Assembly (NCBI GenBank): GCA_965279035.1
Contig: OZ257142.1
Coordinates: forward strand, 2,432,001 to 2,496,000
Length of the DNA stretch: 64,000 nucleotides
Reading direction: 5' to 3'
Source of the DNA: Bacteroidia bacterium
Lineage (GTDB): Bacteria; Bacteroidota; Bacteroidia; M30B66
Both the position numbers and the translations under genes were made by a program. The notes under the pieces are model-generated. The model was not told the DNA's origin. It worked only from the letters and a program-made list of their open reading frames with translations, and searched no databases. Each line of letters starts with the position of its first letter. Position 1 is the first letter of the stretch. This document shows positions 1 through 64,000 of this stretch, one piece after another.

Positions 1-1500
1 ATCAAAGTTCAAATCAACGCGATTACTGAACTTGCCAATCAAATTCCTGCTTCTCAACCTAAACGAGTTTATAGTCACGAAACTCACAACGAAGAAATTC
101 GTGCAGCTGTCCACGCATTTTGTTTTGATAAATGTGTTGACATTGCTCGTTCTGGTAATGCTGACAAACACGCTCGTTCTGCAGCTTTCAAAGCTGTAAA
201 AGAAGAGTTTGTTTCAACACTTTCTGAAGAAGAATTAGCTATTGCTAAACCTTTCATTGGTGTTTACTTCCACGATGTGGAGAAAAAAGCTGTTCGTCAA
301 GTAATCCTCAATGAAGGAAAACGTTTGGATGGCCGGAATACAACTACCATTCGTCCAATTTGGGGCGAAGTAGATTATCTACCATTTGCTCACGGTTCTG
401 CAATTTTCACTCGTGGTGAAACACAGTCTTTAACGACTGTTACTCTCGGAACTAAAATGGATGAGCAAACCATTGATGGTGCTATCTTAGAAGGAAAATC
501 AAACTTCCTTTTACACTATAATTTCCCTTCTTTCTCAACGGGTGAATCTCGTCCAAATCGTGGAACAAGTCGTCGTGAAGTTGGACATGGAAATCTTGCC
601 TTACGTGCATTGAAACCAATGATTCCTCAAGGAACAGAAAATCCATACACTATTCGTGTTGTTTCTGATATCCTAGAATCGAATGGTTCATCTTCTATGG
701 CAACCGTTTGTGCTGGAACTTTAGCATTGATGGATGCCGGTGTGAAAATCGCTAAACCAGTTTCTGGAATTGCCATGGGATTGATTACCGATGATGGTAG
801 CAAATACGCGGTGTTAAGCGATATCTTAGGTGATGAAGATCACTTGGGAGACATGGACTTCAAAGTAACCGGTACACGTGATGGTATTACAGCTTGTCAG
901 ATGGACATTAAAGTTCAAGGATTGAGCTACGAAATTATGCTCAATGCATTGAATCAAGCGAAAGAAGGACGTCTTCACATTTTGGGTGAAATGAACAAAG
1001 TGCTTGATGCACCACGTGAAGATTACAAACCACACGCTCCTAGAATTGTTGAAATCCGCATTCCGAAAGAATTCATTGGTGCTGTAATCGGACCTGGTGG
1101 AAAAATCATTCAGGAAATGCAGAAGGATACTCAAACTGTTATCGTGATTGAAGAAGTAAACGAGCAAGGTGTTGTTCAAATTTCTTCTGCTAACAAAGCA
1201 AACATCGATAAAGCATTGGCTCGTATCCGTGCAATTACTGCAACACCAGAAGTTGGTGAAGTGTATTCAGGTAAAGTGAAAACGATAATGCCATTTGGTG
1301 CATTCGTAGAAATTATGCCTGGTAAAGACGGATTACTTCATATTTCTGAAGTGGAACATCGTCGCCTAGAAAACCTTGATGGTATTTTGAAAGAAGGAGA
1401 TATGGTGGATGTAAAACTCATTGAAGTAGATAAGAAAACAGGTAAATTGAAATTAAGCCGTAAGGTTTTATTACCAAAGCCTGAAGCAGCGGCTAACTAA
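1..1500 (+). CDS. pnp: Polyribonucleotide nucleotidyltransferase (PNPase), 5'-truncated by the window edge
   Basis: Frame is open from position 1. Contains RNase PH motifs ([35 protein letters not shown]), KH ([10 protein letters not shown]) and S1 (FGAFVEI...DGLLHISE) domains. Confidence 0.97.
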
Positions 1501-1519
1501 TCTCTACTTAATACTATTG

Positions 1520-1549
1520 AAAAGGCTGTCCAATTGGGCAGCCTTTTTT
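1520..1549 (+). terminator. Rho-independent terminator of pnp
   Basis: AAAAGGCTGTCC-AATT-GGGCAGCCTTTT hairpin plus T-run, about 20 nt after the stop codon. Confidence 0.85.
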
Positions 1550-1594
1550 GTTTTTCATCCATGTTGAATCAAGATTTCAGTTTCAATAGAGCAT

Positions 1595-1622
1595 AAAAAA
1601 GGCTGTCGATTGACAGCCTTTT
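1595..1622 (-). terminator. Rho-independent terminator of the convergent T9SS gene
   Basis: AAAAGGCTGTC-GATT-GACAGCCTTTT hairpin, preceded by an A6 run (U-tail on the minus strand). Confidence 0.8.
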
Positions 1623-1650
1623 GAAGAATAAATTGGAAGTTTCAATCGAT

Positions 1651-4554
1651 TTATTGAATTATCAATTTACCTGCACCGATCTGTTTTCCATTACTAGAAA
1701 CACGGTAGAAATAAAGTCCTTTCGCCAAGCCTTCGCTCGATAATTGGATTTTATCCGAATTAGCATTCAACGTTTTAACCATTCTTCCTAATGCATCACT
1801 TATTACTAATTGAGAAGATGAGCTGCTAGGAAGTTCGAATGTAGTTAAGGATGTGAACGGGTTAGGATAGATTTTTACTCGATTATCGTGAGATGCATTT
1901 TCAGGAATTGCTGTAATGACCACATTTTCGATGAAGTCCTCCCCTATTGTGTGGAAAGTTGTATTGGTAAACACCGGCTCGTTAAAATCGAAATAAATTG
2001 CTGCTGTATTTTGGATAATACTTCCCAATGGATTTGAGTATTTCTGTTTGATTCTGTATTTGATAAAACCATGAGAAGAAGGTTCATTTACGAAGCTATC
2101 AGGCAATTGAATGTTGTTAAAGGTGAACTCAACTGCTTGAACATTGTCACCATAGTTTCTCCATGTATATGAATGACTTGAAGCTCCAGGTTGAATACTA
2201 CTTACATCGAGGTAATCAGAAATGGTGTCACGAACAACAATGGTAAAAGCTGTATCTGTTCCTGTGTTTTGAAAACGAATTAAGTATTCAAGCTCGGTGT
2301 TATCATAAATGAAGTGTTCTTCGCCGACTCCTTGAGGTGAAGGTGTTTTTTCATTTGGATCATAAGCACCAATATTGATTCTACAATCGATGTCTAAAGA
2401 TGGAGCTCCATCATAATTATCAAATTGAGTAATCCAAGCACCAGTGCTACTATCACCGCAAGCAGCAATGGCAATCGACACAATTGTATCTCCTAAGTAT
2501 GCTGGATAATCAACTGCTTGATTAACTTCCATTCGATAGGCAGAACCTATACTTGCAGAATAACCAATTTCACGTGTTTCACCACTTTGTAATAACACAC
2601 TTCCCGTTTGAGCAATTAATGTATCAATATAAATCACATAAGATTGTGCTACTTGCATAGCGCCATTGCTATTGTGAAGAATGAAAATAGCGCTATCATT
2701 TCTACATTCAGCATTCAAATCTACAGATGGACCAGTCCATTCGGGTAATAAGCAGCTTTGATTTGGGAAAATTTCGACCTGGCTGCAATGAGTTTGTCCA
2801 ATATAAGTACTACATGAAACAGTCACCGGAACTGCAATAGAACCGCAAGCTCCAATTGCTATGTTACCAATTGGAAAGCGAAGGGTAACTGAATCAATTT
2901 GCGTAAATGGAACTTGAATGGAAGATTCATCAACAATTAGAAAATCGTCAAATGTTGCATCAATGTAAGCGTTAGTTGCATCAGCAGTACCATTGTTACA
3001 ATAATGAATCATGTAGGTATAATCGAAACATCTTCTTAGAAAAGTAGTTCCCATATCAACAGTGAGTAATGGACAAAATGCTTCTGCTGTTTGGGCAAAT
3101 GAGGTATCAATTGTTGTCAGATTTTGAGGTATTGAAATCTGAAGCGTATCGTTTGTGCAGGAAATTGACCAATAAGTATTATCAGCAGCTGGGTGAAGTG
3201 TTAATTGATAATCACCTGTATCAACACGCATCCAATAATTTCCATTTACATCGGTTGAAGTGTAGAAAGTTTGAAGTCCACTAGCTTTCACCATCCAATT
3301 TGAAAACTGATGTTCTCCTACAGAATTAGCACAATCAGCATTGGCATCAGCAAATACATTTCCTTGAAGTGTATTTCCATAGATTTCACCAAGACTGTCT
3401 GTTTTAATCAAGTACATATTGGTGCGTGTGTAAGCTGTTTCCATTTTGGCACCACCAACGATATATCCACCATCACTTGTTTGGCGAACGCTGAACGATT
3501 TATAACTACCACTTCCAGTACCTTGATAATCTTTTATCCAATTGGGTTGTCCTTCTGAATCGGTTTTAATAAGTATAACATGGTTAGATGCAGATACCGT
3601 TCGGTAAGCTGTAATGATAAATCCCCCATCAACAGTTACATCGATATCAGAGCCAAATGCATAGCTTAGATTCGTTTGTGTGAAATTAATATCCCACAAA
3701 ATATCACCTGTTGATGTGGTTTTGAAAAGGAAAATTTCTGGGTTTCCAAAACTTACAGCATCATTACTAACAGCTACAATATTACCATCTGCTAGCTCAA
3801 CTAAACCACCTAAAGCTTCTGGAAAACTAGATTGTACACCATACATATGTTGCCATAATGAATCTCCTGTTGCATTCAATCGCCAAAGGAAATTATTCCC
3901 TCCAAACCCAATGTCTTTGTATCCCAACATGATTAAGTCACCATTATTGGCTTCCATAATTGCAATGGGAAGACGCTCTATTCCAGTTCCAGTATTGGGG
4001 TATTTTCTTAACCAATCAACTGTTCCATTTGCAGCTGTTTTGACTATGACAATCGTATCTTTTATTGTATTGTTGTCATAATAACCAACTTGAATATATC
4101 CGCCATCATTAGTTAAATCTCCACTATAAGAGTTTTGAGCTTCGGGGTAAATATTTAACCAAAGCTGATTTCCGTTGGCATCAATTCGTTGCAAGTAAAC
4201 TTCGCTCGCGTTTGTAGATGGATTATTGCGAGTTCCTTCGATGATATAACCACCATCAGTAGTAATTTCAATATTGTTTGCACTCGAATGCATGCCCATG
4301 TTAGGATATGACTGAGTCCATTGAATGTTACCCATATCATCCACTTTGACAACTCGATTATTTCCACCGGAAGTTGCGAACTCACTCACACCAGCAAGAA
4401 TATATCCGCCATCAGCTGTTTGGCGAACGGCTTCAATTCCATCACCGGTGGCACCTCCTAAAATTGGAGGATATATCTTTTGCCATCCGCCTTGTGCAAG
4501 AGCATTTAAATGAAGCAAGAAAAGCGATAGAATCAATGTAATTGTGAATTTCAT
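1651..4554 (-). CDS. Secreted T9SS type A sorting-domain protein (N-terminal beta-propeller-like repeats, Ig-like domain with GAYDPNEK/FQNTG/YFDFN motifs)
   Basis: Signal peptide, repeated TxDGGYI motifs, and a C-terminal YPNP...GLYFYRV...KLIIQ CTD. Confidence 0.85.
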   Translation of the reverse strand: MKFTITLILSLFLLHLNALAQGGWQKIYPPILGGATGDGIEAVRQTADGGYILAGVSEFATSGGNNRVVKVDDMGNIQWTQSYPNMGMHSSANNIEITTDGGYIIEGTRNNPSTNASEVYLQRIDANGNQLWLNIYPEAQNSYSGDLTNDGGYIQVGYYDNNTIKDTIVIVKTAANGTVDWLRKYPNTGTGIERLPIAIMEANNGDLIMLGYKDIGFGGNNFLWRLNATGDSLWQHMYGVQSSFPEALGGLVELADGNIVAVSNDAVSFGNPEIFLFKTTSTGDILWDINFTQTNLSYAFGSDIDVTVDGGFIITAYRTVSASNHVILIKTDSEGQPNWIKDYQGTGSGSYKSFSVRQTSDGGYIVGGAKMETAYTRTNMYLIKTDSLGEIYGNTLQGNVFADANADCANSVGEHQFSNWMVKASGLQTFYTSTDVNGNYWMRVDTGDYQLTLHPAADNTYWSISCTNDTLQISIPQNLTTIDTSFAQTAEAFCPLLTVDMGTTFLRRCFDYTYMIHYCNNGTADATNAYIDATFDDFLIVDESSIQVPFTQIDSVTLRFPIGNIAIGACGSIAVPVTVSCSTYIGQTHCSQVEIFPNQSCLLPEWTGPSVDLNAECRNDSAIFILHNSNGAMQVAQSYVIYIDTLIAQTGSVLLQSGETREIGYSASIGSAYRMEVNQAVDYPAYLGDTIVSIAIAACGDSSTGAWITQFDNYDGAPSLDIDCRINIGAYDPNEKTPSPQGVGEEHFIYDNTELEYLIRFQNTGTDTAFTIVVRDTISDYLDVSSIQPGASSHSYTWRNYGDNVQAVEFTFNNIQLPDSFVNEPSSHGFIKYRIKQKYSNPLGSIIQNTAAIYFDFNEPVFTNTTFHTIGEDFIENVVITAIPENASHDNRVKIYPNPFTSLTTFELPSSSSSQLVISDALGRMVKTLNANSDKIQLSSEGLAKGLYFYRVSSNGKQIGAGKLIIQ

Positions 4555-4746
4555 AATAAGAGTGTTTGATACTAATGGATTGAGTAAAAAGGCTTTTGCA
4601 AAATGCTCTTGAATTCAGGATTTCAAAATTAGTTTTTTATGTGAATTAAAATAGGATGAAAAAAATGAACAACTAATTACTATCCAATTATTTATCAGAT
4701 ATTTTTTTGGGTTTGTGCAAATCTCAATATTCGATTTATTAAAAAG

Positions 4747-4781
4747 AAAACGCGCTACAATCAAGAATTGAAGCGCGTTTT
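4747..4781 (-). terminator. Terminator-like hairpin after the M1 aminopeptidase gene
   Basis: AAAACGCGCT...AGCGCGTTTT inverted repeat just past the stop codon. Confidence 0.7.
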
Positions 4782-4798
4782 TAAACTGAATGATAGAA

Positions 4799-7228
4799 TT
4801 ACTTTCTAATCTTTTTTTCTAATTCATATTCCCAAGTCTGTTTGGCGTTCCATGTATTCAACTGAGAATCGATTTGGTTTTTCCATTCAGGTTTTAATTT
4901 ATAAGCCCAATTTAGATAACCCACACCTGCACTACTCATTCGATTATTTCCACTACGGGCTGCCTCCAGCGCATGTTTCAGAAACTCTTCGTTGAAAATT
5001 AATTCATCTTTTGCCAATGTCAATGCACCTCTTCGGGTATTGAATTCAAAAGAAACAGAAGATAGATCTGCTAATTCGGTGATAGATTGTTTATTTCCAC
5101 TTTTGATCGACCATTTTAGCCAAGTAATACGCACATTATGAGCATTGTTGCCCATTTCCGATTTCGTTTTTTCCAAGTAAGTCGCACGATCGGCAGGAAA
5201 ACTCAAGCAAAGTTTGTTCAGCACTTCTTCTTGAAGTTGGTAGCTTAATTCATTGAGTAAACCTTCGAATGACTTCTTAAACTCTTTAGGAATTGTATCA
5301 TAAGATGCAACAGCAGCTTTACGAATAATCAAATCAGAATCAGCAAAAGCGGAAGTGATTAAAGCACGTGATTTTTTGTTTTTATCCTTAGCCAATTGTT
5401 CAATAACCGCTTCTCGAACTTCATGAAAGGTTTCTTTTTTATAGACTTGAATGAGCACATCTCGTTTTTGATCAAGTGGTACATCACTCATGGCAATCAC
5501 CGCATCTAAACGATCAAGCATATAAGTTGCCGTAAGTGCCTGCAGTTTTAATTGCTCAAATGGTTTATTAAAAACGACAGCTTTAATAACCTGATTTCCT
5601 GGATCGAAAAGAGCATAAGCTGCTGTCTTTCCTGCAGGATGTTCAATTTTTACATTTTGCACTTTTTCAGAAATCCACACGGTTTTACTTTCCTTGCTGC
5701 CATCGGTAAAATGCACTTCAAACACAATAGGCATTTTGAACAAACCTACATAGGGTAGTTTTTCTTGTAATTGAGAAACAATGAACCGTGTTGATTCTTT
5801 GGTACTTTCGGATTCTACCTTGTAAATAGGTTCACCTCCTCTATAAATCCATTGATCCCAAAACCAATTGAGCGAATAACCCAATGTTTCGTGAAATGCA
5901 ATGAGTAAGTCTTCCGAATCCACATTATCATAAGCATGCGATTTCAAGTAGTGATTGATAGCACGATTGAATTCTTCACGGCCAACCACATACTTTAACA
6001 TTTCAAGCACAACCGCACCTTTGGGATACCAACGTGTACTTCCTGCGTCGCTACTCGCAACCGGATATAAATCACGATTCGATGCATTCAAAGCTGCATT
6101 TTGGGCGTTTCTTCTTGCTAAATCAAAATAATCTTGTCCAAATGCTTCACGCTCATACATCATATTATAATGTGTCGCGAAACTTTCCTGAAGCCAATGA
6201 TGCGTTTCGGTTCGAGCAGTTACCATATCACCAAACCATTGATGGGCAAGCTCATGCGCATTTACTCCCACATAGGAACGGTCGAGTAAACCACGAGTAT
6301 CGTTAAAGAAAAAGTCTCCAAAAACTGTTGCCGTCGTATTTTCCATCGCTCCATACATAAATTCTTGAACGGGAATTTGACTGTAGTTTTCCCATGGAAA
6401 TGGAACGCCAATCTCTTTCTCAAAGAATTCTATCATTTCTGTACTCTTAGCATACGTGCCAGCAACGCGATCTTTCCAATCGGGATAATACCAAAGATTA
6501 ACTGCCAAACCTGTTGCTGTTTTGCGTGAATCAATTTCATAATCACCAATTCCCAACATGATCAAATACGGAGCATGCGGCTTATTCATGCGGTAATGCC
6601 AGATTTGATTTGCTCCAGCATCTTTAACTCCCAGTTTTACTCCATTCGACAATACCTTATAGGGTTTTGCCATGGTGATGATCATTTCGGAAGTAATCTT
6701 ATCGTTCATGTTATCGAACATCGGTAACCAGCAACGATTGTCGGTTCCTTGTCCTTGCGACCAGATTTGTTTGCGTGCACGGTTTGTTGGATCGTTCCAG
6801 CCAACGAAATACAATCCGTGACGAGGAAAGGCCACATAACGAATGCTTAAGCTATCGGCTGAATTCCAATTGAGTGCTTTAGGAAATACTACTGTGAAAC
6901 CCGTTTCATACTTACGGATTGTTAGCTTTTGATCGTGGTAATTTACTTCCTGAACTTGAATATCAGGACCATCGAAAAAGAGTGTATCCACATTTTGTCG
7001 AATGGCTTGAAAACGATGTGTTACCAATCCGTTTACTTTTCCTTGAGTAGGTTCGAAGGAAGCCTCCAAGCGTAAATGTTGGAAATCAACGAAACGTTCA
7101 CGCGGAACGGATGCCGAATCGTACGGCATGGATAGGATAAAAGGTTTCACCGGCTCCTTTTGCGCAAAAAGGGAAACAGCCGTCAATAAAGGAACTCCAA
7201 TTAGAAGTTTCCGAAAGAGTTGGGTCAT
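4799..7228 (-). CDS. M1 family zinc aminopeptidase with C-terminal HEAT-like repeats, secreted
   Basis: GAMEN and HELAH-x18-E motifs; signal peptide; helical C-terminus. Confidence 0.92.
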   Translation of the reverse strand: MTQLFRKLLIGVPLLTAVSLFAQKEPVKPFILSMPYDSASVPRERFVDFQHLRLEASFEPTQGKVNGLVTHRFQAIRQNVDTLFFDGPDIQVQEVNYHDQKLTIRKYETGFTVVFPKALNWNSADSLSIRYVAFPRHGLYFVGWNDPTNRARKQIWSQGQGTDNRCWLPMFDNMNDKITSEMIITMAKPYKVLSNGVKLGVKDAGANQIWHYRMNKPHAPYLIMLGIGDYEIDSRKTATGLAVNLWYYPDWKDRVAGTYAKSTEMIEFFEKEIGVPFPWENYSQIPVQEFMYGAMENTTATVFGDFFFNDTRGLLDRSYVGVNAHELAHQWFGDMVTARTETHHWLQESFATHYNMMYEREAFGQDYFDLARRNAQNAALNASNRDLYPVASSDAGSTRWYPKGAVVLEMLKYVVGREEFNRAINHYLKSHAYDNVDSEDLLIAFHETLGYSLNWFWDQWIYRGGEPIYKVESESTKESTRFIVSQLQEKLPYVGLFKMPIVFEVHFTDGSKESKTVWISEKVQNVKIEHPAGKTAAYALFDPGNQVIKAVVFNKPFEQLKLQALTATYMLDRLDAVIAMSDVPLDQKRDVLIQVYKKETFHEVREAVIEQLAKDKNKKSRALITSAFADSDLIIRKAAVASYDTIPKEFKKSFEGLLNELSYQLQEEVLNKLCLSFPADRATYLEKTKSEMGNNAHNVRITWLKWSIKSGNKQSITELADLSSVSFEFNTRRGALTLAKDELIFNEEFLKHALEAARSGNNRMSSAGVGYLNWAYKLKPEWKNQIDSQLNTWNAKQTWEYELEKKIRK

Positions 7229-7237
7229 ATAGCGGTC

Positions 7238-8167
7238 TTAAAAGATCGCCGTAAAAGTATCAGAATTAGCGGATTTCCAGCCACGGTACATGCCTTCGGA
7301 ATTAAAAGGTAAACAGATATTTCCGTGTTTATCGATGGCAACCAATCCGCCTTCACCACCAAACTTAACCAGTTTATCGTTGACTACCTTACTACAGGCG
7401 TCTTCCAGACTCAAACCTGCATATTCCATTAAGCAACTAATGTCATAAGCAACAACTGAACGAATGAAAAATTCACCATGTCCGGTACAGGAAATGGCGC
7501 ATGTTGTATTGTTTGCATATGTTCCGGCACCAATAATAGGACTGTCTCCTGCCCTGCCCCAGCGTTTATTGGTCATTCCGCCAGTTGATGTTGCGGCAGC
7601 TAGATTTCCATGAACATCTAAAGCAACTGCGCCGACCGTACCAAATTTCTTTTCGTCAAGAGGGATTTCAACCGAATGATCGAGATGAGCACCACTTTCA
7701 TCAATTACCTGCATGAGCTGATTGTAGCGCAATTCGGTGTAGAAAAATTCGGGGGATTCAAGTGTAAATCCGTGTTCGACTGCAAACTGTTCAGCTCCTT
7801 TTCCACACAGCATCACATGTTCGGATTGCAGCATGATAGTTTTAGCTAAAGAAATTGGATGAGCAATTCCCGAAACACCAGCAACAGCGCCAGCCATGAG
7901 GTGTTTTCCTTCCATAATTGACGCATCTAATTCATGCGTTTTGTCGTGGGTGAAAACGGCGCCTCGTCCGGCATTAAACAGCGGACAATCTTCTAAAGAT
8001 CTCACAGCTGCTTCGACAGCATTGAGTGATGATCCATTATTTTTCAAAACAGTCTCACCCGCTAACAGGGCACTTGCAAGAGCAGCGTGATACGCAGCTT
8101 CTTTTTCGGGAGTGAACTGATGGCGGGCGAGCGTTCCGGCTCCACCATGAATGGCGAGGCTATACAC
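7238..8167 (-). CDS. iaaA: Isoaspartyl peptidase / L-asparaginase (Ntn hydrolase)
   Basis: IHGGAG, GTVGAVA (autocleavage Thr), TSTGG, GDSPIIGAG and SCTGHGE motifs. Confidence 0.93.
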   Translation of the reverse strand: MYSLAIHGGAGTLARHQFTPEKEAAYHAALASALLAGETVLKNNGSSLNAVEAAVRSLEDCPLFNAGRGAVFTHDKTHELDASIMEGKHLMAGAVAGVSGIAHPISLAKTIMLQSEHVMLCGKGAEQFAVEHGFTLESPEFFYTELRYNQLMQVIDESGAHLDHSVEIPLDEKKFGTVGAVALDVHGNLAAATSTGGMTNKRWGRAGDSPIIGAGTYANNTTCAISCTGHGEFFIRSVVAYDISCLMEYAGLSLEDACSKVVNDKLVKFGGEGGLVAIDKHGNICLPFNSEGMYRGWKSANSDTFTAIF

Positions 8168-8169
8168 GA

Positions 8170-8613
8170 TTACTCAGCGCTTTCGTGAACAACAATTTTT
8201 TCAATCTTATCGCCTTGACGGATTTGATCTACAATGTCAACACCATCTGTTACTTTACCAAAACACGTGTGTTTACGGTCCAAATGAGAAGTATTGCGAC
8301 GGCTGTGGCAAATGAAAAACTGAGATCCACCTGTATCGCGGCCAGCATGAGCCATTGAAAGAACTCCACGGTCGTGATATTGATTATCGCCAGTTAGTTC
8401 GCATTTGATGCTGTAACCAGGTCCACCTGCACCAGTTCCAGTTGGGTCGCCACCTTGAACAACGAAATCAGGAATTACACGGTGAAATGTCAATCCGTCG
8501 TAAAATCCGCTTTTAGCTAAGCGAACGAAATTATCTACAGTGATAGGCGCGTCTTTATCGAAGAATTCAATCTTCATATCGCCGTACTGTGTAGTAAGAG
8601 TTGCAGTAGTCAT
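8170..8613 (-). CDS. Cyclophilin-type peptidyl-prolyl cis-trans isomerase
   Basis: FHRVIPDFVVQGGDP, LSMAHAG and GSQFFI motifs. Confidence 0.95.
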   Translation of the reverse strand: MTTATLTTQYGDMKIEFFDKDAPITVDNFVRLAKSGFYDGLTFHRVIPDFVVQGGDPTGTGAGGPGYSIKCELTGDNQYHDRGVLSMAHAGRDTGGSQFFICHSRRNTSHLDRKHTCFGKVTDGVDIVDQIRQGDKIEKIVVHESAE

Positions 8614-8629
8614 GAATTAAAATTTTGCG

Positions 8630-8637
8630 CAAAGATA
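8630..8637 (-). promoter_or_regulatory. Bacteroidota sigma-A -7 element (TATCTTTG) for the cyclophilin gene
   Basis: Exact TAnnTTTG match on the minus strand, 16 nt upstream of the ATG. Confidence 0.6.
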
Positions 8638-8651
8638 GTATTCGCCGACAA

Positions 8652-10307
8652 TCATTCAGACTTCATTGCTTTCCATCGATTGATGAGCAAATTAGTAGAA
8701 GAATCGTGGCTGTTGATAGATTCGTTGTTTCTTAATTCAGGAAGAATTCGGTTGGCGAGTTGTTTTCCTAATTCAACGCCCCATTGATCGTAGCTGAATA
8801 CATTCCAAATTACGCCTTGAACAAAGATTTTATGCTCGTATGCAGCTATTAAAGCTCCAAGATTATAGGCATTAATGCGTTTTAGCAGAAAGGTGTTTGT
8901 TGGACGATTTCCTTCGAATACGCGGAATGGTGAATGGAATTCAATTTCTTCCTCCGTCATTCCTTTAGCCTTCAGCTCCGCTTCTACTGTTTCTTTGTCT
9001 TTACCGTTCATTAATGCTTCGGTTTGAGCAAAGAAGTTCGACATCAAGAGCGTATGGTGTTCTCCAATAGGATTTTGCGAGATTGCTGGAGCGATAAAAT
9101 CAGCAGGAATTAATTGAGTACCTTGATGGATGAGTTGGTAAAAAGCATGTTGTCCGTTTGTGCCCGGTTCGCCCCAAATGATTGGTCCTGTTTGGTAATT
9201 AACGAGATGACCGTTTCGATCTACCTGTTTACCATTACTTTCCATGTCGCCTTGTTGAAAATAGGCAGCAAAACGATGCATGTATTGATCGTAAGGAAGA
9301 ATTGCTTGGGATGAAGCACCAAAGAAGTTGACATACCAAATTCCGAGAAGTGCCATCAATACTGGAATGTTATCGGCAAATGCTGTTTGACTAAAGTGAT
9401 TATCCATTGCATGAGCACCTTCGAGCAAGGACATAAATTGATCGAAACCAAGTGAGAGACAAATAGATAAACCTATAGCACTCCAAAGCGAATAACGTCC
9501 GCCAACCCAATCCCAAAACACAAACATGTTATCTGTATTGATTCCAAAAGCTGCCACTTCTTTCGCATTGGTTGAAACTGCTACGAAATGAGCTGCAACG
9601 TGTTGATTATCCTTTGCATGACTCAAGAACCAATCACGCGCTGTTAGGGCGTTTGACATGGTTTCTTGTGTAGTGAATGTTTTAGAAGCAATGATGAATA
9701 AAGTTGTTTCGGGATCAACTTTACGCAAGGTTTCGGCGATATGTGTTCCATCCACATTCGACACATAATGCATCTGGATGTTGCGATTCGAATAGGCTTT
9801 CAACGCTTCGGTAACCATGACGGGTCCTAAGTCGGAGCCGCCAATACCAATGTTTACTACATGTTGAATTGCTTTTCCAGAATAGCCTTTCCATTGGCCA
9901 GAATGAATAGCCTGAGTAAACTGTTTCATTTGATCAAGTACTGCACGGATGTCGTGCATAACATCTTTACCATCCACCAGAACAGGCTTGTTACCTGTAT
10001 TTCTTAATGCTGTGTGAAGTACGGAGCGGTTTTCTGTTACGTTAATACGTTTACCCGTAAACTGAGCATCGATGGCAGCTTTCAATCCACATTCTTCAGC
10101 AAGCGCAATGAGTAAACGTTTGGTTTCGTCGGTGATGCGGTTTTTAGAATAATCGAATAGAATATCTCCCAATTCAATGGAGAAACGAGCAGCACGAATG
10201 GTATCATCCTGAAAAAAATCACGCATGTGCTTATCGCGCATCCAAGAATAATGCTGACGTAAATCGCCGTAAGCAGTGGTTTTATCGAAAGTTACTGAAG
10301 GAAACAT
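8652..10307 (-). CDS. pgi: Glucose-6-phosphate isomerase
   Basis: [26 protein letters not shown] and DQWGVELGK motifs. Confidence 0.97.
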
Positions 10308-10323
10308 AGTGGTAAGAAATGCG

Positions 10324-10354
10324 AAAATCGACTATCGATTAAGACAGTCGATTT
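10324..10354 (-). terminator. Hairpin between fbaA and pgi (terminator or mRNA-stabilising stem)
   Basis: Minus strand AAAUCGACUGUC-loop-GAUAGUCGAUUUU. Confidence 0.55.
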
Positions 10355-10380
10355 ATCTGAATGTGAGTTGTTTAAATGAA

Positions 10381-11460
10381 TTAACCTAAACGGTTGATGC
10401 AATTCAAATCGTCGAATGCTTGTTTCAAACGTTTGATAAAGCTTTCTTCCCCTTTACGTTCCCACACACGTGGATCGTAGAATTTTTTGTTAGGTTTATC
10501 TTCACCTTCAGGATTTCCAATTTGTCCTTGCAGGTAAGCTTTATTGGCTTCGTAGTAGTTTTTAACACCTTCCCAGAAAGCCCATTGCAAGTCAGTATCG
10601 ATGTTCATTTTTACCGCTCCGTAAGAAATAGCTTCACGAATTTCTTCTACAGAAGAACCAGAACCACCGTGGAATACGAAATTGACAGGTTTAGCGCCAG
10701 TGTTGTATTTGTTTTGAATGTAGACTTGAGAATTATTCAGAATTTTCGGCTCTAGTTTTACGTTACCCGGTTTGTACACACCATGAACATTACCGAAAGC
10801 AGCAGCAATGGTGAAATTATCGCTGATTTTTTTCAATTCTTCATAAGCGAATGCTACTTCTTCGGGTTGAGTATATAGCTTTTTACTATCGAGATGTGAA
10901 TTATCTACTCCATCTTCTTCACCACCCGTAACGCCTAATTCAATTTCGAGCGTCATGCCCATTTTAGCCATGCGAGCTAGATAGGTTTTGCAGATTTCGA
11001 TGTTTTCGGTGATAGGTTCTTCGCTCAAATCGATCATGTGTGAGCTGAAGAGCGGTTTTCCGTGAATGGCGAAATATTTTTCACCTGCATCGAGTAAACC
11101 GTCAATCCAAGGAAGTAGTTTTTTAGCAGCGTGATCGGTATGAAGTACAACGGGAATATTGTATGCTTCAGCCATTAAATGCACATGATGCGCTCCCGAA
11201 ATAGCACCTGCAATGCTTCCTTGTTGTTGATCGTTTTTCAATCCTTTACCGGCAAAAAACTGAGCTCCACCATTAGAAAATTGAACAATTACAGGTGAAT
11301 TAAGATCCCGTGCTGTTTCTAACACGGCATTCACGGTGTGACTGCTAATCACGTTAACAGCAGGTAATGCAAAGCCTTGTTCGTTGGCTTGACGTAGCAA
11401 TCGGCTGAGCTCTGCTCCAGACAGAACTCCCGGTTTGAAAGTGGTAGTTGTTTCGGACAT
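10381..11460 (-). CDS. fbaA: Class II fructose-bisphosphate aldolase
   Basis: LHTDHA, SSHMIDLS, FGNVHGVY, FHGGSGS and NIDTD motifs. Confidence 0.97.
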   Translation of the reverse strand: MSETTTTFKPGVLSGAELSRLLRQANEQGFALPAVNVISSHTVNAVLETARDLNSPVIVQFSNGGAQFFAGKGLKNDQQQGSIAGAISGAHHVHLMAEAYNIPVVLHTDHAAKKLLPWIDGLLDAGEKYFAIHGKPLFSSHMIDLSEEPITENIEICKTYLARMAKMGMTLEIELGVTGGEEDGVDNSHLDSKKLYTQPEEVAFAYEELKKISDNFTIAAAFGNVHGVYKPGNVKLEPKILNNSQVYIQNKYNTGAKPVNFVFHGGSGSSVEEIREAISYGAVKMNIDTDLQWAFWEGVKNYYEANKAYLQGQIGNPEGEDKPNKKFYDPRVWERKGEESFIKRLKQAFDDLNCINRLG

Positions 11461-11464
11461 GATC

Positions 11465-12847
11465 TTATTTTTTATAGGTGTACACGTAGTACTGCCAAGG
11501 CTCTAAGGTAAGTTGAATTTGATTTTTGAAAGCGACTTCTGGCTGTGCTCCGAAAATTTCTTGTGCAATCCCAGCAACATCGGGAGAATCGAGCTTAACT
11601 TTTTGTTTTTTATTGCTCAAATTCAACACAAATAAGACTTTGGAATTTTCTTTTTTACGCAGGAAGCTGAAAACGAAATCCTCTTTACCATTGGGAAGAA
11701 CAATCATTTCACCTCCATTTTCTCCACAACGCAATGCTGCTTCTTGTTTTTTCAATTTCAACATGCGTGAATAAAAGTCGGCCATCGGAAATTTCGAAAA
11801 GTCGATGGTGTCTTTATCGAAGAAACGGATGGTTTTAGCATTGGCTGCTTCTTGTCCGCTGTAGATGAGCGGCATACCATTCAATCCAAACGTTAAGACA
11901 GAAAAAGCCTTCACTCCTGCTCCAAACTTATCGTATTCACTTTTGCTCCAGGAGTTTTCATCGTGGTTGGAAGTGAAATACATGTGATAAGCATTTTTTG
12001 GAAATGACTTATTGGCTTCTAGGTATGCGGTGATGTCTTTAACTGTTTTCTTATTAGCAGCGATATCTACTAAGGTGTGGTAAAGTTTCCAACCATAAGC
12101 CATGTCAAACGCTTTTTCGTGCAGATTTGCTTCTTCTGCTTCGGCTAACATAAAGGTTCCTGGATGCAATTGTTCGAGTTGGCGACGTACATCTTGCCAA
12201 AAATCAACAGGAACCATGTAGGCCACATCGCAACGGAAACCGTCGATATTACTGGCTTTCATCCAGAATTTCATGGCATCAATCATGGCAGCGCGCATGT
12301 TCGCGTTGTCGTAATTCAAATCAGCTACATCTGACCAGTCGTCCACTGGAGATTTGATTTCGCCTTTATCGTTTTTGTTATAGTATTCGGGATGATTCTT
12401 AATCCAGGAATGGTCAAAAGCTGTGTGGTTTGCTACCCAATCAAGGATGACTTTCATTCCTAAACTATGTGCTTTGTTCACCAGATTTACCCAATCCTCC
12501 ATTGTTCCCATTTCGGGATTAACTGCCATGTAATCTTGGATGCTGTAATAGCTTCCGAGCGACCCTTTACGTTTGAGCTTTCCAATCGGTTGAATAGGCA
12601 TCACCCAAAGAATTTCTACGCCCATGTTGTGCAAGCGTTCGAGATGAGTGCCGAATTCGTTGATTGTTCCAGAAGGTGTGTACTGGCGAATGTTTACTTC
12701 GTAGATATTGCTAGTTGCGGCCCATTCGGGTGGATACGCAGTTTTCATAGCACCTGGAATTGAGGAAGACCGAGCTTTGATTTGAGGTTGAGCCATGGCA
12801 GAAATGGAGATTGCCAAAAGACAAAAGCTGAGAAGAGTTAAACGCAT
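11465..12847 (-). CDS. GH13 alpha-amylase family glycoside hydrolase, secreted
   Basis: DWVANH, GFRCDVA, LAEAE and NHDEN catalytic regions. Signal peptide from M at 12847; the ORF-track start at 12874 overlaps the upstream gene. Confidence 0.9.
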   Translation of the reverse strand: MRLTLLSFCLLAISISAMAQPQIKARSSSIPGAMKTAYPPEWAATSNIYEVNIRQYTPSGTINEFGTHLERLHNMGVEILWVMPIQPIGKLKRKGSLGSYYSIQDYMAVNPEMGTMEDWVNLVNKAHSLGMKVILDWVANHTAFDHSWIKNHPEYYNKNDKGEIKSPVDDWSDVADLNYDNANMRAAMIDAMKFWMKASNIDGFRCDVAYMVPVDFWQDVRRQLEQLHPGTFMLAEAEEANLHEKAFDMAYGWKLYHTLVDIAANKKTVKDITAYLEANKSFPKNAYHMYFTSNHDENSWSKSEYDKFGAGVKAFSVLTFGLNGMPLIYSGQEAANAKTIRFFDKDTIDFSKFPMADFYSRMLKLKKQEAALRCGENGGEMIVLPNGKEDFVFSFLRKKENSKVLFVLNLSNKKQKVKLDSPDVAGIAQEIFGAQPEVAFKNQIQLTLEPWQYYVYTYKK

Positions 12848-12854
12848 ATGAATA

Positions 12855-15230
12855 TTAATTCGTGGCAATTTCAAATGAGATTGGATTGAGTTCGATGCTT
12901 AGTTTGGAGCCATTTACCGACAATTTGGAACCGAAGTTAGCTTTAAGCAGGTTGGCTTTGACATAAGAAGGAATTTCGATTTCGAGCTTTTGTGGTAGTC
13001 CGGAACGATTAAGAAAAAGGATTGCAGCTTGATCGAAATATTGACGTAGAATCACTAAATGATCTTTCCCAGCACTTAAAATTCGGGTATCTCCATAGCT
13101 GAGTGCTAAAGATGAACCACGCAATTTTCCGAGTTGAGCTGTTACTTTTTTAACTGATTCTTCTTCGGGAGAAAGTCCTGTAAAACGCATCATACGACGG
13201 TTATCCGGATCGTTTGCGCCTGGCATTCCGATTTCATCGCCATAATAGATGATTGGAATACCCGGAATACTCATGATAAAAGCATTGAGCATTTTCAAAC
13301 GTGCATATCCTCGCGGATCTTCCACTTTGATTTCACGCGACCAACCAGCTTCTTTCTCATCTTCACCCGGACGTTGTGATCCGCCAGCATAGTATAGAAA
13401 ACGAGGCATGTCGTGGTTTCCGGTAATGTTGCCCATCAAGGAATGACTTCCATTATACAAGGAAGATTCGTTTAGTGATTCTGCTACATTTTGGAACGAA
13501 AGATTCTCGCCAGCAAAAACGTTACGCGCATCGAAATACAAATTGAAATCGAACTGCGCATCTAACATTCCGCTACCAATGTAACTACCAATCAATTCGC
13601 GGCTTCCAAAGGTTTCACCAATCTGATACACATTGCGTTTTTCGCCTGTGATAACTTGATTTTTAATCTTCTTGGTAAGTGCTCTCCAGAATGTTTCCGA
13701 AACGTGTTTGGTAGCATCGTGACGGAATCCATCGATTTTAAATTTCTTCAACCAATACACTGCCGAATCCGAAAAAGCATCGACTGCTTCGGGTTTGTCG
13801 TAATTGATATCGGGCATAAAATCATCGAACCAAGTGGTCAAGCGTTGTGCATCCCAAATGCGAATGTTGACGGTACTATCCGCCAGGTACATCGAATTAA
13901 ACCAATCGGGATGTTGTTTGTAGAGTGGATTTTCTTTGTGGATGTGATTGGAAACGAAATCCATCACGACATTCATATTGTTAGCATGCGCTGTATTGAC
14001 AAGCTCTTCGAGCACAGCATCGGTTCCAAAACGGGTGTCAACTTTTGTTTCGAGCACTGGCCAATACCCGTGATAACCTGAGAACCAGCGCCTAGGCTTT
14101 GGGTATTCCTGCCAAGCTCCTTGCGGATTTTGTACAATTGGAGAAACCCAAAGTGTGTTGATGCCTAAACTTTTAAAATATCCGTCTTTAATTTTTTGAG
14201 TAATACCTGCAAGATCACCACCTTGATAATTGGCTTTGAAATCGATGCGAGGATCATCAACCGGTTTATCATTGAGCGAATCGCCATTGTTGAAACGATC
14301 GACCATCATGAAATACAAAATCGAAGTATGAAAATCGTCTCGTTTTAGTTGAGCAGTTTGAGTTGGAACGGCACCTTTTACTAATGGTATCAACAAATCG
14401 TTGCCTGCACCATTTTCGTTATAGCCCCAAACACGTAAGGTAGAAACATCTAATGAAGCTGCTTCTTTGGGAAGTGTAATGATGAGTTTGTTTCCTTCCG
14501 ATTTGAGCATTTCGGCAGGTAGGCGATAGTTTTCCCACACCACGAAATACTCTTTTACACCTTGTTCAGCAGCGATAGTAACTGTTCCATCGGTGTGAGC
14601 TTCAGTATGGAGGATTGGCGCTTTATCTAGCTTTCCGGCTGAGATTTTCATCACCGAATTCATCCCGCCCATTCCGTTCGGTTTGGTTTCGGTCTCGTTT
14701 GGATCGAGCATCCATTTGCCATCTGCAACTATCTGGTAGCTATAATTTCCCGGATTGAGTAGCATGCTTTTTTGCCATTTCCCATTTTCGAGCGTTAGCT
14801 GAGTCTGATCTGGTTGCCAGTTATTGATATCACCAGCAATTTGTACAGATTTATAAGTCGCGCCTTTAGGATCAAAGGAGAAGACAAATTTTTGCTTAAC
14901 CGATCGTTTCAGGATGAGTGAATACACATCGCCCTTGGACCAAATACGTAATTCGGAAATGGGTTGAACGGTAGCCGCATCCACGACTAGCGCTAGTTTT
15001 TCTTTATTGGCTGATAGTGTCGCTTTTACGCCAGTTATAGCCGAAACGGAATCGATTTGAGTTACATCAACCAAGTAGTCTTGCAGCAGAATTGTGCCCG
15101 TATCGATTGGTAATGTTAGTGGAGCCGCGATTCCAACCATAGCTGGTTCTACAGGAATATGGAAGCCATTTTTACCCGAACAGGCTGCTAATAGTATAAC
15201 GAATGGCAAATAAACAATACGATGTATCAT
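12855..15230 (-). CDS. GH13 alpha-amylase lipoprotein with CBM48-like module
   Basis: Lipobox LAAC; CBM48-like IAGDINNW...YQIVADGKWMLDP; YHGYWP, DFVSNH, GFRHDA, IGETF and GNHD motifs. Confidence 0.9.
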   Translation of the reverse strand: MIHRIVYLPFVILLAACSGKNGFHIPVEPAMVGIAAPLTLPIDTGTILLQDYLVDVTQIDSVSAITGVKATLSANKEKLALVVDAATVQPISELRIWSKGDVYSLILKRSVKQKFVFSFDPKGATYKSVQIAGDINNWQPDQTQLTLENGKWQKSMLLNPGNYSYQIVADGKWMLDPNETETKPNGMGGMNSVMKISAGKLDKAPILHTEAHTDGTVTIAAEQGVKEYFVVWENYRLPAEMLKSEGNKLIITLPKEAASLDVSTLRVWGYNENGAGNDLLIPLVKGAVPTQTAQLKRDDFHTSILYFMMVDRFNNGDSLNDKPVDDPRIDFKANYQGGDLAGITQKIKDGYFKSLGINTLWVSPIVQNPQGAWQEYPKPRRWFSGYHGYWPVLETKVDTRFGTDAVLEELVNTAHANNMNVVMDFVSNHIHKENPLYKQHPDWFNSMYLADSTVNIRIWDAQRLTTWFDDFMPDINYDKPEAVDAFSDSAVYWLKKFKIDGFRHDATKHVSETFWRALTKKIKNQVITGEKRNVYQIGETFGSRELIGSYIGSGMLDAQFDFNLYFDARNVFAGENLSFQNVAESLNESSLYNGSHSLMGNITGNHDMPRFLYYAGGSQRPGEDEKEAGWSREIKVEDPRGYARLKMLNAFIMSIPGIPIIYYGDEIGMPGANDPDNRRMMRFTGLSPEEESVKKVTAQLGKLRGSSLALSYGDTRILSAGKDHLVILRQYFDQAAILFLNRSGLPQKLEIEIPSYVKANLLKANFGSKLSVNGSKLSIELNPISFEIATN

Positions 15231-15239
15231 AAGCGGTGA

Positions 15240-17663
15240 TTACCAAGTGATTTGAACTTCGCCCAATTGAGCAGGAAGTTCGATATACGGTAGATTTTTA
15301 ACCTGAATCGGATCTTGTGGCGGAACATGATAGGGATCGAAATCAGATATCGGCTCGACGAATCGGTAGTTTTGACTACTAACTGCCACTTCCTTTCCGT
15401 TTACAAGTAGTTTAGGTTGATTTGAGTTTTGTCCGTGCAGGTATAATTTCCAGGTTTTGATAGGTGAATGGAAGTTACCTTGACTAGCTCCAATCTGAAG
15501 TGAATTGCCGTTTAGCAAGAATTCACGGGTTGAGCTTTTGCCTTGTGCATATTCATACGTTGCACCATCATCTTCATACTGAACAAAACGAGTTGAAGCA
15601 CCCGGATATACATGAATTTCGAGTGTTTCGGCTGCTTTTTCCTTCATCAAACTCGTCACAGAATCCTGCATCAACAGTATGCTTCCAGCCTTCACATATA
15701 ATGGAAGTGTTTCCATTCCAGCTTCGAGCACCAATTCTACTCCACCCGCTTGAACTGCATCGTTGTAAATGTTGTACCATGTTCCCTCAGGGAAATAAGC
15801 CTTGTTATGAAGTTTGGTACTTTCACATGGAATGACCAAAATAGAAGCTCCGAACAAGTATTGATTCTGATAAGGATCACGGTAGATTTTAGCATCGTTC
15901 GTGTAATCGATTGCTAAAGAACGTGCTACCGGAATTCCTGTTTGAGAAGTTTCGTAAAACGAGGAATAGATATAGGGCATGAGTCGGTAGCGAAGCTTGA
16001 TGTAATTACGCGACACATCTTCTACCGCTTCACCAAATGACCAAGGCTCCGAATCGCGGCTGTTAACCATCGAATGCGAACGGAAGAAAGGTGAAAATGC
16101 ACCAAGGGCAATCCAACGAGCAAAAAGTTCTGGTGTAGCTTCTCCGGCAAATCCTCCAACATCGTAACCAGCGAATGCAACACCTGTCAAGCCCATACTG
16201 TTCACCAATCGAACGCCAGCTAACATGTGATCATCGGTACTAACATTATCGCCTGTCCACACCGCAGCGTGACGTTGAATTCCGCTGTATCCGGCACGTG
16301 TTAAAACAAACGGACGTTTCCCTTTCATGAGATTTTTCCCTCCTTCTTGCGTGCTACGAGCCATCTGCATTCCGTAAACGTTACGGGCTTTTTTATGCGT
16401 AGCACCTTCACCTTCGTAATCGAATTCAATTAGATCGGGAAGATGTTGTCCCCAAGCTGCTGGTTCATTCATATCGTTCCAGAAACCTTCTACTCCCACG
16501 TCTGTAATGGCATGCATTTTTTCTGCCCACCAAGTCCGAGCTTCTTCCTTCGTAAAATCAGGGAAAGCACTCCAACCTGGCCATACTTGTCCGTTGTATT
16601 CAGCGCCATCGGGATATTTCACGAACATGTCCAGCTTTTTGCCTTCATCGTATGCGTGATATCCGGGTTCTTTCTTAATACCCGGATCGAGAATTACCAC
16701 TACGTTGAATCCCATTTCCTTTAGCTCTTTCAACAAACCTTTGGGATCGGGAAAACGTGTAGGATGCCAAGTGAAAACTTTATAGGCTTCCATGTAGTGA
16801 ATATCGAGGTAAAGAACATCCGCAGGAATATCCTTCTCACGGAACGTACGCGCGGCATTGAGCACTTCTGGATACGGATAGTAGCTATAACGACATTGTT
16901 GAAAACCAAGGCTCCAAAGTGGAGGCATTTCCATTCTGCCGGTAAGCCAAGTATAGCGTTCAATGATGCCCGCAACTGTTGGTTGGTGGATGATGTAGTA
17001 ATTCATCTCCCCATCTTCGGCTTGGAAATACGAAAAACGATCGTTGGAGCAACCGAAGTTAAACGTGGTTTTGTGCGTATTATCAAAGAAAATCCCATAA
17101 GGACGACCTTCTACAATGCCCATATAAAACGGAGTACTCAAGTAAAGAGGATCACCATCGGTTGGATAAGCAAAATTATCGGTGTTCCAGTTAACGTAGG
17201 TTTTTCCACGGCGGTCGAGGTTACCAGTCTTCTCCCCTAGTCCGATAAAGCGCTCATCGGGTTGAAGTTGTTTATAGGTCGTGACTTCATTGGCTAACCA
17301 ACTAGTACCAAATGCAGGATCATCGGCAGTGAGGATTTTCCCATCCAAGGTATAAGCTGAAATTCGGAAAGGTGCTTTGCTGATGCGGATTTCGAGTGCA
17401 TGCGTTTTAAGAGAAAAGCCAGAAGCTGATTCACTAAAATCGAATGGTGTTGCTTGAGGTTCGTTAATTACAGCGTACGAAAATCCACTGAAGTTGCAGT
17501 CGTTCTTGGCTATCCGAACTCGAATAATTGCGTGATCGTAAACGCTTATGCGAATGTGAGCATTGCTTGTGTTGAATGTGATTTCTTGATTCGTAACCGA
17601 ATGACTGAGATAGTCGGAAACGGCCTCGTTAAAAGTTCCTCCTTGACGGTGCTGTAGCGCCAT
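15240..17663 (-). CDS. GH31 alpha-glucosidase
   Basis: GLGEK, LDIHYM, WNDMNEP (nucleophile), WTGDN and DVGGF motifs; no signal peptide. Confidence 0.93.
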   Translation of the reverse strand: MALQHRQGGTFNEAVSDYLSHSVTNQEITFNTSNAHIRISVYDHAIIRVRIAKNDCNFSGFSYAVINEPQATPFDFSESASGFSLKTHALEIRISKAPFRISAYTLDGKILTADDPAFGTSWLANEVTTYKQLQPDERFIGLGEKTGNLDRRGKTYVNWNTDNFAYPTDGDPLYLSTPFYMGIVEGRPYGIFFDNTHKTTFNFGCSNDRFSYFQAEDGEMNYYIIHQPTVAGIIERYTWLTGRMEMPPLWSLGFQQCRYSYYPYPEVLNAARTFREKDIPADVLYLDIHYMEAYKVFTWHPTRFPDPKGLLKELKEMGFNVVVILDPGIKKEPGYHAYDEGKKLDMFVKYPDGAEYNGQVWPGWSAFPDFTKEEARTWWAEKMHAITDVGVEGFWNDMNEPAAWGQHLPDLIEFDYEGEGATHKKARNVYGMQMARSTQEGGKNLMKGKRPFVLTRAGYSGIQRHAAVWTGDNVSTDDHMLAGVRLVNSMGLTGVAFAGYDVGGFAGEATPELFARWIALGAFSPFFRSHSMVNSRDSEPWSFGEAVEDVSRNYIKLRYRLMPYIYSSFYETSQTGIPVARSLAIDYTNDAKIYRDPYQNQYLFGASILVIPCESTKLHNKAYFPEGTWYNIYNDAVQAGGVELVLEAGMETLPLYVKAGSILLMQDSVTSLMKEKAAETLEIHVYPGASTRFVQYEDDGATYEYAQGKSSTREFLLNGNSLQIGASQGNFHSPIKTWKLYLHGQNSNQPKLLVNGKEVAVSSQNYRFVEPISDFDPYHVPPQDPIQVKNLPYIELPAQLGEVQITW

Positions 17664-17680
17664 GTATGTGATTTCTTAGC

Positions 17681-18544
17681 TTATTTTTTAGCAAAATGTT
17701 GTTTCATGTGGTAGTTCACCAAACCGTAAATAGGCTTTTTGATGATGGTTCCTACCTGAATGCCCATATTTGATCCAACACGGCGCACATTATCTTCGAA
17801 ATGATAGGCAATTGAACCAATCAAATGAACTGGAACACGTTGGTAATTCTTGTAACAAGCGATGCTGCTCGTAAAGAAATCCTCCATGCCTTTATCTACT
17901 AATTTCTGAACCCAATCCAATTGTTTATTGTCGGATAAAACCTTCATAAACGAAGCTAGATATACATTTGCATGAGGTTTCATGTAGACGTTTTCTACGA
18001 TAATGTCGCGACTTAACTTGAAATCGTTCGCGAGAACGTTGTGGATTTCATCAGGTAAACTATTGGAAAGGAACTTCTTACACAGGATTTTACCATAGTA
18101 AGAACCGCTTCCTTCATCACCTAGAATATAACCGAGACCGAGTCCGCTGTTGGCTTGTTTCACGATATCACCATCGAAGTAGCAGGAATTGGAACCTGTC
18201 CCAAGAATTCCTGTAATGGCAGGATTTTCATCCCAAGTAGCGAAAGCAGCACCCACAAGATCGTGGTCGACATAGATATTCGCATTAACGAAAACCGATC
18301 GTAAAGCACGTTCAACAACCAGTTTTAATTCTTTACTGGAGCAACCAGCACTGTATAAAAACAACATGGTTACTTGTGGAGCCAATTCGCATAAACCAGT
18401 ATTCTGGCGGATGGCATTGGAGATAACCGCTTCGTTGTGGAAATAAGGATTGAATCCCATGGTGCTGAAACTTTGTGCCTCCTCGTTTTCTTTGAGAAGC
18501 ATCCAGTCGCACTTAGTAGATCCGCTATCGGCAATGAGTAGCAT
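17681..18544 (-). CDS. BadF/BadG/BcrA/BcrD-type sugar kinase (N-acetylglucosamine kinase / hexokinase-like)
   Basis: IADSGSTK, ILGTGSNS and LGYILGDEGSG motifs. Confidence 0.88.
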   Translation of the reverse strand: MLLIADSGSTKCDWMLLKENEEAQSFSTMGFNPYFHNEAVISNAIRQNTGLCELAPQVTMLFLYSAGCSSKELKLVVERALRSVFVNANIYVDHDLVGAAFATWDENPAITGILGTGSNSCYFDGDIVKQANSGLGLGYILGDEGSGSYYGKILCKKFLSNSLPDEIHNVLANDFKLSRDIIVENVYMKPHANVYLASFMKVLSDNKQLDWVQKLVDKGMEDFFTSSIACYKNYQRVPVHLIGSIAYHFEDNVRRVGSNMGIQVGTIIKKPIYGLVNYHMKQHFAKK

Positions 18545-18562
18545 AGGGTAATGTATTTAGGT

Positions 18563-20197
18563 TCAAAGTATAAAATCGGTCGACAAAAAATTAGACTTTC
18601 TGCCTTCGAGAATTTGAGTAAAAACGTGACGATTTTCTTCTGTGTCGCGCGTTGCAACCATGGTACGAATGGAGAAAACTCGTAGTGCATCAGTCACACT
18701 TAAGGTACCTTCGGCTGAGTCTTTTCGTCCATTAAATGGATAGTTATCGGGACCACGCTGACATTTAGTATTGATGTTAATCCGACAAACCTGATTAATC
18801 AGTGGATCAATCAATTGAGCGATTTCATCTGCATCATTACTGAAGATACTAACTTGTTGTCCGTAGTGGCTTTGTACAATGTATTCCACCGGTTCATCCA
18901 CCGAATCGAAAGCAATAACTGGAATGACAGGACCAAACTGTTCTTCCTGATATATACGCATGGTATTATTAACTGGGAAAAGCACGGTTGGAAAGTAAAA
19001 ACTAAGGTGACTTCTACCTCCACCTTCATTCAAAATGCTAGCACCTTTAGCTATTGCATCATCGACTAGTTCTTGCAAATAGGCCGGTTTACCTGGTTCG
19101 GGAAGTGGCGTGATATAGGCATCTTTTTCCCAAGGCATTCCAGCTTTTAGCAATTCTACTTTGAAGCACAATTGTTCTAGGAAAGCATCGACAATAGAAC
19201 GATGTACATAGATTAATTTAAGAGCAGTACAACGTTGACCATTAAATGCCAGAGCACCATTTAGGCATTCTGAAACGGCAATGTCCAAATTAGCATCGGG
19301 CAGAATGATAGCTGGATTTTTAGCATCTAATCCGAGAACCGAACGCAAGCGATTGGAATGAGGATGTTGTTTTTTGAGGATGTTTGCAACTTTGCTAGAA
19401 CCAATAAAGGCAAGAACATCTATTTTGCCCGTTTCCATGAGTGTTCCAGCGGTTTCTTTACCATCACCATAAATCACATTGATGACACCAGCAGGAAAAC
19501 ACGTTTTGAATGCTTCAAGTAAAGGATGGATGAGCAGGATTCCAAATTTAGCTGGACGAAAAATCACGGTATTTCCCATGATTAAGGCGGGAATTAGCGT
19601 GGCGAACGTTTCGTTTAAGGGATAATTATAAGGGCCCATACATAGCACCACTCCCAAAGGACCTCGCCGAACTTGAGCATAAATACCATGATGCAATTCG
19701 AGTCGTGATGTTTCGCGATCAAGATTTTTGACGGCATCAAGGGTATCTTCAATGTATTCGACAGTTCGATCGAATTCTACTTCTGAATCACTTTGATTTT
19801 TACCAATTTCGAACATCAGCCAACGTACAATCAGCTCCCGTTTTTCAATCATCTGACGAAGGAAATGTTCAATAGAAGCAATACGATCACGGACTTTTAG
19901 TGTAGGCCATTCACCTCGCCCCAAATTATACGCATTGAGCGCCGATTCGAGTACTTGTTGTATGTCATCTGGTCCCATTTCGGGATAGGAGCCTAAGCGT
20001 ATTTTTTCGAAAGAATCACCCTTTTGAACATAGATGGGCGAGTAAACATCTGTTTGCTTACCAGTCCATGGTTTTAGCTCACCATTACATAGAAATACAC
20101 GTTGATCGAGTACCTCGGGTTGAAGTCCGCTAGGTACCTGATTTACTTGGGGAAAAAGATCTATGTAAGAGCCGGTATGCAGCATGTTTTGTATCAA
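18563..20197 (-). CDS. gapN: NADP-dependent non-phosphorylating glyceraldehyde-3-phosphate dehydrogenase (ALDH superfamily)
   Basis: PYNYPLNE, FIGSS, LGLDAKNP, NGQRCTA, EEQFGP and RGPD..PFNGRKDS motifs. Start is either the TTG overlapping the pfkA stop or the ATG at 20185. Confidence 0.88.
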   Translation of the reverse strand: MIQNMLHTGSYIDLFPQVNQVPSGLQPEVLDQRVFLCNGELKPWTGKQTDVYSPIYVQKGDSFEKIRLGSYPEMGPDDIQQVLESALNAYNLGRGEWPTLKVRDRIASIEHFLRQMIEKRELIVRWLMFEIGKNQSDSEVEFDRTVEYIEDTLDAVKNLDRETSRLELHHGIYAQVRRGPLGVVLCMGPYNYPLNETFATLIPALIMGNTVIFRPAKFGILLIHPLLEAFKTCFPAGVINVIYGDGKETAGTLMETGKIDVLAFIGSSKVANILKKQHPHSNRLRSVLGLDAKNPAIILPDANLDIAVSECLNGALAFNGQRCTALKLIYVHRSIVDAFLEQLCFKVELLKAGMPWEKDAYITPLPEPGKPAYLQELVDDAIAKGASILNEGGGRSHLSFYFPTVLFPVNNTMRIYQEEQFGPVIPVIAFDSVDEPVEYIVQSHYGQQVSIFSNDADEIAQLIDPLINQVCRININTKCQRGPDNYPFNGRKDSAEGTLSVTDALRVFSIRTMVATRDTEENRHVFTQILEGRKSNFLSTDFIL

Positions 20198-21174
20198 ACG
20201 GAAAGAATCGCAGCAATACGCAGCAGTTCGTTTTCGAAGTTATTTACGTTTTTAGTAGCCTGATCGAAGGCCGTAAATTTAACTTGATTATTGACAATGC
20301 CTATCATCACTCCTGATTTGCCTTCTAACAGACTTTCAACAGCTACAACTCCCATCCTACTTGCTAAAACACGATCGGCAACTGTAGGTGAACCGCCCCG
20401 TTGAACGTGACCGAGTATGGTAACTTTGGTATCGTAATGGGCAAAACGATCAGTAACTTGTTTGGCAATATCCATCGATCGTCCTGGTTTTCCGGCCTCG
20501 GCAACTACAACCAAACTGGATGATTTTTTTCCAACAGCTCCAATTTCGAGTAATTTAATTAGACCGTCAATATCGAGTGGACGTTCTGGTATCATAGTAG
20601 CTTCGGCGCCTGCAGCGATGGAGCTTTGCATGGCAATCATTCCAGAATCACGCCCCATCACTTCGATAAAAAACAATCGATTATGGGAAGATGCAGTATC
20701 GCGTACTTTATCAATTGCTGAACAAGCTGTATTTACAGCGGTGTCGTAACCGATGGTGAAATCTGTTCCATTCACATCATTATCAATGGTACCAGGTAAA
20801 CCTACTACTGGAATTCCGTATTCTTTAGAAAAAATTTCCGCACCTCGAAATGTACCATCGCCACCAATGGCAACCAATGCATCTACCTCAAATGATTTTA
20901 GATTATCGTAAGCTTTTTTCCGTCCTTCAGGAGTCATAAACTCCATGCTGCGTGCAGTTTTGAGGATAGTTCCGCCACGTTGGATAATATTAGAAACCGA
21001 ACGACTATCGAGTACTTTGATATCGCCCGAAATCATTCCATCATAGCCTCGGTAAATTCCAACGGGAGTTAATTTGTAAAAGATACATGCCCGAACAACG
21101 GCACGAATAGCAGCATTCATTCCGGGAGCATCACCACCTGAGGTAAAAATTCCTATGCGTTGAATCTTGGACAT
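20194..21174 (-). CDS. pfkA: ATP-dependent 6-phosphofructokinase
   Basis: TSGGDAPGMNA, GGDGT, PGTIDND, EVMGR and LGHVQRGG motifs. Confidence 0.97.
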   Translation of the reverse strand: MSKIQRIGIFTSGGDAPGMNAAIRAVVRACIFYKLTPVGIYRGYDGMISGDIKVLDSRSVSNIIQRGGTILKTARSMEFMTPEGRKKAYDNLKSFEVDALVAIGGDGTFRGAEIFSKEYGIPVVGLPGTIDNDVNGTDFTIGYDTAVNTACSAIDKVRDTASSHNRLFFIEVMGRDSGMIAMQSSIAAGAEATMIPERPLDIDGLIKLLEIGAVGKKSSSLVVVAEAGKPGRSMDIAKQVTDRFAHYDTKVTILGHVQRGGSPTVADRVLASRMGVVAVESLLEGKSGVMIGIVNNQVKFTAFDQATKNVNNFENELLRIAAILSV

Positions 21175-21196
21175 AGTCTTAAATAATTGGCTAAAT

Positions 21197-21217
21197 TAAG
21201 TGTTATAATGACACTTA
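21197..21217. promoter_or_regulatory. Candidate NrtR-family operator upstream of pfkA
   Basis: 21-bp palindrome TAAGTGT-TATAATG-ACACTTA. Confidence 0.75.
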
Positions 21218-21319
21218 GTTTCTTAGTAAGTGAAAATTATCAACATCTGTACTCATTTGTGGCTTGCAAGATGGAAAAAAATTGTGATAGAACCTGCAAT
21301 TATCTAAGTAAGTAGCTGT

Positions 21320-21340
21320 ATGGTGTATCATTGACACAAT
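21320..21340. promoter_or_regulatory. Candidate NrtR-family operator upstream of the regulator gene (autoregulation)
   Basis: ATGGTGT-ATCATTG-ACACAAT, same GTGT-N7-ACAC core. Confidence 0.6.
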
Positions 21341-21374
21341 TCATCATAAAACAGTATATTTACCCACCTTTTCA

Positions 21375-22145
21375 ATGAATTTGCTACACTCTATGCCGAC
21401 GGCCGTAACTCGTACCGCTCAGCTTAATCCGCACGTTTCAGTAGACTGCGTCATATTTGGTTTTGACGAAGGGGAACTGAAAGTGCTGTTGATCGAACGC
21501 GACCTTGACATCACGGATCAGCGAACCCGTAAATTTTCTTTACCGGGCAACCTGATTGACGATAATGAAGATTTAGATACTTCTGCTAAACGAATATTAA
21601 AAGAGCTCACCAGTTTGGATAATATTTTCTTGGAGCAGTTTTATGCTTTTGGAGATCCCAATCGGGTAAAAAACAGTTCCGATGTGCAATGGTTAAATGC
21701 TGTTCGGGATGTTCCAACAGCTCGTGTAATTACAGTTGCCTATTATTCTTTGGTGAAAATTGGTGATTACCAACCATCAGCTGCATCCTTTGCACGTAAG
21801 GCTTTTTGGTGCCCTGTTTCTCAAGTTCCTGAATTGGCTTTCGATCATAATCAGATATTCAATCAGGCATTACTAAGTTTGAAAACCAAGCTTCGTATTC
21901 AACCCATTGGATTTGAGTTATTACCAGATAAATTTAGTTTAGGACAATTGCAGAAAGTGTATGAAACAATATTAGGTACAACACTCGATAAGCGTAACTT
22001 CCGCCGCAAAATTCTCAACAAAGGATTCCTTAAAGCTTTACAAGAAAAGCAGAAAGGTGTACCACACAAACGAGCTCGATTATTTGAGTTTGACAAAGAA
22101 GCATACGACCGACTCAAGGCCGATAAATTTTACTTCGAATTCTAA
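21375..22145 (+). CDS. NrtR/AraR-family regulator (Nudix-like sensor plus winged HTH)
   Basis: SVDCVIFG, LEQFYAFG.PNR, LAFDH, FELLPDKF and DKRNFRRK motifs. Confidence 0.92.
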   Translation: MNLLHSMPTAVTRTAQLNPHVSVDCVIFGFDEGELKVLLIERDLDITDQRTRKFSLPGNLIDDNEDLDTSAKRILKELTSLDNIFLEQFYAFGDPNRVKNSSDVQWLNAVRDVPTARVITVAYYSLVKIGDYQPSAASFARKAFWCPVSQVPELAFDHNQIFNQALLSLKTKLRIQPIGFELLPDKFSLGQLQKVYETILGTTLDKRNFRRKILNKGFLKALQEKQKGVPHKRARLFEFDKEAYDRLKADKFYFEF

Positions 22146-22150
22146 TAAAT

Positions 22151-22182
22151 ATCCCCGACTCGATCAGTCGGGGATTTTTTTT
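22151..22182. terminator. Bidirectional terminator between convergent genes
   Basis: ATCCCCGACT-CGATC-AGTCGGGGAT followed by a T-run. Confidence 0.8.
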
Positions 22183-24547
22183 ATTCGTTTACTAATTGAA
22201 TTCTTGAGTAATGTGTTCCGAATTGATTGGAAATCTCGATCAAATAAACACCTTGTGATTTGCCTACTAAATCATCTAAAATAATTGTTCCAGCTTGAAT
22301 GAATTTCTTTTCTGTAACGATTGCTCCCGTTGAAGTTCGAATGATGAGATGATCAATTTGAACATCAGAATGAAGTTGAAAATTTCCTGAAGTTGGATTT
22401 GGAAAAAGAATTATTGGCGAAAGTGAAATACTTGCTTCTATTCCAACATTAGTAACGTTTACAGTTGTAAAAGCAGTATCAGCACCACAGGCATTACTAA
22501 CAATTAAACGAATAATGTATTGACCAGGACTGGGATAAGTAAAACTAACATCACCCGCAGTAGTATTATCTACCGAACCGTTATTTTGGAAATCCCAAGC
22601 ATAATATGCAGTAAGAGTGCTTGCATTAGTAAAGTTTACAGTCAAACCATTTTGTTGCGTTGTGAAAGATGCAGTTGGACTTATGTTTTCTGTTACAGTA
22701 ATTTGATCTGATGCTGAACAACCAGCAGTATTGGTTACCGTTAATTCATAGGTGCCTGCAACTGCTGTCGTAAATGTTTGAGTTGTTGCACCATTTGACC
22801 AATGATATGAAGCAAATCCTCCTGTTGACACAATAAAAACAGGTTGATTATTACAACTTGTTTTGTCGGGACCGAGATTAAGAATGGGATTTGGAGAAGT
22901 GATCACAGCAATCGTATCATTTACTGAACAACCCAATTGACTGCTCATACTCACCCAATAAGTACCTGGCGTTGTGACCATAATGCTTGCAGTACTTTCG
23001 CCCGTTGACCAAAGAATTGAATCGTAACCGCTTGTTTGAATCGTAGCTGTAAGTCCTGCAAATGGGGAATAAGGAGGATTTTGAGAAAGACTTAGAAAAA
23101 TATCATTTCCATTTTCATCTTTACCTGTTGATGTTCCAGTTGCATTTCGAAATACCATGAATAGACCGTTCACCGATGAATCTGGATTGATTCCATAATA
23201 ATCGTAAACATTGATTGTAATGGACCAAAGATCTTCCCCAATGTTAGTCATTTCGCCCAATCCATCGTTCACACCCCAATTACCTACCCATGGGCTAACA
23301 GGTCCACCCATTGGTGCATATTCGAAACTAGAATGCATATAAACACTGTTCGATCCGCTCAGATCAGATTGACCTTGTGTGGCATCATAGACAATGGTTA
23401 ATGAATCTCCCAAAGGGGTGATTTTTACACCCGGAAATAATTCAAGAGGTGCACCACCGCATATTGTACCCGTTACACCTAGGTCAATTGGAGCTAAAGT
23501 AAGTTCAGAAATAGTGATAGAATCTCGATGTGATTCTGCACCAATAGTAGCTTCTAGCCAATATGTACCAGGCGTATTGACAAATAAAGTTGAAGCAGTT
23601 GAACTATCCGACCATAAATAGGAATCGAAAGTACCAGCAGTTTGCAAGGTATCCTGAATGTTTCCGGGACAAGAAAGGATATCATCACCCAAACCAAACG
23701 AAAGAAATGGATCTACAACACCGTATAGAAAATTATAACCATCATCGTTTAAGAAATCGAGTGTGAGCAAATCGTAGTTAGAGGTTGGATTATCGATCGT
23801 AGTTGAAAAGTAATAATAAGAAACAGCTAATCCAGCCGCAAAGCCCGGAATAGTCGCTGTACCCGTGGTACCTACAACCGAAACAGGAATGATGTGGCTT
23901 GTTGCGTAATAATCGGTGCTATAACGTAAATAAAATTTCTCTTCGGGTGAAGGTATTGCGCTAAGAAGAAGAGTTGCAGTAACAGGAGTTTGAGGACCAA
24001 CTGTTGTTCCGATTATGTTAATAGATTGACTAAGAAGCGAAACGGGTTCATTACTAGTTTCCATGAAAATGGCTCGGTTTGCTTGGTAGCCTATGTCTTG
24101 CCAATTCATGGTGTACACTTTATTGTTTTGTACAGTGATACTATTATCTGCTCCAGTATTGTATTGATAAGATTGCAATGAATCAATGATGACGTTAACT
24201 CCTGCCCATTTGTTGGCAAAAGGAGTAGCATTAGGTCCTGATGTAAATAAGAAACTATACGTCCCAGCCGAAGTATCAGCATTGGAATTGGCAATGTGGA
24301 TTCGGGTTTGCCAGCGACGTGTGCCGGTGTTTATGGGATGAACGGTGCCGAGAGCTTGGGTTGAACTTCCGTAAACCGATCCTGTTGTTGGTGGATTAAC
24401 AAAACTGTTCCATTGTCCGGGAAGATTTAATCCTTCGAGTTCGTATATCTGAGCATTGACCAATGAAAATGAAGTGCTCAAACACAGAAATAAAAGTAAT
24501 TTGAAACTGTTCAGAATTCCTGAACGATAAGCATAACGGTGTTGCAT
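22181..24547 (-). CDS. Secreted T9SS protein with PKD domain and putative alpha-glucan-binding modules; no catalytic domain recognised
   Basis: Signal peptide; YLWS/YHWSNG Ig-like repeats; VYMHS...GNWG..DG.G.M...W...LFMVFRN module; PKD motif (FTNAS...WDF...YPSPGQY); FPNP CTD. Confidence 0.75.
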   Translation of the reverse strand: MQHRYAYRSGILNSFKLLLFLCLSTSFSLVNAQIYELEGLNLPGQWNSFVNPPTTGSVYGSSTQALGTVHPINTGTRRWQTRIHIANSNADTSAGTYSFLFTSGPNATPFANKWAGVNVIIDSLQSYQYNTGADNSITVQNNKVYTMNWQDIGYQANRAIFMETSNEPVSLLSQSINIIGTTVGPQTPVTATLLLSAIPSPEEKFYLRYSTDYYATSHIIPVSVVGTTGTATIPGFAAGLAVSYYYFSTTIDNPTSNYDLLTLDFLNDDGYNFLYGVVDPFLSFGLGDDILSCPGNIQDTLQTAGTFDSYLWSDSSTASTLFVNTPGTYWLEATIGAESHRDSITISELTLAPIDLGVTGTICGGAPLELFPGVKITPLGDSLTIVYDATQGQSDLSGSNSVYMHSSFEYAPMGGPVSPWVGNWGVNDGLGEMTNIGEDLWSITINVYDYYGINPDSSVNGLFMVFRNATGTSTGKDENGNDIFLSLSQNPPYSPFAGLTATIQTSGYDSILWSTGESTASIMVTTPGTYWVSMSSQLGCSVNDTIAVITSPNPILNLGPDKTSCNNQPVFIVSTGGFASYHWSNGATTQTFTTAVAGTYELTVTNTAGCSASDQITVTENISPTASFTTQQNGLTVNFTNASTLTAYYAWDFQNNGSVDNTTAGDVSFTYPSPGQYIIRLIVSNACGADTAFTTVNVTNVGIEASISLSPIILFPNPTSGNFQLHSDVQIDHLIIRTSTGAIVTEKKFIQAGTIILDDLVGKSQGVYLIEISNQFGTHYSRIQLVNE

Positions 24548-24578
24548 AAACTCCGTAGTTTAGGGTTATTAAAACGAA

Positions 24579-24599
24579 TGAGTGTCAAAAATACACTTT
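24579..24599. promoter_or_regulatory. Candidate NrtR operator overlapping the -7 promoter element (TATTTTTG, 24586-24593, minus strand) of the T9SS/PKD gene
   Basis: TGAGTGT-CAAAAAT-ACACTTT. Confidence 0.7.
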
Positions 24600-24655
24600 A
24601 ATAGGACATCTGATTAATCAATTCAACTTGATTTCAGCTGCTAAATTAAATTACA

Positions 24656-25054
24656 ATGGAAATAAACCTCACTACTCCCGCCCTGCTCTTTCCAGCAATT
24701 TCTTTGTTATTACTGGCTTATACAAATCGATTTCTTGCAATTGCCAATTTAATTCGAGGCTTGAAAAAACAATATGAACATGAGCACGATTCGAATCTAT
24801 TGGAGCAAATTATAAATCTTCAAAAACGTATTATACTAATTCGAAATATGCAGGCAGCGGGAATAGCAAGTATTATGTGTTGTATGCTGTGTATGTTCGA
24901 ATTGTATTTAGGCTATCAGCTTTCGGCAAAATTCCTCTTCGGTATTAGTTTGATCTTGATGATGATATCACTTTTCTTGTCATTTCGTGAAACGATGATT
25001 TCTGTTCATGCCTTGAATCTCGAACTAAAACAATTACTAAAAAGTAAAAGTTAA
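24656..25054 (+). CDS. Small membrane protein (DUF2721-like)
   Basis: TPALLFPAISLLLLAYTNRF N-terminus; three hydrophobic segments. Confidence 0.8.
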   Translation: MEINLTTPALLFPAISLLLLAYTNRFLAIANLIRGLKKQYEHEHDSNLLEQIINLQKRIILIRNMQAAGIASIMCCMLCMFELYLGYQLSAKFLFGISLILMMISLFLSFRETMISVHALNLELKQLLKSKS

Positions 25055-25099
25055 ACTTCCGATAAACAGTATATGATGCAGATTATGAACGAAATAAAA

Positions 25100-27538
25100 T
25101 CATTTCAATAATTCCATTCGGGCAGGTAATTTCACAAGTGCAAACTTGCCAATTTCGATAAAACGTTTAATCCAATCAAGCTTATTGCTTTGTTGCTTGA
25201 ATCGAAGTAACTCCGTGTTTTCGAGAAGCATTTTCCCTTTCGAGAAGAAATCATTTTGAAATTCTACCAAATCGGGTTCAATATCGAGTGTTTTTAAAAC
25301 CTCGAAAATCTGCACCAGCGAATCCAAGGTCTTTAAATCAGAATCATCGTATTTTAATGTTCTGAGCATTTGAAGCAATTTATTACTTGCTGCAAATCCA
25401 ATAGTGGTTTTATCTAGCTCAACTTCCCATTTCTGAGCATCACTTGCCAATTGATTTAATCGTGAAGTATTAACAAGTCCATTTTCGAATACATGCCGCA
25501 AATCGGTATTGATTACATTTTCCAAATTCTTTATCAATACAGGCGGAATAGGCAATCGAGCATCACTCATTACTGTCATGATGTTGTAATTCCGATTGAA
25601 AATACTTCGGAACGAATCTTCCGCTTGCAAAACATCTTTTTGAATAATCTGATTCAATACTTTACGTTGTTCATCCTTGAACAAATTCCATAAAGAAAAC
25701 TTCTCTGGACCAAAGTAAATCTGCATGATACCAATCACCTCGGCTACATTACTCTCTTGAAATGCCAGCGTGATTTCTTTCTGCATTTGAGCATAATCTT
25801 CCTCCTCAATAAAACTACTTGAATTGCCAATGATGTGGTTTTGTCCAAGCCAGATTACAGCAAAATAGAACTTCTTTACACTGTATGTAATCAAAGAATT
25901 AACGGTTGTTTTGCCAATTGCAACGCGCAAAGAACCAGCATCTAAACGTAAATAATGATCATTGCTAGCTCGGTAGTTACATATTTGAAGATTCTCAGGA
26001 ACTTCTTCGAATAAAGAAGCTACGGCATAATGAGAACCAACGCGCGACAAGGTTAATCGTGAAGGTTGAACGAATTTTTTATGAATGATAGCTCCATTTT
26101 GATAAGCAGGAACATTGCTTGGAGCGGTTTTCAAACGTTGAAGAAACTCTTTTTCCAATACAATACTACTTTCGCTTTCAGCTAACTGAATGGCTCGATC
26201 GGCATACTGCAAAATTTGGGTGGTTTCAATGCCCGATATCTCATCGAAAAACCAACCACAACTTGTATACATTAACATAGCATGGCGCTGCATTTCGAGC
26301 ATGCGCATCACACGTGTTTTATGATCGCCTTCGGGAATCATGCGACAATGTTCAGAAAGAAACTGGTTTACCGATTTATCGCTTCGATCTAATACAATGG
26401 AGATATAGGCGTTTCGTGCAGTCCAAGGATCTTGCATGTAACGACTTAACTCCTTTTCATAAACAATTGAAAGTTGATCACGCAACCAATTTAAGGAATC
26501 TCTCAAAGGCGCTCTCCATGCTTGATTCCATTCGGGATTCATGCCTGAACTACAACCACAATCGGCTTTCCAGCGCTCAACTCCATGCACACAACTCCAG
26601 GAACTATTTTCGAAAATTTCTACTTCCCATTCAGCTGGAACGAGATCTAAAAACTGACCATAATTGGTAATACTGGCTAAGTTGTTTTGTTCAATATAGT
26701 CGATGCAATAAGCTAAAGCCATATCTCCGCGAAGGTGATGATGCCCATAACTTTCTCCATCAGTAGCTACATGAATTAAACGCTTTCCTTCACCTGAATT
26801 CAATTCACACAAGCGAGTTGCAAATTCTTTCCCATCGATCAACAATCCTTTAAAGGCAATGTCTTGAGAGATGTTTCCATCATAAAAGAACAATACGATG
26901 GATTTTCCAGAAGGAAGTTTACAGATATAGGGTTTTGTGGAGTCAATCCGTTCTCCTGAAACATCGGTCCAATCGGAATTTGGTGCTTTCACTTTAGATG
27001 CCTGACGCGGAGCTAAAATGGTAAAACGTATTTCGTTTTCGGCTAAGACCTCTAACGTTTCAGTATCAACAGCAGTTTCGGCTAGCCACATTCCCTCAGG
27101 CTTGCGATCAAAACGTGATTCAAAATCACGAATTCCCCAAATCACTTGGCTTTCCTTATCGCGTCGATTAGCTAAAGGCATGATCAAATGGTTGTACACT
27201 TGAGCCAAGGCATTTCCGTGACCACCAAAGTTTTTTCGGCTTACTCGATCAGCTTCCAAAACCCGCTGATAAGCAGCAGGAGTATGTTGCTCCATCCACT
27301 GCAATAGTGTAGGACCAAAATTGAAACTGATCTTTTCGTAATTATTTACAATGTTGATGATTGATTGTTCATCATCTAAAATGCGAGATGTTCCATTGGG
27401 ACCATAACATTCATGAGCAATGCGTTCATTCCAGTCGTGGTAAGGATATGCTGAATCTTGCTGTTCTATGACTTCTAACCAAGCATTTTCACGAGGCGGC
27501 TGATAAAAATGGCCATGAATACAGACATATTTCTCCAT
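25100..27538 (-). CDS. GH57 family glycoside hydrolase with DUF3536 C-terminal region
   Basis: HGHFYQPPRE, YNHLI.PL, GMWLAETA, ATDGESYGHH, SSWSC.HGVERW and MYTSCGWFF motifs. Confidence 0.9.
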   Translation of the reverse strand: MEKYVCIHGHFYQPPRENAWLEVIEQQDSAYPYHDWNERIAHECYGPNGTSRILDDEQSIINIVNNYEKISFNFGPTLLQWMEQHTPAAYQRVLEADRVSRKNFGGHGNALAQVYNHLIMPLANRRDKESQVIWGIRDFESRFDRKPEGMWLAETAVDTETLEVLAENEIRFTILAPRQASKVKAPNSDWTDVSGERIDSTKPYICKLPSGKSIVLFFYDGNISQDIAFKGLLIDGKEFATRLCELNSGEGKRLIHVATDGESYGHHHLRGDMALAYCIDYIEQNNLASITNYGQFLDLVPAEWEVEIFENSSWSCVHGVERWKADCGCSSGMNPEWNQAWRAPLRDSLNWLRDQLSIVYEKELSRYMQDPWTARNAYISIVLDRSDKSVNQFLSEHCRMIPEGDHKTRVMRMLEMQRHAMLMYTSCGWFFDEISGIETTQILQYADRAIQLAESESSIVLEKEFLQRLKTAPSNVPAYQNGAIIHKKFVQPSRLTLSRVGSHYAVASLFEEVPENLQICNYRASNDHYLRLDAGSLRVAIGKTTVNSLITYSVKKFYFAVIWLGQNHIIGNSSSFIEEEDYAQMQKEITLAFQESNVAEVIGIMQIYFGPEKFSLWNLFKDEQRKVLNQIIQKDVLQAEDSFRSIFNRNYNIMTVMSDARLPIPPVLIKNLENVINTDLRHVFENGLVNTSRLNQLASDAQKWEVELDKTTIGFAASNKLLQMLRTLKYDDSDLKTLDSLVQIFEVLKTLDIEPDLVEFQNDFFSKGKMLLENTELLRFKQQSNKLDWIKRFIEIGKFALVKLPARMELLK

Positions 27539-27606
27539 ATGTAATGTTAATTCTAAAAATGCGTAAAGCCGTTTTGAAATTTTAGAAAGGAGGGCAATGT
27601 TAGGGA

Positions 27607-27627
27607 AATTTGTCTAAATGACACTTT
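27607..27627. promoter_or_regulatory. Weaker candidate NrtR operator upstream of GH57
   Basis: Minus strand AAAGTGT-CATTTAG-ACAAATT (one core mismatch). Confidence 0.5.
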
Positions 27628-27813
27628 GAAACCATTCCTCAGAACTTCAAAAGAACCAAATTGTGGATAAAATCTTGAAGATATCCAGCTTTTTTCAATC
27701 CTTGAAATCGTTTATTTTCAAGCCATACAACTACAAAACACGCAGTTTCAAGTCCTTGCTAATAGTTCATTTTTTCTGTTCAAAACTTCATAACATTCGC
27801 GGTCTTTATTTGT

Positions 27814-27821
27814 TAGTTTTG
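27814..27821 (+). promoter_or_regulatory. Bacteroidota -7 element (TAGTTTTG) for the TPR operon
   Basis: TAnnTTTG match about 24 nt upstream of the ATG. Confidence 0.55.
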
Positions 27822-27844
27822 CAGAAACCAATTCATGGCGGAGT

Positions 27845-29254
27845 ATGAATGAATTTTCAGAAGAAAATGAGAATCCGGAATTCGCTGTTAAACGGTTCGA
27901 ACGCATGCTGCGTCTCAATGAACAATATTATTTTGAGCGTGATGACCTTGAAAACATCGTAGAATTTTACATTCACGAAAATCATCATCAAAAAGCACTG
28001 AAAGCCATCAAGTTCGCTTCAGGACAATATCCCGATTCAACCTATTTCATTCTTAGAAAATCTCAACTCATGTCGGCCGAAGGGCATTATGAGGATGCAT
28101 TAAAACTGCTTAATGAGATTGAAATATTCGAACCAGGAAATCCCGAAATATTTGTCACGCGTGGTGGAATTTATGCCATGCTTGGACGACCTTCTGAAGC
28201 TATTGAGGCGTATAAAGCAGCATTACGAATTGACCGTCGTATTGAAGAAATTTACTTATTCATCGCGTTCGAATTTCAGAATCAGAGTAAATACGGGAAA
28301 GCAGCACGCTACTTACGTCGCTGTTTGAAGTTAAATCCTGAGAACGAATCGGCTTTATATGAAATGTCGTTTTGCTTTGATGTAACCAATAAATTCACTG
28401 AAGGCATTCGATTTTTCAATGGATTTTTGGATGAACAACCTTATGCAAAAGTGGCTTGGTATGCTTTAGGACATTTATATAGTAAGCAACAAAACTATTT
28501 AAAAGCCATTGAAGCATTTGATTATGCTACTGTTATTGACGAAACCTTTGCCAGCGCTTGGTTTAATAAAGGAAATTGTCAAGCTGCTACCGAACAATAC
28601 GAAGAGGCGATTGAGTCATACAAAGAGATTTTTAAATTAGAAGAGCCCGATGCCATGACATTTCTCTATATCGGAGAGTGTTATGAGAATTTGGATAAAT
28701 ATCCCGAAGCGCTAAAATACTATCAACGAGCATCTGCTTTGGATGAGTTTTTACCGGATGCATGGATAGGAATTGGTGTAGTTCTCGATTTTATGGATCG
28801 AAGTAATGAATCACTTTCCTATGTGAAGAAAGGCATCAATCTCGATCCAACACGCGGAACATTTTGGTTTATTTTGGGTGATCTTCAGTTGAAAATGGGA
28901 TTTGTGAATGAAGCCGAAGAATCCTATACGAAAGTGTTGGAATTTGAACCAGAGAATGAAGATATCTGGGTTTTCATGAGCAATTTGTTATTAGAACAAA
29001 ATCGTGCAGAAGAAGCAAAAAGCATAATGGCTGAGTGCTTTAAATATCATCCAGGAAATGCACGATTAACTTATCAATCTTGTGAAGTTGAGTTACACAA
29101 TGGCAATACACAAGAAGCATTGATCTTAGCAGAAATTGCAATTTCAGAAGATGCTGCCATGGGAATATTGATGTTAGAAGAATTGCCACGATTTGGAATG
29201 AACGCTGATATTCAGCGACTTGTTGAACGTTATAGAGATCAAGAAAAGAAATGA
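27845..29254 (+). CDS. Tetratricopeptide repeat protein
   Basis: Multiple TPR helix pairs (AWYALG, AWFNKG, AWIGIG). Confidence 0.9.
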   Translation: MNEFSEENENPEFAVKRFERMLRLNEQYYFERDDLENIVEFYIHENHHQKALKAIKFASGQYPDSTYFILRKSQLMSAEGHYEDALKLLNEIEIFEPGNPEIFVTRGGIYAMLGRPSEAIEAYKAALRIDRRIEEIYLFIAFEFQNQSKYGKAARYLRRCLKLNPENESALYEMSFCFDVTNKFTEGIRFFNGFLDEQPYAKVAWYALGHLYSKQQNYLKAIEAFDYATVIDETFASAWFNKGNCQAATEQYEEAIESYKEIFKLEEPDAMTFLYIGECYENLDKYPEALKYYQRASALDEFLPDAWIGIGVVLDFMDRSNESLSYVKKGINLDPTRGTFWFILGDLQLKMGFVNEAEESYTKVLEFEPENEDIWVFMSNLLLEQNRAEEAKSIMAECFKYHPGNARLTYQSCEVELHNGNTQEALILAEIAISEDAAMGILMLEELPRFGMNADIQRLVERYRDQEKK

Positions 29255-30039
29255 ATTCACTATTACCTTATTTGCCTGAGCGCAGCGAACAGCCCCGTGA
29301 ATCGGGAGTTACTATGATGATGGATAAAGGGCTGAGTTTTCGTCAAGCAGAAGATTTCATCACCCATTCTGGACATTTAGCCGATGTGATTAAACTCGGA
29401 TTTGGAACGTCCATCGTTGCTCGAAATGTGAAAGAAAAGATTAAACTTTATCGTGATGCTGGTTTACGTGTGTATGTTGGTGGAACATTATTCGAAGCTT
29501 TTATTATTCGTAACAAGTTTGATGATTACCGAAAATATATCGACAATTTAGGTTTAGATACCTGCGAAGTATCAGATGGATCAATTGTTTTAGATCATAG
29601 CAAGAAGTGCGATTATATTGCAAAATTGGCTAAAGATTACCGTGTGCTTTCGGAAGTTGGATCGAAGGAAGCTGGAATTTTAATTGCTCCAGCAAAATGG
29701 ATTTCGATGATGAAATCGGAATTAGAAGCGGGTTCTTGGAAAGTAATTGCAGAAGCACGTGAAGCTGGAAATGTAGGAATCTATCGACCAAATGGAACAG
29801 CTCACGTTGTTTTAGTAAACCGAATTCTTTCAAAAATTCCTTCTGATAAAATTTTGTGGGAAGCTCCTGCAAAATCACAACAAGCTTGGTTTATCAAACA
29901 CATTGGAGCAAATGTGAATTTGGGAAATATCGCTCACGATGATGTCATTCCTTTGGAAACATTGCGTCTTGGATTACGTGGTGATACCTTTTTCCAATTT
30001 CTTCCTGAAGAATTTCACAAACTCAAACAAACTGTATAA
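29251..30039 (+). CDS. comA: Phosphosulfolactate synthase (ComA family)
   Basis: R..PR..G.TM..DKG, KLGFGTS, GGTLFE, EVSDG, SEVGSK, EAP and LETLRLGLRGDT motifs. Confidence 0.9.
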   Translation: MNSLLPYLPERSEQPRESGVTMMMDKGLSFRQAEDFITHSGHLADVIKLGFGTSIVARNVKEKIKLYRDAGLRVYVGGTLFEAFIIRNKFDDYRKYIDNLGLDTCEVSDGSIVLDHSKKCDYIAKLAKDYRVLSEVGSKEAGILIAPAKWISMMKSELEAGSWKVIAEAREAGNVGIYRPNGTAHVVLVNRILSKIPSDKILWEAPAKSQQAWFIKHIGANVNLGNIAHDDVIPLETLRLGLRGDTFFQFLPEEFHKLKQTV

Positions 30040-30041
30040 TC

Positions 30042-30356
30042 ATGAAGGAAATCTCCGTTTCCGATCTGAAAAACTGGCGCGATCAAGGCAAAGAACATCA
30101 ACTCATCGATGTGCGTGAAGAATACGAATACGAAGCTGCCAATATCCAAGGCGAACTCATTCCCATGGGAAGCATTCCTTCTCGTTTAGAAGACATTAGA
30201 AAAGATATTCCAGTTATCCTACAATGTAAATCAGGAAGTCGTTCTGCAAATATTTGTCGATATCTTGAGCAACAAGGGTTTGATAATGTTTACAATTTAA
30301 CTGGAGGCATTTTTGCCTGGATTGATCAAATTGATCCAACCATGAATAAGTACTGA
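30042..30356 (+). CDS. Single-domain rhodanese-like sulfurtransferase
   Basis: LIDVRE, CKSGSRS and NLTGGI motifs. Confidence 0.9.
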   Translation: MKEISVSDLKNWRDQGKEHQLIDVREEYEYEAANIQGELIPMGSIPSRLEDIRKDIPVILQCKSGSRSANICRYLEQQGFDNVYNLTGGIFAWIDQIDPTMNKY

Positions 30357-30359
30357 ACA

Positions 30360-31148
30360 ATGCGTCAATACGGACTTATTGGTCAAACACTTACTCATAC
30401 CTTCTCCCCTGCTTGGTTTGCCGAAAAATTCCGGAAAGAAGGAATTCTCGATGCTCAATACGATGCATTTGAACTTAAAAGTATCGATGACTTACCTCGC
30501 TTATTAATAAAAACCCCGAACATCAAAGGGTTTAACGTGACTATTCCTTATAAGACATCGGTTTGTGGGTATTTGGACGAATTGTATGGACCAGCGGCTG
30601 GACTTCAAGTAGTTAATACTGTAGTTGTTGAAGTAGCAGAAGAGGCCTTTCCAGGACAGAAAATTCCTGGCTTTCGATTAAAAGGGTTCAATACTGATAT
30701 TTTCGGATTTAAAGAATCGATCAAGCCATTGATGCGCCCTTGGTTTGAACGAGCATTGATTTTAGGAACTGGCGCAAGTGCATCTTCTGTAGCTTATGTA
30801 CTTTATAAATTAGGAGTTGATACTTTATTTGTAAGTCGAGAACCAGAAGGAGAACAAGAAATTGCATGGGCAGATGTGAATGAACATGTGATGCATTTTC
30901 ATCCTTTGATCATCAATACAACACCCATTGGGCAATTTCCTGATGTATTGAATTCACCCCAAATTCCTTATAGTAAATTAACCGATCAACATTTAGTGTA
31001 CGATCTGGTTTACAATCCAAGTGAAACAGAATTTCTAAAAAAGGCAAGAGAAGCTGGCGCGATGATTCACAATGGACAATCGATGTTAGAAATGCAAGCT
31101 GAACAAAGTTGGAAAACTTGGCAAAATGCAGAAATGGGAAAGTCTTAA
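30360..31148 (+). CDS. aroE: Shikimate dehydrogenase
   Basis: NVTIPYK, VNT, NTD..GF, LGTG, INTTP and DLVYNP motifs. Confidence 0.9.
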   Translation: MRQYGLIGQTLTHTFSPAWFAEKFRKEGILDAQYDAFELKSIDDLPRLLIKTPNIKGFNVTIPYKTSVCGYLDELYGPAAGLQVVNTVVVEVAEEAFPGQKIPGFRLKGFNTDIFGFKESIKPLMRPWFERALILGTGASASSVAYVLYKLGVDTLFVSREPEGEQEIAWADVNEHVMHFHPLIINTTPIGQFPDVLNSPQIPYSKLTDQHLVYDLVYNPSETEFLKKAREAGAMIHNGQSMLEMQAEQSWKTWQNAEMGKS

Positions 31149-31687
31149 TTCCCTAAACGTGCTTCCACTTGAATTTTAATACTTGCCGACATTTCAATGG
31201 GATCAGGTAATATTTGAAGATCGTTTCTACCATAAAACGCAAAGCTAAGATCACCTTGTTTGAAATACTCTTTCAAGTCAACATCAAAGGGTGTAATGCT
31301 TGTACTCGTTTGTGTATAGGTATCAGGTAAATCTATTGAGGCAAAAATCACGTTGCCTGCACCTTGATTGCTTAATCGTACTTCTAATTTTTTAAAATAA
31401 TCCAATGTCTTATTCGGACTAACTACCGAAAGTGTGATGGAAGTTACTTTTACTGACTTTAAGTTATTAATTGTAAAACCATTATCTGCCAAGTAATTCA
31501 CGATATCAGTTTGAACATCTTTCGTTCCTAGTTCATAGTCTCCAGTAGTTGAAGTGGTATCAACAATGAAATTCATACTTGCATACTCCTTTTCGTAACT
31601 CAAAGGTTTTGCAGATTTTTTACAAGCAGAAATTGAAAGGAATATGATGAAAGCAGAAAATAACAAACGTGCATTGAGCAATTGCAT
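31145..31687 (-). CDS. Hypothetical lipoprotein
   Basis: Lipobox ISAC; beta-rich mature region. Confidence 0.7.
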   Translation of the reverse strand: MQLLNARLLFSAFIIFLSISACKKSAKPLSYEKEYASMNFIVDTTSTTGDYELGTKDVQTDIVNYLADNGFTINNLKSVKVTSITLSVVSPNKTLDYFKKLEVRLSNQGAGNVIFASIDLPDTYTQTSTSITPFDVDLKEYFKQGDLSFAFYGRNDLQILPDPIEMSASIKIQVEARLGN

Positions 31688-31809
31688 GGGTTCTTAATTT
31701 TTTACGAATTTAGAAAAAAAGCATTCCCTAACTTATAATTGAACAGGAATCATCACACATTCATTCATTACATTTGATTTTCGAAAAATTCAATCCGAAT
31801 AAACATCCA

Positions 31810-32844
31810 ATGAATTACAAACTTTTTGGTCATAGTGGACTACGTGTTTCAGAATTGTGCTTGGGAACTATGACCTTTGGTCTTGAATGGGGCTGGGGAT
31901 CAGACAAAGAACAAAGTGCTCAAGTTTTTGAAACATACGCAAATGCAGGTGGTAATTTTGTCGATACAGCCAATCGATACACCGAAGGAACTAGTGAAAA
32001 ATGGTTAGGAGAATTCATTTCTAAAGAGCGTGATCATTTTGTTTTAGCAACCAAGTTCGCATTGAAGGATCGAAATGGTGATCCAAATTATGCTGGGAAT
32101 CATCGTAAAAACTTGATGCGTTCAGTGAAAGCTAGCCTCGAACGATTGCAAACTAACTACATTGATTTATTGTGGCTTCATGCCTGGGATTTTACGGTAG
32201 CTCCCGAAGAACTCATGCGTGCATTGCAAGACTTAATTCATCAAGGAACCGTTCATCATATTGGAATTAGTGATACTCCCGCTTGGATTGTTTCTCAAGC
32301 CAATACCATAGCTGAACTCAGAGGATGGAATCGTTTTGCTGGATTGCAGGTTGAATACAATTTACTTCAACGATCGCCTGAAGCAGATTTGCTCCCCATG
32401 GCAAAATCATTCAATTTGGCTGTTACACCTTGGGCACCTCTAGCAGGTGGTGCTTTAACAGGAAAATACCTGAAAAATGAATCGGGCCGGGTGAATGAAG
32501 AAAGTGTGAGAAGAAGTCAACTTGCGAATTCTATTGCTAGTGAAGTAGTTCAAATTGCAGAGGAATTGGATGTAAGTCCGGCACAAGTAGCTATCAATTG
32601 GACGCGTCAACGAAATCAAGTTGTGATTCCTATTATTGGTGCTAGAAAAGCAGAACAATTAGCTGATAGTTTAGGTGCTACCTCATTTGTATTGCCCGAA
32701 GAAAGTATGGAAAGACTCAATAAAATCAGTGCGATTGATCTTGGTTTTCCACATGAATTTTTAAAAACCGATGGAGTAAAGGATGTATTGTTTGGGGGAA
32801 CATACACTCAAGTAGAAAACCATAATAGTAGTTTTCTACGTTAA
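31810..32844 (+). CDS. Aldo/keto reductase
   Basis: LCLGTMTFG, DTANRY, LATK, SLERLQTNYIDL and PIIGAR motifs; likely start ATG at 31810. Confidence 0.93.
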   Translation: MNYKLFGHSGLRVSELCLGTMTFGLEWGWGSDKEQSAQVFETYANAGGNFVDTANRYTEGTSEKWLGEFISKERDHFVLATKFALKDRNGDPNYAGNHRKNLMRSVKASLERLQTNYIDLLWLHAWDFTVAPEELMRALQDLIHQGTVHHIGISDTPAWIVSQANTIAELRGWNRFAGLQVEYNLLQRSPEADLLPMAKSFNLAVTPWAPLAGGALTGKYLKNESGRVNEESVRRSQLANSIASEVVQIAEELDVSPAQVAINWTRQRNQVVIPIIGARKAEQLADSLGATSFVLPEESMERLNKISAIDLGFPHEFLKTDGVKDVLFGGTYTQVENHNSSFLR

Positions 32845-32868
32845 TCCTTTTATCAAGTAAATCTACCT

Positions 32869-33651
32869 ATGAAAATTTATTCTTTGTTATCGATGTTTCT
32901 CTGTTTGCTTAGTACAGGGAACCTTTTTTCTCAATCAACCTACATTGATAAGGCCATTTCTGCAAATGATCATGAGCGAAAGAGACCATTGACAGATGCC
33001 TTAGAGCTAGGATTTAATGCCGTTTCGGCTCAACTTGAATTGAAGAAAGATGGTAAATTATATTGTGGTTCAGGTACTTTAAAAGAACGGTATCTTGATC
33101 CTTTGCGTTTGAGATCGAACAATGGAGCTCAATTTATTTTCCCAGAACATCCCGATGAATTCTTGCTTTTATTGGAAGTAACGAGCGATAGTTCTTTAAC
33201 CTATGCCGCATTGATTAAAGATTTAGAAGAGTATTATCCCATGTTGACTTCATTCGAAGGAACTAAAAAAACTAAGAAGCCCGTTCGCATTGTTTTAAGT
33301 GGAAAAATCCCTCATAAAACCATGTATTCAGAATCTATTCGACGCGTGTTTGCAGAAGATTTAGTGAATAAATTGGATTTAAATCATGATGCTACTTATT
33401 GCTCCGTTTCAAGTTTGAAAATGAAAAAATTATTCGATTGGAAAGGAGAAGGAAATATGCCCAACATGCAATACCATTCGCTTGGATCATACATCAAGAA
33501 TGGACATAAATTGGGACGTTGGGTGCGTATATATGATTTGCCCGAAGTACCCAATACATTTGATATTCTGTTAGAAGCGGGAGCTGATTATTTAGAAGTA
33601 AAGGACATAAAAAGTTTTGCTGAGTATTGGAAAAAGCGAAAGCCTTATTAA
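32869..33651 (+). CDS. Secreted PLC-like phosphodiesterase-fold protein (AIM6-like), possibly inactive
   Basis: Signal peptide; PLTDAL..GF, TLKERYLDPL, IVLSG and AGADYL motifs, but the HxHNDY/EAD equivalents are altered. Confidence 0.6.
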   Translation: MKIYSLLSMFLCLLSTGNLFSQSTYIDKAISANDHERKRPLTDALELGFNAVSAQLELKKDGKLYCGSGTLKERYLDPLRLRSNNGAQFIFPEHPDEFLLLLEVTSDSSLTYAALIKDLEEYYPMLTSFEGTKKTKKPVRIVLSGKIPHKTMYSESIRRVFAEDLVNKLDLNHDATYCSVSSLKMKKLFDWKGEGNMPNMQYHSLGSYIKNGHKLGRWVRIYDLPEVPNTFDILLEAGADYLEVKDIKSFAEYWKKRKPY

Positions 33652-33742
33652 TCAATGAACGTTTATTAATACTAACATTTCGCCTTTCATAATTAAGTTC
33701 ATTTCGATGCGTTGAGGATTCAATTCAACTGAACTTAGCTAA

Positions 33743-36325
33743 ATGTTCCTCCGCATTTCCAAAACCCTTTTTATCATCTGGAAATACACACGCAAACCCT
33801 TGATGTGGTTGGCTGGAAGCATTACAGTTTGTATTCTTGCTGCTTGGATATTAGCCGCTATTTTTGAAGATGAAGTCAAAGAATTCTTTCTTCAGAAAAT
33901 CAATGCAGAACTCAATACCAAAGTGGAGATTGGAAAAATAGAATTCTCTCTTCTATCGCATTTTCCAAATGCAAGTATTTCACTAGAGCAAGTAAAAGCT
34001 CATCATTCCAAACCATATAAAGGTGCTGGATATTTATTGGAAGCGAGTTCCATCGATTTTAGTTTTAGTGTATTGGATTTATTCAGTGGAAACTATACGG
34101 TTGATCAAATTGATCTCAACAATGGAGCAATCAATATAATACGCAACGAAGATGGTATCATTAACTACGAATTGATTAAATCGGATACCACAAAAGGAAA
34201 AGAAGACGGAAAATTTCAATTTGAGTTAAGTGCATTCCACGTTCGAAATGTGAATATGCTTGTACGTGATGATCCTTCCGATTTTGCGACTTTATTTTTC
34301 ATTAGCAAAGGGAAATTCAGTGGAGCATTCACAAAAGACATTTTCGATCTTGAAATCGAGAGTGAAATTCAATTAAATCATCTCACAAGCGACGAAACTG
34401 TATGGATTCAAGATCGTCCTCTGAGCATTGACCTTGGTTTACAAATCAATCAGAAAGAAGACCTATACACATTTTCAGAAGGAGAATTCCGAATTTCAGA
34501 TTTAGCACTTTCAATTCAAGGTACTATTCAGAATAAAGAAATTCCAACGTTCAATTTGCAATTTGGTGGAAAGAATTTGGATATAAGTTCATTCTTGTCC
34601 TTGCTGCCAAAGGAATATAATGAACAAATTAAAAAGTACCGAAGTGATGGTAAATTCTACTGTTCGGCCGAATTAAAAGGAAAGTGGAGTAAAGAAGAAA
34701 ATCCGTTTTTCAAAGCGGAATTTGGAATACAAAAGGGTGAAATCCTACAAAAGGAAAATGATATTCAATTAGAAGATGTGAATTTTAGCGGAAGTTTCAA
34801 CAATGGCTCTAAACATTGTTTAGCAACAAGTACCTTGGATTTACAAAATGTGCAAATGAAATTGAAAAGCGGCACGGTAAAAGGCCGACTTAAACTAATC
34901 AATTTTGACCATCCAAATTTGAATGCTCAAGCCAATGCATCCTTATCTCTAAATGATATTCAACAATTTTTCCCATTAGATCCTTTGTTTTTAAAAACTG
35001 GAAATGCTTCTCTTCAAATAACCTTGAATGGTCCAATTGCCGGAGGTTTGAAACCAGGAACATCCCCAACAAATCAACTTCTGGCTAATGGCTTACTTCA
35101 AATTGAAGATGCCTCATTTAAAATACAAGGTGATTCACTTGATTATTCGGGATTTTCAGGGAATTTCCGTTTTAGTAATAATGATGTGTCGGTCGATAAT
35201 TTCAGAGGAAAAGCCGGTCAAACAGATTTCTTAATGAAGGGCCATTTAGGGAATGTATTTGGCTATTTGTTTTCGAAAGATCAACCAATCTATATTGAAA
35301 CAACAGTTCAAAGTCAGCATGTGTATTTGGATGAATTGTTTGGGCGACATTCAACTAATAGCAATCCTGATTCAGCCTATCGATTTCGAATTTCACCACG
35401 ACTTAGTTTGAAGGTGAATGCCCGAGTTGATCAATTGCAATTCCGGAAATTTAAAGCTAAAAGTATTGTTGGTGATTTTCGTGTTTCAAATCGTGAACTC
35501 ATTGCAGATCGACTCATTCTTCAAACAATGGGTGGTTCATTAAGTATGAATGGGAATGTTGATGGAACTCTAGAAAAAAATCTACTACTCACCTGCTCTG
35601 CTAAACTTAAAAATGTTGATATCACAAGCGTTTTTGTTGAGTGCGAAAATTTTGGGCAGGATGTAATGAATGATAAAAACATCCGCGGAAAACTAGAAGC
35701 CGATGTAAATTTCACAACGCTACTTTCGGCTGGATTGGAAATAGATTTGAATAAACTCTACTGTCGATCCGACATTGTTATCAGTCAAGGAGAGCTGATC
35801 AATTTTACACCTTTGAATAATCTATCTCGCTTTATTAGTTTGGATGAATTGAAGCATGTTAAATTCTCCACTTTAAAAAATCAAATCGAGATTCGAGATC
35901 GAAAAATCATCATCCCAAAAATGGATATTGCCTCAAGTGCTATAAGTATTGGAGCTTCAGGAACACATAATTTTGACAACATAGTTGATTATCATTTTGA
36001 GATTTTACTTTCAGATCTTTTATCCCGTAAAGCCAAGAAAGCCAAAATAGAAAATGAAGAATTTGGGGTAATTGAAGAAGATGGATTGGGGAAAACTCGA
36101 TTGTTTATTTTGATGAAAGGTCAGCTCGATAAGCCAATCATTGCTTACGACAAAAAAGGAGCTCAACAAAAAATCCGGAACGACCTCCAAACAGAAAAGA
36201 AAACGATGAAACAGATTCTGCATGAAGAATTTGGATTGTATAAAAAAGACAGCACCATCATCAAAAACAAAAAAATCATCCCAGATAAGAAAAAGAAAAA
36301 GGTGATTATAGAGTTTGAAGATTAA
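33743..36325 (+). CDS. AsmA-family (bridge-like lipid transfer) protein
   Basis: N-terminal TM helix, SLLSHFPNASI motif, long beta-rich body, C-terminal IIIPKMDI.SSA...GTHNFDN motif. Confidence 0.85.
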   Translation: MFLRISKTLFIIWKYTRKPLMWLAGSITVCILAAWILAAIFEDEVKEFFLQKINAELNTKVEIGKIEFSLLSHFPNASISLEQVKAHHSKPYKGAGYLLEASSIDFSFSVLDLFSGNYTVDQIDLNNGAINIIRNEDGIINYELIKSDTTKGKEDGKFQFELSAFHVRNVNMLVRDDPSDFATLFFISKGKFSGAFTKDIFDLEIESEIQLNHLTSDETVWIQDRPLSIDLGLQINQKEDLYTFSEGEFRISDLALSIQGTIQNKEIPTFNLQFGGKNLDISSFLSLLPKEYNEQIKKYRSDGKFYCSAELKGKWSKEENPFFKAEFGIQKGEILQKENDIQLEDVNFSGSFNNGSKHCLATSTLDLQNVQMKLKSGTVKGRLKLINFDHPNLNAQANASLSLNDIQQFFPLDPLFLKTGNASLQITLNGPIAGGLKPGTSPTNQLLANGLLQIEDASFKIQGDSLDYSGFSGNFRFSNNDVSVDNFRGKAGQTDFLMKGHLGNVFGYLFSKDQPIYIETTVQSQHVYLDELFGRHSTNSNPDSAYRFRISPRLSLKVNARVDQLQFRKFKAKSIVGDFRVSNRELIADRLILQTMGGSLSMNGNVDGTLEKNLLLTCSAKLKNVDITSVFVECENFGQDVMNDKNIRGKLEADVNFTTLLSAGLEIDLNKLYCRSDIVISQGELINFTPLNNLSRFISLDELKHVKFSTLKNQIEIRDRKIIIPKMDIASSAISIGASGTHNFDNIVDYHFEILLSDLLSRKAKKAKIENEEFGVIEEDGLGKTRLFILMKGQLDKPIIAYDKKGAQQKIRNDLQTEKKTMKQILHEEFGLYKKDSTIIKNKKIIPDKKKKKVIIEFED

Positions 36326-36343
36326 TCCGATAGCTATCGGATT
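36324..36343. repeat. Perfect 20-bp palindrome AATCCGATAGCTATCGGATT (REP-like); degenerate second copy at about 36379-36397
   Basis: Self-complementary sequence directly at the asmA stop codon. Confidence 0.8.
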
Positions 36344-36458
36344 GATGTGCTGGTAAATATTGTGCTTATGTGCTGATTATCCTGATAGCTATCCGGAGAA
36401 GTGCTGATTGAAAATGTGCTGATTTGCTGATTATCCTGCTAAAAACAGACGATGTGCA
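36344..36458 (+). repeat. Degenerate short repeats of (A)TGTGCTGA, same family as the 51424-51514 array
   Basis: tgatgtgctg, tgtgctta-tgtgctga, gtgctgat, atgtgctga-tttgctga and gatgtgc units. Confidence 0.7.
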
Positions 36459-36496
36459 AGTGGAAAATAGATTGCTGTTTATCGTTTAGTGGATAT

Positions 36497-36653
36497 TTTG
36501 AGTTTCCCAACAGCATCCCCGAAATTCATTCCGGGTTTGATGTTTTAATTTAAAGTTTGAGTTTCCCAACAGCATCCCCGGAATTCATTCCGGGATTTAT
36601 AAGTTAATTTGATGTTTGAGTTTCCCAACAGCATCCCCGAAATTCATTCCAGA
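36497..36653. repeat. Three tandem copies (59-bp period) of a 36-39 bp hairpin-containing repeat
   Basis: TTTGAGTTTCCCAACAGCATCCCCG(A/G)AATTCATTCC starts at 36497, 36556 and 36615, separated by about 20-nt AT-rich linkers. Confidence 0.9.
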
Positions 36654-36757
36654 AGAACAGAGTTGAATTTTTATTGTTTAAAATTCATTTGTTGAAATCT
36701 CTTTTCTAATTGATAGATCATAATAATCGAAATTTGAATTTCAATAATGAATGATTG

Positions 36758-37831
36758 ATGTCGGAAAAACCCTATACGAAAGGACGTGGAGCGCAGATGA
36801 ATCCGGCAAATCGCTTTTTGAAATTGCGTCAGGAAGTGGATGTTGAGCACCAATCAACAAATGAAGAAAAGGAAGCATTACTCAACGAAAATCCCGAGAC
36901 AAACTATTTAGATGTATTCCCAAAAACCATCATCAATAAAGTAGAAAGTACCGATTTACCTGATTATAGTTTGAATCCCTATCAAGGCTGTGAGCATGGT
37001 TGTGTGTATTGCTATGCACGAAATACTCATGAATACTGGGGTTTTAGTGCAGGTGCTGATTTTGAGCAAAACATATTAGTAAAACGTAATGCTCCTGAAT
37101 TATTACGAAAAACGCTATCCGATCCAAAATGGAAAGCCGAACTCATCATGTTGGCGGGCAATACTGATATTTATCAACCCATAGAACGTAAACTTAAAAT
37201 CACCCGAGAAATACTGGAAGTGTTTTGGAAATTCCGTCATCCGGTTGGAATGATTACAAAAAACAGTTTGATCGAACGGGATATCGACATTTTAGAAAAG
37301 CTCGCTTCCGAAAATTTAGTCAACGTGCTATTAAGTTTAACAACACTCGATGAACATCTAAAGCGGAAACTTGAGCCTAGAACTTCTTCTGCCAAGAATA
37401 TATTAAAAACAATAGAGCTGCTTACTGCACGAGGAATACCTGTTCGAATTCTTGCTGCTCCGATTATTCCTTCAATCAACGACCATGAGATTCATAACAT
37501 CGTAAAAGCTGTTGCCGACGCTGGAGCTTTGGGAGTTTCGTATCAAGTTGTACGATTAAATGGACAAGTTGCAGCGCTTTTTGAAGATTGGCTGAGAAAG
37601 AATTTTCCTGATCGGGCTGATAAAGTATTGAATCAAATTCGATCGGTTCATGGCGGTCAACTCAACGATTCGCGCTTTGGTATTCGAATGCGAGGCGAAG
37701 GACTATGGGCTGAAATGATCCGTAAACAGTTTAAACTAGCCACAGCTAAGTATTTGAAAGATCGTCATGTTCCAAGCTTGAATTTTGATTTACATGAACT
37801 GAACAAAGGCGGCCAAATGCGGTTGTTTTAA
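36758..37831 (+). CDS. PA0069/Rv2578c-family radical SAM protein (spore photoproduct lyase-like)
   Basis: GRGAQ.NP.NRF, NPYQGCEHGCVYCYAR, NTD.YQP.E, ITK and LEPR motifs. Confidence 0.9.
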   Translation: MSEKPYTKGRGAQMNPANRFLKLRQEVDVEHQSTNEEKEALLNENPETNYLDVFPKTIINKVESTDLPDYSLNPYQGCEHGCVYCYARNTHEYWGFSAGADFEQNILVKRNAPELLRKTLSDPKWKAELIMLAGNTDIYQPIERKLKITREILEVFWKFRHPVGMITKNSLIERDIDILEKLASENLVNVLLSLTTLDEHLKRKLEPRTSSAKNILKTIELLTARGIPVRILAAPIIPSINDHEIHNIVKAVADAGALGVSYQVVRLNGQVAALFEDWLRKNFPDRADKVLNQIRSVHGGQLNDSRFGIRMRGEGLWAEMIRKQFKLATAKYLKDRHVPSLNFDLHELNKGGQMRLF

Positions 37832-37940
37832 TCAACATTAAAATTTCATTCAAAATAAAAACATCTAGGAATGCCTCGATTTATTTGTATTTTTGTTATC
37901 CTTCCTAGTACAATGCAATTCCAACCTAACTTTTTTTGAG

Positions 37941-40016
37941 ATGAATTTAAAACATGTACAATTTCGACTATTGAATAAGGTGTTTAGCCCGATATTCATT
38001 TTGGGTTTCATCCTTTTTAACCATTCTGTTAAAGCACAAACACAAGTAATAATTCCAGATAATCTAATTGCAAACGATTTTGCAAGTTATGGTACTGGTG
38101 GATGGCGGATGCTTTCTACAGGTAATTCAAGCAGTTCAATTGTTGCTGTAGCCGATTTTAATATTCCTGAAAATACAGGTCCTCATAGCATTCGTGCGAG
38201 CAGAACCGGTGGATCTGGAATCAATCGATCATTTTTAGGATATTATGAAGAGTCGAGAACACTTTCTATGCTCAGCTCTGTTTCTTGGAATCAATATTCC
38301 GAACAAGGAACAGATTCTTATCTAAATATTTTCATTACAAATGGTCAAGCTGCGGCAACCATCGTTTATCAACCTGCAACTGTTTTAAATTCATGGACAA
38401 CTCATACATTCAATAGTAGTTCATCTTCTGCAGCACTAAGCATTCGGGTAGGTAGTACATCAACTCCAATTACTTATGCTCAATTGATGAGTCAATATGG
38501 AACTTGGACGATTTATGATCATCCAAACACGTATGTTGCTCCTAATACTTTTAGCGATTTTATCGGAGGAATTGTTTTAGTATCTGGATCTAGTAGTCCA
38601 ATATTAGCACAAACACATACGTATGATGGTGTTGTAATTACATTTACTGCTGAAACTCCAAAATCATATGATTTTGTTTCTCCACTACCTACTCCTCCAG
38701 GATGTTCAGCAGTTTCTGTGGTTAGTTATGAACCAGGATTGCGTCAAGATGGTACACCTGTTTTATCAACACGACAATTTTTTAATAATGCAACAGGTGC
38801 TCCTCAAAATTATGATGTAGCAGTTCCTGAAGATCAAGTAAACTTTGTGTCTCTCGGATTTGGAGGTAAGATTGTTTTAGAGCTAGAAAATCCTATTAAA
38901 AATGGACCTGGAGATGATCTTCGTGTGTATGAAACTACCTATGGGATTTCTCCAAATAAATGTCAACGAAGCCCCGAAAGAGTAAAAGTATATGCTTCAC
39001 AGGATGGATGTAATTATGTGTATTTAGGAGAAGGTTGTCAAGATGCTACCTTTAATTTAAACACTCTAGCTTGGGCTAGCTTCATTAAATTGGTAGATGT
39101 AAGCCCACTAAATGCAACCTATGTAAACAGCAATAATGGTCCTGAAGACGGATACGATTTGGATGGAATTGTATGCTTACATGGCATTGCAACAGATTTA
39201 ACACCAAGTGCATTAGTTCCTGCTGTGTTGACAGAAGTGATTGATCACACTCCCGATTCAGAAGCTCGTCGAAAAAACAATACCTTAATTATTAATGGAA
39301 CACCTGAACGAAGAGTAACTACGAAAATGTTGGGAATACCACAAAACAATAACACGCTGAATTTTTATTCCATGGGATTTGGTGGATTTGTAGTTGTGAA
39401 ATTCGATTATGTGGTATTCGATGGTATTGGAAACGACCTTCGTATTTATGAAACATCATACGGAAATCCAACTTGTGCCAATTATCCTGAGAAAGCAAAC
39501 GTAGAAGTTTCTTTGGACGGAACAACTTGGGTTGATTTAGGTACCTATTGTCAAGATGGTACATTAGATATTGCACCTACTGGATTCCAAGGAATTCAAT
39601 ATGTGCGTTTAGTAGATCGCTCGCCAATTAGTTCAACTAAATTCCCTGGAAATGCCGATGCATATGATTTAGATGGAATTGTTGATATTCATGCTTGTGC
39701 AATTAATTCAGCTTCTCGTTTAGCAAACGATGATGGTGAAGAAGTAATTGAAGGAATTCCAAGTTCTGCTAGTGTTTATCCAAATCCTTTTCAAGACAAA
39801 GTCACTGTGAGTTTTATCAATGAAAGCAATGACCATGAAGTTTCAATTTCGATTTACAATTTGTTAGGTGCTTTGGTTTATTCCAAAAAATACCCAATTG
39901 CTTCAGAAGCATTTTTTAATCAAACTGTTGATTTATCTGAACTTCCTGCTGGACTTTATACGATTCACACAGCTTGTCCAAGCTTCACACAATCGGATAA
40001 AATCCTGAAACAATAA
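37941..40016 (+). CDS. Secreted T9SS protein with two tandem S(L/M)GFGG...D.YDLDGI beta domains
   Basis: Signal peptide after ATG 37941; TATTTTTG -7 element at 37888-37895; internal duplication; YPNP CTD. Confidence 0.8.
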   Translation: MNLKHVQFRLLNKVFSPIFILGFILFNHSVKAQTQVIIPDNLIANDFASYGTGGWRMLSTGNSSSSIVAVADFNIPENTGPHSIRASRTGGSGINRSFLGYYEESRTLSMLSSVSWNQYSEQGTDSYLNIFITNGQAAATIVYQPATVLNSWTTHTFNSSSSSAALSIRVGSTSTPITYAQLMSQYGTWTIYDHPNTYVAPNTFSDFIGGIVLVSGSSSPILAQTHTYDGVVITFTAETPKSYDFVSPLPTPPGCSAVSVVSYEPGLRQDGTPVLSTRQFFNNATGAPQNYDVAVPEDQVNFVSLGFGGKIVLELENPIKNGPGDDLRVYETTYGISPNKCQRSPERVKVYASQDGCNYVYLGEGCQDATFNLNTLAWASFIKLVDVSPLNATYVNSNNGPEDGYDLDGIVCLHGIATDLTPSALVPAVLTEVIDHTPDSEARRKNNTLIINGTPERRVTTKMLGIPQNNNTLNFYSMGFGGFVVVKFDYVVFDGIGNDLRIYETSYGNPTCANYPEKANVEVSLDGTTWVDLGTYCQDGTLDIAPTGFQGIQYVRLVDRSPISSTKFPGNADAYDLDGIVDIHACAINSASRLANDDGEEVIEGIPSSASVYPNPFQDKVTVSFINESNDHEVSISIYNLLGALVYSKKYPIASEAFFNQTVDLSELPAGLYTIHTACPSFTQSDKILKQ

Positions 40017-40039
40017 ATTGGATTTATTATATAAAACTC

Positions 40040-40070
40040 AAAAGCCCATTCGCTATGAATGGGCTTTTTT
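40040..40070 (+). terminator. Rho-independent terminator
   Basis: AAAAGCCCATTC-GCTAT-GAATGGGCTTTTTT. Confidence 0.85.
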
Positions 40071-40160
40071 ATTTGCCTACTTTATTGCTAGCAGGCATTT
40101 CAATCGGATAATGAAAATCACAAACACATCATCAAAAAATCCGAAAGAAATAAACGAACG

Positions 40161-40781
40161 TTAAACAGGTTCTGAGGATTGAGCAACGTCGTTTTTGTAC
40201 AATTGAAAAAATAAAATAGGAAGAAAAATAATAATCAGAACGATTGCTCCAAGAAGAAATAAAACGTTAGCTCCGGGAAATTGAAGGAATTTAAAAATGG
40301 CTCCAATAGATACGACGATCCCTCCAATTGCCCCACTTAAACTTCTAATTCGAGCATTTCTCGAAAGGAAAGAATAATTCCGAATGGAAATTATTAAAAT
40401 GAAAATCATAGATAATAGTAAAAAGCAATTTCCAAAGAACATGATTACACTTCCGCCAGGCCAATGAAAAGTGCGGAATGTAAAGGCAGTCAATGTTAAT
40501 AAGGATGCTAAAAATCCAGTTGAATACAGGAGCTTTTTCATAGTGAGTTGTTTTTTAAACGTGAGTAAAAAGACAGTTCGTTCTTCAATAGCCGTTAAAC
40601 CTTCAGGAGATAATTGAAGAATGGCTTCATTCATTGCCGCTTCGAATGAAATTCCAGAATCGAGTTGTGCTTCAATGTGACAACACAAATGATCGAGCAA
40701 TTCTACCCGAAGTGAATGCATGCTGACAGAGTGATTTACAAGCATCGACACTTGTTCGAATTGGTCATCCTGCAGATCCAT
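40161..40781 (-). CDS. PadR-associated membrane protein (ELLDH..CHIE N-terminal domain plus two GldL-N-like H/Q-W/F-PG hairpins)
   Basis: FRTFHWPGG and FKFLQFPGA motifs, four TM segments; start overlaps the padR 3' end. Confidence 0.7.
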   Translation of the reverse strand: MDLQDDQFEQVSMLVNHSVSMHSLRVELLDHLCCHIEAQLDSGISFEAAMNEAILQLSPEGLTAIEERTVFLLTFKKQLTMKKLLYSTGFLASLLTLTAFTFRTFHWPGGSVIMFFGNCFLLLSMIFILIISIRNYSFLSRNARIRSLSGAIGGIVVSIGAIFKFLQFPGANVLFLLGAIVLIIIFLPILFFQLYKNDVAQSSEPV

Positions 40782-41118
40782 AGTGTAATCCAGGTTGAGG
40801 AATTAATACTTGCTGAAGGGTTTCGAAAAACTGGAATAGTTCATCCACGCGAATCCGAGATTGCGTTTTCCCGGTTGCAGTTAATCGGTAATAGATGCGC
40901 GGTCGTTTACCAATAAACTCTTCTTCTGTACTTAAAAAACCTTCAGCTTCAAGCTTGTGTAAGGCTGGATACAAGGAGCCTTCTTTGAGCAAAATTTTAC
41001 CATCGGTGCGCTCTTTCACCGCCTGTGTTATTTCATATCCATACATACGCCCTTTCTCATCTAATAAATTGAGAAGAATGGTGCTAAGTGTTCCTTTTAA
41101 AAGTTCTTTCGAATACAT
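40765..41118 (-). CDS. PadR family transcriptional regulator
   Basis: LLKG, MYGYEI, EGSLYPALHKLE and YYRLT motifs; start ATG at 41118. Confidence 0.93.
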   Translation of the reverse strand: MYSKELLKGTLSTILLNLLDEKGRMYGYEITQAVKERTDGKILLKEGSLYPALHKLEAEGFLSTEEEFIGKRPRIYYRLTATGKTQSRIRVDELFQFFETLQQVLIPQPGLHYGSAG

Positions 41119-41122
41119 AGGA

Positions 41123-41148
41123 CAAATATACATTGAACTTCTATGCAT
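41123..41148 (-). promoter_or_regulatory. padR -7 element (TATATTTG, 41123-41130) overlapped by an imperfect inverted repeat (candidate PadR operator)
   Basis: ATACATTG-AACTT-CTATGCAT at 41128-41148. Confidence 0.5.
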
Positions 41149-41277
41149 TAACAATTATTAAATCCATTTTAGTATGTTGAATTGAAAAAAATGGATTAAC
41201 GTATTCAAAATAAATCAGTTAAAATTTCAATAAGATAGTATACGATCTTCACCATTCAAAATGCTTTACTTTGAAAA

Positions 41278-43062
41278 GTGACTCAACTGCTTAGTAAATC
41301 TGATTTTAAAGTTGCCCGCTCCTGTATGGTTAAACTTCTATACAAGAAAAAGGGCTTTCCATCGGAGAAAGATCGAAATCGTTTTTTGTCACTATTGGCA
41401 GATGCAGGAATGATGATTCATTCGATGGCTCGACTGTATTATCCAACCGGAATTTTTCCTCCTGATAATACAGATGAATTGGTTTGGCTTCAATCGCAAA
41501 TGAAGTGTGAAATGGTGACTTTGTTTGAAGCAAGTTTCGAAACACATAGTCGACATATACGTGTTGATATTCTAGAAAAAAAAGGAAATAAACTAGAAAT
41601 CGTTGAAATTAAATCGCGCGGGATTGATGTAGAAGAAATGAATGGAAATCCTCATCGAAGAAAGCGTGCAATATCGAAAATCAGAGAACTTATCGTTGAT
41701 CTTGCATTCCAGAAGTTAGTTATTGCTCAGCTTTATCCCGAATGTGATATTTCTTGCTCCTTAATTCTCCCAGATAAAAATCGAGTAAATCCTATTGATC
41801 GATTAGCCGATCGTTTTAAGATGGAACGAAGCATCGATTCTCAAGGACGAATAAAAATCGATGCAATTTATTCGGGAAATCCTCAAGAAGTAAAGGATGC
41901 AAATCTTTTGGTCAAAGTAAATGTGAGTGAAGAAGTGAATGCCGTATTACATGAAGTAGAAGCAGAAGCGATGAAACTAGAAATATTGCTGCATCAACCA
42001 GAATTAATTGAACCAGAAATCGGTTGTCATTGTCGCGATTGTGAATTTACTCTTGTTAACGAATCTTATTCTAAGAGCGGCTTTGAAACCTGTTGGAAGA
42101 CACATGCACACACCCAACCTCATATATTAGATTTGGGCCAATTGGGGAATGTGAATAGTGATGGACGAGTTGACGATTTAATAGCGCAGGGTTTTTCATC
42201 GTTAAATGAAGTTCCAGAGAAATGGTTAGAAGGAAAATGGGGCAATCGTCCTTGGTTGCAAAGAACACAAATGAAAGCCATGATGTTTTCTGGTTTTCAC
42301 AAAGCCGTTTCTGACATCATTTACCCCATCTTCTTTATTGATTTCGAAACAATTCAGCCTTCAATTCCACAATACAAAGGGATGAAGCCTTATCAGAAAA
42401 TTCTTTTTCAATGGAGTTGTCATCGTATGGATTCTCCTAATTCAGAACCTGTCCACTTCCATTGGCTTCATGACACCAAAGAAAAACCGAATCCAATTTT
42501 TCTCGCCGAATTAATCAAGATACTTGGAAATAAAGGAACAATAATGACCTGGAGTGCCTATGAACAAGGTGTTTTGAATGCGCTCAAAATGGAAGCAGAA
42601 ACAACCGCAATTCAACGTGATTGGATCCAAAAAGCAGTGCATCGAATCAGCGATATGAATCAATTGGCCATGAAATATTATTTCCATCCACAAACAGGCG
42701 GTCGGACATCAATTAAAGTAACATTGCCTGCTATCCTTCAACATCCAAATTCAGATAGAACATTTAAATGGTTAAAAGATCTAGGTGTTTTTGAATTAGA
42801 TGAACAAGGAACTATTATAAATCCATATAAATTGCTTCCAACAATTAATCTTCCCGGAATTGAAGGAAGTGTAAATGACGGATCAGCAGCTATGATAGCC
42901 TATCATTATTTACAACTCAGTTTGAATGATTCTCATCAAAAAGAATTTCAAGCATATCGATCCTCATTGCTTCAATACTGCGAATTGGATACACTTGCCA
43001 TGCTCATTATTTTTGAAGAATGGCTCTTGATGGAAGAAAGCGAAATGCCTCATTCAAATTAA
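41278..43062 (+). CDS. DUF2779-like protein: N-terminal PD-(D/E)XK nuclease-like domain plus C-terminal RNase H-like/DEDD domain
   Basis: LSKSDF, RVDIL...IVEIKS, CHCRDCEF, FFIDFET...PYQ..FQWS.H, SIKV.LP and YCELDTLAM motifs. Confidence 0.75.
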   Translation: MTQLLSKSDFKVARSCMVKLLYKKKGFPSEKDRNRFLSLLADAGMMIHSMARLYYPTGIFPPDNTDELVWLQSQMKCEMVTLFEASFETHSRHIRVDILEKKGNKLEIVEIKSRGIDVEEMNGNPHRRKRAISKIRELIVDLAFQKLVIAQLYPECDISCSLILPDKNRVNPIDRLADRFKMERSIDSQGRIKIDAIYSGNPQEVKDANLLVKVNVSEEVNAVLHEVEAEAMKLEILLHQPELIEPEIGCHCRDCEFTLVNESYSKSGFETCWKTHAHTQPHILDLGQLGNVNSDGRVDDLIAQGFSSLNEVPEKWLEGKWGNRPWLQRTQMKAMMFSGFHKAVSDIIYPIFFIDFETIQPSIPQYKGMKPYQKILFQWSCHRMDSPNSEPVHFHWLHDTKEKPNPIFLAELIKILGNKGTIMTWSAYEQGVLNALKMEAETTAIQRDWIQKAVHRISDMNQLAMKYYFHPQTGGRTSIKVTLPAILQHPNSDRTFKWLKDLGVFELDEQGTIINPYKLLPTINLPGIEGSVNDGSAAMIAYHYLQLSLNDSHQKEFQAYRSSLLQYCELDTLAMLIIFEEWLLMEESEMPHSN

Positions 43063-44345
43063 GCATCAGCACCAGCCGATGGATTAGGTTTGCTTGATCT
43101 GAATCGATCTTTCAGTTTCAAAAAAGGAGATTCGAAAAAGCGATAACTGATTTTTGAGAATGCAATGGTGCCAAATAAACACAGTAAAATTTGGGAAAGA
43201 AATACCCAAGGACTATCTACTGCCGGCTGCAATCCGAGTGTTTTAAATAGATAGAAGATTAGCCAAATCATGACTAAATGCCAGAGGTACAAACCGTAAG
43301 AAAGTTTACCCCAGGAGGATAGAATTTTGATTTTACCAAATTTGAAAAATGATTCTTCGGAATACTCCTGTTCTCCAATGATGAAAGCGAAAATGACTGA
43401 AAAAATTGCTGGTTCAATGGCTTGTACCCAATTCATGATTGGATAGAATTGAAAACTGTATGTCCGATCACGAATGATTATGAGTACAATGGCAGCTATG
43501 TATGGAAGTACAATTGATTTGCGTGGTAATGTTCTGAAGTAATTTCGGAGTTTGTCGGAATAAAATAAGCCATAAGCCAATAAAGCTCCCATGGTGATAT
43601 CCGATAAAATACTGAGTGTATGGAAACGAGTAACTAATACAGCGTGATTCCTGATTTCATTAAAGCGAGTAACAATTTCGGCTGGATGAGGATAGGAAGG
43701 ATCGCCTAATTTGTATGTATTGAAAAGATAAACAATTTCATTCCATTGATAAAAGCGAAAAGCAGCTGTAAAAATTAAAACACCAAATAAGGAGTAGATT
43801 AAAAATTTCCGTGGAACTAAAGCAATTAATAAAGGCCAGAAAATATAGAATTGTTCTTCAACCGAAATTGACCAAAGTACTGCCAATACTGGACTTGGAT
43901 AACCATTCATCGTGATATCGAAATTCACGAGGAAGCTTAAATAATATCCAATTCGATCATAAGGAATAAATGAATAAATAGCAGGAAATGGATTTGATTC
44001 AGGATGAATTTTTAGTAATCCAGGAAGCACTACAAATCCAACAAAAACTAAAACAAAATAGAGTGGCCAAATACGCAAAAAGCGTCTTGCATAAAATCCT
44101 CCAATATTTATTTTTCCAATGTCCTCGCGCTCTTGAAGCAATAAATTGGTAATTAAAAACCCACTTAAAGTGAAGAAGAAATTCACCCCTAAATCTCCAT
44201 TTTGAGCCAAAGACTCTTCAATCCAACGATACCAAGTAGATCCATTATAATACAAACCAAAACTGGTCATATGTAAACAGAATACCGAAAAGAAAGCAAA
44301 AAATCGTAGTGTATCAAGATGTTCGAAGTATCGTAATGGACGCAT
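43059..44345 (-). CDS. Acyltransferase-3 (OafA-like) membrane O-acyltransferase
   Basis: LDTLR, GVNFFF.LSGFLIT, RRFLRIWP, WSISVEEQFY and SYGLYLWH motifs; start ATG at 44345. Confidence 0.92.
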   Translation of the reverse strand: MRPLRYFEHLDTLRFFAFFSVFCLHMTSFGLYYNGSTWYRWIEESLAQNGDLGVNFFFTLSGFLITNLLLQEREDIGKINIGGFYARRFLRIWPLYFVLVFVGFVVLPGLLKIHPESNPFPAIYSFIPYDRIGYYLSFLVNFDITMNGYPSPVLAVLWSISVEEQFYIFWPLLIALVPRKFLIYSLFGVLIFTAAFRFYQWNEIVYLFNTYKLGDPSYPHPAEIVTRFNEIRNHAVLVTRFHTLSILSDITMGALLAYGLFYSDKLRNYFRTLPRKSIVLPYIAAIVLIIIRDRTYSFQFYPIMNWVQAIEPAIFSVIFAFIIGEQEYSEESFFKFGKIKILSSWGKLSYGLYLWHLVMIWLIFYLFKTLGLQPAVDSPWVFLSQILLCLFGTIAFSKISYRFFESPFLKLKDRFRSSKPNPSAGADA

Positions 44346-44453
44346 GATTTCGAATATTAGTGCTGGATTTAATTCGGAGATTTTGAGCGAATATATTATT
44401 TCTCGTAAAGGAAATCTGTTTAAAATAAAAAAGGAGCCCGAAAGCTCCAATTA

Positions 44454-46685
44454 TCAATCATGTTGAACAATAATTCGTTTAGATAAAACACGCGATTTAC
44501 TTTGTGTTTGCAACAAATAAACTCCATTTGCCCAAGTCGATACATCTAGTATTGTTTGAGATTGATTCAATTTCCCTTTCCATATCTGGCTTCCATCAAT
44601 CGAATAAATCGTCAACAAAGGATTTTCTTCCAACCATGCATTCGAGATTATGAGTGAAACCTTGTCTTGAATTGGATTAGGAAATATCTGTACTAGAAAT
44701 TCTTCGGGTAATAAATCTAAACTTGTTGGTCCAACACAAAATGTTAGTGAGTCGGAGAAATTGAAACTTCCACCGGTTCCAATTGAAATACCCAAGGTAT
44801 CGAAAACGGTATAAGAACCATTGCCGCTACTACCACAACAAATCCCATCACCATAACCATCATGCATTCTCAATACATAACATCCGTTTGCCAAACACAA
44901 ATTAACATTTGTTGTTCCTAGAGTCACAGAACCAAGCGACTCTTGTGCAATGACTTGATTTGTTGTTTTATTAATTATTTCCCAAGAAGTTTCTTCTGGA
45001 TAATCATCAGAAATTAATTCAAAACGATATCCCGCCCCTACTTTATTATTTACAGTCATGCTCAATGAATTGTTCCACGTTTGATCATCGGCTATTCCAT
45101 TAGCTAAATTGACTGCTACATCGAATTGTTGACCAGCACCACTATTCATTAAAATGCTTGGAAGAGTTACATCTACGACTTGATTATAGGCCATACTTCC
45201 ACTCCAATTAAAGGTTTGAAGAGATCCTCCCGCAAATTGATAATTGAGTGTAAAGCTTGTCAACGTGGTTAAACCACTATTGCGAACACGCACCACTGGT
45301 ACAAATGAACTTTCATTACAATACTCAGCAACAGGAGAAAGAATGCTTTGTAAACGTGCATCCAACGCAAAGGCCGGAACACTTGCTTCCATTCCACTTA
45401 CAGTCATTGAATCTGTGTTATTTGGATCGAGCCAATCTTTTAATCGCACATTGGCACTAGCTCCATCCCATGAGGTAACAAATCTTCCGAAATTATCATT
45501 TACATTATTACTGCATGTTGCATCACCACCGAAAAGTTGCCCAATAATTTGGTGATTTTCATTATACAAAGGAGATCCAGAAGAACCTGGTTCAGTTGTT
45601 CCGTCTTCCCAATCTGGAATGTTCCAACAATCTGCGTTACTCCAAGTATTTATTCCTGTAACACCTGTATTAAATGATATTTTCTCTACATCACCATCGG
45701 GATGATGAATACATATTGCTTGAGCTGGAGGCGTGTTTTGACGTGACCAGCCAGATAAATACGCCGAATATTCAGCTGGTATTTCAGAAGTTAATTCAAC
45801 CAAACAAAAATCAGAGCCTGCATTGTTTGCTCTTCGGATGCAACCTTGAACAACATCGGTTGTTGGGCCATCGGTTGTTGGGGAGCATGTAGGACTTTTA
45901 TAATTGAACAAGAATATATCTGTATTTCCTGGATCACAATGGTTGGCAGTTAATATATACGGAGTGCCATCGTGAAGTGTATTGTCTACGGCAGCTCCTG
46001 AACAATAGCGTGAATTATTGGATGTTAATAAGACAACACTTGAACGGATTTGATTCGCCCAAGCATCGCCTTCGGGACAAACCACATTGTTATTACATGA
46101 ACCAGAAGTATTGAAGTCTTTGAGCGATTTAGCAAAATCACGATATCCATGAATGATGTAACTCAGGTGTAGTTTTCCTTGTCCTACAACTGAAGCTGGC
46201 TCGCTGTATTCAATCACTACTTGATCACCTCGAACAGGAAGTGTTGCAAAATTGCCAAGAACATTTTCGTTTGCTTCTGAAAATGCACCTCGAACTTGAG
46301 ATCCATCAATCGAATAAACAAACAACTTGGCTCCCGAAGGAACGTCGTATTGATCGAAAATGAAGTTGATGTTTGTTGCTCCGTTTGATTTAATCAACAA
46401 TTGCCAAACATGAGTTCCATTGGGCAAAACAGTTGAAGAACCATGTGTTAAAGGAGAAATATCTACAGGAACATCTTTCCCAAAACGAAGCGACTTTTCC
46501 CCTTGAGATTGGAGTAAAGCGTCTTCTTCTAATAAGATTGAATTTTGAATGGGAGATAATTTAAAAACAGCTGGAGCAGGTATATTTTGCTTACCTAATC
46601 CAAACGGCTTTCCGCCTAATTGAGGTTGGGCAACTGCTATTAAAGCAATGCTCAAACCCAGAAATGTTGAGTAGATTTTTTTCAT
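44454..46685 (-). CDS. Secreted lysyl-endopeptidase-like (trypsin-fold) serine protease with T9SS CTD
   Basis: CSGA, LTANHC, SDF.LVEL, IHHP.GD..KIS and TEPGSSGSPL motifs; FPNP CTD; TATATTTG at 46705-46712. Confidence 0.9.
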   Translation of the reverse strand: MKKIYSTFLGLSIALIAVAQPQLGGKPFGLGKQNIPAPAVFKLSPIQNSILLEEDALLQSQGEKSLRFGKDVPVDISPLTHGSSTVLPNGTHVWQLLIKSNGATNINFIFDQYDVPSGAKLFVYSIDGSQVRGAFSEANENVLGNFATLPVRGDQVVIEYSEPASVVGQGKLHLSYIIHGYRDFAKSLKDFNTSGSCNNNVVCPEGDAWANQIRSSVVLLTSNNSRYCSGAAVDNTLHDGTPYILTANHCDPGNTDIFLFNYKSPTCSPTTDGPTTDVVQGCIRRANNAGSDFCLVELTSEIPAEYSAYLSGWSRQNTPPAQAICIHHPDGDVEKISFNTGVTGINTWSNADCWNIPDWEDGTTEPGSSGSPLYNENHQIIGQLFGGDATCSNNVNDNFGRFVTSWDGASANVRLKDWLDPNNTDSMTVSGMEASVPAFALDARLQSILSPVAEYCNESSFVPVVRVRNSGLTTLTSFTLNYQFAGGSLQTFNWSGSMAYNQVVDVTLPSILMNSGAGQQFDVAVNLANGIADDQTWNNSLSMTVNNKVGAGYRFELISDDYPEETSWEIINKTTNQVIAQESLGSVTLGTTNVNLCLANGCYVLRMHDGYGDGICCGSSGNGSYTVFDTLGISIGTGGSFNFSDSLTFCVGPTSLDLLPEEFLVQIFPNPIQDKVSLIISNAWLEENPLLTIYSIDGSQIWKGKLNQSQTILDVSTWANGVYLLQTQSKSRVLSKRIIVQHD

Positions 46686-46769
46686 TTGGTTGAGATGGTT
46701 ATTGCAAATATAGATTCTCTCACCTTAAATTCTATGTACTGACATTAAAATGAGTTGAAACACGAGATT

Positions 46770-47558
46770 TCAATCATCAAATTCTTCTGCTAAAATCTCT
46801 CTTAATTGTTTTGGGGTGATGTTGGTTTTTAATGCTCCATTACGTGCAATTGAGATTTCGCCCGTTTGTTCCGAAACAGCTATAGATATGGCATCCGATT
46901 GTTCGGAAATTCCAACAGCTGCACGATGTCTTAATCCTAATTGAAATGGAAAGACTGTATTTTCAGTCAATGGCAATACACATTTTGCAGCCTTTACACG
47001 ATTATTCGAAATAATAACAGCACCATCATGCAAAGGATTATTCTTGAAAAAGATCGACTCCAATATGTTCGCAGTTATCTCGGAATCAAGACGTTCTCCA
47101 GTATTTGCATAATACTTCAAATCCGATTTACGACTAATCACAATCAATGCTCCGGTATGCTGCAATGCCATCTTCTGACAAGCTGTTACAATTGATTCGT
47201 AGTTTAAGCTACCATATGCTGCTGAATTCAATCCTGAAAAGCCTTTAAAGTTTTCTTTGTTGAAGATTCCGCGAGAACCAACCATCAATAAAAACCGACG
47301 AAGTTCCTGTTGAAATACAATAATGAGTGCTATGACTCCAACTCCAATAAATTGTCCGAGGATTGTTGCTAGTAGCTGCATATTGAGCGCTTTAACAAGC
47401 AACCAAAGCAGATAAAATAAAAGAATTCCAAAGAAAATGCTAACAGCACTTGTCCCTCTTACTAAACTATACAATTGATAGAGTAAAATGGCTACAATGA
47501 CGATATCCACAATATCGAGCCAGCGTAGAGTAATAAAAAAGGAAATCAGCAATTGCAT
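46770..47558 (-). CDS. cdaA: Diadenylate cyclase (CdaA/DacA)
   Basis: Three N-terminal TM helices; FQQELRR, PLHDGA, GLRHRAA and VSEQTG motifs. Confidence 0.93.
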   Translation of the reverse strand: MQLLISFFITLRWLDIVDIVIVAILLYQLYSLVRGTSAVSIFFGILLFYLLWLLVKALNMQLLATILGQFIGVGVIALIIVFQQELRRFLLMVGSRGIFNKENFKGFSGLNSAAYGSLNYESIVTACQKMALQHTGALIVISRKSDLKYYANTGERLDSEITANILESIFFKNNPLHDGAVIISNNRVKAAKCVLPLTENTVFPFQLGLRHRAAVGISEQSDAISIAVSEQTGEISIARNGALKTNITPKQLREILAEEFDD

Positions 47559-47599
47559 GAGGACAAATGTAAGGAAGCTCGCTTAGCCCGCGTACTCTA

Positions 47600-48475
47600 T
47601 TATTTGACAGAACGAATCATTTCCAAAATCCGAATAGCTTCAACAGCAGGTTTTACATCATGAACACGAAGAATTTGTGCACCTTTTTGAAGAGCTATGG
47701 TATGTAAAACGGTTGATCCATTTAAGGCTTCATCTGCTTTAACATTGAATAAACGTGTAACCATTGACTTTCTGGAAACACCAACTAATAAAGGAACCTT
47801 AAGCTTATGAAATACATCCAATTTATTCAATAACTGATAATTATGCTCTAAGTTTTTCCCAAATCCAAACCCAGGATCAACAATAACATCCTCTACTCCT
47901 ATTTGCCTAAGTGTTTCCAAGCTTTGAAGTAATTCGTGAAAGACCTCATAAACGACATCTTTATATGTTGGATTTTGTTGCATAGAATCAGGACGACCTT
48001 GCATATGCATGAGAATATAGGGAACTTTCAATTCAGCAATCGTCGAAAACATAGCTGTATCAATCTTTCCAGCCGAAATATCATTGATTAAATCTGCACC
48101 CGATTCAACTGCCCAACGTGCCACTTGAGCATGGTAGGTATCTACTGAAATAATACTTGTAGGAAACTCCTTTCGCACAGCCGTAATAGCAGGTTGCAAA
48201 CGTTTCCACTCATCATCTGCCTCAGAAATTAAAGCACCCGGCCGACTTGAACTCGCGCCTAAATCTAAAAACTGAGCTCCTTCTTGTATGTGACGACTGG
48301 CTAATTGAAGTAAACTCGCATCTGAAACACGACTTCCGGCAAAAAAGGAGTCATCGTTAATATTAATTATGCCCATAACACAGGGCTTATCGAAGGAAAA
48401 TGGCTTTCCTTGAATCCGAATGCTGTGGATTTCGGGGGATGATGTTAATTTCGTGCCCTTGATTCTAGTTTCCAT
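47600..48475 (-). CDS. folP: Dihydropteroate synthase
   Basis: MGIIN..DSF, SSRPG, SVDT, INDISAG, MHMQG, DPGFGFGK, GVSRKS and RVHDV motifs. Nearest in-frame ATG upstream of the conserved region is 48475. Confidence 0.93.
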   Translation of the reverse strand: METRIKGTKLTSSPEIHSIRIQGKPFSFDKPCVMGIININDDSFFAGSRVSDASLLQLASRHIQEGAQFLDLGASSSRPGALISEADDEWKRLQPAITAVRKEFPTSIISVDTYHAQVARWAVESGADLINDISAGKIDTAMFSTIAELKVPYILMHMQGRPDSMQQNPTYKDVVYEVFHELLQSLETLRQIGVEDVIVDPGFGFGKNLEHNYQLLNKLDVFHKLKVPLLVGVSRKSMVTRLFNVKADEALNGSTVLHTIALQKGAQILRVHDVKPAVEAIRILEMIRSVK

Positions 48476-49019
48476 GCAACAAACATCGGCACAATTCGAC
48501 GCAGTCATTCAACGATGCAAAGATATTTTTCTCAAAAAGAACACCGATTACGGTACTTCTTGGCGGATTTTTCGGATTTCATCAATAACTGATCAGCTTT
48601 TCATCAAAGCAAGTCGCATTAGAGGTATCGAAACCAAAGGAATGCACCTCGTGGAAGAAGGCATTGAACCTGAGTTTGTTGGAATCGTGAATTACTCTTT
48701 GATGGGATTGATTCAAATGAAATTAGGTTCAAATACAGAATTGGAATTAAGCAGAGAACGTTCTGAACAACTTTATGATCAAACGGTAGCTGAAGTAAAA
48801 GCTCTTATGATGCAGAAAAACCATGATTATGGTGAAGCTTGGCGCGATATGCGGGTTAGTTCTTTTACTGATATGATCCTAGTTCGACTCATGCGTATTA
48901 AACAAATGGAAGATAATCAAGGTGCTACACTTATTTCTGAAGGCATTGATGCCAATTACATGGACATGATCAATTACGCTATTTTTGCACTCATTAAAAT
49001 CTCAGAAAACGAGGCGTGA
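48474..49019 (+). CDS. DUF1599 (nucleotide-modification-associated domain) protein with an internal duplication
   Basis: KNTDYGTSWR and KNHDYGEAWR repeats; likely start MQQT at 48474. Confidence 0.85.
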   Translation: MQQTSAQFDAVIQRCKDIFLKKNTDYGTSWRIFRISSITDQLFIKASRIRGIETKGMHLVEEGIEPEFVGIVNYSLMGLIQMKLGSNTELELSRERSEQLYDQTVAEVKALMMQKNHDYGEAWRDMRVSSFTDMILVRLMRIKQMEDNQGATLISEGIDANYMDMINYAIFALIKISENEA

Positions 49020-49065
49020 TATTTGCCAATCTGCGCCGCTTTTTTAAAAAATTACGAATTCTAGT

Positions 49066-50205
49066 ATGAAGTACCTCGTTCATCTTTGTCGCACACTTGT
49101 TGGCGTTCTTTTCATAATTTCTGGCTTAATCAAATCGAACGATACCATTGGTTTCGCCTATAAACTCGAAGAATATTACCAAGTTTTTGGTACAGAGTTT
49201 TTGATTTCATCGGCTGTATATCAAGCAATGGCTATTTGCATTGTTGAAGTAGTTTTAGGTGTCATGTTATTATTAGGATACCGTAAAAAACTCACTCTGT
49301 TTCTCTTAATGGCAATGATTGTGTTTTTCACTTTCCTAACATTTTACTCAGCCTACTTCAACAAAGTAACCGATTGCGGATGTTTTGGAGATGCGCTTCA
49401 CCTTACTCCTTGGCAATCTTTCGGAAAAGATGTTGCTCTTTTGATTTTGATATCAGTCCTTGTTGTTGGCAGCAAACACATTCAACAATTATTCAGCAAT
49501 AAAGTAACACTCGGCATTCTCTCAATTGCCTTGATTCTCAATATTGCATTCCCAATTTATACATACAATTATTTACCGGTGAAGGATTTCCGTCCTTATG
49601 CTATTGGCAACGATATCATTGAACAAATGAATGGTGGTCGCCCCGGGAAATTCGATACACGTTTTGTTTATAAAAATCTTCAAACCGGAAAGGATGAAGA
49701 AATGGCTAAACCGCCTTATACTGATACGATTAACTGGGAAATCGATACGTTAAAATGGAAGTTTGTCGATACAAAACAAATAGTTCTCGATCCAGGTGAG
49801 CAAGCTCCAATTCACGATTTCAGTATTAGCAGTGTCGAAGGTTCAGAATTCACTGATGATTTCTTAAAACACGACAGTCTGCATTTCTTCCTTGTTAGTT
49901 ATGATTTAACAAAAGCAGATCGAGGCGTACAACCTCAAATTAATGCATTCGCGCAAGCTTGTGAGAAAAACGGAATTCCATTCATCGGCTTATCTTCTAG
50001 CACACCTGAAGCAATCGACGAATTCCGCCACGAAGTACAAGCTCCTTACGATTACTACATTACCGACGCCACCCAACTAAAAACCATGATCCGCTCCAAT
50101 CCAGGACTCATGTTACTAAAAGGCTCTAAAGTCCTTGACATGTGGCATTATCACAGCTTTCCAAGCTTTGAAGATTTTAGAAAGAAATATCCTTCAAATA
50201 AGTGA
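49066..50205 (+). CDS. BT_3928-family DoxX/MauE-like membrane protein
   Basis: LFIISG.IK.ND..GF.YKL.EY, DCGCFGDA, DFRPY.IG and LKTMIRSNPG motifs. Confidence 0.85.
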   Translation: MKYLVHLCRTLVGVLFIISGLIKSNDTIGFAYKLEEYYQVFGTEFLISSAVYQAMAICIVEVVLGVMLLLGYRKKLTLFLLMAMIVFFTFLTFYSAYFNKVTDCGCFGDALHLTPWQSFGKDVALLILISVLVVGSKHIQQLFSNKVTLGILSIALILNIAFPIYTYNYLPVKDFRPYAIGNDIIEQMNGGRPGKFDTRFVYKNLQTGKDEEMAKPPYTDTINWEIDTLKWKFVDTKQIVLDPGEQAPIHDFSISSVEGSEFTDDFLKHDSLHFFLVSYDLTKADRGVQPQINAFAQACEKNGIPFIGLSSSTPEAIDEFRHEVQAPYDYYITDATQLKTMIRSNPGLMLLKGSKVLDMWHYHSFPSFEDFRKKYPSNK

Positions 50206-50230
50206 TGTGTATTCTAGGACTTATGCAAGT

Positions 50231-51211
50231 CTATGCAGCGTATTTTTTTAGATCAACATAGGGTGTTTTTCTTTTTACGACAGCAAATACTCTTGATACA
50301 AGTTTGTTTTTGACTGCATTGAGTGCACAATTATAATGTTTTCCTTCCTGGATTTTACGCTCCATATATTCTCTCATTTCGGTGTTATTTAATACTGCCG
50401 AACGCGCCGCCATTGTTAATACTCCATTGATTTTTCGATTTGATCTTCTATCGGTTTGTGTTTTCCCTTTTATGGATGTTCCTGATGATTTTTCGAATGG
50501 AGCTATTCCACTATAACATGCATATTGACGAGCATTGTCGAAGTATTCAAAGCCATTTGTTGTGGCGATTAAATACCAACTCGACACTGGTCCAACTCCT
50601 TTTATAGATTGAACTAATTCGTCGATTTGACGAAGATTATCATCTGACTTTATCAATGATTTGATTTCCTCTTCTACCAGTTTAAGTTTATCGTTAAAGG
50701 TCTTTAACAGATCCGTTTCGATTTGAAAAACTATATCTACACCAGTGGTTTTTGATGAGTTCTTAAGTCTGTTTTTGATGCCTATCTTCTCTTTTTCCAG
50801 ATGCGAACGCATACTCAAGAGCTTTCTCAGCTGCGCTACAGCACTCTTTGATAGTACCGTTGGGCTAAGCTGTTCTGCATGTAATGCAATGAAATTTGCG
50901 ATTCTTTGGGAGTCTATCTTATCATTTTTGCCTCGCTGAAGTCCAATAGAATACTTAATGTTTAAGGAGGATTCCATGTAAAAACAGATCTTCTTTTCAC
51001 TCAAAAACACAGATAAATCCTCGCTATAAATACCCGTATGCTCAAAGCAAATGGCCATCGATTTTACACTCACTTTCAACTGCTTTAACCAAGCAAGCAT
51101 CAGTGTATAACCATCGATATCATTGCTAAAGACGTTGTGCTGAGATTGATTATGTAAATAAACATCCAGCGTTAATTTTGACACATCAATGCCAATAAAG
51201 TTCTTCTTCAT
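50231..51211 (-). CDS. IS110-family transposase/recombinase (DEDD RuvC-like domain plus Tnp serine domain)
   Basis: GIDVSK, FEHTG, KNDKID, SIKGVG, YSGIAP..KSSG and A.KNKL motifs; intact 326 aa. Confidence 0.95.
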   Translation of the reverse strand: MKKNFIGIDVSKLTLDVYLHNQSQHNVFSNDIDGYTLMLAWLKQLKVSVKSMAICFEHTGIYSEDLSVFLSEKKICFYMESSLNIKYSIGLQRGKNDKIDSQRIANFIALHAEQLSPTVLSKSAVAQLRKLLSMRSHLEKEKIGIKNRLKNSSKTTGVDIVFQIETDLLKTFNDKLKLVEEEIKSLIKSDDNLRQIDELVQSIKGVGPVSSWYLIATTNGFEYFDNARQYACYSGIAPFEKSSGTSIKGKTQTDRRSNRKINGVLTMAARSAVLNNTEMREYMERKIQEGKHYNCALNAVKNKLVSRVFAVVKRKTPYVDLKKYAA

Positions 51212-51225
51212 ACTTTTGTTTTTAA

Positions 51226-51410
51226 GTGTTGCTCTTGGCTAAAACCTTTAATAGATCTCGAAGTCTAAAATTCTAGCTGGCCATTAACAACATGGTTAAA
51301 GGAAACGGGGACTCATACACACCTTAGGGATTTAAAGACCTAGCTGATGAGATAGTTCACCCCGTTTCTTTGTTTATTTTCAGTCAAGATATCTCAACTA
51401 AAATAATAGT
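51226..51410 (-). ncRNA. Predicted IS110 bridge RNA (5' stem-loop, target-binding loop, donor-binding loop)
   Basis: Three nested stems seen by eye; loop sequences match the flanking target and the reconstructed circle junction (see findings). Boundaries are approximate. Confidence 0.8.
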
Positions 51411-51423
51411 GCAAGTCTAAAGG

Positions 51424-51514
51424 CTGATGTGCTAGTGTGCTGATGTGCTAGTGTGATAGTGTGCTGGTTTGTTATCCTTATCAGCACATTAGCACATAAA
51501 CTAATTAGCACATT
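51424..51514. repeat. 8-bp-period tandem repeats in inverted arms (CTGATGTG/CTAGTGTG x5 ... TCAGCACA/TTAGCACA x3)
   Basis: Left arm 51424-51466 and reverse-complement right arm 51481-51514, ending at the gpsA stop codon. Confidence 0.85.
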
Positions 51515-52532
51515 ATTTAAGTTTCGCTTCCAACACTCTGATCTCTCTTGAAGGAGAACCTCCTTCATAAAGGATGCGGTGGACAAAATCGCAAATCGGT
51601 AAATCAACTCCTAGGCTTTTGTTGACCTCGTTGAGTGAATGAACTGCGTAAAAACCTTCGGCGATCATATTCATCTCGAGCTGTGCCGATTTAACGGTAT
51701 AGCCTTTTCCAATCATCTGTCCGAAAATACGGTTACGACTGAATTGTGAGTAGGCAGTTACGAGCAAATCTCCCAAATAGGCACTTTCGTTTAAGTCGCG
51801 ATTGACATTAGGAACGGCTGCATCGAGAAAACGCTTCATTTCCTGCATGGCATTCGAAACCAGAACTGCTTGGAAATTATCCCCGTAATTCATCCCACGA
51901 GTAATACCAACCGCCAACGAAATAATATTTTTCATAACCGTTGCATATTCAATGCCTTGTACATCATTCAAAATCGTGTGTGTATGAATAAACCGACAGT
52001 TGAGAATATGAGCCATGCGTAAAGCCAATTCTTCATTCACTGCCGAAACGGTCAAATAGGATTGTCGCTCCAAGGCAACTTCTTCGGAATGACAAGGACC
52101 GGCGATAATACCCATTTGTTTTGGGTGAATGCCAATGCTTGTATGCAGGTAATCAGTAATGATTTCGTGTCTTTCGGGAATCATGCCTTTGATGGCAGAG
52201 AATACCGATTTTCCATGAAATGCATCTTTAGATAAACCCGACAAGGTTTGATGCACAAATGCAGCAGGCAAAGCCAAAATGATCATTTCCGAACCAGCTA
52301 TAACGGCTGATAAATCGGAGGAGGGATGCACTTTGTTCATGTCGAGCTGAATATCGCTCAGATAGCGCGGATTGTGTGAAAACTGCGCAATGTGCTGTAC
52401 TTGCTCTTCCGAACGCATCCACCAATGAACATGAATGGGACGTTCGTTTAAGATTTTAACAATGGCTGTAGCCCAACTTCCTGCACCTATTACGGCAACC
52501 GAAGGCATATGAGCAGATGGTTGATCGCTCAT
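51513..52532 (-). CDS. gpsA: NAD(P)H-dependent glycerol-3-phosphate dehydrogenase
   Basis: GAGSWATA, AIKG, GPCHSEEVA, MKNI, GDLLVT.YS..SRNR and AEG motifs. Confidence 0.95.
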   Translation of the reverse strand: MSDQPSAHMPSVAVIGAGSWATAIVKILNERPIHVHWWMRSEEQVQHIAQFSHNPRYLSDIQLDMNKVHPSSDLSAVIAGSEMIILALPAAFVHQTLSGLSKDAFHGKSVFSAIKGMIPERHEIITDYLHTSIGIHPKQMGIIAGPCHSEEVALERQSYLTVSAVNEELALRMAHILNCRFIHTHTILNDVQGIEYATVMKNIISLAVGITRGMNYGDNFQAVLVSNAMQEMKRFLDAAVPNVNRDLNESAYLGDLLVTAYSQFSRNRIFGQMIGKGYTVKSAQLEMNMIAEGFYAVHSLNEVNKSLGVDLPICDFVHRILYEGGSPSREIRVLEAKLK

Positions 52533-52536
52533 AGGC

Positions 52537-53679
52537 TTAAGATGAAACCGAAACCGGCTGAAGGATTTCCTTGAGTTTGTTTACAGTTGTGTCGATTTCT
52601 TCCTTGGTGGTGTATTTACTAAATGAGAAACGAACATTGTGACGAGCAGGATCTACTTTCAATGCACCTAAGACATGCGATCCAATGTCGGAACCAGAAG
52701 AACAAGCACTTCCTCCAGAGGCGCAAATACCATTGATATCGAGGTTGAATAGTAACATATCACCCGATTCATTTGGGGGAAATGAAACATTCAACACCGT
52801 GTAAAGCGAATTGTCAGATATGTCTCCATTGAATTGCACTCCAGGTATACTTTCACGCAATTGCTCAATCATATAGTTCTTCAATCCTTGCACATGTTGT
52901 TGATGGACTTCTAAATCGCGATACGCTACTTCCATCGCTTTAGCTAATCCAACTATTCCGTATAGATTTTCGGTTCCACCTCGCATATTGCGTTCTTGGG
53001 CGCCACCATAAATGAAGGGATGAATATTCGATCCGGAACGGATGAAGATAAATCCGACTCCTTTAGGTCCATGGAATTTATGTGCAGCACAGTTGATAAA
53101 ATCAACGGGGATTTCTTGCAAATCAAATGGATAATGCCCCATTGTTTGAACGGTGTCGCAATGCATGATGCCATTGTAGCTTTTAACTAAGGTGGCAACT
53201 TCTTTCAAAGGCAAACGAGTTCCAATTTCGTTATTGGCATGCATGAGCGAAACCAAAGAACGCGGCTTGGATTTCAATAATTCTTCTAATTGAGATAGAT
53301 CGACATTCCCTTTTTCATCGACGTTTAAGATGCTCAATTCAATTTTTCCTTCTTCTGCTAAATGCTCCAAAGTATGCAAAACAGCATGGTGTTCGGTTGG
53401 CGAAGTAATGGCGTGTTTTATCCCAAAATCTTCAATGCTACGAACGATAGCCATGTTATTCGCTTCGGTTCCGCCAGATGTGAAGAAAATCTCCGATGGT
53501 GAAACATTCAACAAAGAAGCTACTGTCTTACGAGATTTCTCAATAGCTGAACGAGTAATACGCCCCAAAGAATGAATCGAAGAAGGATTACCAAATTGCT
53601 CGCGCATCAAAGGAAGCATTGCGTCAATGACTTCATCATCTAAGCGAGTGGTTGCTGCATTGTCGAGATAGATTGCCAT
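52537..53679 (-). CDS. Cysteine desulfurase (IscS/NifS-like)
   Basis: YLDNAATT, FGNPSS, FTSGGTEA, AHKFHGPKG and SGGSACSSG motifs; start ATG at 53679. Confidence 0.93.
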   Translation of the reverse strand: MAIYLDNAATTRLDDEVIDAMLPLMREQFGNPSSIHSLGRITRSAIEKSRKTVASLLNVSPSEIFFTSGGTEANNMAIVRSIEDFGIKHAITSPTEHHAVLHTLEHLAEEGKIELSILNVDEKGNVDLSQLEELLKSKPRSLVSLMHANNEIGTRLPLKEVATLVKSYNGIMHCDTVQTMGHYPFDLQEIPVDFINCAAHKFHGPKGVGFIFIRSGSNIHPFIYGGAQERNMRGGTENLYGIVGLAKAMEVAYRDLEVHQQHVQGLKNYMIEQLRESIPGVQFNGDISDNSLYTVLNVSFPPNESGDMLLFNLDINGICASGGSACSSGSDIGSHVLGALKVDPARHNVRFSFSKYTTKEEIDTTVNKLKEILQPVSVSS

Positions 53680-53729
53680 AGTATTTTGGGAAAAGGCCGC
53701 TGCAACGACCTGTTGGTTGAACAAACGAT

Positions 53730-55133
53730 TTATTTCAGCATCATTTCTGCAGTGAACTCCTTGATATCCATAATGATTTTATTCGCTAGGTTATCGGCTG
53801 TAGCCATGTTTTCGGCTTCAGAATAAATACGGATAATTGGTTCTGTATTCGAGCGACGTAAATGCACCCAGGATTTATCAAACTCAATCTTCACCCCATC
53901 AATCGTGTTGATTGGCTGCTTTTTATATTTTTCCTGAACTTTCATTAGAATCTCATCCACATTTAATTCAGGAGTCAATTCTACTTTGTTTTTAGAGATA
54001 TGGTAGTTAGGATAAGTTGAACGAAGCATCGAAACGCTTTTACCGTATTTGGCTAAATGCGTGAGGAATAAAGCGATTCCAACTAAAGCATCACGTCCGT
54101 AGTGCAATTCAGGATAAATAATTCCTCCATTTCCTTCACCACCAATAATGGCGTTTTGAGCTTTCATCATTTCCACCACATTCACCTCCCCTACTGCCGA
54201 CGCAAAATACTGATTATTATATTTTTCAGTTACCTCACGTAATGCTCTGGTTGAAGATAAATTTGATACCGTTGAACCGGGAGTATTCTTCAAAACATAA
54301 TCGGCTACAGCAACTAATGTGTACTCTTCACCGAACATATCTCCATCTTCACAAACAAGTGCTAAGCGATCCACATCTGGATCAACAGAAATTCCTAAAT
54401 GAGCTTTTTTCTTCACCACTTCTTCACTCAAATCGCGTAAATTCTCAGGTAGTGGTTCTGGATTATGAGGGAATTTTCCATCAGGTGTGCAAAACAACTC
54501 GGTCACTTGCTCAACACCTAAAGCCTTTAATAACATTGGAATAGCAATTCCTCCAGTTGAGTTTACCGCATCAATCACCACTCGGAAATTGGCATTACGA
54601 ATAGCGTCTACATCCACCAAAGGCAAGGCTAATACACGGTCGATGTGTTTTCGTATGTAGCCATCCACTTGATGATAACTACCTAGATGATTTACATCTA
54701 CATAGTTAAAATCTTCTCTGTCAGCAATATCGAGAACGTTTTGACCATCCTCGGCTGAGATGAATTCGCCCTTTTCGTTGAGCAATTTCAAGGCATTCCA
54801 TTGTTTAGGATTATGACTAGCTGTAAGGATAATTCCAGCATGCGCATTTTCCATTTCAACAGCTAACTCAACAGTTGGAGTGGTACTTAAGCCCAAATCA
54901 ATCACATCGATGCCCATACCTTGCAGCGTTCCAACGACCAGATTACGAAACATTTCTCCTGAAATACGAGCATCACGGCCAATAACGATTGTGTAATGAT
55001 CGCGCTGTTGGCGTTGTTTTACCCACGTAGCAAAAGCTGAAGTAAACTTCACAATATCTACCGGTGAAAGTCCATCTCCAGGAGCACCACCAATGGTTCC
55101 ACGAATTCCCGAAATTGATTTAATTAATGCCAT
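53730..55133 (-). CDS. glmM: Phosphoglucosamine mutase (alpha-D-phosphohexomutase)
   Basis: SISGIRG, TASHNP, DPDVDR, GGEGNGG and RSNTEP motifs. Confidence 0.85.
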   Translation of the reverse strand: MALIKSISGIRGTIGGAPGDGLSPVDIVKFTSAFATWVKQRQQRDHYTIVIGRDARISGEMFRNLVVGTLQGMGIDVIDLGLSTTPTVELAVEMENAHAGIILTASHNPKQWNALKLLNEKGEFISAEDGQNVLDIADREDFNYVDVNHLGSYHQVDGYIRKHIDRVLALPLVDVDAIRNANFRVVIDAVNSTGGIAIPMLLKALGVEQVTELFCTPDGKFPHNPEPLPENLRDLSEEVVKKKAHLGISVDPDVDRLALVCEDGDMFGEEYTLVAVADYVLKNTPGSTVSNLSSTRALREVTEKYNNQYFASAVGEVNVVEMMKAQNAIIGGEGNGGIIYPELHYGRDALVGIALFLTHLAKYGKSVSMLRSTYPNYHISKNKVELTPELNVDEILMKVQEKYKKQPINTIDGVKIEFDKSWVHLRRSNTEPIIRIYSEAENMATADNLANKIIMDIKEFTAEMMLK

Positions 55134-56023
55134 GACTGTTTGAATAATAATTTAAAATTCAGTTGACTTAGTGTGTCGCTTGAAGGTGGAAGTGTTTGAT
55201 ATGCTGCATTTCCCGCTCAATTGCCCCATAAATATCGGAGCGAACATTGACTAAAGGAAGTCGCACAAATTCTTCGCAAATGCCCAATAATTTGAGCGCT
55301 GATTTAATTCCTGCTGGACTACCATCAGCAAACATTAAACGCGTAAACTCTAGTAATGCATAGTGTATTGGACGAGCAGAAACTACATCTCCATCCATTG
55401 CACGACGCGTCATTTCGGAGAAAAGTAAAGGGTATGCGTTGGCTACAACTGAAATAACACCATCGGCACCGCAAGCCAACAAAGGCAGTGTTAATGCATC
55501 ATCGCCACTGTGAACCAGGAATCCATCGGGACGTTGACGAATAATTTGCATGATTTGCTCCATGTTTCCTGAAGCTTCTTTCACACCACACACGTTTTTG
55601 CATTCATGAGCGATTCTTAAGGTTGTTTCTGCAGTCATGTTTACGCCTGTTCTGCCAGGAACATTATAAAGCATCACTGGTTTAGCACTCGCTTCGGCCA
55701 CTAATTTATAATGCTGAAAATGACCTTCTTGATTCGGTTTATTGTAATAAGGTGCAACCGACAAAATAGCTGCAATGCCATTCATATCGGTATGTTGAAG
55801 CGTTTCTACAACTTCGTGAGTATTGTTTCCTCCTACACCTAACATGACAGCACAACGACCCGCATTTTCGTCCAAAACAATTTCTTGAACACGTTTCTTT
55901 TCGTCTTTGCTTAAGGTAACCGATTCACCTGTAGTTCCAAGAGCAACAAGCACATCAATTCCACCTTCAGCCAAGTGGTTTACCAGGCGACGAAGTGCTT
56001 GTTCATCAACATTTCCTTTAGGA

Positions 56024-58791
<2,768 letters not shown>

Positions 58792-58794
58792 TCA

Positions 58795-58802
58795 TAAGTT
58801 TG
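58795..58802 (+). promoter_or_regulatory. Bacteroidota -7 element (TAAGTTTG) for the thiolase gene
   Basis: Exact TAnnTTTG match about 31 nt upstream of the ATG. Confidence 0.55.
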
Positions 58803-58833
58803 CAGCGATTTTTAACCCTCGTTTTCCCAAATC

Positions 58834-60012
58834 ATGAATGAAGTTGTAATCATTGCTGCTGTTCGTACTCCGATTGGTAGTTTTAACGGCTCTTTGGCCG
58901 GACTTACTGCAACACAGTTAGGTGCTGCTGCTATAAAAGGTGCTGTAGAACGCGCTGGAATCCAGCCTAGTCAAGTACAGGAAGTATTTATGGGTAATGT
59001 GATTTCTGCCAATTTAGGTCAGGCTCCTGCTACTCAAGCGGCTACTTACGCTGGTTTACCGGATACAGTTCCAAGTACAACCGTTAATAAAGTATGTGCT
59101 TCGGCTATGAAGGCGGTGATGTTGGGAGCGCAATCTATCATGGCAGGAACCAACGATGTGGTTATTGCCGGAGGAATGGAAAGCATGTCGAATATTCCTT
59201 ATTACCTCGATAAAGCACGTAATGGTTATCGTTTAGGTCACGGACAAATCATTGATGGTTTGGTGCGTGATGGATTGTGGGATGTTTATAAAAACTACCA
59301 CATGGGTTCTGCAGCTGAATTGTGTTCACGTGAATACAGTATTAGTCGTGAAGAACAAGATGCGTATGCAATTGAATCTTATACACGTTCGGCTGCTGCG
59401 GTTGCTGCGGGAAAATTCAAAAACGAAATTGTTCCGGTAAGTATTCCACAACGTAAAGGCGATCCAATCGTAGTTTCGGAAGATGAAGAATACAAAAACA
59501 TCAAATTCGATAAAGTTCCTACACTTAATCCTGCATTTGAAAAAGACGGAACAGTTACTGCGGCAAATGCTTCTACATTAAATGATGGTGCTGTTGCCCT
59601 TGTTTTGATGAGTGCTACAAAAGCAGCTGAACTAGGATTGAAACCAATTGCTGCTATTCGTGGAATTGCTGATGCTCAACAAGCACCTGAATACTTTACT
59701 ACTGCTCCTGCGAAAGCAATTCCTCTAGCTATTGCAAAAGCTGGTTTGAAAGCTTCTGATATTGGATATTACGAAATCAATGAGGCATTCTCCGTTGTTG
59801 CCATTGCAAACAATAAAATTTTAGGATTGGATGCTTCTAAAGTAAACGTAAACGGTGGTGCTGTTGCTCTTGGACATCCGCTAGGTACTTCTGGTGCTCG
59901 TATTATTGCCACATTAATTAACGTTTTGGATCAAAACAACAGTCAATATGGAGTTGCTGCAATCTGTAATGGTGGCGGTGGTGCTTCAGCTGTAGTGATT
60001 GAAAAACTCTAA
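58834..60012 (+). CDS. Acetyl-CoA C-acetyltransferase (thiolase)
   Basis: [33 protein letters not shown] and CNGGGG motifs. Confidence 0.95.
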
Positions 60013-60042
60013 ATCGTGCAAAACGGTCCAACTGACATCCGA

Positions 60043-60831
60043 ATGAATTTCGGGATTTGTAATCTGAGCGTTATCCCTGGTCGAATTGAACCGAGTGATA
60101 AAAGCGAGATGATCACACAATTGCTATTTGGCGAGCATTTTACCGTGTTGCGTCGACAAGGTAATTGGTTGTATATCCGATGTGCTTTTGATAATTACGA
60201 ATGTTGGATTGATATAAAACAATGTCAGGAAATCTCTCTGGAAACCTTTACAGAATTGGAATCCAGAGAGATTACTTCGACCATGGAGTTGATGTATGTG
60301 CTTCAGGATACCGAGCGTGGATTTTATCAGCCGGTTGTAATTGGTAGTTCTCTCCCCTATTTCGATGGTAGAACTTGCAATTTGGAAGGTTTTGAATATG
60401 CATATGATGGTCAAACCAACACCATCAAACATGGTACTATCAACCAGTTTATTACTGAAACAGCTTATACTTATTTGAATGCACCTTATCTCTGGGGAGG
60501 ACGATCTCCTTTGGGAATTGATTGCTCCGGATTTACGCAAGTAGTTTTTAAGATAGCGGGACAAAAGCTAGATCGAGATGCATATCAGCAAGCTGATCAA
60601 GGTGTAACGCTTGGTTTTATTGATGAAGCAGAAGCGGGTGATTTAGTTTTTTTCGATAATGAAGAAGGTAAAATTATCCATGTAGGTATTTTATTAGGTG
60701 CTGGAAAAATCATCCATGCATCGGGACGAGTTCGAATAGACCGTATCGATCATCAGGGAATTTTCAACGAAGAAACTGGGAAATATACTCATCAACTTCG
60801 CGTCATCAAACGGGTTTTAGCCTTAGCGTGA
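60043..60831 (+). CDS. NlpC/P60 (C40) peptidase with N-terminal SH3-like domain
   Basis: SEM.TQLLFGE, PYLWGG...GIDCSG, RDA.QQ, HVGI and IIHAS motifs. Confidence 0.92.
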   Translation: MNFGICNLSVIPGRIEPSDKSEMITQLLFGEHFTVLRRQGNWLYIRCAFDNYECWIDIKQCQEISLETFTELESREITSTMELMYVLQDTERGFYQPVVIGSSLPYFDGRTCNLEGFEYAYDGQTNTIKHGTINQFITETAYTYLNAPYLWGGRSPLGIDCSGFTQVVFKIAGQKLDRDAYQQADQGVTLGFIDEAEAGDLVFFDNEEGKIIHVGILLGAGKIIHASGRVRIDRIDHQGIFNEETGKYTHQLRVIKRVLALA

Positions 60832-60875
60832 TTGATGTCACAACTTTTCTTTAAAATTCAATTGAGATTTGGCTT

Positions 60876-61334
60876 ATGAAAAAGAAACATCTCATCATCC
60901 TAATACTCATTTTAGGAAGCATAACAACAGCATTTACTATCTCTACTAAATACAATTCAACATCTGGATCTTCCGAACCTTGGAAACCAGAACAATTAAT
61001 GGAGCCTTCAGTATTAGCTTCTAAATTGGCATCTCCCGAAAAACATCCTTTGATTTTCGATATTGGACCTTCAGGAATCATCAAAGAAGCTGTTGAAATA
61101 GGTCCTGGTCAAGAAAAAAACAATATTGATAAACTGAAGTTGGCTTTAAGCAAACAGGATAGATCAAGGGAAGTAGTTATTTATTGCGGATGTTGTCCTT
61201 TTAAAAATTGTCCAAACATTCGTCCGGCTTTCGAAGCGTTGAATGAAGCAGGATTTAAAAATTCATATTTGCTTAATCTATCTCAAAATCTTCGAGTTGA
61301 TTGGATTGCCAAAGGATATCCAATGGCTCACTAA
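60876..61334 (+). CDS. Exported rhodanese-fold protein with CGCCP..CPN motif
   Basis: Signal peptide; VIYCGCCPFKNCPNIRPAF and W..KGYP motifs. Confidence 0.75.
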   Translation: MKKKHLIILILILGSITTAFTISTKYNSTSGSSEPWKPEQLMEPSVLASKLASPEKHPLIFDIGPSGIIKEAVEIGPGQEKNNIDKLKLALSKQDRSREVVIYCGCCPFKNCPNIRPAFEALNEAGFKNSYLLNLSQNLRVDWIAKGYPMAH

Positions 61335-61428
61335 ACAATCGCTATTTTATTGTTACCAATCGGTAAACTTTTCACGCACACACCAAAAGCAGCAGCCATC
61401 CTCGTATGTTTGCTGCTTAATTTTTAGT

Positions 61429-62010
61429 ATGAAATCAATCGTAGTGTATTGTGGATCACGTAAAGGAAATAGACCAGCTTATGCAGAAACAGCTCAAATG
61501 CTTGGAAAAACTCTAGCTGAAAAAAATATTAGATTGGTATATGGTGGCGGGAACGTTGGCTTGATGGGCATTACAGCCGATTCAACTATGCAACATGGTG
61601 GTGAAGTTTTGGGAATTATTCCTGGTTTCTTGAATCAATTGGAAGTTGGACATACTGGAATTTCTGAGTTACGTGTAGTAGAAAACATGCATCAACGCAA
61701 ACTCATGATGCACGAAGAATCGGATGGAATCATTACGCTTCCAGGCGGATTTGGAACGATGGAAGAGATATTTGAAATGCTCACCTGGGGACAATTAGGT
61801 ATGCATCAAAAACCCATTGGAGTGCTGAATGTAGAAGGCTATTATGACGATTTAATTGCACAAGCCGACCGCATGGTAGCAGATGATTTCCTCAGTGTTC
61901 GAAACCGAGAAATGTTGATTGTGGAATCTGATCCAATTCGATTAATTGAATTACTTGTGAATTATGTTCCGAGTCCGAATCCAATCGTAATTACTCCTGA
62001 ACGAAGCTGA
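61429..62010 (+). CDS. LOG family nucleotide phosphoribohydrolase (TIGR00730-like)
   Basis: VYCGS, LVYGGG.VGLMG, MHQRK and PGGFGTMEE motifs; start ATG at 61429. Confidence 0.93.
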   Translation: MKSIVVYCGSRKGNRPAYAETAQMLGKTLAEKNIRLVYGGGNVGLMGITADSTMQHGGEVLGIIPGFLNQLEVGHTGISELRVVENMHQRKLMMHEESDGIITLPGGFGTMEEIFEMLTWGQLGMHQKPIGVLNVEGYYDDLIAQADRMVADDFLSVRNREMLIVESDPIRLIELLVNYVPSPNPIVITPERS

Positions 62011-63663
62011 TTACTCGAAATGCTCGTTTGATAATTCTTCTTTCACTGGAGCATATCGTTTTTCTAAATCATTCATGTACTTGGCAAATCGATCCTCCAT
62101 TTTTTCTAAACGATTTGTATTATCCATACTAATCGATTTCTTTTCTGGGAAGCTTTCTATATGCAACGTTTGTGTTGGATATGCCAAACGGACTCCTAAA
62201 ACATCTGCTAAACGGATTGTTTCGAGGATAATTTCGTGGCGCGCTTTTAACTCTTCCGTTAAGGTTGCAGAACTAAAAAAGATATTGAAAAGAATATTGA
62301 TTGAACTTGATGTGAGTTCGTTGACATGTATTTCATTTTCTTCGGTTCGTGTTTGAGGATGAAGATGAACAATGTCTCTAAGTCCTTTAACATAGAGTTG
62401 GATGAGTTCAACGGGCGTATCATAATTTAAGGTAATGAAGGTTCTATAACGACGAAACTGCCGCATTCCTAAATTATCGACCACCATATCGACCAATTTC
62501 CCATTGGGAACAGAAATCAGCGAATTCGCTCCTGTACGAATGCGAGTGGAACGAAAGCCTACTTCTTCTACTGTTCCTGTAAAACCATCTGCCGAAACTA
62601 AATCACCAATTTGGAAAGGTTTGTCCACGAATATCATCAAGGAGCCAAACATGTTCTTGATAGTGTCTTGAGCTGCAAGTGCAAAGGCTAAACCTCCAAT
62701 CGAAACTCCAGCAATTAAAGCAGTTAAGTTAAAATCGAGGTTATTTAAAATAGCTACAACTCCGAAAATGACTACAAACACTTTCATTGCTTTCCGAAAC
62801 AACGGAACGAGTTGATCATCAAGTGTGGTATCGGTTTGCTCGGCGCGTCGTTTTAGAATGAGTGAGAACACATCTGCCAAACGATACAAAGCAATGGTGA
62901 GAAAAACGGGTTCAACTATATCAAACCCGAGCACTACATAATACGCATAATCAGAGGGAAATAGCAAAGAAGGAAAAAGCCTATGCATCACTTGAACCAA
63001 GACCAAATAACTAATGGGAATGGCCATGCGGTGAATGGCATTTTTGAATTCTTCGGATACGTTTGTACGTTGTATGATACGTCTTACGATACGCTCAATA
63101 AGCACGGTAAACAAGCGGTGTAGTAGAAATCCGATCAGGATAAGAATGAGAATACCGATATACTGCCAAGCTTTAAGCCCTAGGAAAGTTTTGTTATTAG
63201 TGCTTGGGAATAGGTTCATCAAAATGTCCGTCCCCAATGGAAATATTTTATGATGAATTTCCGGAATCGCTTGCATGGTTCGAGATGAATATTCCCATTT
63301 ATCATTATTACGAACCAAGTAAATTGCAGGAAAGCCTTTTTCGGGTGCGTATTGCTGTTTATTTATTAGCGTATCGATGAATTCTGGATCGCTAGGAATA
63401 GAAGAAAAATCGGGTTTGAAACCACGACTATCGTAGATCTGCTTGAGTTGAATAGCAAGTTCTTGATTCGTAGCTGATGAATTCCCAAAAACTTCGGCTG
63501 ATTTTTCAGGTTGAAAATGTGCATCCTGCAAATAATAGAAATGCTTGAATACAGCACTTTGCGGACTTTTTTGATCAATCGGATATTCTTGAGCAAGGAG
63601 AGAAAATCCTGTATTGATAAAAAGTAAATGGAGCAATAAGCAAAATCGAAGAACGCGGATCAT
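62011..63663 (-). CDS. MscS-family mechanosensitive channel with periplasmic N-terminal domain
   Basis: GGLAFALAAQDT, DKPFQIGD, GTVEEVGFRSTRIRT and VPN motifs. Confidence 0.93.
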   Translation of the reverse strand: MIRVLRFCLLLHLLFINTGFSLLAQEYPIDQKSPQSAVFKHFYYLQDAHFQPEKSAEVFGNSSATNQELAIQLKQIYDSRGFKPDFSSIPSDPEFIDTLINKQQYAPEKGFPAIYLVRNNDKWEYSSRTMQAIPEIHHKIFPLGTDILMNLFPSTNNKTFLGLKAWQYIGILILILIGFLLHRLFTVLIERIVRRIIQRTNVSEEFKNAIHRMAIPISYLVLVQVMHRLFPSLLFPSDYAYYVVLGFDIVEPVFLTIALYRLADVFSLILKRRAEQTDTTLDDQLVPLFRKAMKVFVVIFGVVAILNNLDFNLTALIAGVSIGGLAFALAAQDTIKNMFGSLMIFVDKPFQIGDLVSADGFTGTVEEVGFRSTRIRTGANSLISVPNGKLVDMVVDNLGMRQFRRYRTFITLNYDTPVELIQLYVKGLRDIVHLHPQTRTEENEIHVNELTSSSINILFNIFFSSATLTEELKARHEIILETIRLADVLGVRLAYPTQTLHIESFPEKKSISMDNTNRLEKMEDRFAKYMNDLEKRYAPVKEELSNEHFE

Positions 63664-63856
63664 GGCTTTGATTCGGAAGATTGGGTAAAAAATTCAGAAG
63701 GCGAAAATAACCTAAAAAGAATGTTGAAAATCGGCTTTCTAGCTCGAGTTGTTTACAGGGATTTAATGGGTTTTCAACTAGACGAGGTGAAACTCTTTTC
63801 TTTCGAAGTGTATTATGAGTACATTAATTCATCAGGTTTACATTAAAATTAATATC

Positions 63857-64000
63857 ATGACGGACGCACATTGGCATTTAGTATTTAACCACATGCCCAT
63901 TATGGGAGCATTTTTCGGTTTATTAATTCTTGCTGCAGGAATTTTCCTTAAACAACCGATCATTCGCAAAACAGCTTATTGTGTATTGATATTCAGCTCA
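63857..64000 (+). CDS. Membrane protein, 3'-truncated by the window edge (MTDAHWHLVFNHMPI...)
   Basis: Open frame from ATG 63857 to the end of the window; H.HL..NH.PI motif followed by a hydrophobic helix. Confidence 0.7.
   Translation, partial: MTDAHWHLVFNHMPIMGAFFGLLILAAGIFLKQPIIRKTAYCVLIFSS

What the first reader, a model, noticed from the sequence alone, without database searches (positions are those of the whole stretch)
50204..51431. IS110 element with a readable bridge RNA whose four guides match its donor junction and target
On the minus strand the non-coding end shows, in IS621-like order, a 5' stem-loop (about 51373-51406), a target loop closed by AAAGAAACGGGG/CCCCGUUUCCUUU (51371-51298), and a donor loop closed by UGUUGUU..UGGC/GCCA..AGCAACA (51292-51227). 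The reconstructed donor is CTAGAAT-AC-CTTTA. Its left guide CUAGAAU (51276-51270) matches 7/7, and its right guide UAAAGGU (51250-51244) is the exact reverse complement of ACCTTTA. The reconstructed target is CACATCA-GC-ACATC. Its left guide CUCAUCAGC (51351-51343) matches 8/9, and its right guide GGUGUGU (51323-51317) pairs at all 7 positions with two wobbles. Bridge RNAs are an established IS110 mechanism. What this adds is an apparently intact Bacteroidota programmable recombinase with its own specificity and a non-CT core.
Basis: partly seen in the sequence, partly recalled or inferred. Interest (0 to 1): 0.9.

Follow-up and report, generated by a model that had tools for sequence, protein, structure and literature searches.

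The report
Intact IS110 element with bridge RNA
This is a complete IS110-type jumping gene whose own small RNA carries four short guides that match the element's ends and its insertion site, a known mechanism seen here in a Bacteroidota lineage with a different cut-site sequence.

Summary
On the minus strand, 51422-50209 is a 1,214-bp IS110-family element. It has a 326-aa recombinase (PF01548 + PF02371) that keeps all five IS621 catalytic residues. The 210-nt left end folds into a 5' hairpin, a target loop and a donor loop.

Relatives support the reading. In ten left and ten right junctions of the 75-96% clade, three left-guide variants and three right-guide variants each match their own flanks. 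A covariance model built from the clade finds the same RNA upstream of the gene in 15 of 30 distant Bacteroidota homologues. In 15 of these RNAs, 31 of 34 base pairs covary. Cognate guide-flank matches beat every one of 20,000 random re-pairings on both sides.

The source run holds further copies at similar sites.

No RNA, circle or activity data exist. This is a new member of a known kind.

Two details depart from IS621. The core is G-C in the target and A-C in the donor, so only the C is shared. The left end also carries a Bacteroidota-type -7 box.

The parts
50209..51422 (-). Inserted IS110-family element, 1,214 bp. It runs from left end CTTTAGAC... to right end ...CTAGAAT-AC.
   Evidence: The junctions are conserved in 10 left and 10 right junctions of relatives, and the flanks diverge right outside them. 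In the source run the unitig 50206-51426 is separate from the flank unitigs and has 3.4-3.7 times their depth.
51423..51431 (-). Left target half-site plus target core: CACATCA + GC.
   Evidence: It matches the LTG at 8 of 9 positions. It lies in an array of 8/16-nt units.
50204..50208 (-). Right target half-site ACATC.
   Evidence: It pairs with RTG positions 1-5, with one G-T wobble.
51412..51419 (-). TAGACTTG at left-end positions 4-11: candidate Bacteroidota -7 promoter box (consensus TAnnTTTG).
   Evidence: 12 of 17 left ends of the family carry TAnn[CT]TTG. The consensus comes from passages in PMC7366714 and PMC2483708. The function is inferred.
51378..51403 (-). 5' stem-loop of the bridge RNA: 11 pairs, 3 of them wobble.
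   Evidence: MFE fold.
51300..51370 (-). Target-binding loop with its closing stem (51370-51360 pairs with 51310-51300) and inner hairpin (51342-51325).
51343..51351 (-). Left target guide CUCAUCA + GC.
   Evidence: Positions 4-9 equal the left flank in 10 of 10 clade junctions. Three guide variants each match their own flanks.
51315..51323 (-). Right target guide GGUGU + core-reading GU (51323-51317), followed by handshake guide AU (51316-51315).
   Evidence: Position 14 covaries G:C or A:T in 6 of 6 linked copies. The handshake guide pairs with donor positions 6-7.
51227..51292 (-). Donor-binding loop with its closing stem (51292-51280 pairs with 51239-51227) and inner hairpin (51267-51252).
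   Evidence: 6 of 11 closing pairs change on both sides even among the 5 clade sequences. All of them do among 15 sequences.
51270..51276 (-). Left donor guide CUAGAAU.
   Evidence: It equals 50217-50211. It covaries with the right end in distant relatives L066, L063 and L062.
51244..51250 (-). Right donor guide UAAAG + core-reading GU.
   Evidence: It is the reverse complement of A-C + CTTTA. It covaries with the left end in L069 and L061.
50231..51211 (-). Recombinase gene, 326 aa.
   Evidence: PF01548 at 2.5e-16 and PF02371 at 2.2e-18. D9, E57, D97, D100 and S243 align with IS621 D11, E60, D102, D105 and S241.
50209..50217 (-). Left donor half-site CTAGAAT (50217-50211) plus donor core AC (50210-50209).

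Best explanation
This is a functional-looking IS110-group insertion sequence that works like IS621.

The non-coding left end encodes a bridge RNA of about 180 nt. Its target loop reads the insertion site: the left guide reads the bottom strand of CATCA-GC, and the right guide reads the top strand of (G/A)C-ACATC. Its donor loop reads the joined right-end/left-end junction: CTAGAAT on one side and AC-CTTTA on the other.

A DEDD/serine recombinase tetramer would cut the top strands after the shared C and exchange them. After exchange, the two bases 3' of the right target guide (AU) pair with donor positions 6-7 (AT), the 'handshake'.

The natural target is a repeated intergenic motif of the ATCAGCACATC kind. 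Relatives retarget by point changes in the two target guides.

Shown here: the anatomy, the guide-junction complementarity, the covariation, the intact catalytic residues, and more than one copy in the source run.

Inferred: transcription (probably from a -7 box TAGACTTG at the left end, with the upstream element supplied by the right end in the circle), circle formation, and the catalytic steps, which are taken from IS621.
For: 1. Family and residues.
- Pfam PF01548 + PF02371.
- PDB hits ISCro4 9t56 (E 1.6e-25) and IS621 8wt6 (E 1.5e-22), with D/E/D/D/S all aligned.

2. All four guides match the element's own junctions; 0 of 20,000 shuffles give all four.

3. Covariation in the 75-96% clade.
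- Guide CATCAGC goes with flanks (C/T)ATCAGC, guide AAATAGC with (A/G)AATAGC, and guide AATTAGC with CATTAGC.
- Positions 4-9 are identical in 10 of 10 left junctions.
- Right-guide position 14 is G opposite C (window, L036, L035) or A opposite T (L001, L041, L047), so 6 of 6 linked copies pair.
- L035 has A where the window has the wobble G, giving 8 straight Watson-Crick pairs.
- One MAG (G003) holds two right-guide alleles, twice each. Its right flanks are ACATT twice and ACATC once.

4. Family level.
- Model R1, built from 5 clade RNAs, finds the RNA just upstream of the gene in 15 of 30 loci of 27-40% identical homologues (E 3e-20 to 4e-3).
- On 15 RNAs, 91.2% of cells pair and 31 of 34 pairs change on both sides. 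Slid controls give 31-46% paired, and 0 of 500 shuffles reach the observed values.
- Junctions were set without using the target loop. The cognate guide-flank longest match averages 6.25 against 3.30 on the left (16 loci) and 5.38 against 3.24 on the right (13 loci). On each side, 0 of 20,000 re-pairings reach the observed sum.
- The donor guides covary with the ends in L069, L061, L066, L063 and L062.

5. Handshake. The target-loop handshake bases pair with donor positions 6-7 in 34 of 40 cells, and with their own target in 9 of 40.

6. Mobility. In the source run the interior unitig has depth 748 against 205-219 for the flanks. Other contigs join the same ends to other flanks: a left flank ending ...CTAATCAGC (8 of 9 to the left guide) and a right flank starting ACATCA. 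A roughly 90% related contig in a wastewater run has the two flanks without the element.
Against: - There is no RNA run, no circle junction and no activity data.
- The fold energy is ordinary, z = -1.65.
- Left-guide positions 1-3 are often unmatched: 6-8 of 9 positions match across copies.
- The window's right guide needs a G-T wobble against DNA.
- The two bases after the left donor guide (UU) do not match the donor core A-C.
- The donor-loop handshake shows no signal: 16 of 40 cells pair with the target against 19 of 40 with the donor.
- Some distant relatives do not fit: L062 scores 3 on the left and 2 on the right, L073 scores 3 on the right, and L070 and L063 score 4 on the left.
- The alignment used was fitted to the model's structure.
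- The source run may be the sample the window was assembled from, so it is not independent.
- The tool warns that depth is not a copy number.
Confidence: 0.88

Rival explanations
1. The element is a dead or domesticated copy. The anatomy is that of a bridge-RNA IS, but it no longer moves in this genome.
For: Only one copy lies in the 64-kb window. There is no RNA or circle evidence. The exact protein is not in the 5.8-billion-protein collection; the best hit is 96% identical.
Against: The frame is open and the catalytic residues are intact. All four guides still match. The source run shows the same ends joined to other flanks and a 3.4-3.7-fold unitig depth. Copies at 87-96% identity occur in other data sets.
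Confidence: 0.07
2. The 'guides' are protein-binding subterminal repeats or chance matches, not RNA guides. Under this view the target preference is read by the protein.
For: Each single match occurs in 1-3% of shuffles. The donor guides do not vary within the close clade, so there they cannot be told apart from conserved protein sites.
Against: The target guides covary with DNA outside the element, which element-borne protein sites would not do. The stems around the guides covary. The polarity rule holds at all four guides: the left guides have the sense of the top strand and the right guides are its reverse complement. All four matches together occur in 0 of 20,000 shuffles.
Confidence: 0.02
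3. The element makes a 7-bp target duplication CACATCA and has other boundaries (GCCTTTAG...GAATA).
For: CACATCA stands on both sides of the element in the window. A related contig without the element has a single CACATCA.
Against: Other copies have no such duplication: L001 has GAAATAGC against ACATTTCG, and L041 has CGAATAGC against ACACTTTA. The flank is a tandem array of that unit, and its copy number differs between strains. Unoccupied motif copies read ...ATCAGCACATC... in L036 and ...AAAAAGCACACT... in L047.
Confidence: 0.02

Closest known systems
IS621 (E. coli) recombinase and bridge RNA (Durrant 2024, PMC11208160; Hiraizumi 2024, PMC11208158; passages read)
   Same: - The protein is 326 aa in both, with the same two domains and the same five catalytic residues aligned.
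- The RNA lies in the left end upstream of the gene, in the order 5' hairpin, target loop, donor loop.
- The left guides have the sense of the top strand and the right guides are its reverse complement.
- The core is read by the guides, and the handshake bases lie 3' of the right target guide.
   Different: - The proteins are distant (phmmer E 1.5e-22).
- The core is G-C in the target and A-C in the donor, not C-T. The invariant base is C9, not T9.
- The right target guide covers 7 nt or more, against 4 in IS621.
- The promoter candidate is of the Bacteroidota -7 type, not sigma-70.
- Rfam 15 gives no match to the RNA at E up to 1.
ISCro4 / IS622 (Citrobacter rodentium), PDB 9t56; preprint 10.1101/2025.05.14.653916 (passages read)
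   Same: It is the best solved-structure match (E 1.6e-25). It has the same system architecture.
   Different: It has a C-T core, is proteobacterial and is a close relative of IS621. The element here belongs to a separate Bacteroidota clade.
REP-targeting IS110 members ISPpu9 / ISPpu10 of Pseudomonas putida (PMC12288879 and preprint 10.64898/2026.03.19.712850; abstracts in search listing only)
   Same: They insert into a repeated intergenic sequence present in many copies.
   Different: The target motif is different (arrays of 8-nt ATCAGCAC-type units), and so are the host phylum and the ends.
IS1111-group elements with seekRNA (PMC11187229; abstract and one term search)
   Same: They have the same DEDD transposase type and RNA-guided target choice.
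   Different: By that paper's abstract, IS1111 members have subterminal inverted repeats. That their RNA lies downstream of the gene is recalled, not read. Here the RNA is upstream of the gene, as in the IS110 group.

Membership tests
IS110 family (IS110 group) bridge recombinase system | DEDD RuvC-like N-terminal domain plus Tnp C-terminal domain | tested here: met
   PF01548 (residues 6-151, E 2.5e-16) and PF02371 (residues 198-283, E 2.2e-18), both above their cut-offs.
IS110 family (IS110 group) bridge recombinase system | Catalytic D, E, D, D and serine | tested here: met
   D9, E57, D97, D100 and S243 align with IS621 D11, E60, D102, D105 and S241. The chain numbering is +2. The residue roles come from PMC11208158.
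IS110 family (IS110 group) bridge recombinase system | Non-coding RNA in the left end, upstream of the gene, with a 5' hairpin and two internal loops | tested here: met
   MFE fold. 34 pairs are 94.7% paired in 5 sequences and 91.2% paired in 15 sequences, with 31 of 34 pairs covarying.
IS110 family (IS110 group) bridge recombinase system | First loop: left and right guides complementary to the two strands of the target | tested here: met
   8 of 9 and 7 of 7 (with wobble) in the window. There is covariation in the clade and in the family.
IS110 family (IS110 group) bridge recombinase system | Second loop: guides complementary to the joined right end and left end | tested here: met
   7 of 7 and 7 of 7. 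There is covariation with the ends in L069, L061, L066, L063 and L062.
IS110 family (IS110 group) bridge recombinase system | Handshake guides pair with positions 6-7 of the other DNA, not of their own | tested here: inconclusive
   Target-loop handshake: 34 of 40 cells pair with the donor and 9 of 40 with the own target. Donor-loop handshake: 16 of 40 against 19 of 40, so no signal.
IS110 family (IS110 group) bridge recombinase system | Core dinucleotide shared by donor and target and present at both junctions | tested here: inconclusive
   Only the C is shared. The left junction reads G-C in 10 of 10 and the right junction A-C in 10 of 10. Relatives have T-C or G-C on both sides.
IS621-like subgroup | C-T core | tested here: not met
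   The core is G-C / A-C. The element is therefore not filed in the IS621 subgroup, only in the family.
IS110 family (IS110 group) bridge recombinase system | No terminal inverted repeats and no multi-base target duplication | tested here: met
   The ends CTTTAGAC... and ...CTAGAATAC are not inverted repeats. No inverted pair of 40 nt or more is in the window; shorter repeats were judged by eye only. The flanks of L001 and L041 show no duplication.
IS110 family (IS110 group) bridge recombinase system | RNA is made; circular intermediate with a junction promoter; RNA-programmed recombination | not testable with these tools
   No RNA holder is listed and only contigs could be laid. Only a candidate -7 box was found.

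The most novel reading that the evidence does not exclude
In this Bacteroidota clade, donor and target share only one base, C9. Position 8 is A in the donor and G in the target, and it stays so in 10 of 10 right and 10 of 10 left junctions across elements that are only 75% identical.

Both right-hand guides carry a U there, which can read A or G.

In IS621 the bottom strand is cut four bases away from the top-strand cut, so positions 6-9 would form a mismatch. A difference that never mixes is what transfer of the top strand alone would leave behind (copy-out, top-strand paste-in, as two recent preprints propose).

If this is right, the natural junctions of this clade are a sequence record of the strandedness of IS110 transposition. 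They would also show that the core requirement can shrink to a single C.
Probability: 0.3. Interest if true: 0.6.

Novelty: new member of a known kind. Interest (0 to 1): 0.4.

Why it matters
Bridge recombinases are sought as compact programmable DNA-insertion enzymes. Most work rests on IS621 and IS622, which have a C-T core.

- This element and the family model built here define a Bacteroidota clade with an invariant C at core position 9 and a free position 8 (A-C, G-C or T-C). That would open other target sites.
- The clade shows natural retargeting by one or two base changes in the guides, including two guide alleles in one genome.
- The constant A/G difference at position 8 offers a cheap natural test of whether one or both strands are transferred.
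- For genome annotation, the finding explains an intergenic repeat array as an insertion hot spot.
- Model R1 gives a way to mark such RNAs, which Rfam 15 did not detect here.

Tried and rejected
- **Own genome:** none is held, so all copies and empty sites of the source could not be listed.
- **Rfam 15:** nothing at E up to 1 in 49500-52000.
- **Window repeats:** no second copy of the element.
- **Metagenome scan with a 17-nt word:** 42 loci came back, and 38 were unrelated chance or other matches. Only L035, L036, L041 and L047 are relatives.
- **Sequencing runs:** no RNA holder is listed. All four runs laid were contigs, so starts, ends, strand, level and a circle junction could not be seen, and no right-end-to-left-end joint was listed.
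- **The X6 contig that skips the element:** it comes from a roughly 90% relative with one repeat unit fewer, so it is not a true empty site.
- **X5:** it carries the ATAG right-guide allele and a right flank ACATCA on separate unitigs, so the two cannot be linked.
- **Sigma-70 promoter scan:** 5 sites found against 4.8 expected, and no terminators.
- **Search for a second perfect 12-nt target in the window:** 0 matches with up to 1 mismatch.
- **Strict Bacteroidota junction promoter (TTTG, 17-23 nt, TAnn[CT]TTG):** present in 6 of 14 joined ends and 0 of 14 integrated ends. The window itself fails the strict pattern because it has CTTG, so this is kept only as a hypothesis.
- **Donor-loop handshake:** no signal.
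- **Phylum of the window:** gpsA is at best 53-54% identical in 201 sampled Bacteroidota genomes. That is compatible with Bacteroidota but not proof.
- **Plasmid collection:** only relatives at 37% identity or less, annotated 'IS110 family transposase'.
- **Left junctions of the 4 copies in G246:** they match the left guide poorly and at varying register. I did not resolve this.
- **L064:** its right end was not found.
- **7-bp duplication model:** rejected (see rivals).
- **Literature:** searches found no paper on bridge RNAs of Bacteroidota IS110 elements.
- **Not used:** no structure or complex prediction was run, because the family assignment did not need it.
Full report
**What is there**

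On the minus strand the window reads, in order: the 3' end of a gpsA-like gene (stop at 51513), an array of 8/16-nt units (51423-51515), and then the element.

The element starts at 51422 with CTTTAGACTTGCAC. It has 210 nt without a long frame, then a 326-aa frame (51211-50231). It ends with ...GTCCTAGAATAC at 50209, followed by ACATCACTTATT.

The protein has both IS110 domains: PF01548 at E 2.5e-16 and PF02371 at E 2.2e-18. Its only solved relatives are the bridge recombinases ISCro4 (9t56, E 1.6e-25) and IS621 (8wt6, E 1.5e-22). In the printed alignment, D9, E57, D97, D100 and S243 stand opposite IS621 D11, E60, D102, D105 and S241. The residue roles come from passages of PMC11208158.

**The observation**

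The MFE fold of 51431-51212 gives three features:
- an 11-pair 5' hairpin (51403-51378);
- a long stem, 51370-51360 with 51310-51300, that closes a large internal loop;
- a second long stem, 51292-51280 with 51239-51227, that closes another.

- The left donor guide equals 50217-50211.
- The right donor guide is the reverse complement of the terminal A-C plus the first five bases of the left end.
- The left target guide equals the nine bases left of the element at 8 of 9 positions.
- The right target guide pairs with G-C + ACATC at 7 of 7 positions with two wobbles, or with A-C + ACATC with one wobble.

In 20,000 shuffles of the 210-nt left end, the single matches occur 477, 487, 218 and 543 times. 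All four together never occur.

The fold energy itself is unremarkable (z = -1.65).

**Close relatives**

A peptide-pattern scan of one genome per species gave five loci:
- a full copy at 75% identity (L001, Bacteroidota MAG);
- a 3' part at 89% identity (L002, MAG labelled Chitinophaga);
- two contig ends of one Bacteroidia MAG that stop just inside the gene (L004, L005);
- a distant copy at 32% identity (L003, Bacteroidaceae MAG).

A 17-nt word of the target-loop stem, scanned over metagenome contigs, gave 42 loci. Four of them are relatives (L035, L036, L041, L047) and 38 are not. Searching the three MAGs with the element's DNA added two more left junctions and three right junctions in G003.

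All 10 left junctions read ...AGC then CTTTAGAC. All 10 right junctions read CTAGAATAC then ACA... The sequence diverges outside these points.

The target guides differ between copies, and the flanks differ with them.
- Left guides: CATCAGC goes with flanks CATCAGC or TATCAGC (window, L036, L004, L005, L053, L054). AAATAGC goes with AAATAGC or GAATAGC (L001, L047, L041). AATTAGC goes with CATTAGC (L035). Positions 4-9 are identical in 10 of 10.
- Right guides, in the six copies where guide and right flank lie on one contig: position 14 is G opposite C (window, L036, L035) or A opposite T (L001, L041, L047). At position 13, L035 has A opposite T where the window has G opposite T. L041 and L047 have G opposite C.

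G003 holds two right-guide alleles (AAGG and ATAG before GUGUGU), two copies each. Its three right-junction contigs start ACATT twice and ACATC once, the split those alleles predict, although left and right contigs are not linked.

**Structure**

On the five distinct clade RNAs, a hand-drawn IS621-like structure of 34 pairs is 94.7% paired. Seven pairs change on both sides, six of them in the donor-loop stem.

A covariance model was built from these five (R1). It was run on 30 loci of homologues found in 35 of 401 sampled Bacteroidota genomes (27-42% identity). It finds the RNA on the gene's strand, 0-42 nt upstream of the frame, in 15 of the 30 loci, at E 3e-20 to 4e-3. Four antisense matches over the palindromic stems were set aside.

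On the 15 best RNAs, 91.2% of 500 cells pair and 31 of 34 pairs change on both sides. Sliding the partners gives 31-46% paired. 0 of 500 shuffles reach the observed percentage paired, count of covarying pairs or covariation score. That alignment was fitted to the model, which favours the structure somewhat.

**Guides in the wider family**

I set the left junction by a short left-end motif. I set the right junction by a single exact match of the locus's own left donor guide downstream of the gene. Neither uses the target loop.

Junctions were found in 16 (left) and 13 (right) of 20 loci.

| Side | Loci | Cognate longest exact match (mean) | Non-cognate (mean) | Re-pairings reaching the observed sum |
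|---|---|---|---|---|
| Left (target-guide region vs its own flank) | 16 | 6.25 | 3.30 | 0 of 20,000 |
| Right | 13 | 5.38 | 3.24 | 0 of 20,000 |

The same holds with the window as the only member of its clade.
- Best cases: L060 and L073 (9 of 9 on the left); L066, L063 and L061 (7 of 7 on the right).
- Misses: L062 on both sides, L073 on the right, L070 and L063 on the left.

In L062 and L073 the right end is followed at once by a left-end-like sequence, so the right flank there is probably not a native target.

The donor guides are constant in the close clade but covary with the ends further out:
- L069 has left end TATTAG with right donor guide UAAUAGC.
- L061 has TCTTAGG with AGAGU.
- L066, L063 and L062 have right ends ATAACAAT, ATAGCAAT and ATGGAAAT, each equal to its own left donor guide.

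Element ends defined independently by comparing copies within one genome agree (G218, 3 copies; G246, 4 copies).

**Handshake and core**

In IS621 the two bases 3' of the right target guide pair with donor positions 6-7 after top-strand exchange. They must not pair with their own target (PMC11208158).

Here those bases are AU and the donor has AT. In relatives with donor AA they are UU. Over 20 RNAs, 34 of 40 cells pair with the donor and 9 of 40 with the own target. The donor-loop handshake gives no signal (16 against 19 of 40).

The core is not C-T. In the window clade the left junction has G-C and the right has A-C. The left target guide carries G-C, both right-hand guides carry G-U, and the left donor guide is followed by U-U. 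Relatives use T-C or G-C on both sides, and C9 is constant.

In IS621 the top strand is cut after position 9. The bottom strand is cut opposite positions 5|6, so positions 6-9 are mismatched after a double exchange anyway. A position-8 difference is therefore tolerable.

That the difference never mixes in 10 + 10 junctions is what top-strand-only transfer would give. Two preprints propose this (10.1101/2025.10.25.684509 and 10.64898/2026.08.31.748434; abstracts read). This remains an inference.

**Target and mobility**

The flanks are arrays of ATCAGCAC-type 8-nt units. A similar array lies at 36344-36441. Unoccupied motif copies next to relatives read LT-GC-RT without the element (L036, L002, L047). 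That supports the reconstructed target and argues against a 7-bp duplication.

In the best-holding run (possibly the window's own sample), the interior unitig 50206-51426 has depth 748 against 219 and 205 for the flanking unitigs. Those flanking unitigs end about 25 nt inside the element.

Other contigs in that run join the same ends to other flanks. One left flank ends CTAATCAGC (8 of 9 to the guide). One right flank starts ACATCA followed by ACACATCAGC. Two short unitigs look like further left junctions. The tool warns that depth is not a copy number, so I claim only more than one copy.

A wastewater run holds a roughly 90% related contig with both flanks and no element. It and run X5 also hold element fragments with the ATAG guide allele.

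**Expression (inferred)**

Left-end positions 4-11 read TAGACTTG. That is one letter off the Bacteroidota -7 box TAnnTTTG (passages in PMC7366714 and PMC2483708). 12 of 17 family left ends carry TAnn[CT]TTG.

A TTTG 17-23 nt upstream appears only when the right end is joined to the left end: in 6 of 14 joined ends and 0 of 14 integrated ends. The window has CTTG there and fails the strict pattern.

This mirrors the IS621 junction promoter in another promoter dialect, but it is a hypothesis. No RNA run was listed.

**Verdict**

This is an intact IS110-group element whose bridge RNA can be read base by base.

The mechanism is established, so it is a new member of a known kind. What it adds:
- a Bacteroidota clade model;
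- a one-base shared core with an A/G split at position 8;
- natural guide alleles;
- a phylum-specific promoter candidate.

Interest is moderate.

Noticed in passing
window 36478-36654: Three tandem 59-nt units, each with about 38 conserved and about 21 variable bases. Their nature is unknown.
   Followed up: no
window 36344-36441 and 51423-51515: Arrays of 8-nt units of the GTGCTGAT / ATCAGCAC kind. This is the repeated intergenic motif that the element and its close relatives insert into. The copy number differs in a related strain (8 bases left out at 51456).
   Followed up: partly
L062 (right end near 2510 in gene orientation) and L073: In two distant relatives the right end is followed at once by a left-end-like sequence, and the right flank does not match the right target guide. 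This may be a tandem or remnant copy, or an insertion next to another element.
   Followed up: no
G003 contigs L050, L051, L053, L054, L052, L055, L056: One MAG carries two alleles of the right target guide, two copies each, and right flanks of two kinds in matching proportion. This looks like natural retargeting within one genome.
   Followed up: partly
L061, L089, L090, L091 (G246, 4 identical copies): The right end and right flanks fit the guides: ACAGAT-type flanks match at 6-7 of 7. The left flanks fit the left guide poorly and at a shifting register, and position 8 reads T, A, A, T.
   Followed up: partly
window 51225-51212: TAAAAA lies 8 nt before the recombinase ATG. A Flavobacterium ribosome-binding consensus TAAAA, 2-12 bases from the start codon, is described in a passage of PMC2483708.
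   Followed up: no
L058: The left target guide (ACGGAGGC) resembles the right flank of the same copy (ACGGAGG, repeated again downstream). As in the window, the target appears to be a tandem motif. The contig starts at the left end, so the left flank is unknown.
   Followed up: no
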